A stretch of 64,000 bases of DNA from sequence record OQ067375.1. The stretch is one strand, 5' to 3'. Made by a program: the position numbers and the translations under genes. Below, piece after piece: positions 1 to 64,000 of this stretch. The notes under the pieces are model-generated. The model saw nothing but the letters and a program-made list of their open reading frames with translations. It did not search any database and was not told where the DNA came from. Each line of letters starts with the position of its first letter. Positions within the stretch are counted from its first letter, which is position 1. The stretch is from Escherichia phage a48.

Positions 1-105
1 TTTTAATTGGAGGTTTTCTGGTAAATCAAAAAGTGTTTCTGTTGCAGAAAGATTATATTTTTCTTTAAGAGACGCCATGTATTCTTGTGGAGTTATAGCA
101 GTCAT
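1..105 (-). CDS. 5' end of an unidentified ORF running off the window edge (MTAITPQEYMASLKEKYNLSATETLFDLPENLQLK...)
   Basis: ATG at 103-105 (minus) 2 nt past the regA stop; open to position 1. Does not match the gp43 N-terminus (MKEF...) expected here in T4. Confidence 0.3.
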   Translation of the reverse strand, partial: MTAITPQEYMASLKEKYNLSATETLFDLPENLQLK

Positions 106-106
106 A

Positions 107-475
107 TTAATTACCAATCGTATATTTAGGAACGAGTTTCCATTCATGTTTTTGTTTAAAAGAAATAACTCGGAAGTTATTAGTTAAATCTTTCATAAAA
201 GTTCTTTGACCAGGAACGATTTCAATCAGCCCCCAATCTTCTAACAGCCATGCAATCGAATCACGACGAACTTCATCTTCTTCTGTCATTTCAACTTGAC
301 GGCCATCCATACGAAGCATTTCTTTAAAATGAACGATATAGTATAGTCCTTTTTTCTGAAGAATATGACAGGACTGATACAGAACTTTATCTTTATTATT
401 AGCAATTCCCATACGAGTCAAAGTTTCTTTTACTTTCAGAAAATCTTCAGGTTTTTTAAGAGTAATTTCAATCAT
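107..475 (-). CDS. regA: RegA translational repressor
   Basis: 122 aa; sequence matches T4 RegA as recalled; sits downstream of 62/44/45 as in T4. Confidence 0.93.
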   Translation of the reverse strand: MIEITLKKPEDFLKVKETLTRMGIANNKDKVLYQSCHILQKKGLYYIVHFKEMLRMDGRQVEMTEEDEVRRDSIAWLLEDWGLIEIVPGQRTFMKDLTNNFRVISFKQKHEWKLVPKYTIGN

Positions 476-476
476 T

Positions 477-1040
477 TTACCATTCCAATGCTAGTTTTTT
501 GAGTTGTTTCTGTTCTTTTACGTTCTTAGTCACTTCTTTCAAAAAATCATCCGTGACTAAACCTTTTAGTTCTTTTAATACTAAAGGAAGTTTTCCATTT
601 TTAGTAAGAATTGATTTATAGTTAATTGCATCATTTGTATTAACTTGATACCGCTTAGCAAGTAACTTAATAATCAATACTTCGGTGGAATCTTCAACCA
701 GTTTTGCCCATTTACCATATCTTTTACCACGAGGAACAGCAGCCATTAGATAATTAAAATGAGCTTCATCACTTAATCCAGAACCGATTAAATTCATTGC
801 ATATACAGCTGGCATGCACTCTGGAAATTGTGATAATGCATTTTCAACCATGAATTTTGAATAATCTTTTTGAGCAATAGAGCATTTAGTTTTATTATTA
901 ATAGCTCCAATTATTTCAAAAAACTCATTTTCAGCTTTTTCTTTAAAAGAATCAGCAGCGGATTGGACGGCTGTCCAATCTTTTGAATACCAAGCAACTT
1001 GATGCTCGTTTAATTGAATATCATCTTCAAATAAGCTCAT
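477..1040 (-). CDS. 62: clamp loader small subunit gp62
   Basis: 187 aa from the internal Met [14 protein letters not shown]...; start 2 nt downstream of the gene 44 stop; ORF-track start 1061 is an upstream extension. Confidence 0.9.
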
Positions 1041-1041
1041 A

Positions 1042-2001
1042 TCACTTCCACTGCATTTCACATGCTAACTGAATGAAAAGATAAGCTAGATGCAATTCAG
1101 TATTAGCTGCAATACCATGATACTGATTATTTTCGCCGACAATTTCGTACATACGAATAATACTCTGTGGAGTTACACGTGAATAGATTTCTTCGGCAAG
1201 TTTACCCACGAACCACGAATAATCGGCTGCATATTTTGGTGCTAAAGCTCTGAGTTGTTTAACATCTTTATTTTTGAGAGACTCAAGAACATCATCAATA
1301 GCACCACGATCGTTAGTAACCAGTGATAAAATACCAGCATCCAAAACACCTTTAGATGAATAACTATCGAGCTCGCCAATAGTTTTACGAAAATCAGGAA
1401 AATTCTTTTTAACCAAAGCTGCTACAACTTTCATATCAGCTATAGCAATTCCTTCATGCTTACAGATTTCAGTCAATCGACGAATCATCTGCTTCATCAT
1501 TTCAATTTTATCTTCATCGGTCGGTTGACCGAACGTAATAACTCGGCAGCGTGACTGAAGTGGTTTAATAATACCATCAATATTGTTAGCAGTAATAATA
1601 ATACTACAGTTTGAACTATAAGCTTCCATAAAGGAACGAAGATGTCGCTGAGATTCTGCTAAACCTGAACGGTCAAATTCATCAATAACGATTACTTTTT
1701 GACGACCATCAAATGAAGCTGCACTAGCAAAATTAGTCAAAGGACCACGAACGAAATCAATTTTACAGTCTGATCCATTCACAAACATCATATCAGCATT
1801 TACATCATGACACAATGCTTTTGCTACAGTTGTTTTACCTGTTCCTGGAGAAGGAGAATGAAGAATAATATGTGGAATCTTACCTTTACTTGTAATAGAT
1901 TTAAAGGTTTCTTTATCAAAGGCGGGAAGAATACATTCATCGATAGTAGATGGACGATATTTCTGTTCAAGAATGTGTTCTTTTTCATTTACGGTAATCA
2001 T
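1042..2001 (-). CDS. 44: clamp loader large subunit gp44 (AAA+ ATPase)
   Basis: 319 aa from MITVNEKEH...; Walker [11 protein letters not shown], Walker B VIVIDEFD; ATG verified at 1999-2001. Confidence 0.93.
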
Positions 2002-2034
2002 AATTTCCTCATTCAAGTTTTAGTGTAAATTATA

Positions 2035-2050
2035 AAGGGCCGAAGCCCTC
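2035..2050 (-). other. UUCG-tetraloop hairpin 3' of gene 45
   Basis: Minus-strand RNA GGGC-UUCG-GCCC between the gene 45 stop and the gene 44 start. Confidence 0.5.
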
Positions 2051-2052
2051 TA

Positions 2053-2739
2053 TTAAAAATCATGGGTAGAATCAGCTTCAAGAGCTACTACATAATTCGC
2101 ATGTTCACCTTCAAATTTAGCAGCGCCTTGTTTACCTTTTGCCCAAAGCAGAAGTTTATAATTTCCTGGTTGCATTTTCATATTTGCCATATTGATAATG
2201 AAATTAAATGTGTTTTCACCATCATAATCACCAAGAGTCAAAGAATATTTAACACGAGTCAAAGCAGAATCTTCTACTTTATTAAAACCGTTAATTACGA
2301 TTTTACCTTCTTTTACTGTGATAGCAATTGTATCAATCTGCAGACCGCGAGATACACGCAACAGCTGTTGAAGGTCTTCAGCTTTAATTTCGGTAACAAC
2401 AGATGCTACCGGGAATGGAATTGGTTTATTAGGAGCAACTACTGTACTCGGATCGGCTGCTGGCCAAAAAATTGTTGAACGGGCATCAGCAATTTTAATA
2501 TTTCCATCTTCTGACTGGGAAATTTCTGCATCATCATTAACTAGAGACAGAATACCGAGAAAACCGTTCAAATCGTAAATTGCTACATCAAAATCAATAG
2601 TGTCAGAAATATTTGCTTCCGCGTAAGTTGTACCATTAACTGCGCGAGTCATAATAAATTGACCGGATTTAAGCATAATACCAGAGTTAATAGTAGCGAA
2701 ATTTTTGAGCAGAGCAGTAGTATCTTTAGACAGTTTCAT
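2053..2739 (-). CDS. 45: sliding clamp gp45
   Basis: 228 aa; matches T4 gp45 in sequence and position. Confidence 0.93.
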   Translation of the reverse strand: MKLSKDTTALLKNFATINSGIMLKSGQFIMTRAVNGTTYAEANISDTIDFDVAIYDLNGFLGILSLVNDDAEISQSEDGNIKIADARSTIFWPAADPSTVVAPNKPIPFPVASVVTEIKAEDLQQLLRVSRGLQIDTIAITVKEGKIVINGFNKVEDSALTRVKYSLTLGDYDGENTFNFIINMANMKMQPGNYKLLLWAKGKQGAAKFEGEHANYVVALEADSTHDF

Positions 2740-2794
2740 GTAATTTCCTTCAATTCAAATGAGATTTAATTTTATAACTAATTTAATAAAGCAA

Positions 2795-3184
2795 TTAACG
2801 ATTAAAATCAGCCGCAATTGTTTCCGCAACAATTTGAGCAGCAACAATTAGACGTTCATCTGCATTACCGCAATAATCATCTTCAAGACGTTCACCACAT
2901 GAAGTCATAATAAATTTAGCACCGGCGTTTAGGGATTCTGTAGTATGTTTGCGCATTAGTTCAATCCATTTATTACTTACTTCACGATCGATAGCTTCAT
3001 AATACGCATGACGAGCAGGTGCAGATTTAATTTTGTTCTGAATAACTTCCATTGCGTTATCAGAAAGAGACAAAACCCATGCTCGACGAATTTTATTTTG
3101 GTTTTGTGGATTTGATTCAGAACGCACGTGTTTTGGCTGAATATCTTTTACATCAACAGTATAATTCACAGTAATTTTAGTCAT
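2795..3184 (-). CDS. rpbA: RNA polymerase-binding protein RpbA (by position and size)
   Basis: 129 aa ORF between 45 and 45.2/46, as in T4. Confidence 0.65.
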
Positions 3185-3193
3185 AATACACCT

Positions 3194-3382
3194 TTAGTCA
3201 TAATAATCAGTAACAGTCCAAGCTTCATTTCTATTGGACATTATTTTTGTATATTCTGCTTTAAATGCATTCCTAAGCATAGATTCAGTAACTATATGCT
3301 CTTCATTAGAAAAATTATTTCTCAGAATATATCGTTTTATTTCAGGAATAGTTAATAGATGCTGTCCAGTTGAATATTCCAT
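3194..3382 (-). CDS. small hypothetical protein (45.2 position)
   Basis: 62 aa ORF tightly packed between rpbA and 46. Confidence 0.5.
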   Translation of the reverse strand: MEYSTGQHLLTIPEIKRYILRNNFSNEEHIVTESMLRNAFKAEYTKIMSNRNEAWTVTDYYD

Positions 3383-3437
3383 GTTTTTCCTCCATAGAGA
3401 TTATACTCTAATAAATTAAAGCATAATCTCTTATAAA

Positions 3438-5120
3438 TTAAACCATTACAGTAAATCGACCAACTTTCTTCATTTGAAGATGCTGACCGTATGCTTGCGG
3501 GTCATGGTCTCTATGTGAAATAACAAAAACGTTAGTATTTTTTAAACTATCTAAAATAATTGAAATAGCTTTTACACCTTCAACGTCGGTCGCTGAATCA
3601 AAAACTTCGTCAAGAATTAACGTGTTTATTTTAACACCTGAAACTTTTTCAGCAATATCACGCCAAGTAAATAAAAGAGCAATATCAATTCGTGCTTTTT
3701 CACCTTGACTGAATGAAGCATAACTAAAATCTTCGCGACCACGGGATTTAATTGTCTCATTAAATTCTTCATCTAATGTAAACACATAATCCGCTTCCAT
3801 TATTTTAAGATAATGGTTAATCTGCTTATTAAATAATGGAATGTACTTTTTAATAATAGCACCTTTAATACCAGAATCTTTGAGCATATCAGTCAAAATT
3901 CCTCGGTGGTATTTTTCCATTACTAAATTAGTTTTTGTCTTAACAATTTTATCAAGTTCTTCTTGAAGCAGTGCTATTTCATCAGCATGGTCAATAAACT
4001 CAGAAGATGCTTTTTCTATAGCCGCTTTAACTTTTTTAGCTTTATCTACCGTCGTGATTAGAGATTGCTTTTTATTGCGGATATCATTTGCCAACGACTG
4101 TTGGGTTTTAATATTATCTCGGTATTCATCAACAAGAACTTTTAAATTATCACGATGCGTTGAAAGCTGTTCAAATGAATGTGTGCATTCAGAAACTTTA
4201 TCTTTAATTTTGGAAACAACTTTATCACCGGAACTCAATTGCGACAAACAGGTTGGACATAATCCACCTTCGTGATACATATTAATGACTTTATTATACG
4301 AGTCAATTTTTGATTTAATTAAAACTGCTTCTTGACCGATTTTATTAAATGCATCAGTCGGGTCTTCGTCTAAAACAATATTAACTAATCTTTCGTTAGC
4401 TTCTTCTATTTCCGATTTTAGCGTTCTAGCTTCTTTTGCCAAATCATCATACATATTTTGCAGACGAGTAAGGTTGTCACCAGTTAATTTTTTCTGGCGT
4501 TCAACATTATCATTATATATTTTAATTTGTTGGATAATACTATCTTTTTTAACATCAAGCACTTGGTTTTGTGAATTTAATTCACGTATTAGTGCTTTAT
4601 TAAGCTTATCCATTTCAGCTAATGTTCCTACCTCAAGCAGGTCTTCCACAAGCTTTCTTCGCGCAGGGGTCGACAAACCCATGAAAGGGGTATACCCTGC
4701 TGTACCAAGGACAACAATCTGCTTGAAACTGGCATATGACATTCCGATAAGCTGTTCAAATTCTGCTTGGAAATCTTTACTGCTGGCAGATTCATTAAGA
4801 CGTGTACCGTTAACGGTGATTTCGAAAACGTTTGGTTTTTGTCCTCTTTTGATATAGTACTTTTTCTCATCATATTCCATCCACAGTTCAACTAAAAGTT
4901 CTTTCTTATTTGTGCTGTTTATTAATTGACCTTTCTTTACATCACGAAATGGCTTGCCAAAAAGCCCAAACGTGATGGCTTCTAGCATAGTAGACTTACC
5001 ACCGCCATTTCGTCCAGTAATAAGAGTTTTTTGAACCTTATCTAATTGAATGTCAATAGGATTTCCACCTACTGACATTATATTTTGATACCTAACTCGG
5101 TTTAGTTTAAAATTCTTCAC
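3438..5120 (-). CDS. 46: recombination endonuclease subunit gp46 (Rad50/SbcC-like ATPase)
   Basis: 560 aa; N-terminal P-loop GRNGGGKST, long coiled-coil middle, CxxC zinc hook, C-terminal ABC signature/D-loop. Confidence 0.92.
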   Translation of the reverse strand: MKNFKLNRVRYQNIMSVGGNPIDIQLDKVQKTLITGRNGGGKSTMLEAITFGLFGKPFRDVKKGQLINSTNKKELLVELWMEYDEKKYYIKRGQKPNVFEITVNGTRLNESASSKDFQAEFEQLIGMSYASFKQIVVLGTAGYTPFMGLSTPARRKLVEDLLEVGTLAEMDKLNKALIRELNSQNQVLDVKKDSIIQQIKIYNDNVERQKKLTGDNLTRLQNMYDDLAKEARTLKSEIEEANERLVNIVLDEDPTDAFNKIGQEAVLIKSKIDSYNKVINMYHEGGLCPTCLSQLSSGDKVVSKIKDKVSECTHSFEQLSTHRDNLKVLVDEYRDNIKTQQSLANDIRNKKQSLITTVDKAKKVKAAIEKASSEFIDHADEIALLQEELDKIVKTKTNLVMEKYHRGILTDMLKDSGIKGAIIKKYIPLFNKQINHYLKIMEADYVFTLDEEFNETIKSRGREDFSYASFSQGEKARIDIALLFTWRDIAEKVSGVKINTLILDEVFDSATDVEGVKAISIILDSLKNTNVFVISHRDHDPQAYGQHLQMKKVGRFTVMV

Positions 5121-5332
5121 AAAAGATTCCTTTTAATGTATCTTTTAGACCATTCTATCATATCATCATAATCTAAAAAGTATTCATCAAATTCAGCCAT
5201 GCAAACAACGCCTTGTGCTGTTTTTGATGTAATATAAATTATTCCAACATATCTAGAATCTTCTTCGGTATAATCAATGTTTGCTATGAATTCATCATTA
5301 ATGTCAAATGTCGAAAACTTCACAGTATGCAT
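5117..5332 (-). CDS. small hypothetical protein (46.1 position)
   Basis: ORF 5117-5380 trimmed to the internal ATG at 5330-5332; 4-nt overlap with the gene 46 start. Confidence 0.45.
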   Translation of the reverse strand: MHTVKFSTFDINDEFIANIDYTEEDSRYVGIIYITSKTAQGVVCMAEFDEYFLDYDDMIEWSKRYIKRNLL

Positions 5333-5567
5333 CCTTAATACAAGATACAGCCATATCTCGCAATGATTTAGGTGTGTCATTATCTAAAATGTTGAAGTTA
5401 AAAGATACAGCCCAGTCAGTGCAGACCGTAACCTTTTTAATACAATTATCTTCAACTTCTAGCGGTTCAAACCAGTATTCAATAATTTCTTTATGACCAA
5501 TATCATCTTTTACTTCACATTCAAAATGCTGACTCATCATAACATTTTTAAATTCATCAAAAGTCAT
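5304..5567 (-). CDS. small hypothetical protein (46.2 position)
   Basis: 87 aa ORF; ATGA-type overlap with the gene 47 stop. Confidence 0.45.
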   Translation of the reverse strand: MTFDEFKNVMMSQHFECEVKDDIGHKEIIEYWFEPLEVEDNCIKKVTVCTDWAVSFNFNILDNDTPKSLRDMAVSCIKDAYCEVFDI

Positions 5568-6583
5568 TGTGTTGCCTCTACATATAGCTGGTTTGCATAT
5601 TGAATAAGTGCTTCACGGTCAGAATCAGTGATGTCTGGAATTGCATTAATATACTCTTCCATTAATGTCTGAAGCGATTGAACTTCAACTTCTTCACTGT
5701 CATCTGACTCTACAGAGTTATCAATCTTTGACACAACTCGTAATGAATGCACAACTTTTTCTAATTCAGATTCGAACTTCGTCAGATTTTTGTCTACTTC
5801 AGTTACTATAACACGTACTGATAGATTTGTAAAATCTTTATAGTCAATTTTTCCTTTAAATGGATAATGAATTCTACGATGCCAGGTAGTATTGTTTGGA
5901 ATAAATTCCATTCGTTCTGTTTCTGTATCAAACATCCAGAATCCGCGAGGGTCATTCTCGTCACCTGCAGTTAGTGTCCATGGTGTCCCAATATATCTGA
6001 CGTTAGCAGCCTCAGAGATAGTATGGAAGTGACCAGACCACACTTCTTTATAAGTCTTAAGGAAATCAGGTTCAAGACCGTGAGATTTCATTCCTTTATA
6101 AAAATAAAATCCATTCAGTTCCCAGTGACCAACACAAAAAGAAGCAGATGAAGTTTTGATGTGCTCAAGAATTTCACCAGTATTTTCTTCGCACATCCAA
6201 GGAATTAAATCAATCAAACATCCGTCAAAATCTACTGTAGTAGGCTTATCATATACTTTAACATTAGGATATTTAGCCAAAAGCTCAGTAGAGGCATTTG
6301 GAGTTAAAGTATTTTTAAAGTGCATATCATGGTTTCCTACAATAGTATGTAGGGTAATACCAGCATCATCAAGCATTTGAACTATTTCACGAGCGAACTC
6401 CATAGTTTTATGCGTGATTGCTTTTCGCACATCAAAAATATCGCCGTATTGAATCCAGGTAGTAATTCCATTTTTCTTAGAATATTCTATCGCTTGCTTA
6501 ATTCCATCCAACTGAATGGATTGAACCCACTCATCATCGGCTTTAACGCCTAAATGCCAATCACCTAAATTTAAAATTTTCAT
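5564..6583 (-). CDS. 47: recombination endonuclease subunit gp47 (Mre11/SbcD-like phosphoesterase)
   Basis: 339 aa; phosphoesterase motifs GDWHLG, GDIFD, GNHD, GHFH. Confidence 0.92.
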   Translation of the reverse strand: MKILNLGDWHLGVKADDEWVQSIQLDGIKQAIEYSKKNGITTWIQYGDIFDVRKAITHKTMEFAREIVQMLDDAGITLHTIVGNHDMHFKNTLTPNASTELLAKYPNVKVYDKPTTVDFDGCLIDLIPWMCEENTGEILEHIKTSSASFCVGHWELNGFYFYKGMKSHGLEPDFLKTYKEVWSGHFHTISEAANVRYIGTPWTLTAGDENDPRGFWMFDTETERMEFIPNNTTWHRRIHYPFKGKIDYKDFTNLSVRVIVTEVDKNLTKFESELEKVVHSLRVVSKIDNSVESDDSEEVEVQSLQTLMEEYINAIPDITDSDREALIQYANQLYVEATQ

Positions 6584-6720
6584 ATATCAAGAACCGTCAT
6601 TGAAATGTAAAATAAAATTATTGAAATAAATCCATCTGGAGTGCTAAAGAACCCAATCCAACATGCTCTAGTGAATAGATAAAATGCAAGAAAAAGTATC
6701 ACATATCCAAGAAATATCAT
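6580..6720 (-). CDS. 46-aa hydrophobic peptide (47.1 position)
   Basis: Hand-translated MIFLGYVILFLAFYLFTRACWIGFFSTPDGFISIILFYISMTVLDI; stop overlaps the gene 47 ATG; below the ORF-track length cutoff. Confidence 0.4.
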   Translation of the reverse strand: MIFLGYVILFLAFYLFTRACWIGFFSTPDGFISIILFYISMTVLDI

Positions 6721-6744
6721 TATATCAAACTCCGTATAAAGCTA

Positions 6745-6761
6745 AAGGGCCGAAGCCCTTT
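6745..6761 (-). other. UUCG-tetraloop hairpin at the a-gt stop
   Basis: AAAGGGC-UUCG-GCCCUUU on the minus-strand RNA, overlapping the a-gt stop codon. Confidence 0.5.
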
Positions 6762-7962
6762 ATTTTGTAATAATGTCAAACTGTTCTTTAAAGCAGAAGC
6801 TTGAATCTTGATGCTGATACAAAAATTCATATGCTTTTTCTCGCTCACGGTCATAAAGAGCTCGATCAGATGACAATTCTTTAATACGTTCAAATGTTGA
6901 TTCCATGTCATTTTCATCAAACCAAATGATACCGCTATCATGCGAGGTCAAAGGAGTATTATCAACGCGGAATTTCAAATTATCACCCGTTGATTTCCAA
7001 AATACCGGAATTGTTCCACATGCACCAAGCTCGAGATGAGTATATTCTAAAGAACGCTGTAGATATTTTTTATCCAACTTACTCAACTGATAACCAAATC
7101 CGGATTTACTCATACGCTCAAGCATTTCGCTATTTACATAACGGTCAAGAATTTGCGTTGGCAAATTAGGAGCAATTTTAATTTGGTCTACTTGATGAAG
7201 ACGATAATACTCATATGGAATTCCTTTTTCTTTAATAGGAATGAACGCTGGAGAACGTTCCAGACCTTCCATAATAGTACTTAGTCCTGCAGGTTTAAGA
7301 TGTTTTTCATGAAAATCAAACATCTGATAAAAACCTTTCCATGTAGTCGTACGACCAATCCAGCGGTTGATATTCATGTTAATTTCAGAAACATCTTTCC
7401 AGTAGGTTGACCGAACCCTCGCAATATCCATAGGAGGCTGAAAGTTGTATACGGTCGGTGCTTCTTCAATATCATCAAACAGAGAAACAGTTTCTGGATA
7501 CCATTCTTTCATCAGAACTTTATTAAAATCACCATTATCAGAATGACTAAAAATAACATCAGCTCGACGAACAGTTTCTTCTAATCCCAAATTTCGACGC
7601 AAAGAAAGAGAAGAATGGTCATGTTGATAAACTACAACACGAACAGAAGGTTTAATGTTATCAATAATTTTTTTATAGTTATTAATAGTGTCTTCTTCAA
7701 CTGAAGTAGCAGGAACTGAATTGATAATTAGAATATCACAATCATTTACCAGCTTAAGTGTTTTATCGTATTCTTTTGCCAATAAAACCGGAATTGAAAA
7801 TGATTTATAATCATGCGCGCAATTACGAGTAAATGATTTATCTTTAGCATAAACCAAAGTTACTTCATGACCATTTTTAATAAACCAATCACGTTGCTCA
7901 AGAGAAAATTTAGTTACACCACAACCTTCAAGACCTCGAGCCATAAAAATACATACTTTCAT
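6760..7962 (-). CDS. a-gt: DNA alpha-glucosyltransferase
   Basis: 400 aa; sequence matches T4 alpha-glucosyltransferase as recalled; position after 47. Confidence 0.85.
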   Translation of the reverse strand: MKVCIFMARGLEGCGVTKFSLEQRDWFIKNGHEVTLVYAKDKSFTRNCAHDYKSFSIPVLLAKEYDKTLKLVNDCDILIINSVPATSVEEDTINNYKKIIDNIKPSVRVVVYQHDHSSLSLRRNLGLEETVRRADVIFSHSDNGDFNKVLMKEWYPETVSLFDDIEEAPTVYNFQPPMDIARVRSTYWKDVSEINMNINRWIGRTTTWKGFYQMFDFHEKHLKPAGLSTIMEGLERSPAFIPIKEKGIPYEYYRLHQVDQIKIAPNLPTQILDRYVNSEMLERMSKSGFGYQLSKLDKKYLQRSLEYTHLELGACGTIPVFWKSTGDNLKFRVDNTPLTSHDSGIIWFDENDMESTFERIKELSSDRALYDREREKAYEFLYQHQDSSFCFKEQFDIITK

Positions 7963-8014
7963 TTAATATCCTCATTGTTTTGGTTTATTTTACCAAAAAT
8001 TTATAAAGCAATAT

Positions 8015-8030
8015 AGGAGCCGAAGCTCCT
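8015..8030 (-). other. UUCG-tetraloop hairpin
   Basis: GGAGC-UUCG-GCUCC on the minus-strand RNA. Confidence 0.45.
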
Positions 8031-8202
8031 ATCCGCATAATACGCCATACAAAGGCTCATTAGAGCTTCTAAATTTTATGCGCTTATATGTTATAGTTCC
8101 TTCTGCTTTAGCTTTATCATGAGACTCTTTAAAGCGTCTCATCATTTCCTCTTTAGAGGAACGAATTTTATTATAATCTATTTCAGAAGTCTGGGTGTTC
8201 AT
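8029..8202 (-). CDS. small hypothetical protein
   Basis: 57-aa hand-found ORF (MNTQTSEIDYNKIRSS...) whose stop lies inside a stem-loop. Confidence 0.3.
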   Translation of the reverse strand: MNTQTSEIDYNKIRSSKEEMMRRFKESHDKAKAEGTITYKRIKFRSSNEPLYGVLCG

Positions 8203-8205
8203 CTT

Positions 8206-8412
8206 TCATAACTGCCACCATTTTTTAACTTGATAAGAATCAACCCACACTTTCATATTAGGGTCTGCTCTTACAATAGGAGGATTAACTTCTTTAATTG
8301 AACTATCACGGTATTCTTTTTCAGAAATTTTCACACAAAGATGACCATTCAAAGATTCAGTAAATCCTGCATTAATTTTAAGACGCTTGAATTTTACGTG
8401 TGTAAGCATCAA
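8206..8412 (-). CDS. small hypothetical protein (a-gt.x)
   Basis: 68 aa ORF; overlaps the stop of the upstream ORF. Confidence 0.4.
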   Translation of the reverse strand: MMLTHVKFKRLKINAGFTESLNGHLCVKISEKEYRDSSIKEVNPPIVRADPNMKVWVDSYQVKKWWQL

Positions 8413-8695
8413 TCATATCCTCAATCTGCGATCTAGTAGTCTTCCAAAGAATACTAATGAGTTCATCGTTATATGGCTGTTTTAGAATATCCCGACTTTT
8501 CTTGATAGCATATTCGTATTGAGCAAAATTATTATTTTCAGCTGCAATCTGAGCGTGCTTATAAAGACGATTCAGTTCGCGTTTGTTTTTAGACAATAAC
8601 TTATTTGCTTTTCTTTCTGCTTCAAGACGGTTCTTTTCTTCAATAGAAGAAATAAGCTTTTCCACTTCATCATTAATTTCGGGTTTATCAGTCAT
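8378..8695 (-). CDS. hypothetical protein (a-gt.x)
   Basis: 105 aa ORF, charged/helical composition. Confidence 0.5.
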   Translation of the reverse strand: MTDKPEINDEVEKLISSIEEKNRLEAERKANKLLSKNKRELNRLYKHAQIAAENNNFAQYEYAIKKSRDILKQPYNDELISILWKTTRSQIEDMIDAYTRKIQAS

Positions 8696-8696
8696 A

Positions 8697-8915
8697 TTAT
8701 TTCTCTAATATAAAATAAAAATCATCATCTGTTAAATGATACCGATAGTTTAATTCTACACCATTAGATTTAAAAGCGGTATCATACGGATTTTCTGGAT
8801 CAATATCAATGTCAAGAGCTAAAACTTCCCTGAGATACATTTTAAGTAAATAGGGAATAGCTTCAACTTCGGGTATTTCTTCCAAGAATCCGGAGAGGTT
8901 AATCGTTAGCCTCAT
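8697..8915 (-). CDS. small hypothetical protein
   Basis: 72 aa ORF immediately downstream of gene 55. Confidence 0.5.
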
Positions 8916-9456
8916 ATAAAAAATCCAAACTAGGAGAATCGTCTACAACACTTTTCTTTTCAGCCCCCGGTGTTCTATAGGTTGATTCTTCGTAATGCGT
9001 CATTTTATCGTAGATGTCTTGAATAAAAGTTTCATCTACTAACGCAACCATATCGTCGTCACGGCTGTCATAGACATTGTGAACGAAGTAACTATATTTC
9101 TTTGCAACTTCCTTACGTTCTTTTTTAATACGTTGGACGAATGCATTAAAACAAGCTTGAGTTATATACGCATGTGGGTTTTTATATTTCGTTTCATCAA
9201 AATTGTGAAGCCCCTTAATAGAAGCTTCTATACCATCTGCAATCATTTCTTGTTTCCAAGACTGGGTGTATCCTGAAAAGTTGAAACGTTTAGATAAGCC
9301 TTCTGCAATAAGCATAATGGCTAATCCGATAGTATCATTCTGACGAACTACTTTATTTGGGTCTTTATTATTTGCTAATTCTGTTTTCCAATCAATAATA
9401 GCTTGTAAAAGCTCTTTATTGTTTACGTAATTATATTTAGGCTTAGTTTCTGACAT
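8899..9456 (-). CDS. 55: late-transcription sigma factor gp55
   Basis: 185 aa from [20 protein letters not shown]...; ATG verified at 9454-9456 (the track's first codon is GTG). Confidence 0.9.
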
Positions 9457-9485
9457 TTTCACCTCTTAGCTCAATTCATAGATCT

Positions 9486-9521
9486 ATTATATCATAATAT
9501 TTGAAGATCTATCTTAAAGCA
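9486..9521 (-). promoter_or_regulatory. candidate middle (MotA-type) promoter upstream of gene 55
   Basis: TGCTTTA MotA-box-like element and a TATAAT/TATGAT -10 on the minus strand; spacing is not ideal. Confidence 0.25.
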
Positions 9522-9538
9522 CAGAGGATGAATCAATT

Positions 9539-9754
9539 TCAAGCATTCATCAGCTTAGCCGCTCCAAGAGCTGTATCTAGTGAATCAAATTGGTCAACAT
9601 ATTCAATCAATTCGCCGTAATTAGCATATAACCACCATTGGCTAAATTCATACTCAAGGATGAATCCGTTTCCTTCAATTTGAGTTAAACCAATGCCATT
9701 TGTATTTACTTCATATCCAGCAAGACGCAAATCGTTAATAAGAGCTTCGTTCAT
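9539..9754 (-). CDS. small hypothetical protein (55.1 position)
   Basis: 71 aa ORF. Confidence 0.5.
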   Translation of the reverse strand: MNEALINDLRLAGYEVNTNGIGLTQIEGNGFILEYEFSQWWLYANYGELIEYVDQFDSLDTALGAAKLMNA

Positions 9755-9756
9755 AA

Positions 9757-10083
9757 TTATACCTTAGTAATTTTCAGGTCTGCAAATTTTTTCTTGCGTT
9801 GATTTTTCATACGACGAATAGTCTTATCGGAAATTTCATGCTTTTGATAAGCTTTAGATTCTACACCAAAAGCTTTAACATCAAATTCTGACAAGATATA
9901 TTGAACCAACAATTCACGGATAGTATTGCGTCCAATCTTCTGATCATTCTGTTTCATCATCTGATGAAGCTCTTTTTCCCATTTATCCAAAATTTGAGGA
10001 GTTACAATATCGCCTTTTTCTAGCAAAGAAACTACTTTATCATATGCGTAAGAATTGATGGCGTTTTTAATTTGAATAGTCAT
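9757..10083 (-). CDS. hypothetical protein (55.2 position)
   Basis: 108 aa ORF, basic C-terminus. Confidence 0.5.
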   Translation of the reverse strand: MTIQIKNAINSYAYDKVVSLLEKGDIVTPQILDKWEKELHQMMKQNDQKIGRNTIRELLVQYILSEFDVKAFGVESKAYQKHEISDKTIRRMKNQRKKKFADLKITKV

Positions 10084-10122
10084 ACATTATCCTCAATTAC
10101 GTTAAAATTTTATTATCCAAAA

Positions 10123-10136
10123 AGGGCCGAAGCCCT
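10123..10136 (-). other. UUCG-tetraloop hairpin
   Basis: AGGGC-UUCG-GCCCU on the minus-strand RNA, directly after the stop of the 10136-10336 ORF. Confidence 0.45.
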
Positions 10137-10336
10137 TAGCTAAACTTTTTGGCACCCTTCCAGCCTTCATACATCATTGCGGCTGATATTAATATTGCTC
10201 CTGAGCAACTTGAATATTTGTGATTCCAAAACCAGTTCAGAAAAACTTCGTCATCAATACCTTGGGCTATCATATTTTCAAAGAACTGACGACGAGCTTC
10301 GGCAATTCGCTGCGATAATTTAGATTCAGGATTCAT
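10136..10336 (-). CDS. small hypothetical protein
   Basis: 66 aa ORF with a CGAA-loop hairpin directly after its stop. Confidence 0.45.
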   Translation of the reverse strand: MNPESKLSQRIAEARRQFFENMIAQGIDDEVFLNWFWNHKYSSCSGAILISAAMMYEGWKGAKKFS

Positions 10337-10468
10337 TTAAATTTCCCAATTACCATTTTCATCAATAAATTTAATCCAGTCATTTACTGACCACTTAGTT
10401 GTATCGCCTTTTGGAGCAACATTTAAAGTATATAGCCCTTGCTTAAAAAGCATTCGTTTGATATTCAT
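10337..10468 (-). CDS. small hypothetical protein
   Basis: Trimmed to the internal ATG at 10466-10468, which is preceded by GAGGAAA; the longer track ORF would overlap the upstream gene. Confidence 0.3.
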   Translation of the reverse strand: MNIKRMLFKQGLYTLNVAPKGDTTKWSVNDWIKFIDENGNWEI

Positions 10469-10475
10469 ATTTTCC

Positions 10476-10769
10476 TCAGCTATAACGATAACACTCGTTT
10501 GATTTACGTTTAGCAACTCGTTGAGAAGTATTATAATCAAAATCATCGTCAATGTAAACTGATTTTTTCAACTTTCTTACTTCACCACGTAATTGACGAT
10601 TTAGCTCATCTTTAACTTCTGAATCAATGCCTTTCATTCTACGCCATTTATCTGAGCGAAAAATGTTTTCAACCATATCTTTATGACTTACACCATCAGG
10701 AGCTTTACGCTTTCCGAAATAGTCATAATCACGCACTTTTAAGTCTTTACGACGATACGTTTTACCCAT
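10476..10769 (-). CDS. basic hypothetical protein
   Basis: Trimmed to the ATG at 10767-10769; Lys/Arg-rich. Confidence 0.4.
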   Translation of the reverse strand: MGKTYRRKDLKVRDYDYFGKRKAPDGVSHKDMVENIFRSDKWRRMKGIDSEVKDELNRQLRGEVRKLKKSVYIDDDFDYNTSQRVAKRKSNECYRYS

Positions 10770-10944
10770 GGAGTTTAATTTCCTTAGCAATTGAACTAAA
10801 TACAGCACGGTCACAAATCATGTGTTTATGTAACTTAAGTATAAGATAATAAACATCATAACCATTTACGTAAGTAACGCGAACAGCATTACCATTAATA
10901 AGATAATACTGCCCCTTTTTAATTTCTTTATCAATCATAACCAT
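10762..10944 (-). CDS. small hypothetical protein
   Basis: 60 aa ORF just downstream of an early-type promoter. Confidence 0.4.
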   Translation of the reverse strand: MVMIDKEIKKGQYYLINGNAVRVTYVNGYDVYYLILKLHKHMICDRAVFSSIAKEIKLHG

Positions 10945-10974
10945 ATCAATTCCTCAAAGGCAATTCATGTGTTA

Positions 10975-11004
10975 ATAATACCACAGTTTGAGCTCGTTGT
11001 AAAC
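10975..11004 (-). promoter_or_regulatory. early sigma70-type promoter (-35 GTTTACA, -10 TATTAT)
   Basis: Read on the minus strand with a 17-bp spacer and A/T-rich upstream block; upstream of the ORF starting at 10944. Confidence 0.6.
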
Positions 11005-11085
11005 AACTTTGTGAAAAATATTTTAGGGAATGATAAGAAAGGAACGATAGCTTAGAATGGTAATATACAGAATGTGAGAAAGAAA

Positions 11086-11100
11086 GGCCCAGAGGGCCCG
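11086..11100 (-). other. stem-loop 3' of nrdH
   Basis: GGGCC-CUCU-GGGCC on the minus-strand RNA, directly after the nrdH stop. Confidence 0.45.
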
Positions 11101-11102
11101 TC

Positions 11103-11411
11103 TTAATCTTCTATGATATCTCTATCATATCCAAGTGAAATGAGAGTTTCTTTGAAGTGTTTAATGTTCTTTTGTCTAGAATCATTAATGAAAATGACTG
11201 GATAACGAATGTTAAGAGATGTGAATCCAGCTCGTTTAGCAAGAGATACAATCAGTGGACGATCATACTCAATCTTACCATTATTTGTAAGAACTTTATA
11301 GAAAGTAAAAGGAGCATTGAGCTCCTTTAGAAGTTTTGTAACTGATTGACATCCAGGACAACGACCTACTTCATCTGGAATTCCATAGACTTCAATCTTA
11401 TTTTGTTTCAC
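11103..11411 (-). CDS. nrdH: glutaredoxin-like protein NrdH
   Basis: 102 aa; CPGC redox motif; adjacent to nrdG/nrdD. Confidence 0.8.
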   Translation of the reverse strand: MKQNKIEVYGIPDEVGRCPGCQSVTKLLKELNAPFTFYKVLTNNGKIEYDRPLIVSLAKRAGFTSLNIRYPVIFINDSRQKNIKHFKETLISLGYDRDIIED

Positions 11412-11413
11412 AA

Positions 11414-11626
11414 CTATTCCTTACTAAGAGCAGCATTCAGCTTGTTAGTAATTTTATCCAGGCGCTCATTGAACTCACTGGAAGATAAGCCCTTTTCTGG
11501 AGAAATTAAACTAATCACGAAAAATATAGCAATAAAAGGAATAAGGAAAATAGCTCCAACTGCCATAAACAGAAAGAATGTTACAGTTGTAAGAAAATCA
11601 GCTAAACCTTTACGAAATTTATACAT
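11414..11626 (-). CDS. small membrane protein
   Basis: 70 aa with a central hydrophobic helix (FFLFMAVGAIFLIPFIAIFFVISLI). Confidence 0.5.
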   Translation of the reverse strand: MYKFRKGLADFLTTVTFFLFMAVGAIFLIPFIAIFFVISLISPEKGLSSSEFNERLDKITNKLNAALSKE

Positions 11627-11744
11627 TTACATTTACCTTTAATTGATTAACCAAGCATTGATAAGCACTAAACTATATTGGGAATAAAATTCTGGACCAA
11701 AATGAAAAATCATATCATTTATAGTATCCATAATGTAATTCAAT

Positions 11745-12215
11745 TTAATCATGTTTCCACACCCCATCGGTATTTGACCAAAGTCGCTGATTATCTGATC
11801 CTCGCCACAGCTTTTTAGTCGGAAGATTTTTCTCATACTTCCCATCAATAATAACATCAACATATTTAAGCATTTCTAGTTGTTTAATATCTTCAAACTT
11901 ATATCCTGTCCACAACCAAATGCTTTTATTGGGATAAAGATTTTTAATAGTTTGAACAATGCAATGAATAACATCTCGATTGTCAGGATAGAGAGGGTCT
12001 CCTCCAGTTATAGTCAATCCTTCTATATAATCATTATTCAAACATTCAATTAATTGTTCTAGTGTTTCACCAGTGAATGGAATACCATTTCTAGCATTCC
12101 ATGTTGATTTATTATAACACCCTTCACATTTATGCAAACAACCTGTAACGAAAAGAACGACCCTGCAACCAGGGCCATTAACAAAATCGCAAGGATAAAA
12201 TCTATCATAATTCAT
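11745..12215 (-). CDS. nrdG: anaerobic ribonucleotide reductase activating protein (radical SAM)
   Basis: 156 aa; Cys cluster CLHKCEGCYN; overlaps the nrdD stop by 4 nt. Confidence 0.88.
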   Translation of the reverse strand: MNYDRFYPCDFVNGPGCRVVLFVTGCLHKCEGCYNKSTWNARNGIPFTGETLEQLIECLNNDYIEGLTITGGDPLYPDNRDVIHCIVQTIKNLYPNKSIWLWTGYKFEDIKQLEMLKYVDVIIDGKYEKNLPTKKLWRGSDNQRLWSNTDGVWKHD

Positions 12216-14029
12216 TGGTGTTTAACCCTATGCATGATTTCTTTATTTTTACCGAGATTAAATCCGCGTTCGTTCGGATTTCCCAAATAACCACATGTTC
12301 TTCTTATGGTATTCATCTTTTTAGGATCAGTTTCTCCACAAATAGAACAAACAAATCCGTTTTCAGTAGGAGTCATTTCATGAGTACTTCCGCATGTAAA
12401 ACATTTATCTACTGGCATGTTAACGCCAAAATAATCTAAATGTTGTGCAGCATAATCCCATACGGCCTCAAGACCTTTTAAGTTATTTTTCATATCAGGA
12501 AGTTCAACATAAGAAATGTGACCACCTGTCGCAATGAAATGATATGGTGCTTCGCGGGAAATCTTTTCAAACGGAGTAATATTTTCTTCTACTGAAACAT
12601 GGAAACTGTTAGTGTACCAACCTTTATCGGTAACATCTTTTACACTTCCATATTTTTCTGTATCGAGTTTACAGAAGCGATAACAAAGGTTTTCAGCAGG
12701 AGTAGAATATAAACTAAAAGCGAATCCGGTTCTTTCAGTCCACTGTTTAAGATGAGCATTCATTTTAGTTAAAATTTCTCGTCCAATATCACGACCGACA
12801 AGAATATTCAATTCGTGAATACCAATGTATCCCAAAGACACTGAACTTCTACCGTTTTTAAATAACTCAATTATGTCGTCATCAGGTTTAAGACGAACCC
12901 CGAATGCACCTTCTTGGTAAAGAATAGGAGCAACAGTAGCTTTAACTCCTTTTAAGGAACTAATTCTACACATCAAAGCTTCAAAACACAAATCCATTCG
13001 TTCATTGAATAATTCAACAAATTTCTGTTCATTGAACTGTGTTCCAATATAAGAATCTAACGCGATGCGAGGAAGATTCAGTGTTACAACACCAAGATTA
13101 TTACGTCCATCAAGAATTTCATTACCAGTCGAATCTTTCCATACGCTCAAGAAACTACGGCAACCCATTGGAGAAACAGGAACAGATGAACCAGTGATAG
13201 CTTTATTGTTCTTAGCTGAAATAATATCAGGATACATCCTTTTGCTTGCACACTCTAGAGCAAGCTGCTTAATATCATAGTTCGGATCGTCTTTATAAAG
13301 ATTAACACCTTCTTCAACGAACATAACAAGCTTAGGGAAAATAGGAGTTATCCCATCACGACCAAGACCTTTAATACGATTTTTCAGAATTGCTTTCTGA
13401 ATCATTCGTTCAGTCCAGTCAGTTCCCGTACCAAATGTAATTGTTACAAAAGGCGTTTGTCCGTTTGAACTAAAGAGAGTATTTACTTCATATTCATAAG
13501 CTTGGAATGCATCGTATACGTCTTTTTCTGTTTTAGATTGAGCATAATTTAACGCATCAGCGATTTGCCATTTTTCTGCATCCTCAATATGTTTTGCATA
13601 GGTGCGTTTAACATAAGGAGAAAGTACTTTATCTACATTAGCAAAAGTCGTTCCGCCGTATTGGTGAGAAGCAACCTGTGCAGTAATTTGTGCCATAATT
13701 GCAGTAGCAACGCCAATTGATTTAGGAGTTTCAATCTGCGCATTACCTAGCTTAAATCCGTTCTCAAGCATTCCTTTTAAATCTACTAAACAGCAATTAG
13801 TAAATGGAAGAGCAGGGGAATAATCAATATCGTGGAAATGGATAATTCCGCTTTCATGCGCTTTCATAATAAAAGACGGGACCATATTTTTGGCAATGTG
13901 TTTAGACACAATACCAGCCATAAGGTCCCGTTGAGTTGGAAAAACACGAGAATCTTTATTAGCATTCTCGTTTAAAAGGTCTTTATTAGTTTTATGAATC
14001 AATCCTTCAATTTCTTTTTCAATTGTCAT
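12212..14029 (-). CDS. nrdD: anaerobic ribonucleoside-triphosphate reductase (glycyl radical enzyme), uninterrupted
   Basis: 605 aa continuous ORF; C-terminal Cys cluster and glycyl-radical region; no intron interruption. Confidence 0.92.
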   Translation of the reverse strand: MTIEKEIEGLIHKTNKDLLNENANKDSRVFPTQRDLMAGIVSKHIAKNMVPSFIMKAHESGIIHFHDIDYSPALPFTNCCLVDLKGMLENGFKLGNAQIETPKSIGVATAIMAQITAQVASHQYGGTTFANVDKVLSPYVKRTYAKHIEDAEKWQIADALNYAQSKTEKDVYDAFQAYEYEVNTLFSSNGQTPFVTITFGTGTDWTERMIQKAILKNRIKGLGRDGITPIFPKLVMFVEEGVNLYKDDPNYDIKQLALECASKRMYPDIISAKNNKAITGSSVPVSPMGCRSFLSVWKDSTGNEILDGRNNLGVVTLNLPRIALDSYIGTQFNEQKFVELFNERMDLCFEALMCRISSLKGVKATVAPILYQEGAFGVRLKPDDDIIELFKNGRSSVSLGYIGIHELNILVGRDIGREILTKMNAHLKQWTERTGFAFSLYSTPAENLCYRFCKLDTEKYGSVKDVTDKGWYTNSFHVSVEENITPFEKISREAPYHFIATGGHISYVELPDMKNNLKGLEAVWDYAAQHLDYFGVNMPVDKCFTCGSTHEMTPTENGFVCSICGETDPKKMNTIRRTCGYLGNPNERGFNLGKNKEIMHRVKHQ

Positions 14030-14499
14030 TTTAAACTCTTTCTAAGCTGCTTCTTAAATGAAGCTATTAACTGTGTTTTGGTGTCAGATTCATTATATTC
14101 AAATCCTCTTTGAAGCATCTCGGCCATCATTTCCTCTTTTCCTAAACGAGAAAATTCCTTTGATTTATCTCCAACAAAGTTAGGGTGAATATTATTTTGG
14201 GTGTAATCGGATTTTAAATAAGTAAGTAAATTTTCTAACCATTCAAGATAATCAACACCTTGACCCTTTAAGCCAGAACGATTAAATTTGTGCTTCATTT
14301 GACCTTCTGCAGCATTGCAGAGATTACAAAGCAATCCACGTACCTTTCCTGCTTTTAGTCCATTTAATTCATGGTCATGATCGAGGTGATTAGATTGAAC
14401 ATCAGGATTTAATTCTCGTTGGCAAATTAAGCATTTACCGTTTTGTGCATCATAAAATTTCTGTTTTTCTTCTTTGTATAATTTGCCAGTCAATAACAT
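14026..14499 (-). CDS. 49: endonuclease VII (Holliday junction resolvase) gp49
   Basis: 157 aa; zinc-binding CxxC...HLDHDH...CNLC motifs. Confidence 0.9.
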   Translation of the reverse strand: MLLTGKLYKEEKQKFYDAQNGKCLICQRELNPDVQSNHLDHDHELNGLKAGKVRGLLCNLCNAAEGQMKHKFNRSGLKGQGVDYLEWLENLLTYLKSDYTQNNIHPNFVGDKSKEFSRLGKEEMMAEMLQRGFEYNESDTKTQLIASFKKQLRKSLK

Positions 14500-14539
14500 A
14501 ATAAAACCCTTACCTTAAATAGATAAGGGTATTTATTAT

Positions 14540-14716
14540 TTAAGTATTGTAAAACATTCGATGCAATCGTTTATACTGTCGAATCATCTTTTTAGTAGGA
14601 CGAGAATAGGTTCCTACGCAAGTGGTCATATGAGGGTCCGTAGAATGTCCTTTAATAAAAAGTTTCCAAACCTTACCGCCATTTAACTTTTCAGTATAAA
14701 CCAATTCGGTTTTCAT
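14540..14716 (-). CDS. 58-aa ORF whose C-terminus is encoded by a duplicated segment
   Basis: Hand-translated MKTELVYTEKLNGGKVWKLF...KKMIRQYKRLHRMFYNT; its last ~15 codons are a copy of the pin 3' end. Confidence 0.3.
   Translation of the reverse strand: MKTELVYTEKLNGGKVWKLFIKGHSTDPHMTTCVGTYSRPTKKMIRQYKRLHRMFYNT
14542..14588. repeat. direct repeat copy 1 (~46 bp) of the pin 3' end
   Basis: aagtattgtaaaacattcgatgcaatcgtttatactgtcgaatcat recurs at 14757-14803 with 4 mismatches. Confidence 0.7.
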
Positions 14717-14752
14717 TAAAATGTCCTGTCAGAAAAAGAATTTTGAGTTTTT

Positions 14753-15238
14753 TCAAGTATTGTAAAACATTTGATGCAATCGCTTATATTGCCGAATCAT
14801 TTGGTCAGAAAAAGAAATTTGAGTTTCAAGCCATTCAATGTACTCTGCGGCAGCTTGCATTAAATTTCCTTCATAACCATCGTTATTTTCTTGTGCAGCT
14901 AATTTAGCTAATGCGTATGAAATACGTTCACCCTGAAATCCAGCTTTAGGTTTATGAATAACTTGATCAACTCGTTCTACGACCTCTTCAATTTCGCCAT
15001 TTTCTACTGATTCAGTATTCCACAAGCACCAATACGTAATTGGCTTATCGTAGATGTTAATAATCTTTCCATCAGAAAGTTCAATTTCAATAATTCCAGT
15101 ATCAGGTTCTATATCATCTTCGCATTCTTTTGCAAGTTCACGAACTTTAAAGACAGTACCTGCACTAAGTTCCGGCCAGTAATTACACAGCCCTTTATCA
15201 GCACGATTAATTCTAAACCACTTATCTACTGCAATCAT
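14753..15238 (-). CDS. pin: Pin-like protein (protease inhibitor position)
   Basis: 161 aa from the ATG at 15236-15238 (MIAVDKWF...); position between 49 and nrdC as in T4. Confidence 0.55.
   Translation of the reverse strand: MIAVDKWFRINRADKGLCNYWPELSAGTVFKVRELAKECEDDIEPDTGIIEIELSDGKIINIYDKPITYWCLWNTESVENGEIEEVVERVDQVIHKPKAGFQGERISYALAKLAAQENNDGYEGNLMQAAAEYIEWLETQISFSDQMIRQYKRLHQMFYNT
14757..14803. repeat. direct repeat copy 2 (pin C-terminal coding)
   Basis: Copy of 14542-14588; flanked on both sides by a second repeat unit cagaaaaagaa(t/a)tttgagttt at 14729-14751 and 14805-14827. Confidence 0.7.
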
Positions 15239-15361
15239 ATCCCATCTCCATATCAATTAAGTCATTTATCGTCGGTTCATTATATACTGTTTCTTCATCA
15301 GTGTAAACCGGTTCTTCCGGCTCTGGCTCTACAGTTTCCCATCTAGCCGCCCACCAAGGTT

Positions 15362-15682
15362 TTATAGCGTAATCCATTCTCGTACTGTCTGAGTTACTAC
15401 ACGTTCACGGGGCTCGACTAGTTCAACAGTCGGAACTGCATAATACCAGTCAGAATGATAAGAACCTGAGCGAGATTCATTTACAGCCACATGTACATTA
15501 TGTTTTGGACTAAAATAAACACACTGACGATATTGGCATTTACCATCTTGCACCCAGTCTTCTATTTCGACAGGTTTAAGATAATCGGAAAAATCGAAAT
15601 CATAGTTTTCCGAAAATGCATCATGGTCTTCAATGATTTCGCTCAGAACTGCATCAACATCTAATTTATTTTCAATAGTCAT
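15362..15682 (-). CDS. hypothetical protein (49.x)
   Basis: 106 aa acidic ORF. Confidence 0.5.
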   Translation of the reverse strand: MTIENKLDVDAVLSEIIEDHDAFSENYDFDFSDYLKPVEIEDWVQDGKCQYRQCVYFSPKHNVHVAVNESRSGSYHSDWYYAVPTVELVEPRERVVTQTVREWITL

Positions 15683-15692
15683 TTTTCACCAA

Positions 15693-15863
15693 TTAATTTC
15701 GCAATTTATTAAGTTCTTCATCATCAATCCAGGATTCTAGTCCTGATGGCAGGTCACATTCAATTTCCCAAAGAAGTTCTTCAATTTTCTGAAGACGATC
15801 TAGTTCTTCGGCTGGAATAGTAACCATTGACGAAGCTCGTGATACATTAATATCGTAAATCAT
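15693..15863 (-). CDS. small hypothetical protein
   Basis: 55-aa hand-found ORF MIYDINVSRASSMVTIPAEELDRLQKIEEL... Confidence 0.3.
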   Translation of the reverse strand: MIYDINVSRASSMVTIPAEELDRLQKIEELLWEIECDLPSGLESWIDDEELNKLRN

Positions 15864-15865
15864 AT

Positions 15866-16081
15866 TTACCCCAATTTAACCATACAATCGCCGTATTTCC
15901 ACTTAGAAATAGACTTTTCACCATTAGAATAATAAACTTCGAGTTTAGCACGATTATTTTTAATTTGAATAACCTTGGCTGTCATCAAAGTTCCATACCC
16001 ATAATAAACTGCAACTTCATCACCTACATATACCGCGCTTCCGCGGTAATCATGAATATAGTCAGTTCCTTCGAGCATCAT
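15866..16081 (-). CDS. small hypothetical protein
   Basis: 71 aa ORF overlapping the nrdC stop by 4 nt. Confidence 0.5.
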   Translation of the reverse strand: MMLEGTDYIHDYRGSAVYVGDEVAVYYGYGTLMTAKVIQIKNNRAKLEVYYSNGEKSISKWKYGDCMVKLG

Positions 16082-16341
16082 TTAAAATATTCTCGCAGTT
16101 GGTCAAATCCACCAATATGACTTCCATCAGGAGCAAATACCTGGGGCATTGTCAAGCCGATTTGAGTATCACGACCTAGTTTAGTCAGAAGCTCAGCGAT
16201 TTTCTCATCATCAAAAACACCTTTTTCCGGCATAATGTTGATAAATTCAAACGGCTGTTTCTTCACGGTCAAAAGACGTTTTGCATTATCGCAATACACA
16301 CATTTATGAATGTTGCTATCATAACCATATACTTTAAACAT
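16078..16341 (-). CDS. nrdC: thioredoxin/glutaredoxin NrdC
   Basis: 87 aa; CVYC active site; matches T4 thioredoxin as recalled. Confidence 0.88.
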   Translation of the reverse strand: MFKVYGYDSNIHKCVYCDNAKRLLTVKKQPFEFINIMPEKGVFDDEKIAELLTKLGRDTQIGLTMPQVFAPDGSHIGGFDQLREYFK

Positions 16342-16342
16342 A

Positions 16343-16585
16343 TTATTCCTTAATTCCTAGTACTTGTTTAAAAGTCTCGTCGTAATCAAGACTTTGGCCC
16401 GTTTGTTCTTTATGTTTGTATATAATATCACTTACTTCTGATAGCATATTTTTATATGAACGAGTTAAAGCAGATTTAAGCACGCTGTATCTATCAGGAA
16501 ATTTACCATGTTCATTATAATAAGCTATTGCTAATTCACGGACTGCCTTTTCAGCAGCCTCCATATATTCTTTACGCTTGGTCAT
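16343..16585 (-). CDS. hypothetical protein (nrdC.x)
   Basis: Trimmed to the ATG at 16583-16585 ([13 protein letters not shown]...); the longer track ORF overlaps the upstream gene. Confidence 0.4.
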
Positions 16586-16886
16586 TTTCTTCTCGGTCAA
16601 ATCGGTGTTTACAATGACGACATTTATAACGAAGATTACTAGTCTGCCAATGGACCAATTGCACCTGTTCAGTTCCACATTCAGGGCAATTAGGAACGTT
16701 TTTAGAAGCCCTTTCACGACGTTCAACCATGACCATTACAGAATCCCAATTAACAGGAGGGCTATAATCATCACAACCATGAATCTTTCCACGCATTTCC
16801 AGATCGTCTTCTTCACCAGCCATAATAATTTTAATTACACTAGAATTACTTGAAGCTGCAATGTCTTCTAATAGACGATTTTTCAT
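16572..16886 (-). CDS. zinc-ribbon-like small protein
   Basis: 104 aa; CPECG...CRHCKH four-Cys arrangement. Confidence 0.5.
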
Positions 16887-17809
16887 TTCAATACCTCAAT
16901 AGCATTGCGTAAACCATTTGCTTTGGCGGTTAAAGCCTTAAGAACTTTAGTATGCTCTTCAATTTGTTTTTCAACTTCAATCAAACGAGCATTGAGATAT
17001 TCGCGTTCTTCTTTCATAGTATCATTCCCATGATTGGATTTTGGTGTAGGTTTAAATTCACTAGGGTCCTTTAATTTAATAACAAATTTAGTTTCAAACA
17101 GCGAAAGACCATAATTCGTATTATCATCAAAGGATTTGACTACATCCATATCAGATAATAACACGCGTAAATTATAAGCCAAAGAACTAATAGTTTCATT
17201 GTGTTTATTAGCTTCGCGTGGTTTCATATACGGAAGATTTTTATATATCTCGTGCGGAGCACAAATGATAATTGACAATTCAAATTGCCCATTCTGGGAC
17301 GATGGAGTGAATTTAGCCGTAACCCAGTCTTTTACATTCACATTAATAGTACGGTTATCACCATGACAAAACAGTCTACGAGAATGCTTAAAAAGCATAT
17401 TCACGTTATTATTGAATTCGTGTGAAAATTCACTAGCAAATTTTTCTTTACTATCTTTAGAAAACCATTCTTCTAAATAAGTTCTTTTCACGTCGTTAAT
17501 AATATTAAATGTAACAACACTAGCATTTGATACATTAGTCTCAATGTAGCTTGGATACATAAATTTTTTAACATTATTAACAGCTATCACAGAAGATAGT
17601 AATCGGGAACGTTTGAACCACTCGAGCAAAGAACCAAGAGAATGTGAATACGCATTTTGTGTATCTTTACAAATATGGTTTTCCCATCCAATATAGTCTA
17701 AAAAATCACGAAGAATATTATTGATTACTGCTCTGTGTCCTATCTGATAATTACGATGTTTAGTAATAAGACTGTCAAAATAATCAATATAATGTTTACG
17801 AGTTTTCAT
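16883..17809 (-). CDS. paralog family member A (C-terminal coiled coil)
   Basis: 308 aa; N-terminus MKTRK...; C-terminal heptad-rich tail; similar to the three neighbouring ORFs. Confidence 0.6.
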   Translation of the reverse strand: MKTRKHYIDYFDSLITKHRNYQIGHRAVINNILRDFLDYIGWENHICKDTQNAYSHSLGSLLEWFKRSRLLSSVIAVNNVKKFMYPSYIETNVSNASVVTFNIINDVKRTYLEEWFSKDSKEKFASEFSHEFNNNVNMLFKHSRRLFCHGDNRTINVNVKDWVTAKFTPSSQNGQFELSIIICAPHEIYKNLPYMKPREANKHNETISSLAYNLRVLLSDMDVVKSFDDNTNYGLSLFETKFVIKLKDPSEFKPTPKSNHGNDTMKEEREYLNARLIEVEKQIEEHTKVLKALTAKANGLRNAIEVLK

Positions 17810-17861
17810 GTTCTTCTCACTTGGTTAATGATTTATACTCCGAGCCATCCTTGGCTTTAAA

Positions 17862-18859
17862 TTACTTAATTAACTGTAAAGCTTGTTCCAGACGATCAAG
17901 ACGATTAACAGATTCTTCCCAAATCCTTTTAGCCTGCTCATATTCTTTCTGCGCTTTATTAGAAATTTCTAGAACTTCTTTATAAGCTTTTTCTAGTGCA
18001 ATAACTTCTGGACGAATTTCTATCGGTTCAGGTGAATCATCAAGACATTCCATTAGTTCCTCAAGGGTAGTTTCTTCTTTAGGAGTATTCACAATTTCAT
18101 CACATTTTTGTTGGTAAATTTCTTTATCAGTAGGTGAATAAGCACATTTCACTTCACGAAGGCTAATTACGAGTTTATATCCTTCCCAACCGCATATATT
18201 CTTAAAAGGATATGTATGAATATTTTCTACTGTTTCCATACAAAGTAATGCGGTCTCTAATTGACGAGTTATAGTGCTAGCAATTGAGAAAAATTTATTA
18301 ATATTCTTTTGGTTAGTTTCTGGTGTAAAAAATCTGTAATTAATAAAAATAGCTACTTTGTTTTTATCAAGCTCATATTCTTCTGCTATAATCATATCAT
18401 CAGCTAAGGGATGAATTGTACGATAATCACCATAACATAATTTAGAAGCTGATTTTAGAATTTGCTTCGTAAAACTCCTAAATTCACTAACCCAACGACG
18501 AGTAAAAATATTCTCAGGGTCTTCTTTAGTATTAAGATGATAAGTATTAACATCACCGAACCAATTGTATCCTACTACATCTTTAGTTCGTTTAATTTCT
18601 TTCCCAAATTTACCAAGAATATCTTGATTAACTAAATATGAAAGAAGACGAGACCCTTTAAAGGTTTTCTTAATATCATCTTTATCCGTGCGGCTAGAAA
18701 TTTCATGAGCTTCATGAATAAATTTACTGGAAGAAACAATACTTACATCAATATTATTGAGCCATTGATAATAGAAATAACATCGTTCTGACTAGACACA
18801 GGTTTAACTTTATCATCAATAACGCTATTGAATGATTTGATATATTCGTTACGAGTCAT
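17862..18859 (-). pseudogene. paralog family member B, interrupted by a frameshift
   Basis: ATG 18857-18859 opens a 38-codon frame ending at 18743-18745; a second frame is open 17862-18791 but has no ATG until 18395; joining them requires a -1 shift within 18746-18791. Confidence 0.5.
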
Positions 18860-18887
18860 AATAATCTCCTCAGTAGAAAGTAAGAAC

Positions 18888-18917
18888 ATTATACCACATC
18901 CTTGTGGCAAAGTAAAC
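18888..18917 (-). promoter_or_regulatory. early sigma70-type promoter (-35 GTTTACT, -10 TATAAT)
   Basis: 17-bp spacer contains the palindrome CCACAAGGATGTGG; upstream of the ATG at 18859. Confidence 0.6.
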
Positions 18918-19930
18918 TAGTTCAGTGCATTGTTCAGTTTAGAACGTTGCTTTATCAGATTTTGAACCCTTGACTGAGCTTGTTCTAACGCCTTTTCAGC
19001 TTCTAGCACTTCATTGGTCGCTTTAACGAGTTCATCATCTACTGCCTTAAGAGACTTCTCAATCGCGTCAGCGTGCCATTTTTCAACAGGTTTAAGACTC
19101 GGATTTTCAATAGGAAGAAAATTCACTTTATTGAATTTCCATGCATCTTTATTACCTGAACTATACATCCAAAATTTAGGATCGTTTGATGAGTAATTAG
19201 ATGAATTTAAGGTATCTTGCACTTCTTGCTTTTTCTCTTGCGGGACTTCGTCCTTTCTCAAAAAATCGTATTTAAATGAAACGATCATATCAAGTTCATA
19301 TGTTGTTGTATGTTCCCAATTTCGCTCAAAACGAGGTAAAATCTTAGATTGAACAGCAGCAACAACATCCATATACTTAAATGCTTCTGTCAACTGTGAT
19401 TTAAGGCATTCGCAAATTGAAAGAGAATTTTTTGTATTAGGTTTAAAGCTAATTCGTGCAGTTCTATTATTTTCTTTTAACGGTCTTACTTCCATCTGAA
19501 GAGTATAACCATCAAATTTCAGATTCTTTAAGTTAATATCAGAGCCTTTTAATCGACTAGCAGTAGACAAAATTTGCTTTAATTGTTTACGGAACAGAGC
19601 AATAAATCTCCATTCAAGACGATAATGATTTGGATTAAAAAATCCAGTTGATAGATCAGTCTTACTTTGACCAACGCCTCGAACAAATAGAGGATTTTTA
19701 TAATCAATAGTTTTACAGAAATCGGTGAGCTGCTCGCGAGCAGTCATTTGTGTAATATACCCTGCTTTACTAAAATTACGCACCCATTCACTGCTATTCG
19801 TATACTTAAAGTGATGAATAACACGATTAACTTTATCAGGGTCTAAATTATTTTCACACAAAAATGTCATAACATCACGAGTATAACTGGCATTACGAAC
19901 CATATCTTCAATTTGAGAACGAGTTTTCAT
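18917..19930 (-). CDS. paralog family member C (C-terminal coiled coil)
   Basis: 337 aa; N-terminus MKTRSQIED...; C-terminal coiled coil. Confidence 0.6.
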   Translation of the reverse strand: MKTRSQIEDMVRNASYTRDVMTFLCENNLDPDKVNRVIHHFKYTNSSEWVRNFSKAGYITQMTAREQLTDFCKTIDYKNPLFVRGVGQSKTDLSTGFFNPNHYRLEWRFIALFRKQLKQILSTASRLKGSDINLKNLKFDGYTLQMEVRPLKENNRTARISFKPNTKNSLSICECLKSQLTEAFKYMDVVAAVQSKILPRFERNWEHTTTYELDMIVSFKYDFLRKDEVPQEKKQEVQDTLNSSNYSSNDPKFWMYSSGNKDAWKFNKVNFLPIENPSLKPVEKWHADAIEKSLKAVDDELVKATNEVLEAEKALEQAQSRVQNLIKQRSKLNNALN

Positions 19931-19938
19931 GGTGTTCC

Positions 19939-20847
19939 TTAAGATTTAAGTAAATCAACAATTTTAATTAATTTTTCACGTTCAGATTTAGCTTTACTAC
20001 TCAATCCAGATAGTCTGAAAATTTCATCGTCATATTGTTGAATAGAAATATTCAGCTCTTCAATTTGCTTATTAAAATAATCAATTTGTTCAGAATGTTT
20101 TTCGTTACTACGAACTGGTGCAGGTTTTGTAGGCAATTTAGTTGAACTGGATTCATCCGGGCGATAAATTAAAATACAATTTGAACCAATAGGGCATTTT
20201 GCACCAGACACATATTCTAATGTTCCGGCTTCTTTTAAAACTTCAAAAGCTAAACAGAGATGATGACCCATATTGGCATAATCTGTAGAGTGAGCTCTGA
20301 TATAATAATCATCTCCACGAGTACTAAATTTAAAACATTTAAGGTCTTCTGTATTATTGGTCTTAAAAATCATTTGTTTATCTAGACCTTTAGCTAATCG
20401 AGCACCTAATGCTAATAATCGTCGTTGATTTTCCCACAAATCTGCGATCATTTGGTCAAATGATAATTTCGGCATTAGTCGACCATAAAGGTCATATCCT
20501 TTATTATAATTGCGAAGAATTTCACTCGCGTTAATGCGAGACAACGCTCCAATTTTATTAAGGGCTTTCATGATGCGATTAGATAAAAGCATTCCAGACC
20601 CGTTTGTTCGTTGTAAATGTTTTTCTAATCCAAATCCAATATCAACTTTAAACTTATCTAAAATTTCGGCGTGAACATCTTTATCGATAACATTTAAATT
20701 TAGTACTGGGTTAAATTTATGAAAAAATTTATCTGACTCGTCGCGTTGAAGTACAGTCCATTCATTTGATTTTTTATTAACTAAAGATTTAATTACTGCA
20801 TTGACATTATTAATTGCTACTGACATATTTTCCTCACTCAATTTCAA
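19939..20847 (-). CDS. paralog family member D (C-terminal coiled coil)
   Basis: 302 aa; C-terminal coiled coil (IDYFNKQIEELNISIQQYDDEIFRL...). Confidence 0.55.
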   Translation of the reverse strand: MKLSEENMSVAINNVNAVIKSLVNKKSNEWTVLQRDESDKFFHKFNPVLNLNVIDKDVHAEILDKFKVDIGFGLEKHLQRTNGSGMLLSNRIMKALNKIGALSRINASEILRNYNKGYDLYGRLMPKLSFDQMIADLWENQRRLLALGARLAKGLDKQMIFKTNNTEDLKCFKFSTRGDDYYIRAHSTDYANMGHHLCLAFEVLKEAGTLEYVSGAKCPIGSNCILIYRPDESSSTKLPTKPAPVRSNEKHSEQIDYFNKQIEELNISIQQYDDEIFRLSGLSSKAKSEREKLIKIVDLLKS

Positions 20848-21241
20848 TTTTACTAAATATACAGAATAAGATAGAACAGACTATATAAGCACCACACACA
20901 GATTGAACTAATACCATTCCAAAGAACCAAACAATATTATCAAACAGTGTCTGTTTTACGTCGAAAGGACGTAAACTTACAGTAATATTATCACCTTTTT
21001 CTATTGAAGAATACATCTCTGGGGAAATATATTCACTAAATCTATAACCGTCTTTGAGTTCATATACGGCAATAAACGATAAACTAGACCCCTTTCCTTG
21101 TGTTCCTGTAATAGTATTAACTACAGTAACATCATAATCTTTATAATGCATATAATCATTAATTGCGTAATAACCATATGCAACTACTACACATAAACAA
21201 CATATCAATAAATTCAATCTTTTAATTATCAACTGTTTCAT
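20834..21241 (-). CDS. membrane protein
   Basis: 135 aa with N- and C-terminal hydrophobic helices. Confidence 0.5.
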   Translation of the reverse strand: MKQLIIKRLNLLICCLCVVVAYGYYAINDYMHYKDYDVTVVNTITGTQGKGSSLSFIAVYELKDGYRFSEYISPEMYSSIEKGDNITVSLRPFDVKQTLFDNIVWFFGMVLVQSVCGAYIVCSILFCIFSKIEIE

Positions 21242-21296
21242 AATAATCTCAGTTAAAAGGGCTTAGAACCATTATACCATCCTTGGTATAAAGCGG

Positions 21297-21824
21297 TTAT
21301 GCGAGTACCGTCTTTAACCGTTCTTCAAACTTCCGAAGAGTATTCTGGCGTTCAGCTCTTTGCTTTTTGTAAGTTTCAATACGCTCTGAAATGAGAGTGT
21401 ATCGTTCATTTACTGATTCTTTCATAAAATCAGGAATTTCACGAGAAGCTTTAATCTCATCAAATTTATCAATAACAGCTTGCTCTTCAGCAATTAAGTT
21501 ATCATACATTAAAATATCTTTCTTGATAAACTCAATATCTTCTTGAGTTACACGAGATAATTTAGATGCTTTATCCTTTTTGTACTGTTCGTTAGTATCA
21601 CGAGACCAGTGTAATGTACGATTTTTATTCGTATTCTTGTAAATTTCTACAATACCGATCTCATCGATAATAACGATCCAATTCCAACGGGATTTGTAAA
21701 TTTGTCCTCCGTCAACTGTGATTTCACCTCCGATTGAGATGTCATTAAAGAACTTACTTTGTGCTTCAGATTTAAATTTACCATCGTTGTAATTTACCAA
21801 GTTGAAAATATCTTTAGCGTTCAT
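21297..21824 (-). CDS. hypothetical protein
   Basis: 175 aa ORF directly downstream of an early-type promoter. Confidence 0.55.
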   Translation of the reverse strand: MNAKDIFNLVNYNDGKFKSEAQSKFFNDISIGGEITVDGGQIYKSRWNWIVIIDEIGIVEIYKNTNKNRTLHWSRDTNEQYKKDKASKLSRVTQEDIEFIKKDILMYDNLIAEEQAVIDKFDEIKASREIPDFMKESVNERYTLISERIETYKKQRAERQNTLRKFEERLKTVLA

Positions 21825-21852
21825 TTTCTGTTCCTCCGTAGTTGATAGTTGT

Positions 21853-21882
21853 ATAGTACCACAGAGGAACAGTCTTGTAAAC
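21853..21882 (-). promoter_or_regulatory. early sigma70-type promoter (-35 GTTTACA, -10 TACTAT)
   Basis: Shares the conserved GTGGTACTATACAACTATC core with four other sites; upstream of the ORF starting at 21824. Confidence 0.6.
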
Positions 21883-21884
21883 CA

Positions 21885-22190
21885 CTAAAAGAAACTTCTT
21901 TCACAATTTTTTCCACTGAACCAAGCACTTACCACTTTCTTAGTCTCAGGAGCAGTGTTATCCATAAACCATTCAAAGGCAGCCTTTTTATGATTCTGGA
22001 GGGCTTCTCGGGCTTTAATCTGCTCACGGTCTATTAACACTAACATATGAGCCTTTCTTGTCACCATGGGCTTCTTATGATTTTTTGAATACTCCCAATC
22101 ATTTGTCCATCGCATTGTTGTTGCGAACTGAAATACTGCTTCTTTAATCTTAGTTTCGTAAATTTCACGAGCCTTTGAGTATAACATCAC
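21885..22190 (-). CDS. hypothetical protein
   Basis: 101 aa ORF. Confidence 0.5.
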   Translation of the reverse strand: MMLYSKAREIYETKIKEAVFQFATTMRWTNDWEYSKNHKKPMVTRKAHMLVLIDREQIKAREALQNHKKAAFEWFMDNTAPETKKVVSAWFSGKNCERSFF

Positions 22191-22288
22191 TACCTCCGTT
22201 TACCAGTTTAATTCTAGTCATCTTTTTAATGGCAGTCCATATAATCTATTTCTGAACTGCCTTTTTGTCATAGAAGTCCTCTTATGAA

Positions 22289-23269
22289 TTATTTCAGAAG
22301 AGTAACCTCAGCAATTTCTTCCCAACCGTTTTTGTCGGTCATAATAAAGTCAGCAAGATAAAGAGCAGTACGCAGTGAAACATTGCGTAAACGATTAACA
22401 TTAACTTTCATCCATGATAATGCTTTATAAGTTTCTTCATCAGAAAGACCACGCTTTTGCATCATGTCGGTTGAAAGAATAACATCTTCAACCCTGACCA
22501 TAATTTCTTCATTAGTGTGAACACCCAAATCCAAATAAACCGAGCGGGACACTAATGCTTGTAAATGTGGAGCAAGTTTAGTACCACGGTCTAATTCGCG
22601 GTCAATGTCAACGTTTGTGATAAAAACAATCGTTCCTTTAAATTCAAACTCACGCTCAATGCCTTTTTCTTCTAAGTAAGAAGACGCAGTGCTCCAGCAG
22701 ACTTTACGGGTCTCTCCAGTGTCCAGAGCAGCTTTCAGAAGATTAAGAATGTCCATATCAGAGAAAACATCCACATCATCAATCAAAAGGACAGAATTCT
22801 CTTCACGATTATTCCAGAGCTGTTCATAAAGACCGATACCAGAGATTTTACCGTTAATGCTTTTATATTCAATGTATCCAATATCATTTGCTTTATTTAA
22901 AGCTTTATCTAAAGAATATGTTTTACCTATACCTGCCGCGCCAGAGATAATTAATGAACGAATATTTCCATTAATAATACCATTCGTCATCATTCCCATA
23001 ACATTAAATCTTTTATTAATGCGGGTTTTCATATCTTCATATGATTCTTTAACTTCTTCAACTTTTACACCATCATATGAAATGTCTGATTTGTAAACCC
23101 AAACACCGCGACGCTTACCGTCAATTTCAACAAAAACTTTACCATCTCCTTGTGCATCTACCGGAGCATTATCTGGGAACCATTCACCTAAGAGCTCAAA
23201 AGTTCCAGAGATTTCTTTACCGAAGTAGATACCCTTATTGATAGTTACAGTTTTCATTTTATTCTCCAA
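22289..23269 (-). CDS. P-loop NTPase (AAA-like ATPase)
   Basis: 326 aa; Walker A GAAGIGKT and Walker B VLLIDDVD; preceded by an early-type promoter. Confidence 0.65.
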   Translation of the reverse strand: MENKMKTVTINKGIYFGKEISGTFELLGEWFPDNAPVDAQGDGKVFVEIDGKRRGVWVYKSDISYDGVKVEEVKESYEDMKTRINKRFNVMGMMTNGIINGNIRSLIISGAAGIGKTYSLDKALNKANDIGYIEYKSINGKISGIGLYEQLWNNREENSVLLIDDVDVFSDMDILNLLKAALDTGETRKVCWSTASSYLEEKGIEREFEFKGTIVFITNVDIDRELDRGTKLAPHLQALVSRSVYLDLGVHTNEEIMVRVEDVILSTDMMQKRGLSDEETYKALSWMKVNVNRLRNVSLRTALYLADFIMTDKNGWEEIAEVTLLK

Positions 23270-23291
23270 ATCCGTATCAGTTGATAGTTGT

Positions 23292-23321
23292 ATAGTACCA
23301 TAAAGCTTTATGCTTGTAAAC
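23292..23321 (-). promoter_or_regulatory. early sigma70-type promoter
   Basis: Same conserved core; upstream of the P-loop ATPase gene (start 23269). Confidence 0.6.
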
Positions 23322-23350
23322 AGTTTTGTGAAAAATTTTTGAAATAAAAA

Positions 23351-23370
23351 AGGGAGCCCGAAGGCTCCCT
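23351..23370 (-). other. UUCG-tetraloop hairpin 3' of the nucleotidyltransferase-like gene
   Basis: GGGAGCC-UUCG-GGCUCCC on the minus-strand RNA. Confidence 0.5.
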
Positions 23371-23371
23371 A

Positions 23372-24385
23372 TCATTTATAATAACTTCGGTGGTTTTCAA
23401 GATAGACCTTCTCAAGGAAGTCATCCCAGAAACTCATGTCTACTGTTTTAGGCATACCGTTCTTAGAAGCTTCAGTAGATGCTGCTTCTACTTGATCGAC
23501 CACATCTTCCAAAAACTCTTGAACGGTTTTAAATGGATGTTTACCCAACTTCACGTCGAGAATAAATGGAGCATCTTGAAGTGGATAAATCAAGTCGCCA
23601 GTTTTGTAAATTTCCAATAGTTGAAGTCCACCACGACAAGCATGACTCAAAGCTTTCCAGTCAATACCTTCATTGGCTTCAGCCTTACGAGCACGTTCAC
23701 CATATTCAGCATCTAATTTGTTCAGTGACTGCTTAAGCTCAATAAGAGAAAGAGTTGTCTGATATTTACGACCCAACACTGTGTAAAACGTCTGTGGGCC
23801 TGTTTTCTCATGATTATGGAACACCCATTCACAGAATTCGTTTTCTGGAAGACGATGCTTAATATCTTCAACTTTAGTGCGACGCTGCTTAATAGAACCA
23901 TCTTCTTGGTAATCAACCCATTGCTCGGGGATTTGATTAACTACTTTCAATACATCACGTAATGCAGCCAAACGAGAACCCTTGACACCGTATTTAGAAG
24001 CTTGCTTGCGGACATATCCTAAATATGATTTCATGTTAGTCGTATAAAAACGAGAACGGTTGTCTTGAATAAACTTCCACACATCAGGCAAATCAGATTT
24101 AACCACTAGTTCAGGTGGAGTGTGAAGCATATCCAATGCTACAGTTTCACCATCTGCCGCTAATTTAAAGAAATATTTAAGACTGTATAGTTCATGGTCA
24201 ATATCATCTTTAGTGTTTTTAGATGATGTGTTGTTAGTGTTTTTACTCATGTGCTCTTTGACATTTCCGATAAGAATATCGCGAGCAGGAGGAACAAAGA
24301 TTTCTTTAAAATCTACATCAGATTCTGGGGTAGAAGTTCCATAAAGATGACTACCAAAATAGCTTTTCATTACTGTTTTCATCAT
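23372..24385 (-). CDS. nucleotidyltransferase-like protein (Pol-beta superfamily motif)
   Basis: 337 aa; N-terminal GSHLYGTSTPESDVDF fits the GS-x(9-13)-DxD nucleotidyltransferase signature; stem-loop after the stop. Confidence 0.55.
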   Translation of the reverse strand: MMKTVMKSYFGSHLYGTSTPESDVDFKEIFVPPARDILIGNVKEHMSKNTNNTSSKNTKDDIDHELYSLKYFFKLAADGETVALDMLHTPPELVVKSDLPDVWKFIQDNRSRFYTTNMKSYLGYVRKQASKYGVKGSRLAALRDVLKVVNQIPEQWVDYQEDGSIKQRRTKVEDIKHRLPENEFCEWVFHNHEKTGPQTFYTVLGRKYQTTLSLIELKQSLNKLDAEYGERARKAEANEGIDWKALSHACRGGLQLLEIYKTGDLIYPLQDAPFILDVKLGKHPFKTVQEFLEDVVDQVEAASTEASKNGMPKTVDMSFWDDFLEKVYLENHRSYYK

Positions 24386-24843
24386 TCAGCCTTATATTCA
24401 ATAACAGGACACACTTTAGCTTTACGAGCTTTTAAAAATTCAACGATAATCGATTTCTTAGGTTGAATAGGAGGTAAACCTTTATACGCCCTATCAATAT
24501 TTTCTACGTGTAAAGCATAATCCTTTTTCCATTTATAATCTTTATATTTTTCACGCAAATGTGCAGGAATAACAAATGAACCGATAATAAGTAAAACAAC
24601 CAAAAGCGCAAGTATAAATGCTGATGGAAGCAAAGTCCATAAACTACCAAAAATAAGCCAACGCTGTAGGCTTTCTGCACAAATAATTGTTAGCCCTACG
24701 AGTATAGCACATCCAAAAATAGAAACGAAAAATGTAGGAATGGCAATAGACCAAAAATATGCGCATAGTGTCTTAGGTCGTTGCCATTCATCGTTAAACA
24801 ATTTGAATAATTTATAGTGCCAAGAGTTTTCATTAATAATCAT
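24382..24843 (-). CDS. multi-pass membrane protein
   Basis: 153 aa with three hydrophobic segments. Confidence 0.5.
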   Translation of the reverse strand: MIINENSWHYKLFKLFNDEWQRPKTLCAYFWSIAIPTFFVSIFGCAILVGLTIICAESLQRWLIFGSLWTLLPSAFILALLVVLLIIGSFVIPAHLREKYKDYKWKKDYALHVENIDRAYKGLPPIQPKKSIIVEFLKARKAKVCPVIEYKAE

Positions 24844-24845
24844 AA

Positions 24846-25367
24846 TTATCCTTTCATTGAAGGCGTAACGGTTGTTAAATACTTAATCATAGCTTCAGCT
24901 TCTGATTTTGATAATGAAATTTCTTCATTGTTTTGACGAATAGAAATAAAATCCGGATGACGGTCACCACCAGCTTTTAAAACACACATATAAGTATCAG
25001 TTTCATCTTCAATATCTGAAATGATTGAAGCAGTTCCACATGAATGTGGTTTTTGATAAATCAATACAGCTTTTCTTCCACCGTTTGACTGTTCATAAAC
25101 TTTTAACACATCAAACAAATCGCTTCTTTTATCAATAGCTAAGATGTTGTTTTCATCTTCAATATTAAATCCTTCGGATACTTCATAAAGTGTCACCCAT
25201 AAATCACCAATATCAATAACAGCGTTCACTTTTCCATGACTTTCAAGAGCATGACAAATTTTCTTGATTTCGTCATAACTCATTTTAATAATATCATCTC
25301 CTTGAATAAGAAAGATGTCATTTTTAAATTCAACACGAATTAAACCACTTCCACTTGAAATAAACAT
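24846..25367 (-). CDS. hypothetical protein (tandem paralog 1)
   Basis: 173 aa; shares internal FNIEDE and C-terminal ...YLTTVTPSMKG motifs with the upstream neighbour. Confidence 0.5.
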   Translation of the reverse strand: MFISSGSGLIRVEFKNDIFLIQGDDIIKMSYDEIKKICHALESHGKVNAVIDIGDLWVTLYEVSEGFNIEDENNILAIDKRSDLFDVLKVYEQSNGGRKAVLIYQKPHSCGTASIISDIEDETDTYMCVLKAGGDRHPDFISIRQNNEEISLSKSEAEAMIKYLTTVTPSMKG

Positions 25368-25373
25368 ATTTCC

Positions 25374-25931
25374 TCACTTTGAAATCATAGTTGGAATGAC
25401 AGAATCAAGATAAGTCTTTAGCGCAATAGCTTCGTCTTTGGTAAATGTGACAATATGTGATCGAAAATCGTCAATTTGGCGAATAGTTAAGACATCTCCA
25501 TCTTCATAACATTTTGATACGTTTAAAACAGTTTCATCATTCTGACTGCAAGCGTTAGTAATAATAGCATTGCAATTTTTAAACCATTTTAAACTATGTT
25601 TTCTTTCATTAGAATAATAAAAATATTTAATCTTATCTATAAAACTATCCCAATGGATAACTGATAAACACATTGACTCGCTTTCAATATTAAATCCTGG
25701 GCATGAAGAATAAAAATGAACTTTATTCTCATCATTGATGCTTACAATTTTATCAGTATAAGGATTTTCAATTTGGGTTAAATGAATGATTTCACTAGGC
25801 GTAAAATATAGCATATCGTCTTCTTGTGTCAAACGATACATATTATTTACTTTTTCTATAGCTAATTCACCAAAAAGCGGACTAACTTCTAATACTAATC
25901 GTTTCATATTGATTCTCTTCGACTCACTCAC
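25374..25931 (-). CDS. hypothetical protein (tandem paralog 2)
   Basis: 185 aa; FNIESES and C-terminal ...YLDSVIPTMISK resemble the downstream neighbour. Confidence 0.5.
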   Translation of the reverse strand: MSESKRINMKRLVLEVSPLFGELAIEKVNNMYRLTQEDDMLYFTPSEIIHLTQIENPYTDKIVSINDENKVHFYSSCPGFNIESESMCLSVIHWDSFIDKIKYFYYSNERKHSLKWFKNCNAIITNACSQNDETVLNVSKCYEDGDVLTIRQIDDFRSHIVTFTKDEAIALKTYLDSVIPTMISK

Positions 25932-26066
25932 AATTACATACTCCTTTGAATAATATCAATAATGTTGTTCACCAGATTATAAGTAAACATTGGGTAATTA
26001 TATTGAATCATCACATACACAACAAACAAAACTTTCATTCTCTTCTCCTTGGCAATTGACAAGATT

Positions 26067-26096
26067 ACTATACCATAACCTTGCCAACTTGTAAAC
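26067..26096 (-). promoter_or_regulatory. early sigma70-type promoter (-35 TTTACA, -10 TATAGT)
   Basis: 17-bp spacer; upstream of the 25374-25931 gene. Confidence 0.5.
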
Positions 26097-26098
26097 CA

Positions 26099-26272
26099 TT
26101 AAATGACGTTTTCAATAAAATTCTGAAGCTTTGTATGAGCATCAACCATGATTTTCAATTCTTCTTTAGCGAAAGCTGTACCTCTTTCACGAGAAGAACA
26201 TTCATAGTCAGAAACTGCATTAGCATATTCTTCAATTAGCTTCATTAAAAACATCTGCTTTTCAGTTTTCAT
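26099..26272 (-). CDS. small hypothetical protein
   Basis: 57-aa hand-found ORF MKTEKQMFLMKLIEEYANAVSDYECS... Confidence 0.3.
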   Translation of the reverse strand: MKTEKQMFLMKLIEEYANAVSDYECSSRERGTAFAKEELKIMVDAHTKLQNFIENVI

Positions 26273-26456
26273 TATTCCACCTAATCATTTCAAGATATTG
26301 AACTAACTTAGCTTTAGATTTATCCAAATCCCTTTTAGCTGCTTCTATACCGTCGTATGAATATCCTTCACAATGCTCAACTGCTAATTGATATGAATCT
26401 ATTTCAATATCATGCGCTAATTTAATGATTTTTTCAAACTGTTCGCGTGTTAGCAT
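26262..26456 (-). CDS. small hypothetical protein
   Basis: 64 aa ORF. Confidence 0.45.
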   Translation of the reverse strand: MLTREQFEKIIKLAHDIEIDSYQLAVEHCEGYSYDGIEAAKRDLDKSKAKLVQYLEMIRWNNEN

Positions 26457-26458
26457 AC

Positions 26459-26677
26459 TTACACTCTCGTATTATGATCGATAATTTCATCAAGAAACAT
26501 ATCTAACGCTTCTACAGCATTATCAACTTTAGCTTCAAATTCTTCAATACCTGATAAGGCAAAGTTAATGCGTTCCTCATCTGCTTTACGAATTAAAGCT
26601 ATCAATTCCTTAATTTTATCCACTTGTTCGATACTAATCATTATTCCACCACATATGAAAGAGAGAATATTGCACAC
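26459..26677 (-). CDS. small hypothetical protein
   Basis: 72 aa ORF. Confidence 0.45.
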
Positions 26678-26829
26678 GCCATGTGAGTTGCAACTTCATC
26701 ACACATATTATAACGTTTCTTAAGAAGTTCTACAAGTTCTTCACTAGTAACTTCATCCATGTCGACGAAAAAATCACCATTAATGATGACGTAGATATTT
26801 CCTTCTTGATTGAGTGCTTCAATTTTCAT
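26641..26829 (-). CDS. small hypothetical protein
   Basis: Trimmed to the ATG at 26827-26829 (RBS AGGAG); the track start at 26874 lies inside the promoter. Confidence 0.4.
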
Positions 26830-26857
26830 GATGTTCTCCTCTTTATCCGATAGTTGT

Positions 26858-26887
26858 ATAGTACCACAGCTCAAACGGAAAGTAAAC
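26858..26887 (-). promoter_or_regulatory. early sigma70-type promoter
   Basis: Same conserved core (GTTTACT ... TACTAT); upstream of the ATG at 26829. Confidence 0.6.
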
Positions 26888-26902
26888 CGGTAAAATGAAA
26901 AA

Positions 26903-26920
26903 AGTCTCCCGAAGGAGACT
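26903..26920 (-). other. UUCG-tetraloop hairpin 3' of the rI.-1 ORF
   Basis: AGUCUCC-UUCG-GGAGACU on the minus-strand RNA. Confidence 0.5.
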
Positions 26921-26924
26921 AATG

Positions 26925-27311
26925 TTATTCGAGGGAAAGAAGATACTTACTTTGGTAAAACATTCCAGTAATATCATCTATCGTGCTTTGGATGGCTGGA
27001 GGCATTTCTTTATAAATGCTGTTAGATTGGTCTAGTATACGATCAATCATTTTAATTGTGTCGGTAGGAAGTTTACTGGCATCTGGAATTGAAGGCGTGT
27101 ATTTTCTACCAGAATACCCCAAATATTGCTCACCAAATTTATCAATCAAATCTGGCAACTCGGAGAAAATAAAATCGTATGCTTTGTGTCTAGCATAACT
27201 TTTAGTTTCAAAATGTGCAGAATGAAAATAAGCTTGTGCAGCCATTAATAAACCTAAATATTCATCTGCCTTTGAAGGTTTTCCACTTTGTGAAAAGTCG
27301 CTGAATTTCAT
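26925..27311 (-). CDS. hypothetical protein (rI.-1 position)
   Basis: 128 aa ORF immediately downstream of rI. Confidence 0.55.
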
Positions 27312-27601
27312 TCAGTCTCCAATTTAATGTTCATAATTCTAGCGTATGATTGTGCCATCTCCGCGCCTCGCTCTATACATTCAAAATCAGAAGAGCACGG
27401 GTCATTTTTATAGGTCGTTCTCATAAAACTATAGAATTGTTCAGACGATTCTACGCTTTTATTTTCAAAAAGCATATAAACGTGCCTAATACCAGATTCC
27501 ATAAATTTATCAAAATGAGGATCGACATTCGCTTCAATCGGTGGAGATAAAACAAATGACAATCCTAGCATGGCAAATAGTGCCGTTGCTTTTAAGGCCA
27601 T
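27308..27601 (-). CDS. rI: lysis-inhibition regulator RI (periplasmic, signal peptide)
   Basis: 97 aa; N-terminal signal peptide MALKATALFAMLGLSFVLSPPIEA; next to tk as in T4. Confidence 0.78.
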   Translation of the reverse strand: MALKATALFAMLGLSFVLSPPIEANVDPHFDKFMESGIRHVYMLFENKSVESSEQFYSFMRTTYKNDPCSSDFECIERGAEMAQSYARIMNIKLETE

Positions 27602-27613
27602 AAAGGCCTCCTA

Positions 27614-27826
27614 TCATTTTTGTCCTGTATTTACTTTATGCCGATGCACGGCCTTAACTTTATCAAGGTATTTTTCAAAATTTCGCAATCTAGCATAGTC
27701 TGCCAGAGATTGGTTGAGTGATACTTCTCGACGCAAAGCTGAAATGATATTTCCAACTTCCCTACGAATTTCATCTAATTGAAGCACAGTAAGATTGCGA
27801 AGTTGCTTTTCAGTTAATTGTAGCAT
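27614..27826 (-). CDS. small hypothetical protein (rI.1 position)
   Basis: 70 aa ORF between tk and rI. Confidence 0.5.
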
Positions 27827-27868
27827 ATATACCCCTTTAGTTAGATAAACCTATTTATAACTTTTGCA

Positions 27869-28450
27869 CTAACCGAGCTTTTTAGTTAATTCATTCCAAT
27901 GTTTTCTACACAAAGAAACATAAATTTCATCACCAATACAGATTTGATTACCTTCTTTAACTGGTGTTCCATCTTCCATTAATCGAGCTGTCATAATCGC
28001 TTTTTTGCCGCAATGACAAACTGCCTTTAGTTCAATAAGTTTATCTGCAATCGCTAAAAGTTCTTTAGAACCTTCAAACAATTTTCCAGCGAAATCAGTC
28101 CTTAATCCATAAGCCATAACAGGAACATTATATGTATCAACAATTCGACTTAATTGATGCACCTGTTCAGTTTTTAAAAACTGAGCTTCATCTACAAATA
28201 CGCAATGAATATCTTTTTGTGCTTCAGCCCATTTATAGAACTCGAAAATATCCATATCATCTGTAATAATATTCGCTTCCTGCTTAATTCCAATGCGAGA
28301 AACGACTTCACAGACAGAATCGCGAGTATCAATAGCAGGCTTAAGAACTAATACACTCATTCCACGTTCTTTATAATTATGTGCAGCAGTCAAAAGAGAA
28401 GCAGATTTTCCAGCATTCATTGCTGCATAAGTAAAAATTAAACTCGCCAT
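27869..28450 (-). CDS. tk: thymidine kinase
   Basis: 193 aa; P-loop AMNAGKSAS and C-terminal zinc-binding Cys pairs typical of type II thymidine kinase. Confidence 0.92.
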   Translation of the reverse strand: MASLIFTYAAMNAGKSASLLTAAHNYKERGMSVLVLKPAIDTRDSVCEVVSRIGIKQEANIITDDMDIFEFYKWAEAQKDIHCVFVDEAQFLKTEQVHQLSRIVDTYNVPVMAYGLRTDFAGKLFEGSKELLAIADKLIELKAVCHCGKKAIMTARLMEDGTPVKEGNQICIGDEIYVSLCRKHWNELTKKLG

Positions 28451-28459
28451 ATCACCTTC

Positions 28460-28645
28460 TTAAAGCGTATTCACATAAGCTATTAATTCGTTTTCTTTCT
28501 TATCAAACCGATCAGCAAATTCTTCTTGCTGATCGGGAGATAGCGGGCCATATTCATCATAAAAGGTGTTTGCTTCTGTATGCTCATCTAGAAGTTCATG
28601 GATAAGCTCAAACAATTTATCTTTTTGTTCTTTACTCAGACTCAT
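28460..28645 (-). CDS. small acidic hypothetical protein (tk.1 position)
   Basis: 61 aa ORF. Confidence 0.45.
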   Translation of the reverse strand: MSLSKEQKDKLFELIHELLDEHTEANTFYDEYGPLSPDQQEEFADRFDKKENELIAYVNTL

Positions 28646-28815
28646 ATATTAATTTCCAGGAGTTTTAAAATAATTCGCTTTTGCTTAAATATTTCCATAG
28701 TTAAATGACCAGTATCTTTTTGACCGATTCCAATGGCAAAACCTTTATTGACAGCGAGTTCAATTAAATTATCAAGCTCACGTAACACTTCATATTGTAA
28801 CTCAAAACTATTCAT
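28644..28815 (-). CDS. small hypothetical protein
   Basis: ~56-aa hand-found ORF (MNSFELQYEVLRELDNL...) with ATGA-type overlaps at both ends; boundaries approximate. Confidence 0.3.
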
Positions 28816-29018
28816 TTTGGTTTACCTTCTTTAACGAAATCGGGATAAGGATAAAATCCTGAATAAAATCCTTCACCTTTATGATTGATGCATCCTTTAT
28901 TAGAACAATAGCACCAATAATCGAAATCACAAGCCATTTCATCATTACATAAAGCAAAAACAACAGGCCATTTACACTTTTCACAATGTGCATTTTTAAG
29001 AATACTAGTTTGGCTCAT
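28812..29018 (-). CDS. small Cys-rich protein
   Basis: ~68 aa from MSQTSILKNAHCEKCKW...; nine Cys; start overlaps the upstream stop. Confidence 0.45.
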   Translation of the reverse strand: MSQTSILKNAHCEKCKWPVVFALCNDEMACDFDYWCYCSNKGCINHKGEGFYSGFYPYPDFVKEGKPK

Positions 29019-29227
29019 AACCATGTAACCTTTAAGCAATATTCTTCTACGTGCTGTTTACGACCTTTCTTATCAATAAAGGTATATTCAACGAATGTTC
29101 CAATATAGTCTTTATCTACATCATGCGGACTATTAATTGGGCATTTAGTACGGCAAATGCGTTCCCATTGACGAATAATTTCCGCTTTGTTTTTAGGGTC
29201 AAACGGATGCGGGTAATGTGCTTTCAT
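29015..29227 (-). CDS. small hypothetical protein
   Basis: 70 aa ORF. Confidence 0.45.
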   Translation of the reverse strand: MKAHYPHPFDPKNKAEIIRQWERICRTKCPINSPHDVDKDYIGTFVEYTFIDKKGRKQHVEEYCLKVTWL

Positions 29228-29678
29228 AATCCACCACTATTAAATCAATATCAGGAGTAAACATGTCGATTAATTTAGAAACCTTATCCCAATCACCGCC
29301 AGCAATACCGCAACCTATGCGTGGAATATAAATTACAGGTTTAAACAAAAGGGTTTCTGCCTGTAGATTTAATTCTATCATGCAGTTTACTAAAGCACCA
29401 TAATCAAGATTAGGACCCGGTTCGTATTGTGTATACAGGTTATAGCATATACCAAATCCTGTAGGATTATGTTTAAAAACAATAGACATATCGCCTAATT
29501 TATCACGAGAACCGTACTCGGTAGTGGTTTTATCTATTTCTAAAATTTTGGGATAGGCTCTTGCTAATTGACCTGCTACGCCAGAGCCCATTGTGTGGAA
29601 GCAATTACACCCGTGCGCAATAATATTACCTTGAAGAAATAGGGCGACAATATCGCCCTTGATATATTTTACAATCAT
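29199..29678 (-). CDS. macrodomain protein, TARG1/OARD1/DarG-like (ADP-ribose hydrolase candidate)
   Basis: 159 aa; N-terminal KGD...AHGCNCFHTMGSGVAGQ and C-terminal IPRIGCGIAGGDW match both conserved macrodomain boxes. Confidence 0.7.
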   Translation of the reverse strand: MIVKYIKGDIVALFLQGNIIAHGCNCFHTMGSGVAGQLARAYPKILEIDKTTTEYGSRDKLGDMSIVFKHNPTGFGICYNLYTQYEPGPNLDYGALVNCMIELNLQAETLLFKPVIYIPRIGCGIAGGDWDKVSKLIDMFTPDIDLIVVDYESTLPASV

Positions 29679-30016
29679 CTAGTACTCAATCCTCGATTAT
29701 AAGAATCTACTAAACGGTCAACCATTGAATGACAAGCGGCTTTGTCTTTCTCCTCCGCAACTGAACATTCTAAGGTATTCCACTTTTTAGCATATCGTTT
29801 TAACAATGTATCATTTTTATATCTGCTTGATTTATCTCTTTCTCCGTCTTTATATGCATATATTAATTTCTGCGCAAATTCAGCTTGACATGCTTTATTT
29901 TTCCCGCAATAATCCGCGGCAGTACGGTTTACATACTCTCTAATTTCAGTATATGATGTATTTGCTAACGCAGAAAATGAAATTAATCCTACACATAAAA
30001 CCAAAATTTTAGTCAT
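29675..30016 (-). CDS. secreted small protein (vs position in the T4 order)
   Basis: 113 aa; N-terminal signal peptide MTKILVLCVGLISFSALA; four Cys. Confidence 0.5.
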   Translation of the reverse strand: MTKILVLCVGLISFSALANTSYTEIREYVNRTAADYCGKNKACQAEFAQKLIYAYKDGERDKSSRYKNDTLLKRYAKKWNTLECSVAEEKDKAACHSMVDRLVDSYNRGLSTR

Positions 30017-30554
30017 TTACTATTTCCAAAAGTTTATTATTTTTAAGGTAATTAGCCTTTTCTAGGACTTCAGAAGCATATTTAGAACCAGCTTTAACAT
30101 TCCATCCCGAATTATAAGAGGATATTGCTTTTCTTATATCGCCCTTATGTATATTTAACCAATAAGAAAGTTCAATGTACGCCCAGGAAGCTGAATTGGA
30201 TCGTTTATTCAACATTCTTTTTATTTCAGCATCAGTCATATTATAACCAAGTTCCTTAACTCTCGCTCGCATAGTAGGCAAATAATTTTGGAACATTCCG
30301 TAGGCGTGATGCTTTGGTTTAGATTTTAAATTAACTCCGCCAGAGCTTTCTTGCCATAAAATGGCTGCCATTATATGACCTAATCCACTCTTGTGGATGT
30401 TTTTGTGTGTTTTATATTTTCCATCCTTAGAAAATTGTTCCCCGAATTGATACGCGTAACGCATGTTATCGAGTTGGACATTACTGAAAGTATGCTCGGA
30501 GCTATGTGCCATCATTGAAATGGCCAATAGACCAGCGAGTAGTGCTTTTCTCAT
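30009..30554 (-). CDS. periplasmic lytic-transglycosylase-like protein (vs.1 position)
   Basis: 181 aa; signal peptide plus an ILWQESSGG motif reminiscent of a soluble lytic transglycosylase catalytic Glu-Ser region. Confidence 0.55.
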   Translation of the reverse strand: MRKALLAGLLAISMMAHSSEHTFSNVQLDNMRYAYQFGEQFSKDGKYKTHKNIHKSGLGHIMAAILWQESSGGVNLKSKPKHHAYGMFQNYLPTMRARVKELGYNMTDAEIKRMLNKRSNSASWAYIELSYWLNIHKGDIRKAISSYNSGWNVKAGSKYASEVLEKANYLKNNKLLEIVND

Positions 30555-30561
30555 GCTTACC

Positions 30562-31023
30562 TCATTGAGTTTTAATTACTGCTTTAGAAGCCTTTCCTGG
30601 TAAACGACGACTGTTAATAATTGCCATTCTACATTGAAGTGACGGGTCTTTGAACTTCTCATTAGGTTTACAAACTGTAAATCCAAGCCAAAGATTTCCA
30701 TCTGTGATTTCTAAACGTCCAGGACGATATTCAACCCCATCAATAAAATCCTCATCGATGTCAGGACGCGGAGGCATACTCAGGAATTCATTAACTTCTA
30801 AAACATGGTCTTTTATTTTGTGGAATAATTCAAAAACATATGTCTCATCAATCTCCCGTTGAATTGCACGATCAAGAAGATGCTGAGAATATTTTAGATG
30901 AAACGATGAGACTCCTGCTGCTTTTGATGCCTCACGAATCTCATTGTTAATTTGACGAAACTCCGACTCAAAGTGACGACGAAGCTTATTTCGACGGATA
31001 AAAACTTCAGTGTTGATAGTCAT
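30562..31023 (-). CDS. regB: RegB site-specific endoribonuclease
   Basis: 153 aa; sequence matches T4 RegB as recalled; strong early promoter immediately upstream. Confidence 0.88.
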   Translation of the reverse strand: MTINTEVFIRRNKLRRHFESEFRQINNEIREASKAAGVSSFHLKYSQHLLDRAIQREIDETYVFELFHKIKDHVLEVNEFLSMPPRPDIDEDFIDGVEYRPGRLEITDGNLWLGFTVCKPNEKFKDPSLQCRMAIINSRRLPGKASKAVIKTQ

Positions 31024-31050
31024 GTTATTCTCCTCTTAACTGATAGAAAA

Positions 31051-31080
31051 ATTATACCACAGTCAAGAGGAAAAGTAAAC
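31051..31080 (-). promoter_or_regulatory. early promoter of regB (-35 GTTTACT, 17 bp, -10 TATAAT)
   Basis: Consensus-quality hexamers 27 bp upstream of the regB ATG. Confidence 0.7.
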
Positions 31081-31082
31081 AG

Positions 31083-31361
31083 TTATTCTTTAAATCTAAT
31101 CAATTTATTCATAGACTTTGAAACTTCTGCACGAACCTCATGTAGATTTTTGAGCTGTTCAAGACGCTGCGTATAGTAAGCAATTTCATCTTCTTCGAGA
31201 CAGTCCTGCGAATCTTCTTTAAGATACCGTGCATAGTCCTGGAAAGCGTTACGGACTACTTCCTGGAAGTCATCAAGACTTTGAATTTTCTTAGGAGCAA
31301 CAGATACACGACGAGGGGCAGTATAATACTCATAACCAAACCCTGCGCTTAATTGAGCCAT
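31083..31361 (-). CDS. hypothetical protein (vs.3 position)
   Basis: Trimmed to the ATG at 31359-31361, which overlaps the upstream stop (TAATG). Confidence 0.45.
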
Positions 31362-31627
31362 TAGTATTTTTCCTCTGGTTGGAACACTGCACGACAAGCC
31401 CACATACTGGCTTCTTTGAGTTTCGTTTTAGCAATAGTTAACTGATCGAGGCTTTCAGCATAATTCTTCGCGAATTCACAGTCTTCACAATTATCTAGTG
31501 CTTCCCAGAATTCATCGTATAAAGCGTCAAAGATAAGTCCTAAACGAACTTCAGCGTCTTTGATTGCATTCACTTTACCGATTTTCTCTTCAGTATGTGG
31601 TTTATAACCTTTAATGTCTTCAATCAT
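31361..31627 (-). CDS. probable Acb2 (vs.4) anti-CBASS cyclic-oligonucleotide sponge
   Basis: 88 aa from [17 protein letters not shown]...; position and size correspond to T4 vs.4; identity by recollection only. Confidence 0.5.
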
Positions 31628-31841
31628 ATTTGACTTCCTCGCCAGTACCCAAATCATATTCAACTAAACGAATAGGTTCATGAATGCCATATCCCTGAAC
31701 AGAAATTTCTGTCGTAGGATAAATTCCATCAATATCACCCATATTCCACGCTTCATTAAATTGCTGTTCACCTGAATTACTAAACCACTCGGCGAAAGCA
31801 TTTAACACATCTTCAGAACCTTCAATAATTATCTTTGCCAT
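31620..31841 (-). CDS. small acidic hypothetical protein (vs.5 position)
   Basis: 73 aa ORF. Confidence 0.5.
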   Translation of the reverse strand: MAKIIIEGSEDVLNAFAEWFSNSGEQQFNEAWNMGDIDGIYPTTEISVQGYGIHEPIRLVEYDLGTGEEVKYD

Positions 31842-32203
31842 TACAAACTTTCAGTAAAGGTACGAGCGATAACGTCGCGCTGCTGTTCCGGAGTCAGAGA
31901 GTTAAAGCGAACTGCATAACCGGATACACGGATGGTCAGCTGCGGATATTTTTCCGGATGCTTAACTGCATCTTCCAGAGTTTCACGACGCAGAACGTTA
32001 ACGTTCAGGTGTTGACCACCTTCAATTTTAACTGTAGGTTGTGGCTCAATTTCAATTTCACGGGCATGCAAACCATAGAAAATTTCTGGGTCTACAAAAG
32101 AGTCCTCTTTAAAGGTTTTAGAGACAATAATTCGTGCTTGAATACCATCTTCAAAATAAATAGTACCTTTATGTGTGCCTTCAAGAATTTGATATGCTTT
32201 CAT
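31841..32203 (-). CDS. autonomous glycyl-radical cofactor (GrcA/YfiD-like)
   Basis: 120 aa; C-terminus ...[29 protein letters not shown] carries the glycyl-radical motif. Confidence 0.8.
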
Positions 32204-32210
32204 ATAAACC

Positions 32211-32591
32211 TCAATTAGAAAATAAATTTATCCAAGATTGTTCTTTAATTAAAAATGGCTCAGAATCATATGCCATTAAACTTTGGGTAATTAACCCTTT
32301 AAAAGGTCCATCAATAAATTCCATGGTAAAATATGGAATTTTATTCATTAGCCGTGCATTAGGAGCAGTGCACAAAACTCTGCATCCTTTGAATACACCT
32401 TTTTGTAATTTGTATTGCTTGGGATAAAATTCGCTTAAAATGTTGTTATTTGCCAAAATTTCAAAATGATTCACCAATTTATTTTTAATAGTTTTTGGCG
32501 AAAAATAAAGATATTCGAAAAGCTGTGTGTCTGTCATCATTGCATTCCGATTACGAAAAACTGCGGACGAGTAATACCACCAATGCAACAT
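32211..32591 (-). CDS. hypothetical protein
   Basis: 126 aa ORF. Confidence 0.45.
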
Positions 32592-33124
32592 TTACTATTA
32601 CAGCAGTGTTGCACAGTTTCAATATGAATATCGTAAATTTTATCCATATCAGGAGATTTAACAGGCTCATCGATTATATACAAAATTCGCGAAAGAGATA
32701 AACCTCTGAACTTGCTTCCTTTATTACCGATAAAACTACGGACAGAATCAGTAAATAAGCGGAATCGAATATCATCACTAGAATAACGAGAAAATTCTTT
32801 TTTAATGTGGCCTGCAGAAATTTTAGCGTAAGCTGAAGTATTAGAAAGAACAATAACTGTTCCACCGTCATACAGCCAATTAGCAGCAAAGTTAGTCACA
32901 GCAGTTGATTTACCAGATTGGCGTCCACCATCTAGTCGAAGTGTACAATATTGTTTAAGCAAGTCTTCAAATGGTGGGATATAATCGTTTTTACAAATTT
33001 CTTCTACTCTAGCATCAGAATGGTGTGTAAAAGCATTCATCAGGGATAGATAAGGACCAGTTAAAAATGTTCTCATTTTATTCTCTCTAAATTTGGGCCA
33101 TTCCATGGCACATGAATTGTCCAT
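32537..33124 (-). CDS. P-loop-containing hypothetical protein
   Basis: 195 aa; Walker A-like GRQSGKST; C-terminal Cys cluster. Confidence 0.5.
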   Translation of the reverse strand: MDNSCAMEWPKFRENKMRTFLTGPYLSLMNAFTHHSDARVEEICKNDYIPPFEDLLKQYCTLRLDGGRQSGKSTAVTNFAANWLYDGGTVIVLSNTSAYAKISAGHIKKEFSRYSSDDIRFRLFTDSVRSFIGNKGSKFRGLSLSRILYIIDEPVKSPDMDKIYDIHIETVQHCCNSKCCIGGITRPQFFVIGMQ

Positions 33125-33229
33125 TTCTGTATTTACCCATTACCGCACTTGGGCTCGACCTTATTACAGGTTGGCGGGAATCCCTCATAGAATCATGAGG
33201 TCCAGCTTGTTCCCATATTTCTTATTTGC

Positions 33230-33703
33230 TTATTTGAATGATTTGACGTACTGAATAGAGCCTTTGCTATTCACGAAAGCGATTTTACCATTTTTATTAT
33301 ACATGGTAGCAGTACGCTGATAACCATAAGTTTGTTTACCAGATTGATAACCAACTAATGCAAAATTATCTTCGCCCATTTTATTCTGTTTGGCGCGGAT
33401 ACGTTCATGACCGTGTGCCATAAGAACCTTAGCGTCGCCAGTTGCAATGGATCTACGAGTTTTTTCATCTTCAACCGTATTAACAAAGTCGTCAAATGAA
33501 TCAAATTTAGCATGAGATTTATTATACAGTTTTCCATCTACTGCATAATTATATCCCTGTACATCCATCTCAACTTCTGTACCATCATCCAATACAGCAG
33601 TGATTTTTTGACCTTTTTTAAATTTCAAAAGATCAGTAAAAGATTCAGCGATAATTTGAGAATTAATAGCTGCTTCAGTAATAAATTCTTGATATGTTTT
33701 CAT
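33230..33703 (-). CDS. internal-protein-like capsid-targeted protein
   Basis: 157 aa; N-terminus MKTYQEFITEAA matches the T4 internal-protein capsid targeting sequence. Confidence 0.6.
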   Translation of the reverse strand: MKTYQEFITEAAINSQIIAESFTDLLKFKKGQKITAVLDDGTEVEMDVQGYNYAVDGKLYNKSHAKFDSFDDFVNTVEDEKTRRSIATGDAKVLMAHGHERIRAKQNKMGEDNFALVGYQSGKQTYGYQRTATMYNKNGKIAFVNSKGSIQYVKSFK

Positions 33704-33712
33704 GTGTTTCCT

Positions 33713-34129
33713 TTAAATGTAAATATTTTTGCCGTAGTATTTATACCAGTGTGGCTTCATTAAAATTTTTTCATCGAGTCGTTGTTGACTCAATTTAATA
33801 GCCGATTTGCATGGGTTATAATCATTTTTCCATTCTGCTGGAATATCGCTGATGTCAGGAACTTCAGTATCTTTTATACTAAACCCGCGTTTTAAGCATT
33901 CCGTTATAATGTCTGATTGACGCTTTCGCAAAAATTCTAACTTATCATAAAAGAACGTAACATGACCAGAACCTAAAATAAACTCGGAAGATATTTTAAA
34001 ATCTTTAACCCGCTTACCATTTGCCACATGTTTACGAACTATACCAAAAACACGTGGCAATTCACGGTATTCTGCGATTAAATGTTGATCAACAAGTTCA
34101 GATACTAAAGTCAAATTAATACGAGTCAT
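33713..34129 (-). CDS. denV: endonuclease V (pyrimidine dimer DNA glycosylase)
   Basis: 138 aa; sequence closely matches T4 endonuclease V as recalled. Confidence 0.92.
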
Positions 34130-34154
34130 TTTATCCCTCCAAGTAATTGTGAAT

Positions 34155-34184
34155 ATACTATCACAATTCTAGGAGAAAGTAAAC
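34155..34184 (-). promoter_or_regulatory. early sigma70-type promoter upstream of denV
   Basis: -35 GTTTACT, -10 TAGTAT; between e and denV. Confidence 0.55.
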
Positions 34185-34188
34185 AACT

Positions 34189-34719
<531 letters not shown>

Positions 34720-35175
34720 TTAAAAGAGGCTGTTCATTATTCGGTAAAGTGAAGGGCCCATCACATATTGCCACTGAGTACGAGGAATAAGAGCAAAAGC
34801 ATCCATCTCTGGAATCATAACGCCATCTTTATTTTCAAAATAAGACTCGCAATGGCAATTTCTAAACATCTCATGCTCTACTGGAATCGTATAATAAAAT
34901 AACTGTAAGTCTTTATTACTAGAATATTTAAATACACCTAGGTCTTCTAGAAGGTCTGGATTATAATTGCTAAAACCAGTCTCTTCTAAGCATTCTCTTC
35001 GTGCTGCATCTAGTGCGCTTAAATCAGAATTTTCTACGCGGCCCTTTGGAATATCCCAACGATGTGCCATCATTCCAGGCTTACGAGAACCAGTAACCCG
35101 ACCCATAAATAAATCTTTATCTTCTGTCATAAAGATAATACCAGCTGATAATGTTTTCATTTTAATTTCCTGCAT
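34720..35175 (-). CDS. nudE: Nudix hydrolase NudE (e.1)
   Basis: 151 aa; Nudix box GRVENSDLSALDAARRECLEETGF. Confidence 0.82.
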   Translation of the reverse strand: MQEIKMKTLSAGIIFMTEDKDLFMGRVTGSRKPGMMAHRWDIPKGRVENSDLSALDAARRECLEETGFSNYNPDLLEDLGVFKYSSNKDLQLFYYTIPVEHEMFRNCHCESYFENKDGVMIPEMDAFALIPRTQWQYVMGPSLYRIMNSLF

Positions 35176-35645
35176 TCAGTGATAAAGTTATTTAAATTTT
35201 GAGCATATTTCTTTTCATCAAAAATCTTTTGTTGTCTGCGTAACCGCCATGGCATTTCAATGAACACACACCATATTCCGGATAATATTGCTGCAGTAAA
35301 AATATTAACAAATATAGTACAAAGAGACCAATCTCCTATTCTGTCCATTGGATTTTTTCCAAAGAAGTAAAATACGAATGATGACGCAGGAAGACTAATG
35401 ATATACCACAGAAGCATATTCTTATCCGTAAACCATTCAGCGTTCGTTAACTTAGCACGACCGTTTTGAATACAAACGAATTTATCATCTGTTACAGTAG
35501 ATGGCTTAACTGCTTGATATCCCATTCTAAACTCCCTAATTAATCGTTTCTTTGTATCTTCAGAACAGCCACTCCAATCAACTCTATCAACTGAAATGCC
35601 ATCGTCCCCATCATCTAAATCATACCAGCGAGTTTTTAAAATCAT
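35157..35645 (-). CDS. membrane protein (e.x)
   Basis: 162 aa with two hydrophobic helices. Confidence 0.5.
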   Translation of the reverse strand: MILKTRWYDLDDGDDGISVDRVDWSGCSEDTKKRLIREFRMGYQAVKPSTVTDDKFVCIQNGRAKLTNAEWFTDKNMLLWYIISLPASSFVFYFFGKNPMDRIGDWSLCTIFVNIFTAAILSGIWCVFIEMPWRLRRQQKIFDEKKYAQNLNNFITECRKLK

Positions 35646-36004
35646 CTGATTTTCCTACAATCACTCACAAACTCTTTCATTGATTCATTTTCAATATAAG
35701 ACATGTAGCTATTATATTCTTTTAATTGTATTTTGTAATCTTTTTTTCTTTGCCAATTTATTTTAAAATTATCATAATGAAAATATAACATGGTACCAAA
35801 GAATGAAAACAATGAAATAATTTTAGTATAACAAAGCTCACTCCAAACTTCTGTTATATTTACTGTGCCGTCGATGTTTAAAATAAGACAGTCAATTAAC
35901 AATCCAAAAAGACTACCCGCAAGAGCTGCAGCCAACGCCACAGCAAAAATTAAAAATGACTCAGGAAACGAATATTTGACTTTATTTAGTTTTGGCTTTT
36001 GCAT
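35642..36004 (-). CDS. membrane protein (e.x)
   Basis: 120 aa with hydrophobic segments. Confidence 0.5.
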   Translation of the reverse strand: MQKPKLNKVKYSFPESFLIFAVALAAALAGSLFGLLIDCLILNIDGTVNITEVWSELCYTKIISLFSFFGTMLYFHYDNFKINWQRKKDYKIQLKEYNSYMSYIENESMKEFVSDCRKIR

Positions 36005-36399
36005 CGTGATTCCTTAACAAATTTCATAATTTCATCAAATTCATACGCAGCAAGTTTAAGCTGATGTTCCTTTTTAATCTTTTTACATTGGGCTTTCCAA
36101 TCACGCACGCGTTTACGATAGTGTCTTTCTTGATACCAGTATCCTATCCAATTTACGGGTACTAATAAAAATGGAACTACCAATGGAAGAGTTAGCATTA
36201 ACATAATTATTACACCAGATTCAATATCAGTCATAACATCTAAAACACCTCCAATAATTAATAGAATTACAAATGATATAAGTATAACAGGACCTATTAA
36301 TACATCAGTAGAAATTATCTGACGCTTTAATTCATACTTCAACGGTTTACTTGGAAGGTATAGTGATGGCTTTGACATATTCTCTACATTTCTTAACAA
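35986..36399 (-). CDS. membrane protein (e.x)
   Basis: 137 aa with two to three transmembrane helices. Confidence 0.5.
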   Translation of the reverse strand: MLRNVENMSKPSLYLPSKPLKYELKRQIISTDVLIGPVILISFVILLIIGGVLDVMTDIESGVIIMLMLTLPLVVPFLLVPVNWIGYWYQERHYRKRVRDWKAQCKKIKKEHQLKLAAYEFDEIMKFVKESRCKSQN

Positions 36400-36955
36400 A
36401 TTTTTCTAGTAATAAATCACTTTCAAAATTAGGATTTTCCACTAATTTATCAAAAAGATCATCAACAATATTCAAGATATTTCTTTTACTAAGAATACGT
36501 TTATTTTCATGCTTCGTTTCAGAATCAACTATAAGAGTAAAGAAATATTTCTTTCCCTGAAATTTTACTGTAGTATCAATATAGAATAAATTTGACTTTT
36601 GTAAGTTACGTTTAAACCGTGCGTCACTTAAACTATAAACACCGAGATAATCAAAATCGTCGTTTAAATAACAAACTGTCCATTCAGGAGAAATGAAATC
36701 AGTAAATTCAACATCAAAATCGCATGTCAATGAATAAATTGATTCAATACTGTTAATAAGTATTCCAGGACGTATTAAAGACTTTTTACCTCTGGAAAAT
36801 CTTCCAGAAAGACTTTCATCAGTTTCATATGAAGAACCCCAATAATAATTACGTCCTTCTGCCATACGTTTAAGAGCATTTAATAATTGGTCTGGAACAT
36901 CAACCTGTCTTTGAAACTCTTCAAACATTGAATTGAAATCACTTTGCATTTTCAT
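36347..36955 (-). CDS. hypothetical protein (e.x)
   Basis: 202 aa ORF. Confidence 0.5.
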   Translation of the reverse strand: MKMQSDFNSMFEEFQRQVDVPDQLLNALKRMAEGRNYYWGSSYETDESLSGRFSRGKKSLIRPGILINSIESIYSLTCDFDVEFTDFISPEWTVCYLNDDFDYLGVYSLSDARFKRNLQKSNLFYIDTTVKFQGKKYFFTLIVDSETKHENKRILSKRNILNIVDDLFDKLVENPNFESDLLLEKFVKKCREYVKAITIPSK

Positions 36956-36976
36956 TCCTATTTACTCCAAGTAATA

Positions 36977-36990
36977 GGGGCCGAAGCCCC
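36977..36990 (-). other. UUCG-tetraloop hairpin
   Basis: GGGGC-UUCG-GCCCC on the minus-strand RNA, directly after the stop of the 36997-37590 ORF. Confidence 0.5.
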
Positions 36991-36996
36991 TTATCA

Positions 36997-37590
36997 TTAT
37001 TTCAGAGAATTAATATATTCCTGAACATCGGCAGAGGTAGTTTCAACCCCAGAAATATTGCCATTAAATGTTTCAACTCGGGCAAGAGTATCTTCAATAT
37101 CAACCTTAGTCAGTGCTGCAATTTCAACTACATCATCAGCAGTACTAATTCCAAGGGCATTCGCGGCGCGAGTTTCACGGATATATTCCAATTTAACTGC
37201 AAGTTCTTGGCGAGCATCATCTAACTCAACTACTTTCTTGGCGATTTCAATTCGCATTTCAGCATAACCATCAGCTTTAGTAGTCAGCTGTTCAGCTGTT
37301 CGACGATATAGCAAACCAAGTTTAGCATGCATTGTTACATCTTGACCTTCGGAAAGAAGCTTGCGAATTTCACGCTCTTTTGATTCAGCCTGTTTATTCT
37401 TTTCAACAATAAGTTCACGAATACGTTTTTCTTCATTAATAGATTTAACAGAAGCAGTTTTTAGGTCTTTAATTTTATCAAGCAGTTTTGCTGCTGCAGC
37501 AGTATACTGTTCTTCAACAGATAGATTTTTAGCCATAGCAGAACCAAGTTTAGTGCGAATAAACTCAACAATTTTCTTCAGTGTGTTCAT
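36997..37590 (-). CDS. coiled-coil hypothetical protein
   Basis: 197 aa, strongly helical heptad-rich sequence; stem-loop after the stop. Confidence 0.55.
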
Positions 37591-37635
37591 AGTATTTCCT
37601 TAGGTTAATTAAGATTTAAAATCCATGAGAGTATT

Positions 37636-37812
37636 ATACTCCGGATAGTTTGTAAACTATTTCAACATCGCCTTTTGCTGCTTTATAACCTTCAGCCCAA
37701 GATACAACCGAGTTTTTATCTGAAGATTCAAATTCTGGCATTGGGCTTTCGCCAATGTTCACGCAGTATGTTTCTTCATTTTCGTCAAACCAAATAATTA
37801 AAGTAGTCATTT
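37636..37812 (-). CDS. small hypothetical protein
   Basis: 58-aa hand-found ORF MTTLIIWFDENEETYCVNIGESPM... Confidence 0.3.
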
Positions 37813-37878
37813 ATTTCTCCGTTTCTGTATTTGTTTTGATAAGTCTATAATAACACCGTCCTTGGTGTTTGTACACAA

Positions 37879-38154
37879 TTATTTCATATTATTGAAATAT
37901 TCTTCTGCGATTTCGTCGTTATCATGGTAAACTTTAGAAGACAGTTTAACATAACCTTCAGCAGTGAACATGTTAATCACAACCTTTACAGTATACCACT
38001 GACCATCTTCATTACCCATTACTGCGTAAGTTTCAAACATCGGATGGTCAGGACCGATAACTTTAATATCATTCACCGTACGACCGAAATCTTCTGAAAC
38101 ACATTTCATAAAGAAGTTGAACAGTTCGCCGTAATTATCCATTTCGTTCTCCAA
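37879..38154 (-). CDS. hypothetical protein
   Basis: 91 aa ORF downstream of an early-type promoter. Confidence 0.5.
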   Translation of the reverse strand: MENEMDNYGELFNFFMKCVSEDFGRTVNDIKVIGPDHPMFETYAVMGNEDGQWYTVKVVINMFTAEGYVKLSSKVYHDNDEIAEEYFNNMK

Positions 38155-38185
38155 GTTGTTTTCTGTATCAGTAGTTGATAGTTGT

Positions 38186-38215
38186 ATAGTACCATGGAAG
38201 AACAGGGATGTAAAC
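38186..38215 (-). promoter_or_regulatory. early sigma70-type promoter
   Basis: Conserved core plus TTTCACAAAACTGTTTACA; upstream of the ORF starting at 38154. Confidence 0.6.
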
Positions 38216-38348
38216 AGTTTTGTGAAAAAATTTTTAAAAAATTTTAGGGAATTCTAGGGCAGGGAGGGGAAATCAAAGGATAGGATAATATATTATAAAG
38301 GGTATAAACTAAATGATGCCTAGAGAGGCCCGGAAAGGCCTAGATACC

Positions 38349-38376
38349 AAAAAGCCCCAGCCGAAAGGTTGGGGCT
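38349..38376 (-). terminator. intrinsic terminator after the internal-protein-like gene
   Basis: Minus-strand RNA forms a GCCCCA...UGGGGC hairpin followed by UUUUU; a second hairpin (GGCC...GGCC) lies at 38326-38341. Confidence 0.65.
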
Positions 38377-38383
38377 AAGAATG

Positions 38384-38845
38384 TTATTTGATTTGTTTAG
38401 CAGACCAAATGCGGTCTTTAATAATTTTTTGGATGTCTTCAACATACTCTAGGTCATGAGCATGTGGATTATCTTTAAAACTATAAGCTCGCGCAAGTTT
38501 CTGGCCTTCGGTCTTAATTACCAAAAGTTCTTTAAGAATTGCTTCATACCTAGAGATAATTCCTTTAGCAATATTTTTTTCTTGTGCTGCTTTAGGGTCA
38601 GCCTTAGGAGCAGGTTTACCAGAAGGTTTTTCGAAAGCCGCACCAGTAGCAACTAGGCTTTTCCAGGCGGTAGTAACATAGTTACCCACAAAGCCTTCAG
38701 CTCTCATATCGTCGTAGAACTTGTACCGAGATTCGTCAGAAGCATCTTTATAAGAATATTTACCAGCTTTAATAGCAGCAGTTGCTACAGCGCGAACATC
38801 TGAAGCGGATGCTTCGGTCATTAAAAATTGAGCATAAGTTTTCAT
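38384..38845 (-). CDS. internal-protein-like capsid-targeted protein
   Basis: 153 aa; N-terminus MKTYAQFLMTEA resembles the capsid targeting sequence; followed by two terminator hairpins. Confidence 0.55.
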   Translation of the reverse strand: MKTYAQFLMTEASASDVRAVATAAIKAGKYSYKDASDESRYKFYDDMRAEGFVGNYVTTAWKSLVATGAAFEKPSGKPAPKADPKAAQEKNIAKGIISRYEAILKELLVIKTEGQKLARAYSFKDNPHAHDLEYVEDIQKIIKDRIWSAKQIK

Positions 38846-38891
38846 CTTATTTCCTGTTTTAATTCGTGGATTTAATATACTAATTTATACT

Positions 38892-38919
38892 AAAAAGCCC
38901 CGACCTTTTGGTCGGGGCT
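38892..38919 (-). terminator. intrinsic terminator at the end of the stable-RNA/tRNA transcription unit
   Basis: Minus-strand RNA AGCCCCGACC-AAAA-GGUCGGGGC followed by UUUUU. Confidence 0.7.
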
Positions 38920-38924
38920 AAGCC

Positions 38925-39235
38925 TTGCGGCAACCTTGTCGGGGTTCCACCTGCTAAGGCAAGTGTTTGTACGAAACGCCGGGATTCGAACCCGGTTATT
39001 AAGTAGTTGACGCTACTCAATATTTTTAAAAGGCCATATCTCGACCATATCCGAACGTTCCGTCAAAAACGCTACTCGGCTTATGGCAAAGATATTTCCT
39101 CGAATCGATAATTCGGTGCGCCGTTTCTGCTGTGATATAAGGGGACATTAACAAAACATAAAGATTTATTAATGCCAGTCCTTAAACAGGGAACATCAGT
39201 CCGACGACTTGCCGGTAGCGACCCGGCTTCTTGTC
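38925..39235 (-). ncRNA. stable-RNA region with tRNA-like 3' domain (T4 species C/D-like)
   Basis: No ORF; contains CCGGGUUCGAAUCCCGG T-arm and a 7-bp acceptor-like pairing (CGGAACG/CGUUUCG); sits between tRNA-Arg and a terminator. Confidence 0.35.
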
Positions 39236-39311
39236 TGGTCGAGGCAGTAGGGATCGAACCTACGACCCAGGACTTAGAAGGTCCTTGCTCTTCCTTCTGA
39301 GCTATGCCCCG
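39236..39311 (-). tRNA. tRNA-Arg (anticodon UCU)
   Basis: 76 nt hand-folded: acceptor CGGGGCA/UGCCUCG, anticodon loop CUUCUAA, T-loop UUCGAUC, encoded CCA. Confidence 0.85.
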
Positions 39312-39314
39312 TAA

Positions 39315-39980
39315 TTAAAATTTCATTTTTCGACCTTTAAACCATCCTTCTGGAATTGGGTCAGTTTTCTTAATACGTTTAGAAACTTTTTCATCTAATG
39401 AATGAATCCACATCATACCAAATTGGGAATTCTTTTCACCTTTCTGGTGATTATTTTTAGCGTGAATTTCTTTCATTTTATTAATAGTTTCAAGAGTATG
39501 ATGCTTATTTAAAAATCTGCTATTATTTAAAAATTTTTCCTTGTATTCAGGAGTTGACCATAAACGTTTAAATACATTTGAACCATTTTGACGATATTTT
39601 TCTTGAAGTAAAATATCATTTTTAAAACGTGACTTAAACGATTTAGCTCCTTTTAAACTAGCGTCTTTCTTCTGATTTAGCATCTCAGGAATATTTATAT
39701 GATCCCATCCACCTTCACCGCCAAGTTTTAAATTATACACATCTGGTCTATTTAAAAACTCTTCTGTGACAATATTTTTCTCGGCTTCAAGCATAGATTC
39801 TTTATCATCAAAATATTCTAATATTTCTTTAGAAAAATTTTCTATACCATACCGGTCTTGGGCTCTTTTTAATAATTTACCAGAACCCATATATCCATCA
39901 TCTAAATTTTCGGTAGAATGCACACCAATATAAATTTTATTATTAATTTTATTTGTTATTTTATAAAGATAAAAATGCAT
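39315..39980 (-). CDS. segB: GIY-YIG homing endonuclease SegB
   Basis: 221 aa from the ATG at 39978-39980; GIY-YIG motifs (FYLYKITN...KIYIGVH...YMGSG); embedded in the tRNA cluster as in T4. Confidence 0.8.
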   Translation of the reverse strand: MHFYLYKITNKINNKIYIGVHSTENLDDGYMGSGKLLKRAQDRYGIENFSKEILEYFDDKESMLEAEKNIVTEEFLNRPDVYNLKLGGEGGWDHINIPEMLNQKKDASLKGAKSFKSRFKNDILLQEKYRQNGSNVFKRLWSTPEYKEKFLNNSRFLNKHHTLETINKMKEIHAKNNHQKGEKNSQFGMMWIHSLDEKVSKRIKKTDPIPEGWFKGRKMKF

Positions 39981-40026
39981 ATCAGTCCTTAATAAAGAAC
40001 TGAGCGTCTCACGACGAGTCATAAAT

Positions 40027-40113
40027 TGGTGGGGAGTGGTGGAGTCGAACCACCCGAGTCGCAATGACAATGGATTTACAGTCCACACCGCTACCTCTAC
40101 GGGATAACTCCCC
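40027..40113 (-). tRNA. tRNA-Tyr (anticodon GUA), class II
   Basis: 87 nt: perfect acceptor GGGGAGU/ACUCCCC, anticodon loop CUGUAAA, long variable arm, T-loop UUCGACU, encoded CCA. Confidence 0.8.
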
Positions 40114-40122
40114 TAATTAATT

Positions 40123-40199
40123 TGGTGACCCAGACCAGATTTGAACTGGTAACCTTTCCCTTATGAGGGGACTGCTGCTAACCATTGAGCTACAGGGCC
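40123..40199 (-). tRNA. tRNA-Ile (anticodon CAU)
   Basis: 77 nt; anticodon loop CUCAUAA; T-loop UUCAAAU; encoded CCA; acceptor stem has one mismatch. Confidence 0.7.
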
Positions 40200-40200
40200 T

Positions 40201-40276
40201 TGGTGCTGATTGACGGAATCGAACCGCCGACGTCCTCATTACAAGTGAGGTGCTCTACCTACTGAGCTAAATCAGC
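40201..40276 (-). tRNA. tRNA-Thr (anticodon UGU)
   Basis: 76 nt; acceptor GCUGAUU/AAUCAGC; anticodon loop CUUGUAA; encoded CCA. Confidence 0.85.
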
Positions 40277-40278
40277 AA

Positions 40279-40365
40279 CGGAGGCGATAGGATTTGAACC
40301 TATGAGTCGCCGGAGCGACTGCCGGTTTTCAAGACCGGTGCATTAAACCACTCTGCCACGCCTCC
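40279..40365 (-). tRNA. tRNA-Ser (anticodon UGA), class II
   Basis: 87 nt; acceptor GGAGGCG/CGCCUCC; anticodon loop CUUGAAA; long variable arm; CCA not encoded. Confidence 0.85.
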
Positions 40366-40367
40366 AG

Positions 40368-40441
40368 TCTCCGTGGCAGGATTTGAACCTACGACATTCT
40401 GCTCCCAAAGCAGACGCTCTACCAAACTGAGCTACACGGAG
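40368..40441 (-). tRNA. tRNA-Pro (anticodon UGG)
   Basis: 74 nt; acceptor CUCCGUG/CACGGAG; anticodon loop UUUGGGA; CCA not encoded. Confidence 0.85.
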
Positions 40442-40451
40442 TAAATTAAAT

Positions 40452-40525
<74 letters not shown>

Positions 40526-40530
40526 AAATT

Positions 40531-40617
40531 TGGTGCGAGAAGTGGGACTCGAACCCACAAGGAAATCATTCCGCAGCATTTTAAGTGCTGTGCCTTTACC
40601 AATTTGACCATTCTCGC
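40531..40617 (-). tRNA. tRNA-Leu (anticodon UAA), class II
   Basis: 87 nt; acceptor GCGAGAA; anticodon loop CUUAAAA; long variable arm; encoded CCA. Confidence 0.85.
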
Positions 40618-40618
40618 G

Positions 40619-40691
40619 CTGGGAATAAAGGACTCGAACCTTTGCATCTAGCAGTCAAAGCGCTATGCCTTACCAACTTGGCTAATTCCCA
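40619..40691 (-). tRNA. tRNA-Gln (anticodon UUG)
   Basis: 73 nt; acceptor UGGGAAU/AUUCCCA; anticodon loop CUUUGAC; CCA not encoded. Confidence 0.85.
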
Positions 40692-40788
40692 ATTATTAAC
40701 AAAGGCTCTCAAACAAGAACCCTTGATGATAGAGGGTATTAATCAGTGCGGTATGAGTTAATAATAACAAATAATTCTTAAAGCATAT

Positions 40789-41076
40789 TTACCATTTATG
40801 ATGATACGTATTTACGATACATTCAAGACACAAAGGATTCTTGAAAATATCATATTCAAGAGGACCTTTTTCTGTTTCAATAAAGAAATCAAAATTTACT
40901 GTATTAAATTTACGGTCTTCCTTCACTAATTTAACTTGAGAAGATGAACGGTCAATGTAAACCTTTTCAACTTCAAAACATGTTAAAATGCCATAATCAT
41001 CAATCAAGGCTTTAGCTGCTTCTTGATCATATTTATATCCATTTTCAATGGATGATACTTTCGCATAAAGAATCAT
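40789..41076 (-). CDS. hypothetical protein
   Basis: 95 aa ORF. Confidence 0.45.
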   Translation of the reverse strand: MILYAKVSSIENGYKYDQEAAKALIDDYGILTCFEVEKVYIDRSSSQVKLVKEDRKFNTVNFDFFIETEKGPLEYDIFKNPLCLECIVNTYHHKW

Positions 41077-41078
41077 TA

Positions 41079-41477
41079 TCAGCCTTCATCAACAATAGTG
41101 TGAGTATTAGCATTTACGATTTGCCACCAATCAAAGCGATTAGAATCCATCGGTTTGTTTTCATTTTCTTTGATAATGTCACGGAGTTCATCTTCAGAGA
41201 ATGCTTTAGCGATTAAATCGGTATACCCACCACGTGGATAATAATTATCACCTGCAAACAAAAGGAAATTTACCTTCCCGGAAGGAACATACGCTTCCTT
41301 AGGATACTTGTTTCCTGCGTGGTCAACCACTTCAATATAACGGTAAGGAATATCGGTTCTTTCAACCCATTGCCATGCCGCTGCAGGGGAATCGAAAGCA
41401 TCTACACCTAAACGATTATCTTCATCTTTAGACGGATTATTTTCGTAATCCGCATATACATAATATTCAACGTTCAT
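41079..41477 (-). CDS. hypothetical protein
   Basis: 132 aa acidic ORF. Confidence 0.5.
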   Translation of the reverse strand: MNVEYYVYADYENNPSKDEDNRLGVDAFDSPAAAWQWVERTDIPYRYIEVVDHAGNKYPKEAYVPSGKVNFLLFAGDNYYPRGGYTDLIAKAFSEDELRDIIKENENKPMDSNRFDWWQIVNANTHTIVDEG

Positions 41478-41662
41478 TATTCACCTTTAGAAATTTTATC
41501 CATAACAATAGCAATTAAACCAATTAAAAATGCTACTACAAGTGAAAACACATTTTCTGCTGTAGTCAATAATCCACATATAAATCCAACAAACATTGAA
41601 AAACTAAAAGCGGAAGCAGAAATTGCAATAGCAACATTTCGAATTAATTCACAACGTTTCAT
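41477..41662 (-). CDS. small membrane protein
   Basis: 61 aa, mostly hydrophobic; own early-type promoter upstream. Confidence 0.45.
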   Translation of the reverse strand: MKRCELIRNVAIAISASAFSFSMFVGFICGLLTTAENVFSLVVAFLIGLIAIVMDKISKGE

Positions 41663-41690
41663 TTTATTCTCCTCAGTAGTAGATAGGGTA

Positions 41691-41720
41691 ATAGTATCAC
41701 TACCCTATCTAAAAGTAAAC
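41691..41720 (-). promoter_or_regulatory. early sigma70-type promoter, -10 inside an inverted repeat
   Basis: GTTTACT ... GTGATACTATTA; flanking inverted repeat AGATAGGGTA/TACCCTATCT; upstream of the 41477-41662 gene. Confidence 0.55.
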
Positions 41721-41954
41721 TTATTTTTTACGAAAAATTGATTTATTTTCTGCTGCCCATTTTTCAATAACTGCAGCAGGACCAGTAACAACAATTTTAT
41801 CACCGTAATCTTCTGCGGCGAGTTGACCGAAATTATCTAATGCATCACGAAGAACTCCATGAGGCATTTCACCCATTTTATCTTTCTTGCCAGTGTAAAT
41901 AAACTCAACTTTTACATCAGCAGTTTCAGCAATAAATTCTTGGTAAGTTTTCAT
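41721..41954 (-). CDS. internal-protein-like capsid-targeted protein
   Basis: 77 aa from MKTYQEFIAETAD...; capsid-targeting-sequence N-terminus; own promoter upstream. Confidence 0.55.
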   Translation of the reverse strand: MKTYQEFIAETADVKVEFIYTGKKDKMGEMPHGVLRDALDNFGQLAAEDYGDKIVVTGPAAVIEKWAAENKSIFRKK

Positions 41955-41988
41955 TTTGATTTCCATTTGGTTTTGTTTTGATAGGGTA

Positions 41989-42018
41989 ATAGTATCACAA
42001 CTAAAACCCTATGTAAAC
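41989..42018 (-). promoter_or_regulatory. early sigma70-type promoter, -10 inside an inverted repeat
   Basis: GTTTACA ... GTGATACTATTA; flanked by GATAGGGT/ACCCTAT; upstream of the 41721-41954 gene. Confidence 0.55.
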
Positions 42019-42030
42019 AACTTTGTGAAA

Positions 42031-42288
42031 TTATTTTAAATCTTCTAATCGTTTCTTCATCTTAGAACCATTTTTAGCAATTTCTCCTGCATCGGAGCAT
42101 AATGCTAAAAGTGCTTTAACTTTAGTTTGGTCTCCTTTAAAAGATGAAGGATCGACCGCAGCAGCAAGTTCTTTAATACGAGAGAAAAGACGCTCAGCTT
42201 CAGCTAAAGCCATTCCAAGCTTTACTTCCATACCGTGGGAAGATTCAGTGATAGTAGTTTTTGTAGCAAACTCTTTGAAAGTTTTCAT
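42031..42288 (-). CDS. internal-protein-like small protein
   Basis: 85 aa; N-terminus MKTFKEFATK resembles the capsid targeting sequence; own promoter upstream. Confidence 0.5.
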   Translation of the reverse strand: MKTFKEFATKTTITESSHGMEVKLGMALAEAERLFSRIKELAAAVDPSSFKGDQTKVKALLALCSDAGEIAKNGSKMKKRLEDLK

Positions 42289-42319
42289 TTTTATTTTCCT
42301 AATTAATTTTGATGAGGTA

Positions 42320-42350
42320 ATAGTATCACTACCTCATCAGTATGTAAACA
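42320..42350 (-). promoter_or_regulatory. early sigma70-type promoter, -10 inside an inverted repeat
   Basis: GTTTACA ... GTGATACTATTA; flanked by GATGAGGTA/TACCTCATC; upstream of the 42031-42288 gene. Confidence 0.55.
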
Positions 42351-42361
42351 ACTTTGTGAAA

Positions 42362-43046
<685 letters not shown>

Positions 43047-43047
<1 letters not shown>

Positions 43048-43772
43048 TATAGTACCTTTAGTGTATTTTTAATTTTAGAAAAAAGTTCTTCAAGAGAACC
43101 ATCGTTTGTAATTACTAAATCGCCATCACGAATTGGCAATCCAGCTTCTGTAATATGTGTATCATTGGATTTTTGACCAGGACGAACTACATGAATTACT
43201 GTAGCACCCATCGCCCTAGCCGCATCCATTTCATGATCTTGACGGGTATCAGGAACGATATAATAATCATAACCTGAGTTAAATTTATCAAGATAATCTA
43301 AAGCAAATAATTTTACCCAGTACATGCGGTCGAAGTTATTAACAATCAAATCCGTACCTAGGGCTTGCATCAGACGACGGACTGACCATTGATCTTCAAT
43401 ATTATTTATAACGTCAGTAATTTTGTTAAATGCTACGAAATTAACTGATTCTTTTCCTTCGTCATCAAAAACAAACACACCTTTAATTGGGCTTTTACCA
43501 TTAAGATAGCAAAATGCTTGTTCCATAATCGTGATTACTTCTAATTTAGTCAGATTTAAATTAGTCTCACGATCATAGTCAATTCCTTCAAACTCTTTAC
43601 GAGTTAAGCAAGGATAGTCAGTGTTTGCTGCAAATACACCCCATGCATAAGCCAATGCATCCTTAATAGGACCAGCAAGTTGGTATTTAACTGCAGAATA
43701 ATTACTCATGATAAAATCAGCAGTAGTATCTTTTCCACTACGCTTTACACCGCTTAAAAAGATTAGTTTCAT
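43047..43772 (-). CDS. 1: deoxynucleoside monophosphate kinase gp1
   Basis: 241 aa from MKLIFLSGVKRSGKDT... (P-loop); ATG verified at 43770-43772 with GAGGAG upstream. Confidence 0.92.
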
Positions 43773-43821
43773 GTGTTTCTCCTCAAATTTAATTAAGATT
43801 ATAACACACAAAACTGAAGCA

Positions 43822-44352
43822 TTAAACTTCTGCTATAATTTTACCATCTTTTTCTACTTGAAAATAGGTGTAAGGAATCGTTGCTGTACATACTAAAGCC
43901 GGGTCTGAATCTTCCGTGTAGCTAAATTCTACTTCAGATAGGTCAGAAACCCAAGGCTTATAAAAATTTATTGACATCACGATTTCAGTTTTACTATTAT
44001 CTAAAATGTAAAGCGTAATGTATTCAGGACCTGTTTTTTGGGCAGTATTTTCGCCTGTAAGATAGTTACTAGTTCCTAGCATCCATTCATACATTCCTAT
44101 CCACGACTTAAGCTCTTCGTCAACTATAAATCTCACGATGAGTGGATCGTACTCAAATGTAACACCTGGACGTTGTGCTCGACCAAGTCCAAACGGCCCA
44201 GTCACGGTATCAGTAACAGGTATTCTAATTCCTGGAATAGGAACTGACTGAGCATTTAAAGTAAAAGCAGATGTAGTATTACTATGTGGTATTGATACTA
44301 CAAAGTTAGTTGTATTTGCTTGGTTAAAAATTTGTTGCAGAGCTTGCGACAT
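43822..44352 (-). CDS. 3: tail tube terminator / sheath stabiliser gp3
   Basis: 176 aa from the ATG at 44350-44352 (MSQALQQIF...); position between genes 1 and 2. Confidence 0.8.
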   Translation of the reverse strand: MSQALQQIFNQANTTNFVVSIPHSNTTSAFTLNAQSVPIPGIRIPVTDTVTGPFGLGRAQRPGVTFEYDPLIVRFIVDEELKSWIGMYEWMLGTSNYLTGENTAQKTGPEYITLYILDNSKTEIVMSINFYKPWVSDLSEVEFSYTEDSDPALVCTATIPYTYFQVEKDGKIIAEV

Positions 44353-44458
44353 ATATTCCTCATAATGCTTTATAACTGTTGGTGGTATAATGGGTCTAAG
44401 TCCCTTCCATTCAATTCCATTTAGAACAAACAACAGAAAAGAATGGAAGATAATAGAA

Positions 44459-45283
44459 TTAAATATTTGACCAGACTTTGTTTGCAGAGAAACGTTTTCC
44501 TTTTGAAACGAACTGCTGAAGTGGCATTAACACAACGTTCGCCCAGTCTTTCGGGGCGATTTCAACAAGGCTACCCATAATATTACCAGGTATATATGCC
44601 TTAATCATTTGGTCTGCACCCCTAAATCCTTTCACTTGACTCCAATCAATTTTTAATTTCGTTTTATTAGTAATAGTAGGTGTATTTGAATATTGCTTTA
44701 AAAGCTCTTCTAGGAATTGCTGGCGAGCTTTAGGTGGAATATAGTGCAAGTTCAATCCGTACATTAAATTATGCTTACCTAAACCAAGGTAAATTATCAA
44801 AGGAAATTTATCCCAGTAAGGAAGAGTTTCCTTGTGTTTAGCATCATAAGCAAAAGCATATATTCGTCCCGGCTGCGGGCGAACAACTTTATGTCCTTTT
44901 ACTTGCTTAATAGTTTCAGCAAACCACTTTCTGGTTTTATTATTAATTGCTGCGCCTTCATTACGAATTTTATCGCGCAATGTTTGTCTGAATGAATTTA
45001 TCATAAGCAGTTGTCTTTCTTGCTTATTGAGTTTATTCATTGGTTTTGATTCAAGCTTTTGAATCTTTTCAGCCGTTTTAATTCCTGAAGCATATTTTGA
45101 CATTGCTGAAGTAAACGTAGAGTATTTGATTCCTCTTTCTTCAGCAAATTGCTTTCCGGTCATTCCTTTTGCTTTGGCCTTTTTATATTCAAGACCTATC
45201 TGAATCCATTTCTTTTCGTTTAATGATTGCTTAACCTTTGGAACTTGGGGAGTGCTTTCATTAATTATTTGAAAAATAGCCAT
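44459..45283 (-). CDS. 2: DNA end-protector gp2
   Basis: 274 aa basic protein; size and position match T4 gp2. Confidence 0.85.
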
Positions 45284-45735
45284 TATGCCCCCTTAAAGCC
45301 AAGAGCTCGTAATCCATCTTCTGTTAAAATTCTAAATTTTATTCCACGCTTTTCAGCTAAAGCTTGAGCTGCTTTCCATTTGTCAGTATTAACGGAATAT
45401 GTATAAATTTCATTCATAAATCTTTTCTTCGCTGCAGTTGTTAGATGTGCTGGTTTAACTGGTGGTTGTGTTTCTTTTTTAGGTTTTATTTCAATAAAAA
45501 ATTCTTGTCCAGAAGAATCTTTCATCCAAATATCCATGAAGTATCTACGTTTTTTCCCTTCTGCATTACAAAAATAAGGAATTACTGCTGTTTCACTACC
45601 CCATGCAATAATTTCTGGATTTTTATCTAACCATTCAAAAAAGAATTTTTCCCAATTTGATCTATACGTAATTTTTTTAGGGTCACCTCTATACTTTGAT
45701 ATATTTTTAGGAACCCATTTTCCAGAATATGCCAT
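45283..45735 (-). CDS. 4: head completion protein gp4
   Basis: 150 aa; size and position match T4 gp4; late promoter upstream. Confidence 0.85.
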
Positions 45736-45746
45736 TGGATTCTCCT

Positions 45747-45754
45747 TATAAATA
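45747..45754 (+). promoter_or_regulatory. late promoter TATAAATA (gene 53)
   Basis: Exact TATAAATA about 29 bp upstream of the gene 53 ATG. Confidence 0.65.
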
Positions 45755-45761
45755 GATAATA

Positions 45762-45769
45762 TATTTATA
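45762..45769 (-). promoter_or_regulatory. late promoter TATAAATA (gene 4, divergent)
   Basis: Exact TATAAATA on the minus strand about 27 bp upstream of the gene 4 ATG. Confidence 0.6.
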
Positions 45770-45782
45770 AACAGGAGGGCCC

Positions 45783-46373
45783 ATGCTCTTTACATTTTTT
45801 GATCCGATTGAATATGCGGCCAAAACGGTGAATAAAAACGCGCCGACTATTCCTATGACAGATATTTTTAGAAACTATAAAGACTATTTTAAACGCGCTC
45901 TTGCGGGATACCGCTTACGTACTTATTATATCAAAGGTTCACCACGCCCGGAAGAATTAGCAAATACTATATATGGAAATCCACAGTTGTATTGGGTTTT
46001 ATTGATGTGTAATGATAATTATGACCCGTATTATGGATGGATTACTTCACAAGAAGCAGCTTATCAAGCATCTATACAAAAATACAAAAATGTAGGTGGA
46101 GACCAAATAGTATATCATGTGAATGAGAACGGTGAAAAATTTTATAATTTAATATCATACGATGATAATCCATATGTTTGGTATGATAAAGGTGATAAAG
46201 CTAGAAAATATCCTCAATATGAAGGAGCACTTGCTGCTGTTAATACGTATGAAGATGCTGTTCTTGAAAATGAAAAACTTCGTCAAATAAAAATAATAGC
46301 AAAATCAGACATTAATTCATTTATGAACGACCTTATACGTATAATGGAGAAATCTTATGGAAATGATAAGTAA
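45783..46373 (+). CDS. 53: baseplate wedge protein gp53
   Basis: 196 aa; first plus-strand late gene; TATAAATA late promoter upstream. Confidence 0.88.
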   Translation: MLFTFFDPIEYAAKTVNKNAPTIPMTDIFRNYKDYFKRALAGYRLRTYYIKGSPRPEELANTIYGNPQLYWVLLMCNDNYDPYYGWITSQEAAYQASIQKYKNVGGDQIVYHVNENGEKFYNLISYDDNPYVWYDKGDKARKYPQYEGALAAVNTYEDAVLENEKLRQIKIIAKSDINSFMNDLIRIMEKSYGNDK

Positions 46374-48084
46374 TAACCTCAACTGGTTTGTTGGTGTTGT
46401 TGAAGATAGAATGGACCCATTAAAATTAGGTCGTGTTCGTGTTCGTGTGGTTGGTTTGCATCCACCTCAAAGAGCACAAGGTGATGTAATGGGTATTCCA
46501 ACTGATAAATTACCATGGATGTCAGTTATTCAACCTATAACTTCTGCAGCAATGTCTGGAATTGGAGGTTCTGTTACTGGACCGGTAGAAGGAACTAGAG
46601 TTTATGGTCATTTTTTAGACAAATGGAAAACTAATGGAATTGTCCTTGGCACGTATGGTGGAATAGTTCGCGAAAAACCGAATAGACTTGAAGGATTTTC
46701 TGACCCAACTGGGCAATATCCTAGACGTTTAGGAAATGATACTAATGTATTAAACCAAGGCGGAGAAGTAGGATATGATTCGTCTTCTAACATTATCCAA
46801 GATAGTAACTTAGACACTGCAATAAATCCCGATGATAGACCACTATCAGAGATTCCAACCGATGATAATCCAAATATGTCAATGGCTGACATGCTTCGCC
46901 GTGATGAAGGATTAAGACTAAAAGTTTATTGGGATACTGAAGGATATCCGACAATTGGTATTGGTCATCTTATCATGAAGCAGCCAGTTCGTGATATGGC
47001 TCAAATTAATAAAGTTTTATCAAAACAAGTTGGTCGTGAAATTACTGGAAACCCAGGTTCTATTACGATGGAAGAGGCGACGACTTTATTTGAACGTGAT
47101 TTGGCTGATATGCAACGGGACATTAAATCACATTCTAAAGTAGGACCAGTCTGGCAAGCTGTCAACCGTTCTCGTCAAATGGCGTTAGAAAATATGGCAT
47201 TTCAAATGGGTGTTGGCGGTGTAGCTAAATTTAACACAATGTTAACTGCTATGTTAGCCGGAGATTGGGAAAAAGCATATAAAGCCGGTCGTGATTCATT
47301 GTGGTATCAACAAACAAAAGGCCGTGCATCCCGTGTTACCATGATTATTCTTACGGGGAATTTGGAATCATATGGTGTTGAAGTGAAAACCCCAGCTAGG
47401 TCTCTATCAGCAATGGCTGCTACTGTAGCTAAATCTTCTGACCCGGCTGACCCTCCTATTCCAAATGACTCGAGAATTTTATTCAAAGAACCAGTTTCTT
47501 CATATAAAGGTGAATATCCTTATGTGCATACAATGGAAACTGAAAGCGGACATATTCAGGAATTTGATGATACTCCTGGGCAAGAACGATACAGATTAGT
47601 TCATCCGACTGGAACTTATGAAGAAGTATCACCGTCAGGAAGAAGAACAAGAAAAACTGTCGATAATTTGTATGATATAACCAACGCTGATGGTAATTTT
47701 TTGGTAGCCGGTGATAAAAAGACTAACGTCGGTGGATCAGAAATTTATTACAACATGGATAATCGTCTTCACCAAATAGATGGAAGCAATACAATATTTG
47801 TACGTGGCGATGAAACTAAGACAGTTGAAGGCAATGGAACTATCCTAGTTAAAGGTAATGTTACTATTGTAGTTGAAGGTAATGCTGACATTACAGTTAA
47901 AGGAGATGCTACCACTTTAGTTGAAGGAAATCAAACTAACACAGTAAATGGAAATCTTTCTTGGAAAGTTGCTGGGACAGTTGATTGGGACGTTGGTGGT
48001 GATTGGACAGAAAAAATGGCATCTATGAGTTCTATTTCATCTGGTCAATACACAATTGATGGATCGAGGATTGACATTGGCTAA
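46357..48084 (+). CDS. 5: baseplate hub/spike protein with lysozyme domain gp5
   Basis: 575 aa; central lysozyme domain (EGLRLKVYWDTEGYPTIGIGHL...) and C-terminal VxGxxxxx beta-helix repeats. Confidence 0.95.
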   Translation: MEMISNNLNWFVGVVEDRMDPLKLGRVRVRVVGLHPPQRAQGDVMGIPTDKLPWMSVIQPITSAAMSGIGGSVTGPVEGTRVYGHFLDKWKTNGIVLGTYGGIVREKPNRLEGFSDPTGQYPRRLGNDTNVLNQGGEVGYDSSSNIIQDSNLDTAINPDDRPLSEIPTDDNPNMSMADMLRRDEGLRLKVYWDTEGYPTIGIGHLIMKQPVRDMAQINKVLSKQVGREITGNPGSITMEEATTLFERDLADMQRDIKSHSKVGPVWQAVNRSRQMALENMAFQMGVGGVAKFNTMLTAMLAGDWEKAYKAGRDSLWYQQTKGRASRVTMIILTGNLESYGVEVKTPARSLSAMAATVAKSSDPADPPIPNDSRILFKEPVSSYKGEYPYVHTMETESGHIQEFDDTPGQERYRLVHPTGTYEEVSPSGRRTRKTVDNLYDITNADGNFLVAGDKKTNVGGSEIYYNMDNRLHQIDGSNTIFVRGDETKTVEGNGTILVKGNVTIVVEGNADITVKGDATTLVEGNQTNTVNGNLSWKVAGTVDWDVGGDWTEKMASMSSISSGQYTIDGSRIDIG

Positions 48085-48118
48085 TATACTTCCAATGAGC
48101 GCTGATTTAGGAGAATCC

Positions 48119-48613
48119 ATGGAAGGTTCTTCTATCGACGTCACCTTTACCGCTCAATTAGAAACAGGTGAAACGTTAGTATCTATAAATATAACTAGTT
48201 ACGAAGAAACTCCTGGGGTTTTAGTAGAAGAAAATCGCTTATACGGAACATATGAATCTGTGTTTGGATTTGGAAATGACGCGTTGAAATATCGTTTAGG
48301 CGATGAATTTAAAACTGCTGCTTCATGGGAAGAACTTCCTACTGATTCTGATACTCAGTTGTATTTGTGGAAAGCTCCTCAGAACCTCCAGAAGACATTC
48401 ACTTACGAAGTAACATTAATATATGACTACCAAGAACAAAGTGAATCTGGAGGTTCTGGCAGTAATTCTAGGTCATCCTCTGATACTACTGAACCGACGG
48501 ATCCTCCTGCTCCAGTAAGAAAAACTCTAGTTAAAAATTACACAAAAACTATAGTTGGAAATTGGAGTCGTTGGGCTAATAAATTAAGAAGCTATGTGTA
48601 TGAGAGGTCATAG
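48119..48613 (+). CDS. hypothetical protein (5.1 position)
   Basis: 164 aa from the ATG at 48119-48121, which has a strong AGGAGA RBS. Confidence 0.5.
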
Positions 48614-48907
48614 ATGTCAGGATTAAGTTATGATAAGTGTGTTACTGCTGGCCATGAAGCATGGCCTCCAACAGTTGTGAATGCCACACAAAGTAAAGTA
48701 TTCACTGGAGGAATTGCTGTTCTCGTAGCAGGTGATCCAATTACAGAACATACAGAAATTAAAAAGCCATATGAAACACATGGCGGAGTGACACAACCCA
48801 GAACTTCTAAGGTATATGTCACTGGAAAGAAAGCTGTTCAAATGGCTGATCCAATATCATGCGGTGATACTGTGGCTCAGGCATCATCTAAAGTATTCAT
48901 TAAATAG
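48614..48907 (+). CDS. 5.4: gp5.4 PAAR-like spike tip protein
   Basis: 97 aa; size and position after gene 5 match T4 gp5.4. Confidence 0.8.
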
Positions 48908-48915
48908 GATTTAAA

Positions 48916-50898
48916 ATGGCAAATACCCCTGTAAATTATCAATTAACAAGAACAGCAAATGCTATTCCCGAGATATTCGTCGGGGGTACGTTTGCTGAAA
49001 TAAAACAAAACCTCATTGAATGGCTTAATGGCCAAAATGAATTTTTGGATTATGATTTTGAAGGCTCAAGATTAAACGTTCTGTGTGACCTTTTGGCTTA
49101 TAATACATTGTACATTCAGCAGTTTGGTAATGCTGCTGTGTATGAAAGCTTTATGCGTACTGCTAACTTACGAAGTTCAGTTGTTCAAGCTGCACAAGAT
49201 AACGGATATTTACCTACTTCAAAATCCGCTGCGCAGACCGAAATTATGTTAACATGCACCGACGCATTGAATAGGAATTACATTACTATTCCTCGCGGAA
49301 CTCGCTTTTTAGCATATGCAAAAGATACTTCTGTTAATCCATATAACTTCGTTTCTACCGAAGACGTTATTGCTATTCGTGATAAAAATAACCAATATTT
49401 TCCGCGTTTAAAATTGGCCCAGGGACGTATAGTAAGAACTGAAATCATTTATGATAAATTAACACCTATTATCATTTATGATAAAAATATTGATAGAAAC
49501 CAGGTTAAATTATATGTTGATGGAGCGGAATGGATTAACTGGACGAGAAAGTCAATGGTTCATGCTGGTTCAACATCAACGATTTACTATATGCGTGAAA
49601 CTATTGATGGAAACACTGAATTCTATTTTGGTGAAGGTGAAATTTCTGTTAATGCTTCTGAAGGAGCTTTAACTGCCAATTATATCGGAGGTCTTAAACC
49701 TACTCAGAACTCTACGATTGTTATTGAGTACATCAGTACTAATGGTGCTGACGCGAACGGAGCAGTCGGATTTTCATACGCAGATACATTAACAAATATA
49801 ACTGTCATCAATATTAATGAAAATCCAAACGATGACCCAGATTTTGTTGGGGCAGATGGCGGCGGTGATCCAGAAGATATTGAGCGTATCCGCGAATTGG
49901 GTACTATTAAACGCGAAACCCAGCAACGCTGCGTAACTGCGACTGACTATGATACATTCGTTTCAGAGAGATTTGGTTCTATTATTCAAGCAGTTCAGAC
50001 TTTCACTGATTCTACTAAACCTGGTTATGCATTTATTGCTGCTAAACCTAAATCAGGTCTGTATTTAACTACTGTACAGCGTGAAGATATTAAAAATTAT
50101 CTCAAAGACTATAATTTAGCTCCTATTACGCCATCAATTATTTCTCCTAATTACCTTTTTATTAAGACTAATTTAAAAGTCACATATGCTTTAAATAAGC
50201 TGCAAGAATCCGAACAGTGGCTCGAAGGTCAAATAATTGATAAAATTGATCGTTATTATACCGAAGATGTAGAAATTTTTAACTCATCTTTCGCTAAATC
50301 TAAGATGTTGACATATGTAGATGATGCAGATCATTCTATCATTGGCTCATCCGCGACAATTCAAATTGTTCGTGAAGTACAAAACTTCTATAAAACGCCT
50401 GAAGCAGGTATTAAATACAATAATCAAATAAAAGACCGTTCTATGGAATCTAATACGTTTTCATTTAATTCTGGACGAAAGGTTGTAAATCCTGATACTG
50501 GTTTAGAAGAAGATGTATTATATGACGTTCGCATAGTATCAACAGACCGAAATTCTAAAGGAATTGGTAAAGTTATTATTGGTCCATTTGCTTCTGGCGA
50601 TGTTACAGAAAATAAAAACATTCGTCCATATACAGGAAACGATTTTAACAAATTAGCAAATTCTGATGGACGCGACAAATACTATGTTATCGGTGAAATA
50701 AATTATCCAGCTGATGTGATTTATTGGAATATCGCTAAAATTAATTTAACATCTGAAAAATTTGAAGTTCAGACCATTGAATTATATTCTGACCCAACCG
50801 ATGATGTTATCTTTACTCGCGATGGTTCACTGATTGTATTTGAAAATGACTTACGTCCACAATACTTAACTATCGATTTGGAGCCTATATCACAATGA
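48916..50898 (+). CDS. 6: baseplate wedge protein gp6
   Basis: 660 aa; size and order match T4. Confidence 0.9.
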   Translation: MANTPVNYQLTRTANAIPEIFVGGTFAEIKQNLIEWLNGQNEFLDYDFEGSRLNVLCDLLAYNTLYIQQFGNAAVYESFMRTANLRSSVVQAAQDNGYLPTSKSAAQTEIMLTCTDALNRNYITIPRGTRFLAYAKDTSVNPYNFVSTEDVIAIRDKNNQYFPRLKLAQGRIVRTEIIYDKLTPIIIYDKNIDRNQVKLYVDGAEWINWTRKSMVHAGSTSTIYYMRETIDGNTEFYFGEGEISVNASEGALTANYIGGLKPTQNSTIVIEYISTNGADANGAVGFSYADTLTNITVININENPNDDPDFVGADGGGDPEDIERIRELGTIKRETQQRCVTATDYDTFVSERFGSIIQAVQTFTDSTKPGYAFIAAKPKSGLYLTTVQREDIKNYLKDYNLAPITPSIISPNYLFIKTNLKVTYALNKLQESEQWLEGQIIDKIDRYYTEDVEIFNSSFAKSKMLTYVDDADHSIIGSSATIQIVREVQNFYKTPEAGIKYNNQIKDRSMESNTFSFNSGRKVVNPDTGLEEDVLYDVRIVSTDRNSKGIGKVIIGPFASGDVTENKNIRPYTGNDFNKLANSDGRDKYYVIGEINYPADVIYWNIAKINLTSEKFEVQTIELYSDPTDDVIFTRDGSLIVFENDLRPQYLTIDLEPISQ

Positions 50899-53800
50899 CA
50901 GTAAAAGCACCTTCAGTCACTAGTCTCAGAATTTCCAAGTTATCCGCAAATCAGGTGCAAGTACGCTGGGATGACGTTGGTGCTAATTTCTACTATTTTG
51001 TAGAAATCGCTGAGACAAAGACAGACTCGGGGGAAAATCTCCCGAGTAATCAATATAGATGGATTAACTTAGGATATACTGCAAATAACAGCTTCTTTTT
51101 TGACGATGCTGACCCATTGACATCATACATTATTAGAGTAGCTACAGCTGCACAAGATTTTGAGCAGTCTGATTGGATTTATACCGAAGAGTTTGAAACT
51201 TTTGCTACGAATGCTTACACATTTCAAAACATGATTGAAATGCAATTAGCCAATAAATTCATTCAGGAAAAATTTACTCTTAACAATTCTAATTATGTCA
51301 ATTTTAATAATGACACTATAATGGCTGCATTGATGAATGAATCGTTCCAATTCAGCCCATCATATGTTGATGTTTCATCAATCAGTAATTTTATTATTGG
51401 TGAAAATGAGTATCATGAAATACAAGGTTCCATTCAGCAAGTATGTAAGGATATTAACCGAGTTTATTTGATGGAATCAGAAGGGATTCTATATCTTTTT
51501 GAGCGTTATCAACCCGTGGTTAAAGTATCTAATGATAAAGGACAAACCTGGAAAGCTGTAAAGCTCTTCAATGACCGTGTAGGATATCCTTTATCTAAGA
51601 CAGTATATTACCAATCTGCGAACACAACATACGTTCTAGGATACGACAAGATTTTCTATGGCCGTAAATCGACTGACGTTAGATGGTCAGCAGATGATGT
51701 CAGATTCAGTTCGCAGGATATAACATTTGCTAAACTTGGCGACCAGTTACATTTAGGATTTGATGTAGAAATCTTTGGTACTTATGCGACTTTACCAGCG
51801 AATGTATATCGTATAGCTGAAGCCATTACTTGTACGGATGATTATATCTATGTTGTTGCCAGAGATAAAGTTAGATATATAAAAACGAGTAATGCACCTA
51901 TAGATTCTGACCCGTTATCACCAACATACTCGGAAAGACTTTTTGAACCTGATACAATGACTATAACTGGAAATCCTAAAGCAGTATGCTATAAAATGGA
52001 TTCTATCGGTGATAAAGTTTTTGCTCTTATTATTGGTGAAGTTGAAACATTAAATGCCAATCCGAGAACTTCAAAAATAATTGATTCTGCTGATAAAGGA
52101 ATATATGTTTTAAATCATGACGAAAAAACATGGAAAAGAGTTTTCGGTAATACCGAAGAAGAAAGAAGACGTATTCAACCTGGATACGCAAACATGTCAA
52201 CTGACGGTAAATTAGTTTCTCTGTCTTCGAGTAATTTTAAATTTTTAAGTGATAATGTTGTTAATGACCCTGAAACTATGGTGAAATATCAGTTAATCGG
52301 TGCTGTTAAATATGAATTTCCCCGTGAATGGTTAGCTGATAAGCATTATCATATGATGGCATTTATAGCGGATGAAAAATCTGATTGGGAGACTTTTACT
52401 CCTCAACCAATGAAATACTACGCAGAACCGTTCTTTAATTGGTCTAAAAAATCTAACACACGCTGTTGGATAAACAACTCTAATAGAGCTGTAGTAGTTT
52501 ATGCTGATTTAAAATACACTAAAGTTATAGAAAATATTCCGGAAACATCACCAGATAGATTAGTTCATGAATACTGGGATGATGGTGATTGTACGATAGT
52601 AATGCCAAATGTTAAATTCACGGGATTTAAAAAATATGCGTCTGGGATGCTTTTTTATAAATCTTCTGGTGAAATAATTTCTTACTATGATTTTAACTAT
52701 CGTGTGAGAGATACAGTAGAAATTATTTGGAAGCCGACTGGAGTATTTTTAAAAGCATTTTTACAAAACCAAGAGCATGAGACTCCTTGGTCACCAGAAG
52801 AAGAGCATGGATTAGCTGATCCTGATTTAAGACCATTAATTGGCACAATGATGCCTGATTCTTATTTGTTGCAGGATTCGAATTTTGAGGCATTTTGCGA
52901 AGCATATATTCAGTATCTTTCTGATGGATATGGAACTCAGTATAACAATTTACGAAATTTAATTCGTAACCAATATCCACGAGAAGAGCATGCGTGGGAA
53001 TATTTGTGGTCAGAGATATATAAAAGAAACATTTATTTAAATGCTGATAAACGTGATGCTGTTGCGAGATTCTTTGAATCACGTAGCTATGATTTTTATT
53101 CTACTAAAGGAATTGAAGCATCATACAAGTTTCTTTTTAAAGTTCTTTATAATGAAGAAGTTGAAATTGAAATTGAATCTGGGGCCGGTACTGAATATGA
53201 CATAATCGTTCAATCTGATTCTTTGACTGAAGATTTAGTAGGACAAACGATTTATACGGCAACAGGAAGATGTAATGTTACTTATATAGAAAGAAGTTAT
53301 TCTAATGGTAAATTGCAATGGACCGTAACTATTCATAATCTTTTGGGAAGATTAATTGCTGGTCAAGAAGTTAAAGCAGAAAGACTCCCTAGTTTTGAAG
53401 GCGAAATTATTCGTGGAGTTAAAGGAAAGGATTTGCTTCAAAACAATATAGACTATATTAATAGAAGTAGATCATACTATGTAATGAAAATTAAATCCAA
53501 TTTACCTTCTTCCCGCTGGAAATCTGACGTTATTCGTTTTGTTCATCCAGTAGGATTTGGATTTATAGCAATTACCCTTTTAACGATGTTTATTAATGTT
53601 GGTTTAACTCTTAAACATACAGAGACTATAATTAATAAATACAAAAACTATAAATGGGATTCTGGATTGCCTACTGAATATGCTGATAGAGTAGCTAAAT
53701 TAACTCCAACCGGTGAAATTGAGCATGATTCAGTAACAGGCGAAGCAATTTATGAGCCTGGCCCAATGGCTGGTGTAGAATATCCTCTTCCTGATGACTA

Positions 53801-53993
53801 TAATGCTGAAAATAATAATTCAATATTTCAAGGTCAATTGCCGTCTGAACGACGTAAATTAATGAGTCCCCTATTTGATGCTTCTGGAACAACATTTGCG
53901 CAATTTAGGGATTTAGTTAATAAACGTCTAAAAGATAATATAGGAAATCCAAGAGACCCTGAAAATCCAACACAGGTTAAAATAGATGAATGA
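50895..53993 (+). CDS. 7: baseplate wedge protein gp7
   Basis: 1032 aa; size and order match T4. Confidence 0.9.
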   Translation: MTVKAPSVTSLRISKLSANQVQVRWDDVGANFYYFVEIAETKTDSGENLPSNQYRWINLGYTANNSFFFDDADPLTSYIIRVATAAQDFEQSDWIYTEEFETFATNAYTFQNMIEMQLANKFIQEKFTLNNSNYVNFNNDTIMAALMNESFQFSPSYVDVSSISNFIIGENEYHEIQGSIQQVCKDINRVYLMESEGILYLFERYQPVVKVSNDKGQTWKAVKLFNDRVGYPLSKTVYYQSANTTYVLGYDKIFYGRKSTDVRWSADDVRFSSQDITFAKLGDQLHLGFDVEIFGTYATLPANVYRIAEAITCTDDYIYVVARDKVRYIKTSNAPIDSDPLSPTYSERLFEPDTMTITGNPKAVCYKMDSIGDKVFALIIGEVETLNANPRTSKIIDSADKGIYVLNHDEKTWKRVFGNTEEERRRIQPGYANMSTDGKLVSLSSSNFKFLSDNVVNDPETMVKYQLIGAVKYEFPREWLADKHYHMMAFIADEKSDWETFTPQPMKYYAEPFFNWSKKSNTRCWINNSNRAVVVYADLKYTKVIENIPETSPDRLVHEYWDDGDCTIVMPNVKFTGFKKYASGMLFYKSSGEIISYYDFNYRVRDTVEIIWKPTGVFLKAFLQNQEHETPWSPEEEHGLADPDLRPLIGTMMPDSYLLQDSNFEAFCEAYIQYLSDGYGTQYNNLRNLIRNQYPREEHAWEYLWSEIYKRNIYLNADKRDAVARFFESRSYDFYSTKGIEASYKFLFKVLYNEEVEIEIESGAGTEYDIIVQSDSLTEDLVGQTIYTATGRCNVTYIERSYSNGKLQWTVTIHNLLGRLIAGQEVKAERLPSFEGEIIRGVKGKDLLQNNIDYINRSRSYYVMKIKSNLPSSRWKSDVIRFVHPVGFGFIAITLLTMFINVGLTLKHTETIINKYKNYKWDSGLPTEYADRVAKLTPTGEIEHDSVTGEAIYEPGPMAGVEYPLPDDYNAENNNSIFQGQLPSERRKLMSPLFDASGTTFAQFRDLVNKRLKDNIGNPRDPENPTQVKIDE

Positions 53994-54990
53994 TTCAAGT
54001 GTTATCTATCGTGCGATAGTTACTTCAAAATTTAGAACAGAAAAAATGTTGAATTTTTATAATTCAATTGGAAGTGGTCCGGATAAAAACACTATCTTTA
54101 TTACATTTGGAAGATCAGAACCATGGTCATCAAACGAAAATGAGGTGGGATTTGCCCCACCTTATCCCACCGATTCTGTGTTAGGTGTAACTGACATGTG
54201 GACGCATATGATGGGAACAGTAAAGGTTCTTCCATCAATGCTTGATGCAGTTATTCCTCGTCGAGATTGGGGAGATACTAGATATCCGGATCCGTATACA
54301 TTTAGAATTAACGATATTGTAGTGTGTAACTCAGCTCCTTACAACGCTACTGAATCAGGCGCAGGCTGGTTAGTATATCGTTGTTTAGATGTTCCTGATA
54401 CTGGAATGTGTTCAATCGCATCTTTAACTGATAAGGATGAATGCCTTAAATTAGGCGGAAAATGGACACCTTCTGTTAGGTCAATGACTCCTCCTGAAGG
54501 TCGAGGAGATGCTGAAGGAACAATTGAACCTGGGGACGGGTATGTATGGGAATATCTTTTTGAGATTCCACCCGATGTATCTATAAATAGATGCACGAAT
54601 GAATATATTGTGGTTCCTTGGCCTGAGGAATTAAAAGAAGACCCGGCTAGATGGGGATATGAAGATAATCTCACTTGGCAGCAAGATGATTTTGGATTAA
54701 TTTACCGGGTTAAGGCAAATACTATCCGTTTTAAAGCATATTTAGATTCAGTTTATTTTCCTGATGCTGCATTGCCAGGAAATAAAGGATTTAGACAAAT
54801 ATCAATAATCACGAATCCTCTTGAAGCTAAAGCTCATCCAAATGACCCAAACGTTAAAGCTGAAAAGGATTATTATGACCCAGAAGATTTAATGAGGCAT
54901 TCGGGCGAAATGATTTATATGGAAAATAGGCCACCTATTATTATGGCAATGGATCAAACAGAAGAAATCAATATTCTGTTTACATTTTAA
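53986..54990 (+). CDS. 8: baseplate wedge protein gp8
   Basis: 334 aa; followed by a strong intrinsic terminator. Confidence 0.9.
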   Translation: MNDSSVIYRAIVTSKFRTEKMLNFYNSIGSGPDKNTIFITFGRSEPWSSNENEVGFAPPYPTDSVLGVTDMWTHMMGTVKVLPSMLDAVIPRRDWGDTRYPDPYTFRINDIVVCNSAPYNATESGAGWLVYRCLDVPDTGMCSIASLTDKDECLKLGGKWTPSVRSMTPPEGRGDAEGTIEPGDGYVWEYLFEIPPDVSINRCTNEYIVVPWPEELKEDPARWGYEDNLTWQQDDFGLIYRVKANTIRFKAYLDSVYFPDAALPGNKGFRQISIITNPLEAKAHPNDPNVKAEKDYYDPEDLMRHSGEMIYMENRPPIIMAMDQTEEINILFTF

Positions 54991-54995
54991 ATTAA

Positions 54996-55019
54996 GGGAG
55001 CCCATGGGCTCCCTTTTTT
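54996..55019 (+). terminator. intrinsic terminator after gene 8
   Basis: GGGAGCC-CATG-GGCTCCC stem-loop followed by TTTTTT. Confidence 0.75.
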
Positions 55020-55022
55020 CTT

Positions 55023-55030
55023 TATAAATA
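55023..55030 (+). promoter_or_regulatory. late promoter TATAAATA (gene 9)
   Basis: Exact TATAAATA 25 bp upstream of the gene 9 ATG, just after the gene 8 terminator. Confidence 0.65.
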
Positions 55031-55054
55031 TTATAAACTCATAAGGAAACCGCT

Positions 55055-55921
55055 ATGTTCATTCAAGAACCAAAGAAATTGATTGATACCGGCGAAATTG
55101 GTAACGCTTCTACTGGTGATATCTTATTCGACGGTGGTAATAAAATTAATAGTGATTTTAACGCAATTTATAATGCGTTTGGCGATCAGCGTAAAATGGC
55201 AGTAGCAAATGGCACTGGAGCAGATGGTCAAATTATCCATGCTACTGGGTATTATCAAAAACACTCTATTACAGAGTACGCAACTCCAGTGAAAGTTGGC
55301 ACTAGACATGATATTGATACCTCTACTGTAGGTGTTAAAGTTATTATTGAAAGAGGCGAACTCGGCGATTGTGTTGAATTCATTAACTCTAATGGATCAA
55401 TATCAGTTACTAATCCTTTAACAATTCAAGCTATTGATTCAATTAAAGGTGTTTCAGGTAATTTAGTAGTAACTAGCCCATATAGTAAAGTAACTTTACG
55501 CTGTATTTCATCTGATAATTCTACATCGGTTTGGAATTATTCTATTGAAAGTATGTTTGGACAAAAGGAATCACCAGCTGAAGGTACATGGAATATTTCT
55601 ACATCCGGATCAGTTGATATTCCACTATTTCATCGCACTGAATACAATATGGCTAAATTGCTAGTTACGTGCCAATCAGTAGATGGAAGAAAAATTAAAA
55701 CAGCAGAAATAAATATTCTTGTGGATACTGTTAATTCAGAAGTTATTTCTTCTGAGTATGCTGTCATGAGAGTTGGAAATGAAACAGAAGAAGACGAGAT
55801 TGCTAATATTGCATTTAGTATTAAAACCAACTATGTAACGGCGACTATAAGTTCTTCTACCGTTGGCATGAGAGCAGCAGTTAAAGTTATCGCTACGCAG
55901 AAAATCGGGGTGGCTCAATAA
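55055..55921 (+). CDS. 9: baseplate protein gp9 (long tail fibre attachment)
   Basis: 288 aa; TATAAATA late promoter upstream. Confidence 0.9.
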   Translation: MFIQEPKKLIDTGEIGNASTGDILFDGGNKINSDFNAIYNAFGDQRKMAVANGTGADGQIIHATGYYQKHSITEYATPVKVGTRHDIDTSTVGVKVIIERGELGDCVEFINSNGSISVTNPLTIQAIDSIKGVSGNLVVTSPYSKVTLRCISSDNSTSVWNYSIESMFGQKESPAEGTWNISTSGSVDIPLFHRTEYNMAKLLVTCQSVDGRKIKTAEINILVDTVNSEVISSEYAVMRVGNETEEDEIANIAFSIKTNYVTATISSSTVGMRAAVKVIATQKIGVAQ

Positions 55922-57726
55922 TGAAACAAAATATTAATATCGGTAATGTTGTTGATGATGGTACCGGTGACTACCTGCGTAAAGGTGGTATAAAAATAAA
56001 TGAAAACTTTGATGAACTTTATTATGAACTTGGCGATGGAGATGTTCCATATTCAGCCGGTGCCTGGAAAACTTATAATGCTTCATCTGGTCAAACATTA
56101 AAAGCTAAGTGGGGAAAATCATACGCTATTAATACCTCTTCTGGAAGAGTAACTTTACAACTTCCTAAAGGAACTGTTAATGATTATAATAAAGTAATTA
56201 GAGCTAGGGATGTATTTGCAACATGGAACATTAATCCAGTTACTTTAGTAGCTGCTTCTGGAGATACAATTAAAGGGTCGTCATCATCGGTTGAAATTAA
56301 TACTCAATTTAGTGATTTAGAGCTCGTTTATTGCGCTCCAGGACGTTGGGAGTATGTCAAAAACAAACAAATTGACAAAATTATTAGTTCAGATATTAGT
56401 AATGTAGCACGTAAAGAATTTTTAGTCGAAGTTCAAGGACAAACGGACTTTTTAGATGTTTTCCGCGGAACTAGCTATAATGTTAATAACATCCGAGTAA
56501 AACACCGTGGTAATGAATTATATTACGGCGATGTATTTAGTGAAAACAGTGACTTTGGCTCTCCTGGGGAAAATGAAGGAGAATTGATTCCTCTTGATGG
56601 ATTTAATATTAGGTTAAGACAGCCTTGTAATATTGGTGACACTGTTCAAATTGAAACATTTATGGATGGTATATCACAATGGAGAAGTTCATATACAAGA
56701 CGCCAAATAAAAGTATTAGATTCAAAATTAACGTCAAAAACTTCTTTAGAAGGAAGTATTTACGTTACTGATTTATCAACAATGAAATCAATTCCATTCT
56801 CTGCATTTGGATTAATTCCTGGAGAACCTATTAATCCTAATTCTCTTGAAGTTCGTTTTAATGGAATTTTACAACAACAAGCTGGAACAGCAGGATATCC
56901 TCTGTTTTTGTGTGAAGGTGCTAACTCAGATACGCAAGCAGGATGTATATCTCTTGGTGGTGAATGGAAAGAATCGAACACAGATTATTCTATAGAATAT
57001 GAAGATGGAAAACCTGTCAGTCTTTTATTTGATAGAAAATTTGAATCAGGTGATATAATCGTTATAACATGGTTTAATAATGATTTAGGAACTCTTTTAG
57101 AAAAAGATGACATTATTGAATTAACTGATGACCGTTATGTTAGTAAAGGATCATCTACTGAAGTTACTGGGGATGTAGCCTTAACAGATTTTGATAAAAT
57201 CGGTTGGCCAAATGTTGAAAAAGTTGATTCTTATACTAGAACGTATAATTCAATATCATCTATTTTCGACAGCATTTATCCTGTTGGTTCAATTTATGAA
57301 AATGCTATAAACCCAAATAATCCGGTGACTTATATGGGATTTGGTTCATGGAAATTATTTGGTAAAGGACAAGTTTTAGTAGGATGGAATGATGATGTTA
57401 CGGATCCAAACTTTGCTTTAAACAATAATGATTTAGATTCTAGCGGAAATCCTTCACATACTGCCGGTGGAACAGTTGGTACAACATCAGTAACGCTTGA
57501 AAACGCAAATCTTCCTGCGACTAAAACTGATGAAAGAGTTTTAATTGAAGACGAAAATGGATCAGTTATTATTGGAGGATGTCAATATGACCCAGACGAA
57601 ACTGGTCCTATATATACAAAATATCGTGAAGACTACGCAACAACAAACTCTTCACATACTCCTCCTACTAATATTAATAATATTCAACCGTCTATTACTG
57701 TATACCGTTGGATAAGGATTGCATAA
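55921..57726 (+). CDS. 10: baseplate wedge protein gp10
   Basis: 601 aa; order matches T4. Confidence 0.9.
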
Positions 57727-58385
57727 TGAGTTTACTTAATAATAAAGCGGGAGTTATTTCCCGCTTAGCAGATTTTCTTGGTTTTAGAACTAAGAAAAAT
57801 GATATTTCGGTTATGAATAATCAGCCAGTAGGCGCTGTAACAATTTCACAAATAGCAAAAGGTTTTTATGACCCAAATGTAGAATCTGCTATCAATGATG
57901 TTAGAAATATGGCAGAGCAACAGGTTGGAGCTGTATTAGTTAATATAAGCGGCGTATCTCCTACTGGCGTGCAACAAACAGACTATTGGTCATTTGAAGG
58001 AACCGTTACTGATACTTCAGCCAAACCAGGTGATCCAGTTATTGTTAACATGTTTGGTATTCCAGTTAAAGCTACTAATGGAATGACTTCAATTGAATTT
58101 ACTAGTGCTGTTAGAACAGCTCTACAGGAAATGGTTGTAAAATTTATTGCAATTGATTCATTTGAAGACCATCCTACTATAGGGAATAAAATACAAGTTA
58201 AGTATTTAGATAACCAAGAACATATCTTAGAGCAATACTCTGATAAAGGAATTACTTTCAAACAAGAAATAATTTCTCCTTCTAAACCCGGGTATGGAAC
58301 TTGGCAATTATTAGGTGCGCAAACTGTTACGCTAGATAGTCACACACAACCTACAGTATTTTATTATTTTGAGAGAATAGCATGA
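57726..58385 (+). CDS. 11: baseplate wedge protein gp11
   Basis: 219 aa from the ATG at 57726 (TAATG overlap with the gene 10 stop). Confidence 0.88.
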
Positions 58386-59932
58386 GTAACAATACATATC
58401 AGCACGTATCAAATGAATCAAAATATGTTAAATTCGATCCCACTGGATCGAATTTTCCTGGCACTGTTACGACAGTACAGTCTGCATTATCAAAAATAAG
58501 TAATATCGGCGTAAATGGTATTCCTGATGCAACTATGGAAGTTAAAGGAATAGCAATGATTGCATCAGAGCAAGAGGTTTTAGATGGAACAAATAATTCT
58601 AAAATCGTTACACCAGCTACATTAGCAACAAGATTATTGTATCCAAATGCTACTGAAACTAAATATGGTTTAACGCGCTATTCAACAAATGAAGAAACAT
58701 TAGAAGGCTCAGATAATAATTCATCAATAACGCCGCAAAAACTGAAATACCATACTGATGATGTGTTCCAAAATAGATATTCGTCTGAGTCATCAAACGG
58801 GGTTATTAAAATATCATCTACGCCTGCAGCTTTGGCTGGTGTCGATGATACTACGGCGATGACTCCGTTGAAAACCCAAAAACTTGCAATAAAATTAATT
58901 TCACAAATAGCTCCTTCAGAAGACACTGCAACAGAATCTGTGAGAGGAGTAGTTCAATTATCTACTGTTGCACAAACTCGTCAAGGAACTCTCCGCGAAG
59001 GATATGCAATTTCCCCGTATACCTTTATGAATTCTGTTGCAACGCAAGAATATAAGGGTGTTATACGTCTAGGAACACAATCGGAAATTAACAGTAATTT
59101 AGGAGATGTTGCAGTAACAGGTGAAACACTAAATGGTCGAGGAGCTACTGGTTCTATGCGTGGAGTAGTTAAATTAACGACGCAAGCCGGTATTGCCCCT
59201 GAAGGTGATAGTTCTGGAGCATTAGCGTGGAACGCAGATGTAATTAATACGCGTGGTGGACAAACTATTAATGGTTCTTTAAATTTAGACCATCTTACAG
59301 CAAACGGAATTTGGTCGCGCGGCGGAATGTGGAAAAATGGCGATCAACCTGTTGCCACTGAAAGATATGCGTCCGAACGAGTTCCGGTTGGAACTATTAT
59401 GATGTTTGCGGGTGATTCAGCACCTCCAGGTTGGATTATGTGTCATGGTGGAACCGTGTCAGGTGACCAATTTCCTGATTATAGAAACGTAGTTGGAACA
59501 AGATTTGGTGGCGATTGGAATAATCCTGGCGTTCCTGATATGCGGGGTCTTTTCGTCAGAGGAGCTGGCACAGGCGGTCATATTTTAAATCAACGAGGAC
59601 AAGATGGTTATGGAAAGGATAGACTTGGCGTAGGATGTGACGGAATGCATGTTGGTGGTGTTCAAGCACAACAAATGTCATACCATAAACACGCCGGTGG
59701 TTGGGGGGAATATAACAGAAGTGAAGGCCCATTTGGCGCGTCTGTTTATCAAGGATATCTTGGAACTAGAAAATATGCCGACTGGGATAATGCTTCATAC
59801 TTCACTAATGATGGATTTGAATTAGGCGGACCGAGAGATGCCCTTGGTACACTTAATCGTGAAGGATTAATTGGTTATGAAACTAGACCATGGAATATAT
59901 CATTAAACTATATTATTAAAGTTCATTACTAA
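58382..59932 (+). CDS. 12: short tail fibre protein gp12
   Basis: 516 aa; Gly-rich C-terminal receptor-binding region. Confidence 0.9.
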
Positions 59933-59941
59933 GGATTACAA

Positions 59942-61399
59942 ATGATTGAATTAAAAGATTTACCTTTTGTTGATAGCGTTCCTGACGAAGGTCAGGAACG
60001 TATTTCATGGATTAAAAATGGTGAAGAAATACTAGGAGCTAGCACTAAGTATGGAAACGATGGATCAATGAATAGACCAATTGTTTCCGTGTTTAAAAAC
60101 GTCGAGGTTCTTGACGAAAATATAGGAATTCTTAAAACTGCCATTGAAACATCGCAGAAAGATATTAAAACAATTCAAGGAGTTTTAGATGTATCAGGAG
60201 ATATAGAAGCACTATCGCAGATCAGTGTTAATAAAAATGACATATCAAATTTAAAGACACTTACTAATGAACACACTGATATATTAACTGGAACTAATAA
60301 TACAGTTGACAAAATTATTGCTGATATAGGTCCATTTAATGATGAAGAAAACTCTGTTTATAGAACAATTAGAAATGATTTATTGTGGATTAAACAAGAA
60401 CTAGGGCAATATTCTGGCCAAGACATTAACGGTCTTCCTGTTGTTGGTAATGCTAGCACAGGAATGAAACATAGAATAATAACAAATAGTACATTATTAT
60501 CTTCACAAGGCATTCGTTTAAGTGAATTAGAAAATAAATTTACTGAATCTGACGTAGGATCATTGACGGTTGAAGTTGGTAAATTACGCGATGAACTTGG
60601 TAATAAACCAGTAGATTTTGGACCAAATATTTATAATAGATTAAACACTATAGATGATAAACAAACTTTAATAAATTCTGATATAGCAGAAATTAAATCT
60701 TCTATTGGATACCCAGAAAATGTTTCTATAATAACAGAAATTAATAATAACAAAAGTAGCATTGAATCTATTAATAATGAATTAAATCAGAGTGAAGGTG
60801 TTAAACAGCGCTTAACGGCTATTGAAACTTCTATAGGTTCAGATGATATTCCTTCTAGTATTAAAGGAAAAATTAAAAATCACACAACTTCTATTGAGTC
60901 TTTAAACGGAATTGTTGGTGAAAACACTTCGTCTGGTTTAAGAGCGAATGTTTCGTGGTTAAATCAAATTGTTGGAACTGACTCCAGCGGAGGACAACCG
61001 TCTCCTTCTGGATCTCTATTAAATAAAGTTTCAGTGCTTGAAGGAGAAGTTTCAGTTTTAAACAATAATGTTCAAAATATACAAGTTGAAATAGGAAATA
61101 ATAGAACAGGAATTAAAGGTCAAGTTATTGAACTTACTTCACTTATAAATGGAAATAATCCTGACGGATCAACTGTTGAAGAACGAGGATTAACTAATTC
61201 TATAAAAACGAATGAAACTAACATTGCGGCAGTCACGCATGAAGTAAATACAGCTAAAGACAATATATCCTCTTTACAGAGCAGCGTTCAAGCTCTACAA
61301 GAAGCGGGTTATATTCCTGAAGCTCCAAAAGATGGCCAAGCTTACGTTCGTAAAGACGGCGAATGGGTACTACTTTCTACCTTTTTATCACCAGCATAA
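59942..61399 (+). CDS. wac: fibritin (whisker) wac
   Basis: 485 aa; long coiled-coil body and C-terminal foldon-like [27 protein letters not shown]. Confidence 0.92.
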
Positions 61400-61402
61400 C
61401 AT

Positions 61403-61418
61403 GGGGCCGCAAGGCCCC
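61403..61418 (+). terminator. stem-loop after wac (weak terminator or RNA-stabilising hairpin)
   Basis: GGGGCC-GCAA-GGCCCC hairpin directly after the wac stop; no clean U-tract. Confidence 0.4.
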
Positions 61419-61430
61419 AAAGGATTTTAA

Positions 61431-63132
<1,702 letters not shown>

Positions 63133-63173
63133 TAAATATTATAAACTAATTAAAGCCCAGATTAGGAGAAATC

Positions 63174-63992
63174 ATGTTTGGTTATTTTTATAATTCGTCT
63201 TTTAGACGATATGCTACCTTGATGGGCGATTTGTTTTCAAATATCCAAATCAAACGTCAGTTAGAATCTGGTGATAAGTTTATACGTGTTCCTATTACGT
63301 ATGCATCAAAGGAACACTTTATGATGAAATTGAATAAATGGACATCGATAAATTCACAAGAAGATGTGGCCAAGGTTGAAACTATTCTACCTCGTATAAA
63401 TTTGCATTTAGTTGATTTTAGCTATAACGCTCCATTTAAAACAAACATTTTAAATCAGAATTTACTGCAAAAAGGTGCAACTTCTGTAGTATCGCAGTAT
63501 AATCCATCTCCTATTAAAATGATTTATGAATTGAGTATCTTTACTCGCTACGAAGATGATATGTTTCAAATAGTTGAACAGATTCTTCCATATTTTCAAC
63601 CTCATTTTAATACAACTATGTACGAACAGTTCGGAAATGATATTCCATTTAAAAGGGATATCAAAATTGTATTAATGTCTGCTGCTATAGACGAAGCTAT
63701 AGATGGAGATAATTTATCTCGTCGTAGAATTGAATGGTCATTAACATTTGAAGTAAATGGATGGATGTATCCTCCGGTAGATGATGCAGAAGGATTAATT
63801 CGTACTACTTATACAGATTTTCACGCCAATACAAGAGATTTGCCTGATGGCGAAGGTGTTTTTGAATCTGTCGATAGCGAAGTTGTTCCTCGAGATATTG
63901 ACCCAGAAGACTGGGATGGAACAGTAAAACAAACTTTCACTAGTAATGTAAATAGACCAACACCGCCAGAACCTCCTGGCCCAAGAACATAG
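63174..63992 (+). CDS. 15: tail sheath stabiliser/terminator gp15
   Basis: 272 aa; order matches T4. Confidence 0.88.
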   Translation: MFGYFYNSSFRRYATLMGDLFSNIQIKRQLESGDKFIRVPITYASKEHFMMKLNKWTSINSQEDVAKVETILPRINLHLVDFSYNAPFKTNILNQNLLQKGATSVVSQYNPSPIKMIYELSIFTRYEDDMFQIVEQILPYFQPHFNTTMYEQFGNDIPFKRDIKIVLMSAAIDEAIDGDNLSRRRIEWSLTFEVNGWMYPPVDDAEGLIRTTYTDFHANTRDLPDGEGVFESVDSEVVPRDIDPEDWDGTVKQTFTSNVNRPTPPEPPGPRT

Positions 63993-64000
63993 AGGTTATT

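Follow-up and report, generated by a model that had tools for sequence, protein, structure and literature searches.

The 64 kb stretch of DNA analyzed here (the window) derives from a PST/T4-like Tequatrovirus, and its internal protein (IP) region is 100% identical to that of PST-like Tequatroviruses, with roughly 780 GenBank phage records matching in this comparison. The genes of the locus, which are annotated in PST and T2 as ipV/ip5, ipVI, trna.4, and 57B, are arranged as follows:

42362-42820, minus strand: gene 57B, upstream of cassette 3 (described below); annotated as Acb1 or RNA ligase-like in other records
42031-42288, minus strand: ip5 (IpV), an 85-aa internal protein with the capsid-targeting leader MKTFKEF
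41721-41954, minus strand: ip6 (IpVI), a 77-aa internal protein with the leader MKTYQEFIAE
41477-41662, minus strand: trna.4, a 61-aa predicted membrane protein that is 100% identical to T4 trna.4 and is no internal protein

Three early promoters drive trna.4 (site 1), ip6 (site 2), and ip5 (site 3):

41691-41719, minus strand: trna.4 early promoter, T4-type, with -35 TTTACT (41714-41719) and -10 TACTAT (41691-41696)
41989-42017, minus strand: ip6 early promoter, T4-type, with -35 TTTACA (42012-42017) and -10 TACTAT (41989-41994)
42320-42348, minus strand: ip5 early promoter, T4-type, with -35 TTTACA (42343-42348), a 17-nt spacer, and an extended -10 TGA-TACTAT (hexamer 42320-42325)

TTTAC(A/T), the 17-nt spacer, TACTAT, and the TG of the extended -10 are common to all three sites, which conform to the consensus TTTACW-N17-TAYWAT given for the catalogued promoter-early stem-loops (PeSLs) of PST/T4 (Comeau 2014, PMC4122927). 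The first-pass annotation had described them as three internal-protein promoters, which is correct for ip5 and ip6, whereas the third drives a membrane protein. Its observation of an identical -10 core was confirmed, with GTGATACTATTA being present exactly at each site (41689-41700, 41987-41998, and 42318-42329). However, the core is not shared by other early promoters, as had been assumed, since these three copies, all on the minus strand, are the only exact ones in the window. When one mismatch was allowed, GTGATACTATTA was matched 5 times in the window compared to 0.6 expected matches, a number reached in 0 of 100 shuffles.

Each of these promoters overlaps with an inverted repeat:

41680-41711, minus strand: hairpin 1, arms TAGATAGGGTA / TACCCTATCTA (41680-41690 / 41701-41711), 11 bp perfect, 10-nt loop GTGATACTAT
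41973-42020, minus strand: hairpin 2, displaced and imperfect, core arms ATAGGGT / ACCCTAT (41981-41987 / 42006-42012; in minus-strand reading, 42006-42012 / 41981-41987), 7 bp, 18-nt loop
42310-42339, minus strand: hairpin 3, arms TGATGAGGTA / TACCTCATCA (42310-42319 / 42330-42339), 10 bp perfect, 10-nt loop GTGATACTAT, corresponding to the -10

Thus, the earlier description of an inverted repeat enclosing each -10 applies to sites 1 and 3, with their perfect stems, but not to site 2, where the repeat is imperfect and lies in another register. There, the core arms are nested in a longer imperfect inverted repeat (41973-41993 / 42000-42020; 21-nt arms, 81% complementary), and the hairpin as a whole is composed of the core arms together with inner and outer helices. 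Between sites 1 and 3, the stems differ by three two-sided changes that preserve pairing (G-C to A-T, A-T to G-C, and A-T to T-A). The 5' arm is located inside the promoter spacer (about -28 to -18) and the 3' arm in the discriminator/start region (about -6 to +4), and it can be seen directly that the arms fill the only sequence-free positions adjoining the extended -10. The hairpins are intergenic, with an A/T-rich region upstream and a Shine-Dalgarno sequence and start codon downstream. As sense RNA, hairpins 1, 2, and 3 fold with -18.5, -18.1, and -17.4 kcal/mol (z-scores of -3.3, -4.9, and -4.6), respectively. When read-through RNAs of 106-111 nt were folded, the minimum-energy structures of all three left the Shine-Dalgarno sequence and AUG unpaired, 5-20 nt away from the stem. 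A search of positions 41000-43000 with the Rfam 15 covariance models identified no family, the sole match being a chance hit to snoZ169 (22 bits compared to a gathering cutoff of 55, E = 0.88).

These elements are PeSL cassettes as already described for T4 and PST; the feature is therefore real and already known. The study that defined PeSLs reported stem-loops that overlap the -10, one of the commonest layouts, as well as attenuation measured with lacZ (Arbiol 2010, PMC2839356). Sites 1 and 3, with stems of 10-11 bp around the -10, and site 2, with its displaced composite stem, are in line with this. The sites share with the PeSLs of RB49/phi1 (Arbiol 2010), PST/T4, and nt-1/KVP40 (Comeau, Arbiol & Krisch 2014) the succession of an A/T-rich region, a strong early promoter, an overlapping stem-loop, a Shine-Dalgarno sequence, and an ATG. 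Furthermore, in both cases the cassettes recombine with one another and mark hyperplastic regions next to variable small genes. However, the PeSLs of RB49/phi1 have sigma-70-consensus promoters and stems with G/C runs, one of which is attenuating, while the stems described here, known from their sequence, are A/U-rich and lack a U-tract. Covariation, G·U bias, and a fixed register are not analyzed in the published PeSL work.

The cassettes include a 71-nt repeat (repeat family D1), the two copies of which are 86% identical:

42307-42377, minus strand: 71-nt cassette copy, comprising the last 57B codons (...DLK stop), the A/T-rich upstream region, the promoter, and the hairpin
41976-42046, minus strand: second 71-nt cassette copy, from the last ip5 codons (...DLK stop) through the promoter

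Cassette 3 (42310-42339) is found identically in T4, where it lies upstream of ipI, and depending on the phage, the locus contains 0, 1, or 2 IP genes. Exchange points inside the cassette, next to variable neighboring genes, were found in T4, T2, RB9, WG01, and the loci L122/L127. The T4 trna.4 promoter is a chimera of the 5' half of window copy 2 and a trna.4-type 3' half (the TACCCTATC arm of window copy 1), and chimeric cassettes with broken arms occur in T2, RB9, WG01, and L122/L127. Since the broken-arm cassettes of T2, RB9, and WG01 are natural recombinants, the hairpin is dispensable, at least transiently. The comparison thus shows that the conserved stretch, which begins in the final codons of the preceding gene, includes the promoter core, and ends in the capsid-targeting leader codons, supplies homology for the insertion, deletion, and swapping of internal-protein genes. 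As reportedly proposed by Repoila, Tetart, Bouet, and Krisch in 1994, each T-even IP gene is bordered by conserved sequences of about 70 bp that contain an early promoter and mediate shuffling; both the locus (57B to trna.4) and the idea of shuffling are the same as here. The T-even IP-locus elements of Repoila 1994 were later called PeSL analogues (Arbiol 2010, PMC2839356). Internal proteins are injected anti-restriction factors, with Ip1, Ip2, and Ip3 each blocking a different GmrSD enzyme (PMC12373910), and the cassettes are the joints at which this arsenal is swapped.

For the comparison with related phages, 124 distinct T4-type early promoters were compiled in a 43-nt alignment, and a set of 93 non-redundant promoters was used as well. 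Loci were obtained from a gp57A search in IMG/VR (8 loci) and a 57B search in metagenomes (15 loci), while the remainder was fetched individually from GenBank phage records. Among the matches listed for the IMG/VR pattern TTTAC-N14-GTGATACTAT, most were chance or unrelated hits, and a stricter pattern yielded 17 loci. Across the 124 promoters, 52.3% of cells are paired in the register of sites 1 and 3 compared to 46.2 +/- 0.9% after shuffling (0/500), 165 cells are changed on both sides compared to 107 +/- 9 (0/500), and the covariation score is 0.258 compared to 0.11-0.16 in slid registers, although shuffle statistics overstate independence here, as the compared sequences are related by descent and recombination. 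RNAalifold found the hairpin unaided, with 6 of 8 pairs being compensatory. Moreover, 17.7% of promoters contain 6 or more consecutive pairs, a share that drops to 2.3% after partner swapping and to 1.4% or less when the register is shifted. Tight wraps of at least 9 bp were found 9 times among the 93 non-redundant promoters, compared to 1.2 with swapped partners (never more than 4 over 200 trials) and 0.5 when spacers were shuffled. The same register is kept by unrelated arms (e.g., GTGTAGGAGC, GGTAGGACT, GGGAGT vs GAGAGC, and GGGCT vs GGGTT), and the 5' arm is retained even where it is displaced, as in window copy 2 and L099/L052. With pairing, two-sided changes, and covariation all exceeding 500 shuffles and all slid registers, the earlier proposal that structure rather than sequence is selected is supported, with many unrelated arms in related phages maintaining complementarity.

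The type of mismatch that is tolerated points to the level at which this structure would act. On the sense strand, the 9-bp cores of 21 distinct arm combinations contain 15 G·U compared to 2 A·C pairs (p = 0.002), an excess that corresponds to roughly ten independent events and that could be inflated by a strand-biased mutation spectrum. In PST, for example, AGATGGGGTA pairs with TATCTCATCA via two G·U pairs. Over all long-range helices, the ratio is 18 to 14 and not significant, limiting the bias to the tight-wrap class. In addition, the sense folds of hairpins 3 and 1 (-17.4 / -18.5 kcal/mol) are 3-4 kcal/mol more stable than the antisense folds (-13.7 / -14.7 kcal/mol). Among the options considered in the first-pass annotation, an RNA hairpin in read-through transcripts is therefore favored over a cruciform or protein site.

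Taking these results together, the three sites represent T-even PeSLs, and the hairpin probably serves as an RNA insulator between cistrons, with the surrounding cassette being a unit of recombination. Judging from the promoter geometry, RNA polymerase initiating locally would start about 7 nt past the -10, i.e., within the 3' arm, and produce an mRNA with an unstructured leader. A polymerase arriving from the upstream gene would copy both arms, and the RNA is predicted by folding to form a 10-14 bp hairpin of about -17 to -18.5 kcal/mol, positioned after the stop codon of the upstream gene and ahead of the following Shine-Dalgarno sequence; covariation and the G·U bias indicate selection on this fold. 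With local transcripts starting inside the 3' arm, the hairpin would thus be present only in sense transcripts arriving from upstream. Such an insulator may attenuate or mark read-through transcripts. Furthermore, once the A/U-rich leader or, in the case of trna.4, its GGAG has been cleaved, the 3'-proximal stem would shield the upstream cistron from 3'-to-5' exonucleases, and each module of gene and promoter would then be expressed largely independently of its location. A role as a processing or 3' stability element, as initially suggested, is plausible. Intercistronic stem-loops such as REP elements and that of malE-malF are barriers to 3' exonucleases in polycistronic bacterial mRNAs, and they likewise are stable stem-loops lacking a U-tract between cistrons. 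However, they are not embedded in a promoter, and for the hairpins described here, we infer the stabilizing role. A literature search for genome-wide maps of T4 transcript starts or 3' ends did not reveal a usable map. Whether these elements are insulators, terminators, or recombination signals is of relevance, as the answer would explain how strong promoters about 300 bp apart operate without mutual interference, and it would also yield design rules for gene insertion in T4-like therapeutic phages.

A function at the DNA level, either through extrusion of a cruciform or hairpin, which would promote recombination or serve as a substrate of endonuclease VII, or as the operator of a dimeric regulator, seems quite improbable. 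While the duplex DNA of sites 1 and 3 is perfectly palindromic, cassette crossovers map in or beside the -10 core, and a stem-specific recombination protein has been speculated on (Arbiol 2010, PMC2839356), the 70-130 bp of flanking homology account for the crossovers. Extrusion would be costly as well, as the loop comprises 10 nt and each DNA strand contributes about -8 kcal/mol. A palindromic operator would have a conserved arm sequence, whereas the arms vary between copies and phages with their complementarity being kept; as they share no sequence across cassettes, they do not constitute a common operator. Likewise, a DNA structure would disfavor G·T and A·C alike, in contrast to the 15 to 2 ratio observed in the stem cores. 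The cruciform and the dimeric-protein binding site proposed earlier are therefore both disfavored, given arms that have no sequence in common, loops of 10 nt, and the tolerance of G·T mismatches. The least probable explanation is that the palindromes have no function and originated by chance or from one duplicated cassette, their perfection being maintained by templated (quasi-palindrome) repair. Quasi-palindrome-templated mutation has its classic model system in T4, the copies at the three sites are paralogous, as seen in the 71-nt repeat, and recombinants with broken arms are viable, all of which would be in line with this explanation. However, complementarity in one register is achieved by many unrelated arms, far above swapped, shuffled, and slid controls, and the 5' arm persists after displacement. 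Moreover, templated correction would yield Watson-Crick pairs rather than an excess of G·U.

Two further alternatives likewise place the hairpin in RNA. According to the published reading of PeSLs, they are composite promoter-terminators, in which polymerases that have transcribed the upstream gene are halted by the stem-loop. This would agree with the intergenic position of the hairpins and their stability as RNA; the stem-loop of one PeSL from RB49/phi1 lowered lacZ expression to the same extent as rrnB T1 did (Arbiol 2010, PMC2839356), and the PST/T4 elements were termed promoter-terminator motifs (Comeau 2014, PMC4122927). Nevertheless, we consider it unlikely for the present sites, the A/U-rich stems of which differ from the GGGG/CCCC stem assayed in RB49. 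A classical intrinsic terminator was rejected at the sequence level, with 0 sites combining a G+C-rich stem and a T-run on either strand of 40800-43200. None of the three stems is followed by a U-tract on either strand, their 3' flanks being A-rich instead (AAAAUUAAUUAGG, CUACUGAGGAG, and CAAAACAAAACC), which makes efficient intrinsic termination unlikely. A translational mask of the kind known from T4 e, soc, 49, and I-TevI is very improbable, even though the geometry is the same. In those leaders, too, the promoter is placed such that local transcripts lack the 5' arm and read-through transcripts fold the helix, a logic that has been described for late promoters (Uzan and Miller 2010, PMC3014915), and here the predicted start, which falls in the 3' arm, is likewise downstream of the 5' arm. 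Additionally, the spacer pairs with its own Shine-Dalgarno sequence at regB (-35 at 31079), denV (34183), and the promoter at 21881, and helices of at least 9 bp overlapping the Shine-Dalgarno sequence were found 10 times compared to 2.8 with swapped partners. However, the T4 helices, which belong to late promoters, occlude the Shine-Dalgarno sequence or AUG, whereas the present ones belong to early promoters and have their ribosome-binding site outside the stem. As the Shine-Dalgarno sequences are left free by the three hairpins, these do not act as translational masks. Across promoters, the Shine-Dalgarno occlusion probability did not differ significantly between cognate (0.50), swapped (0.52), and shuffled spacers (0.47), and among the helices of cognate spacers, only long uninterrupted ones are enriched.

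Beyond the IP locus, the assumption that other early promoters of the window are devoid of the palindrome was not borne out, as inverted repeats, located around the -10 or extending from the spacer to the 5' UTR, were found at several of them (e.g., -35 starts 34183, 31079, 26095, and 21881). Tentatively, the tight wraps around the -10 and the longer helices between spacer and Shine-Dalgarno sequence (regB, denV, and others) might be variants of one design, in which a helix straddles the transcription start and forms in read-through RNA only. In this case, the stem-loops of PeSLs would act not as terminators but as RNA switches specific to read-through, shuffled gene cassettes would be expressed independently of their neighbors, and the logic of e, soc, 49, and I-TevI would no longer be confined to a few late genes but would include the early transcriptome. 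Start-straddling helices were identified for 21 of the 93 non-redundant T4-type early promoters, i.e., about a quarter, compared to about 5 expected.

In all, 778 phage records match the stretch 41400-42900; identity is 100% for several Tequatrovirus genomes, among them Yersinia phage PYPS2T and Escherichia phages D5505 and G9062. All genes of the stretch lie on the minus strand, and gene names were taken from the T2 and PST annotations together with a direct comparison with T4.

Genes and promoter sites of the locus
43047-43811, minus strand: gene 1
42817-43047, minus strand: 57A
42362-42820, minus strand: 57B/Acb1
42310-42339, minus strand: site 3, inverted repeat at the early promoter of ip5
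42031-42288, minus strand: ip5/IpV, leader MKTFKEF
41973-42020, minus strand: site 2, inverted repeat at the early promoter of ip6
41721-41954, minus strand: ip6/IpVI, leader MKTYQEFIAE
41680-41711, minus strand: site 1, inverted repeat at the early promoter of trna.4
41477-41662, minus strand: trna.4, 61 aa, 100% identical to T4 trna.4
41079-41477, minus strand: trna.3

Based on these assignments, just two of the three promoters, which the first-pass annotation had all ascribed to internal proteins (IPs), drive IPs (ip5 and ip6), while the third drives trna.4. On the minus strand, each site reads as a typical T4 early promoter, with TTTAC(A/T), a 17-nt spacer and a TG-preceded TACTAT. The identical -10 core was confirmed: across the window, the 12-mer GTGATACTATTA has exactly three occurrences, all of them at these sites (5 matches with at most one mismatch, 0.6 expected). 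Site 1 forms a perfect 11-bp inverted repeat (TAGATAGGGTA / TACCCTATCTA), the 10-nt loop of which is the extended -10, and site 3 a perfect 10-bp repeat (TGATGAGGTA / TACCTCATCA) with the same loop; between the two, three positions have changed on both arms with pairing intact. The description of differing yet complementary arms around the -10 therefore holds in full for these two sites, which share one register, but not for site 2, where the 5' arm ATAGGGT immediately follows the -35, 7 nt upstream of its place in sites 1 and 3. The resulting stem has 7 bp and an 18-nt loop, and is part of a more extended, imperfect inverted repeat (41973-41993 / 42000-42020, 81% complementary). Compared with copy 1 (41680-41719), copy 2 (41973-42020) carries the TTTAG and ATAGGGT blocks in reversed order; since its spacer is still 17 nt, the 5' arm comes to lie 7 nt further upstream and pairing is retained. 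A similar displacement in a Salmonella-phage-like contig (L099, L052) coincides with a GGTTAT tandem duplication.

To evaluate pairing, 124 distinct promoters, chosen without regard to pairing, were aligned without gaps over 43 nt; the 5' arm was set to end 4 nt before the hexamer, and the 3' arm to begin immediately after it. The related loci came from T4, T2, PST, Ozark, ECML-134, e11/2, F1, RB9, G2540-3, Ec_MI-02, SG1 and slur04, the Mosigviruses WFL6982, NBG1 and GADS24, the Dhakaviruses VR5 and WG01, and IMG/VR and metagenome contigs. Paired cells amounted to 52.3% (46.2 +/- 0.9 shuffled; 0/500) and cells changed on both sides to 165 (107 +/- 9 shuffled; 0/500); the shuffle counts are not probabilities because the sequences are kin by descent and recombination. 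The covariation score was 0.258 compared to 0.172 in shuffles and 0.11-0.16 with the partner column slid by 1-3. Six or more pairs in a row were present in 17.7% of promoters, in 2.3% with partners swapped between promoters and in at most 1.4% in shifted registers. After clustering, 9 of 93 non-redundant promoters had a tight wrap of 9 bp or more without interruption (1.2 with swapped partners, 0.5 with shuffled spacers). Thus, among these related, recombining promoters, paired cells, double changes and covariation all exceed the shuffles, bearing out the proposed selection on structure over sequence.

Arm pairs of different sequence in the same register
GTGTAGGAGC / GCTCCTACAC
GGTAGGACT / AGTCCTACC and GATAGGACT / AGTCCTATC
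GGGAGT / ACTCCC and GAGAGC / GCTCTC
GGGCT / AGCCC and GGGTT / AACCC
GGGAAC / GTTCCC

From 22 such sequences, RNAalifold predicted the hairpin unprompted, with both-side changes in 6 of 8 pairs. As the arms share no sequence, the suggested binding site for a dimeric protein finds no common operator here.

Whether the structure acts in DNA or in RNA can be approached through its imperfect pairs. When 21 distinct arm combinations were compared over their 9-bp cores, 15 G·U pairs were found compared to 2 A·C mismatches (binomial p = 0.002), both of the latter in a single evidently recombinant cassette; a smaller preceding count gave 15 and 5. Sense-strand RNA would make this distinction, whereas a DNA structure or the mirror-image RNA would not. 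Pairing in sense RNA is also supported by the widespread variant TGATGAGGTA / TATCTCATCA (T2, PST, SG1, Ec_MI-02), and the PST cassette upstream of trna.4 (L158), AGATGGGGTA / TATCTCATCA, pairs solely via two G·U pairs. Furthermore, three more pairs come from the conserved core GUG...UAU, exclusively in sense RNA, and narrow the loop to AUAC. Sense-RNA folds of sites 1, 2 and 3 reach -18.5, -18.1 and -17.4 kcal/mol (z -3.3, -4.9 and -4.6 against dinucleotide shuffles), antisense RNA is 1.4-3.8 kcal/mol weaker, and DNA folds reach about -8 to -10 kcal/mol per strand. We therefore lean towards a role of the stem at the RNA level. The arm GATGGGGTA is able, with G·U, to pair with all three 3'-arm variants of the locus (TACCCTATC, TACCTCATC and TATCTCATC).

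A transcript started locally (predicted about 7 nt after the -10) lacks the 5' arm, which is placed between -35 and -10, and the hairpin would therefore form only in polycistronic RNA read through from the upstream gene, where it may be an intercistronic insulator. One possible effect is attenuation of read-through, which has been measured for one PeSL (promoter-early stem-loop) of RB49; the stem may also shield the upstream cistron from 3'-exonucleases once an endonuclease has cut further downstream. RegB cuts the Shine-Dalgarno GGAG of early mRNAs and is blocked by structure; at trna.4, a GGAG target lies 8 nt after the stem. Either specific function is put forward tentatively, and we rate it as somewhat doubtful. 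An intrinsic terminator was rejected, as the 3' flanks are A-rich and 40800-43200 holds no stem with a T-run on either strand. The stems do not mask translation, since for ip5, ip6 and trna.4 both the Shine-Dalgarno sequence and the start codon fall outside them and stay unpaired when 106-111-nt read-through RNAs are folded. Assignment to a curated RNA family was likewise rejected.

The three sites are very probably PeSL-type cassettes. PeSLs were defined in RB49/phi1, where they cluster in hyperplastic regions and recombine among themselves, and one stem cut lacZ expression as strongly as rrnB T1 (Arbiol 2010, PMC2839356). According to the same paper, PeSL-like elements had already been seen by Repoila 1994 at the two T-even IP loci; it describes them as built on T4 early promoters, with stems that are weaker, A/T-rich and variable in size. 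A catalogue for PST/T4 gives the consensus TTTACW-N17-TAYWAT (Comeau 2014, PMC4122927), and both papers name the stems terminators or attenuators. Since the T4 ipI promoter is identical to one of the cassettes and the phage of the window is PST-like, our finding is a rediscovery of an element known from the literature. Promoter-inside-hairpin logic is given by Uzan and Miller 2010 (PMC3014915) solely for e, soc, 49 and I-TevI, whose embedded promoters are late, whereas those described here are early.

As judged from sequence comparison, the cassettes are mosaics of interchangeable halves, three 5' and three 3', joined in various combinations among phages.

Cassette halves
5' half A: ...ctgatgaggtagtga
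5' half B: ...tagggttttagttgtga
5' half C: ...tttagatagggtagtga
3' half a: tacctcatcaaaattaattagg, leads into IPs with the MKTFKEF leader
3' half b: taccctatcaaaacaaa, leads into ip6
3' half c: taccctatc(a/t)actactgaggag, leads into trna.4

In the T4 trna.4 promoter, the 5' half is that of window copy 2, whereas the 3' half is of the trna.4 type (arm TACCCTATC, in common with copy 1). Between 57B and trna.4, there are two IP genes in the window phage, PST, T2, RB9, e11/2 and ECML-134, one in T4, F1, SG1 and Ec_MI-02, and none in slur04 (L168), where a single B+c cassette joins 57B straight to trna.4. Arms are mismatched in the combinations B+a (T2, L154; RB9, L163) and C-like+a (WG01, L164; further loci L122 and L127), e.g., AAATAGGGTA with TACCTCATCA or B-type TAGGGT with TACCTCATC, and the promoter is intact. 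Crossovers thus map within or close to the -10 core, and disruption of the hairpin is tolerated. The repeated block, a 71-nt direct repeat with 86% identity, is longer than the hairpin: it begins in the final codons of the upstream ORF and spans the promoter, and the conserved capsid-targeting codons come after it. 57B and ip5 both end in D-L-K-stop, encoded by GATTTAAAATAA inside the repeat (42340-42385 and 42010-42055, minus strand), so that the recombination module takes in C-terminal codons of the gene upstream, the stop codon of which sits in the A/T-rich upstream region of the promoter in both cassettes.

Other early promoters in the window had been thought to share the -10 core and lack the palindrome. 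In fact, the exact core is confined to the three sites, and inverted repeats are present at other promoters, such as denV (-35 from 34183; AATTGTGA / TCACAATT around the -10, with outer CTCC/GGAG pairing) and the promoter at 26095 (10-bp stem including G·U pairs, in the register of sites 1 and 3). At 31079 (regB) and 21881, the spacer pairs with its own Shine-Dalgarno region in helices of 12-15 bp.

Pairings of spacers with their own Shine-Dalgarno regions
31020-31079, minus strand: regB, TTTTCCTCTTGACTG / CAGTTAAGAGGAGAA, 15 bp with 2 G·U, conserved in T4 itself
21825-21881, minus strand: promoter at 21881, CTGTTCCTCT / GGAGGAACAG
34125-34183, minus strand: denV, CTCC...GGAG
T4 locus (L138), 2664-2720 and 5271-5328: pairings of this kind in T4
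denV in T4: CTCCTGTAG / CTACAGGAG
denV in L130/L132: TTCCTCCAAG / CTTGGAGGAA

At denV, three unrelated spacers thus each match their own Shine-Dalgarno region in different phages. When the spacers of 15 early promoters in the window were each paired with all 15 5' UTRs, the cognate 5' UTR was the best for 8, and mean duplex energy was -9.9 kcal/mol on the diagonal compared to -6.2 off it (permutation p about 5e-5). Of 93 non-redundant promoters, 21 had a helix of 9 bp or more joining the untranscribed promoter part to its own 5' UTR (5.2 with swapped partners, 3.7 with shuffled spacers), 10 of them overlapping the Shine-Dalgarno (expected 2.8 and 2.1). However, by the cruder probability of Shine-Dalgarno pairing anywhere upstream of the start, cognate spacers were not separable from swapped or shuffled ones, and such helices as a general early-promoter pattern are therefore only partly supported and represent a lead. 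Spacer-Shine-Dalgarno pairing at early promoters is not discussed in either PeSL paper, and the word "translation" is absent from Arbiol 2010. The first spacer positions after TTTAC[A/T] (alignment columns 7-9) are enriched in T/C-C-C, often TCC or TTCC, making many spacers generically complementary to Shine-Dalgarno sequences. Finally, the gene of a 157-aa IP at the second IP locus (33230-33703, leader MKTYQEFITE) is preceded by the T4 late-promoter consensus TATAAATA (33703-33790, minus strand), without an early promoter/hairpin cassette, and the IP genes there may therefore be controlled differently from those between 57B and trna.4.
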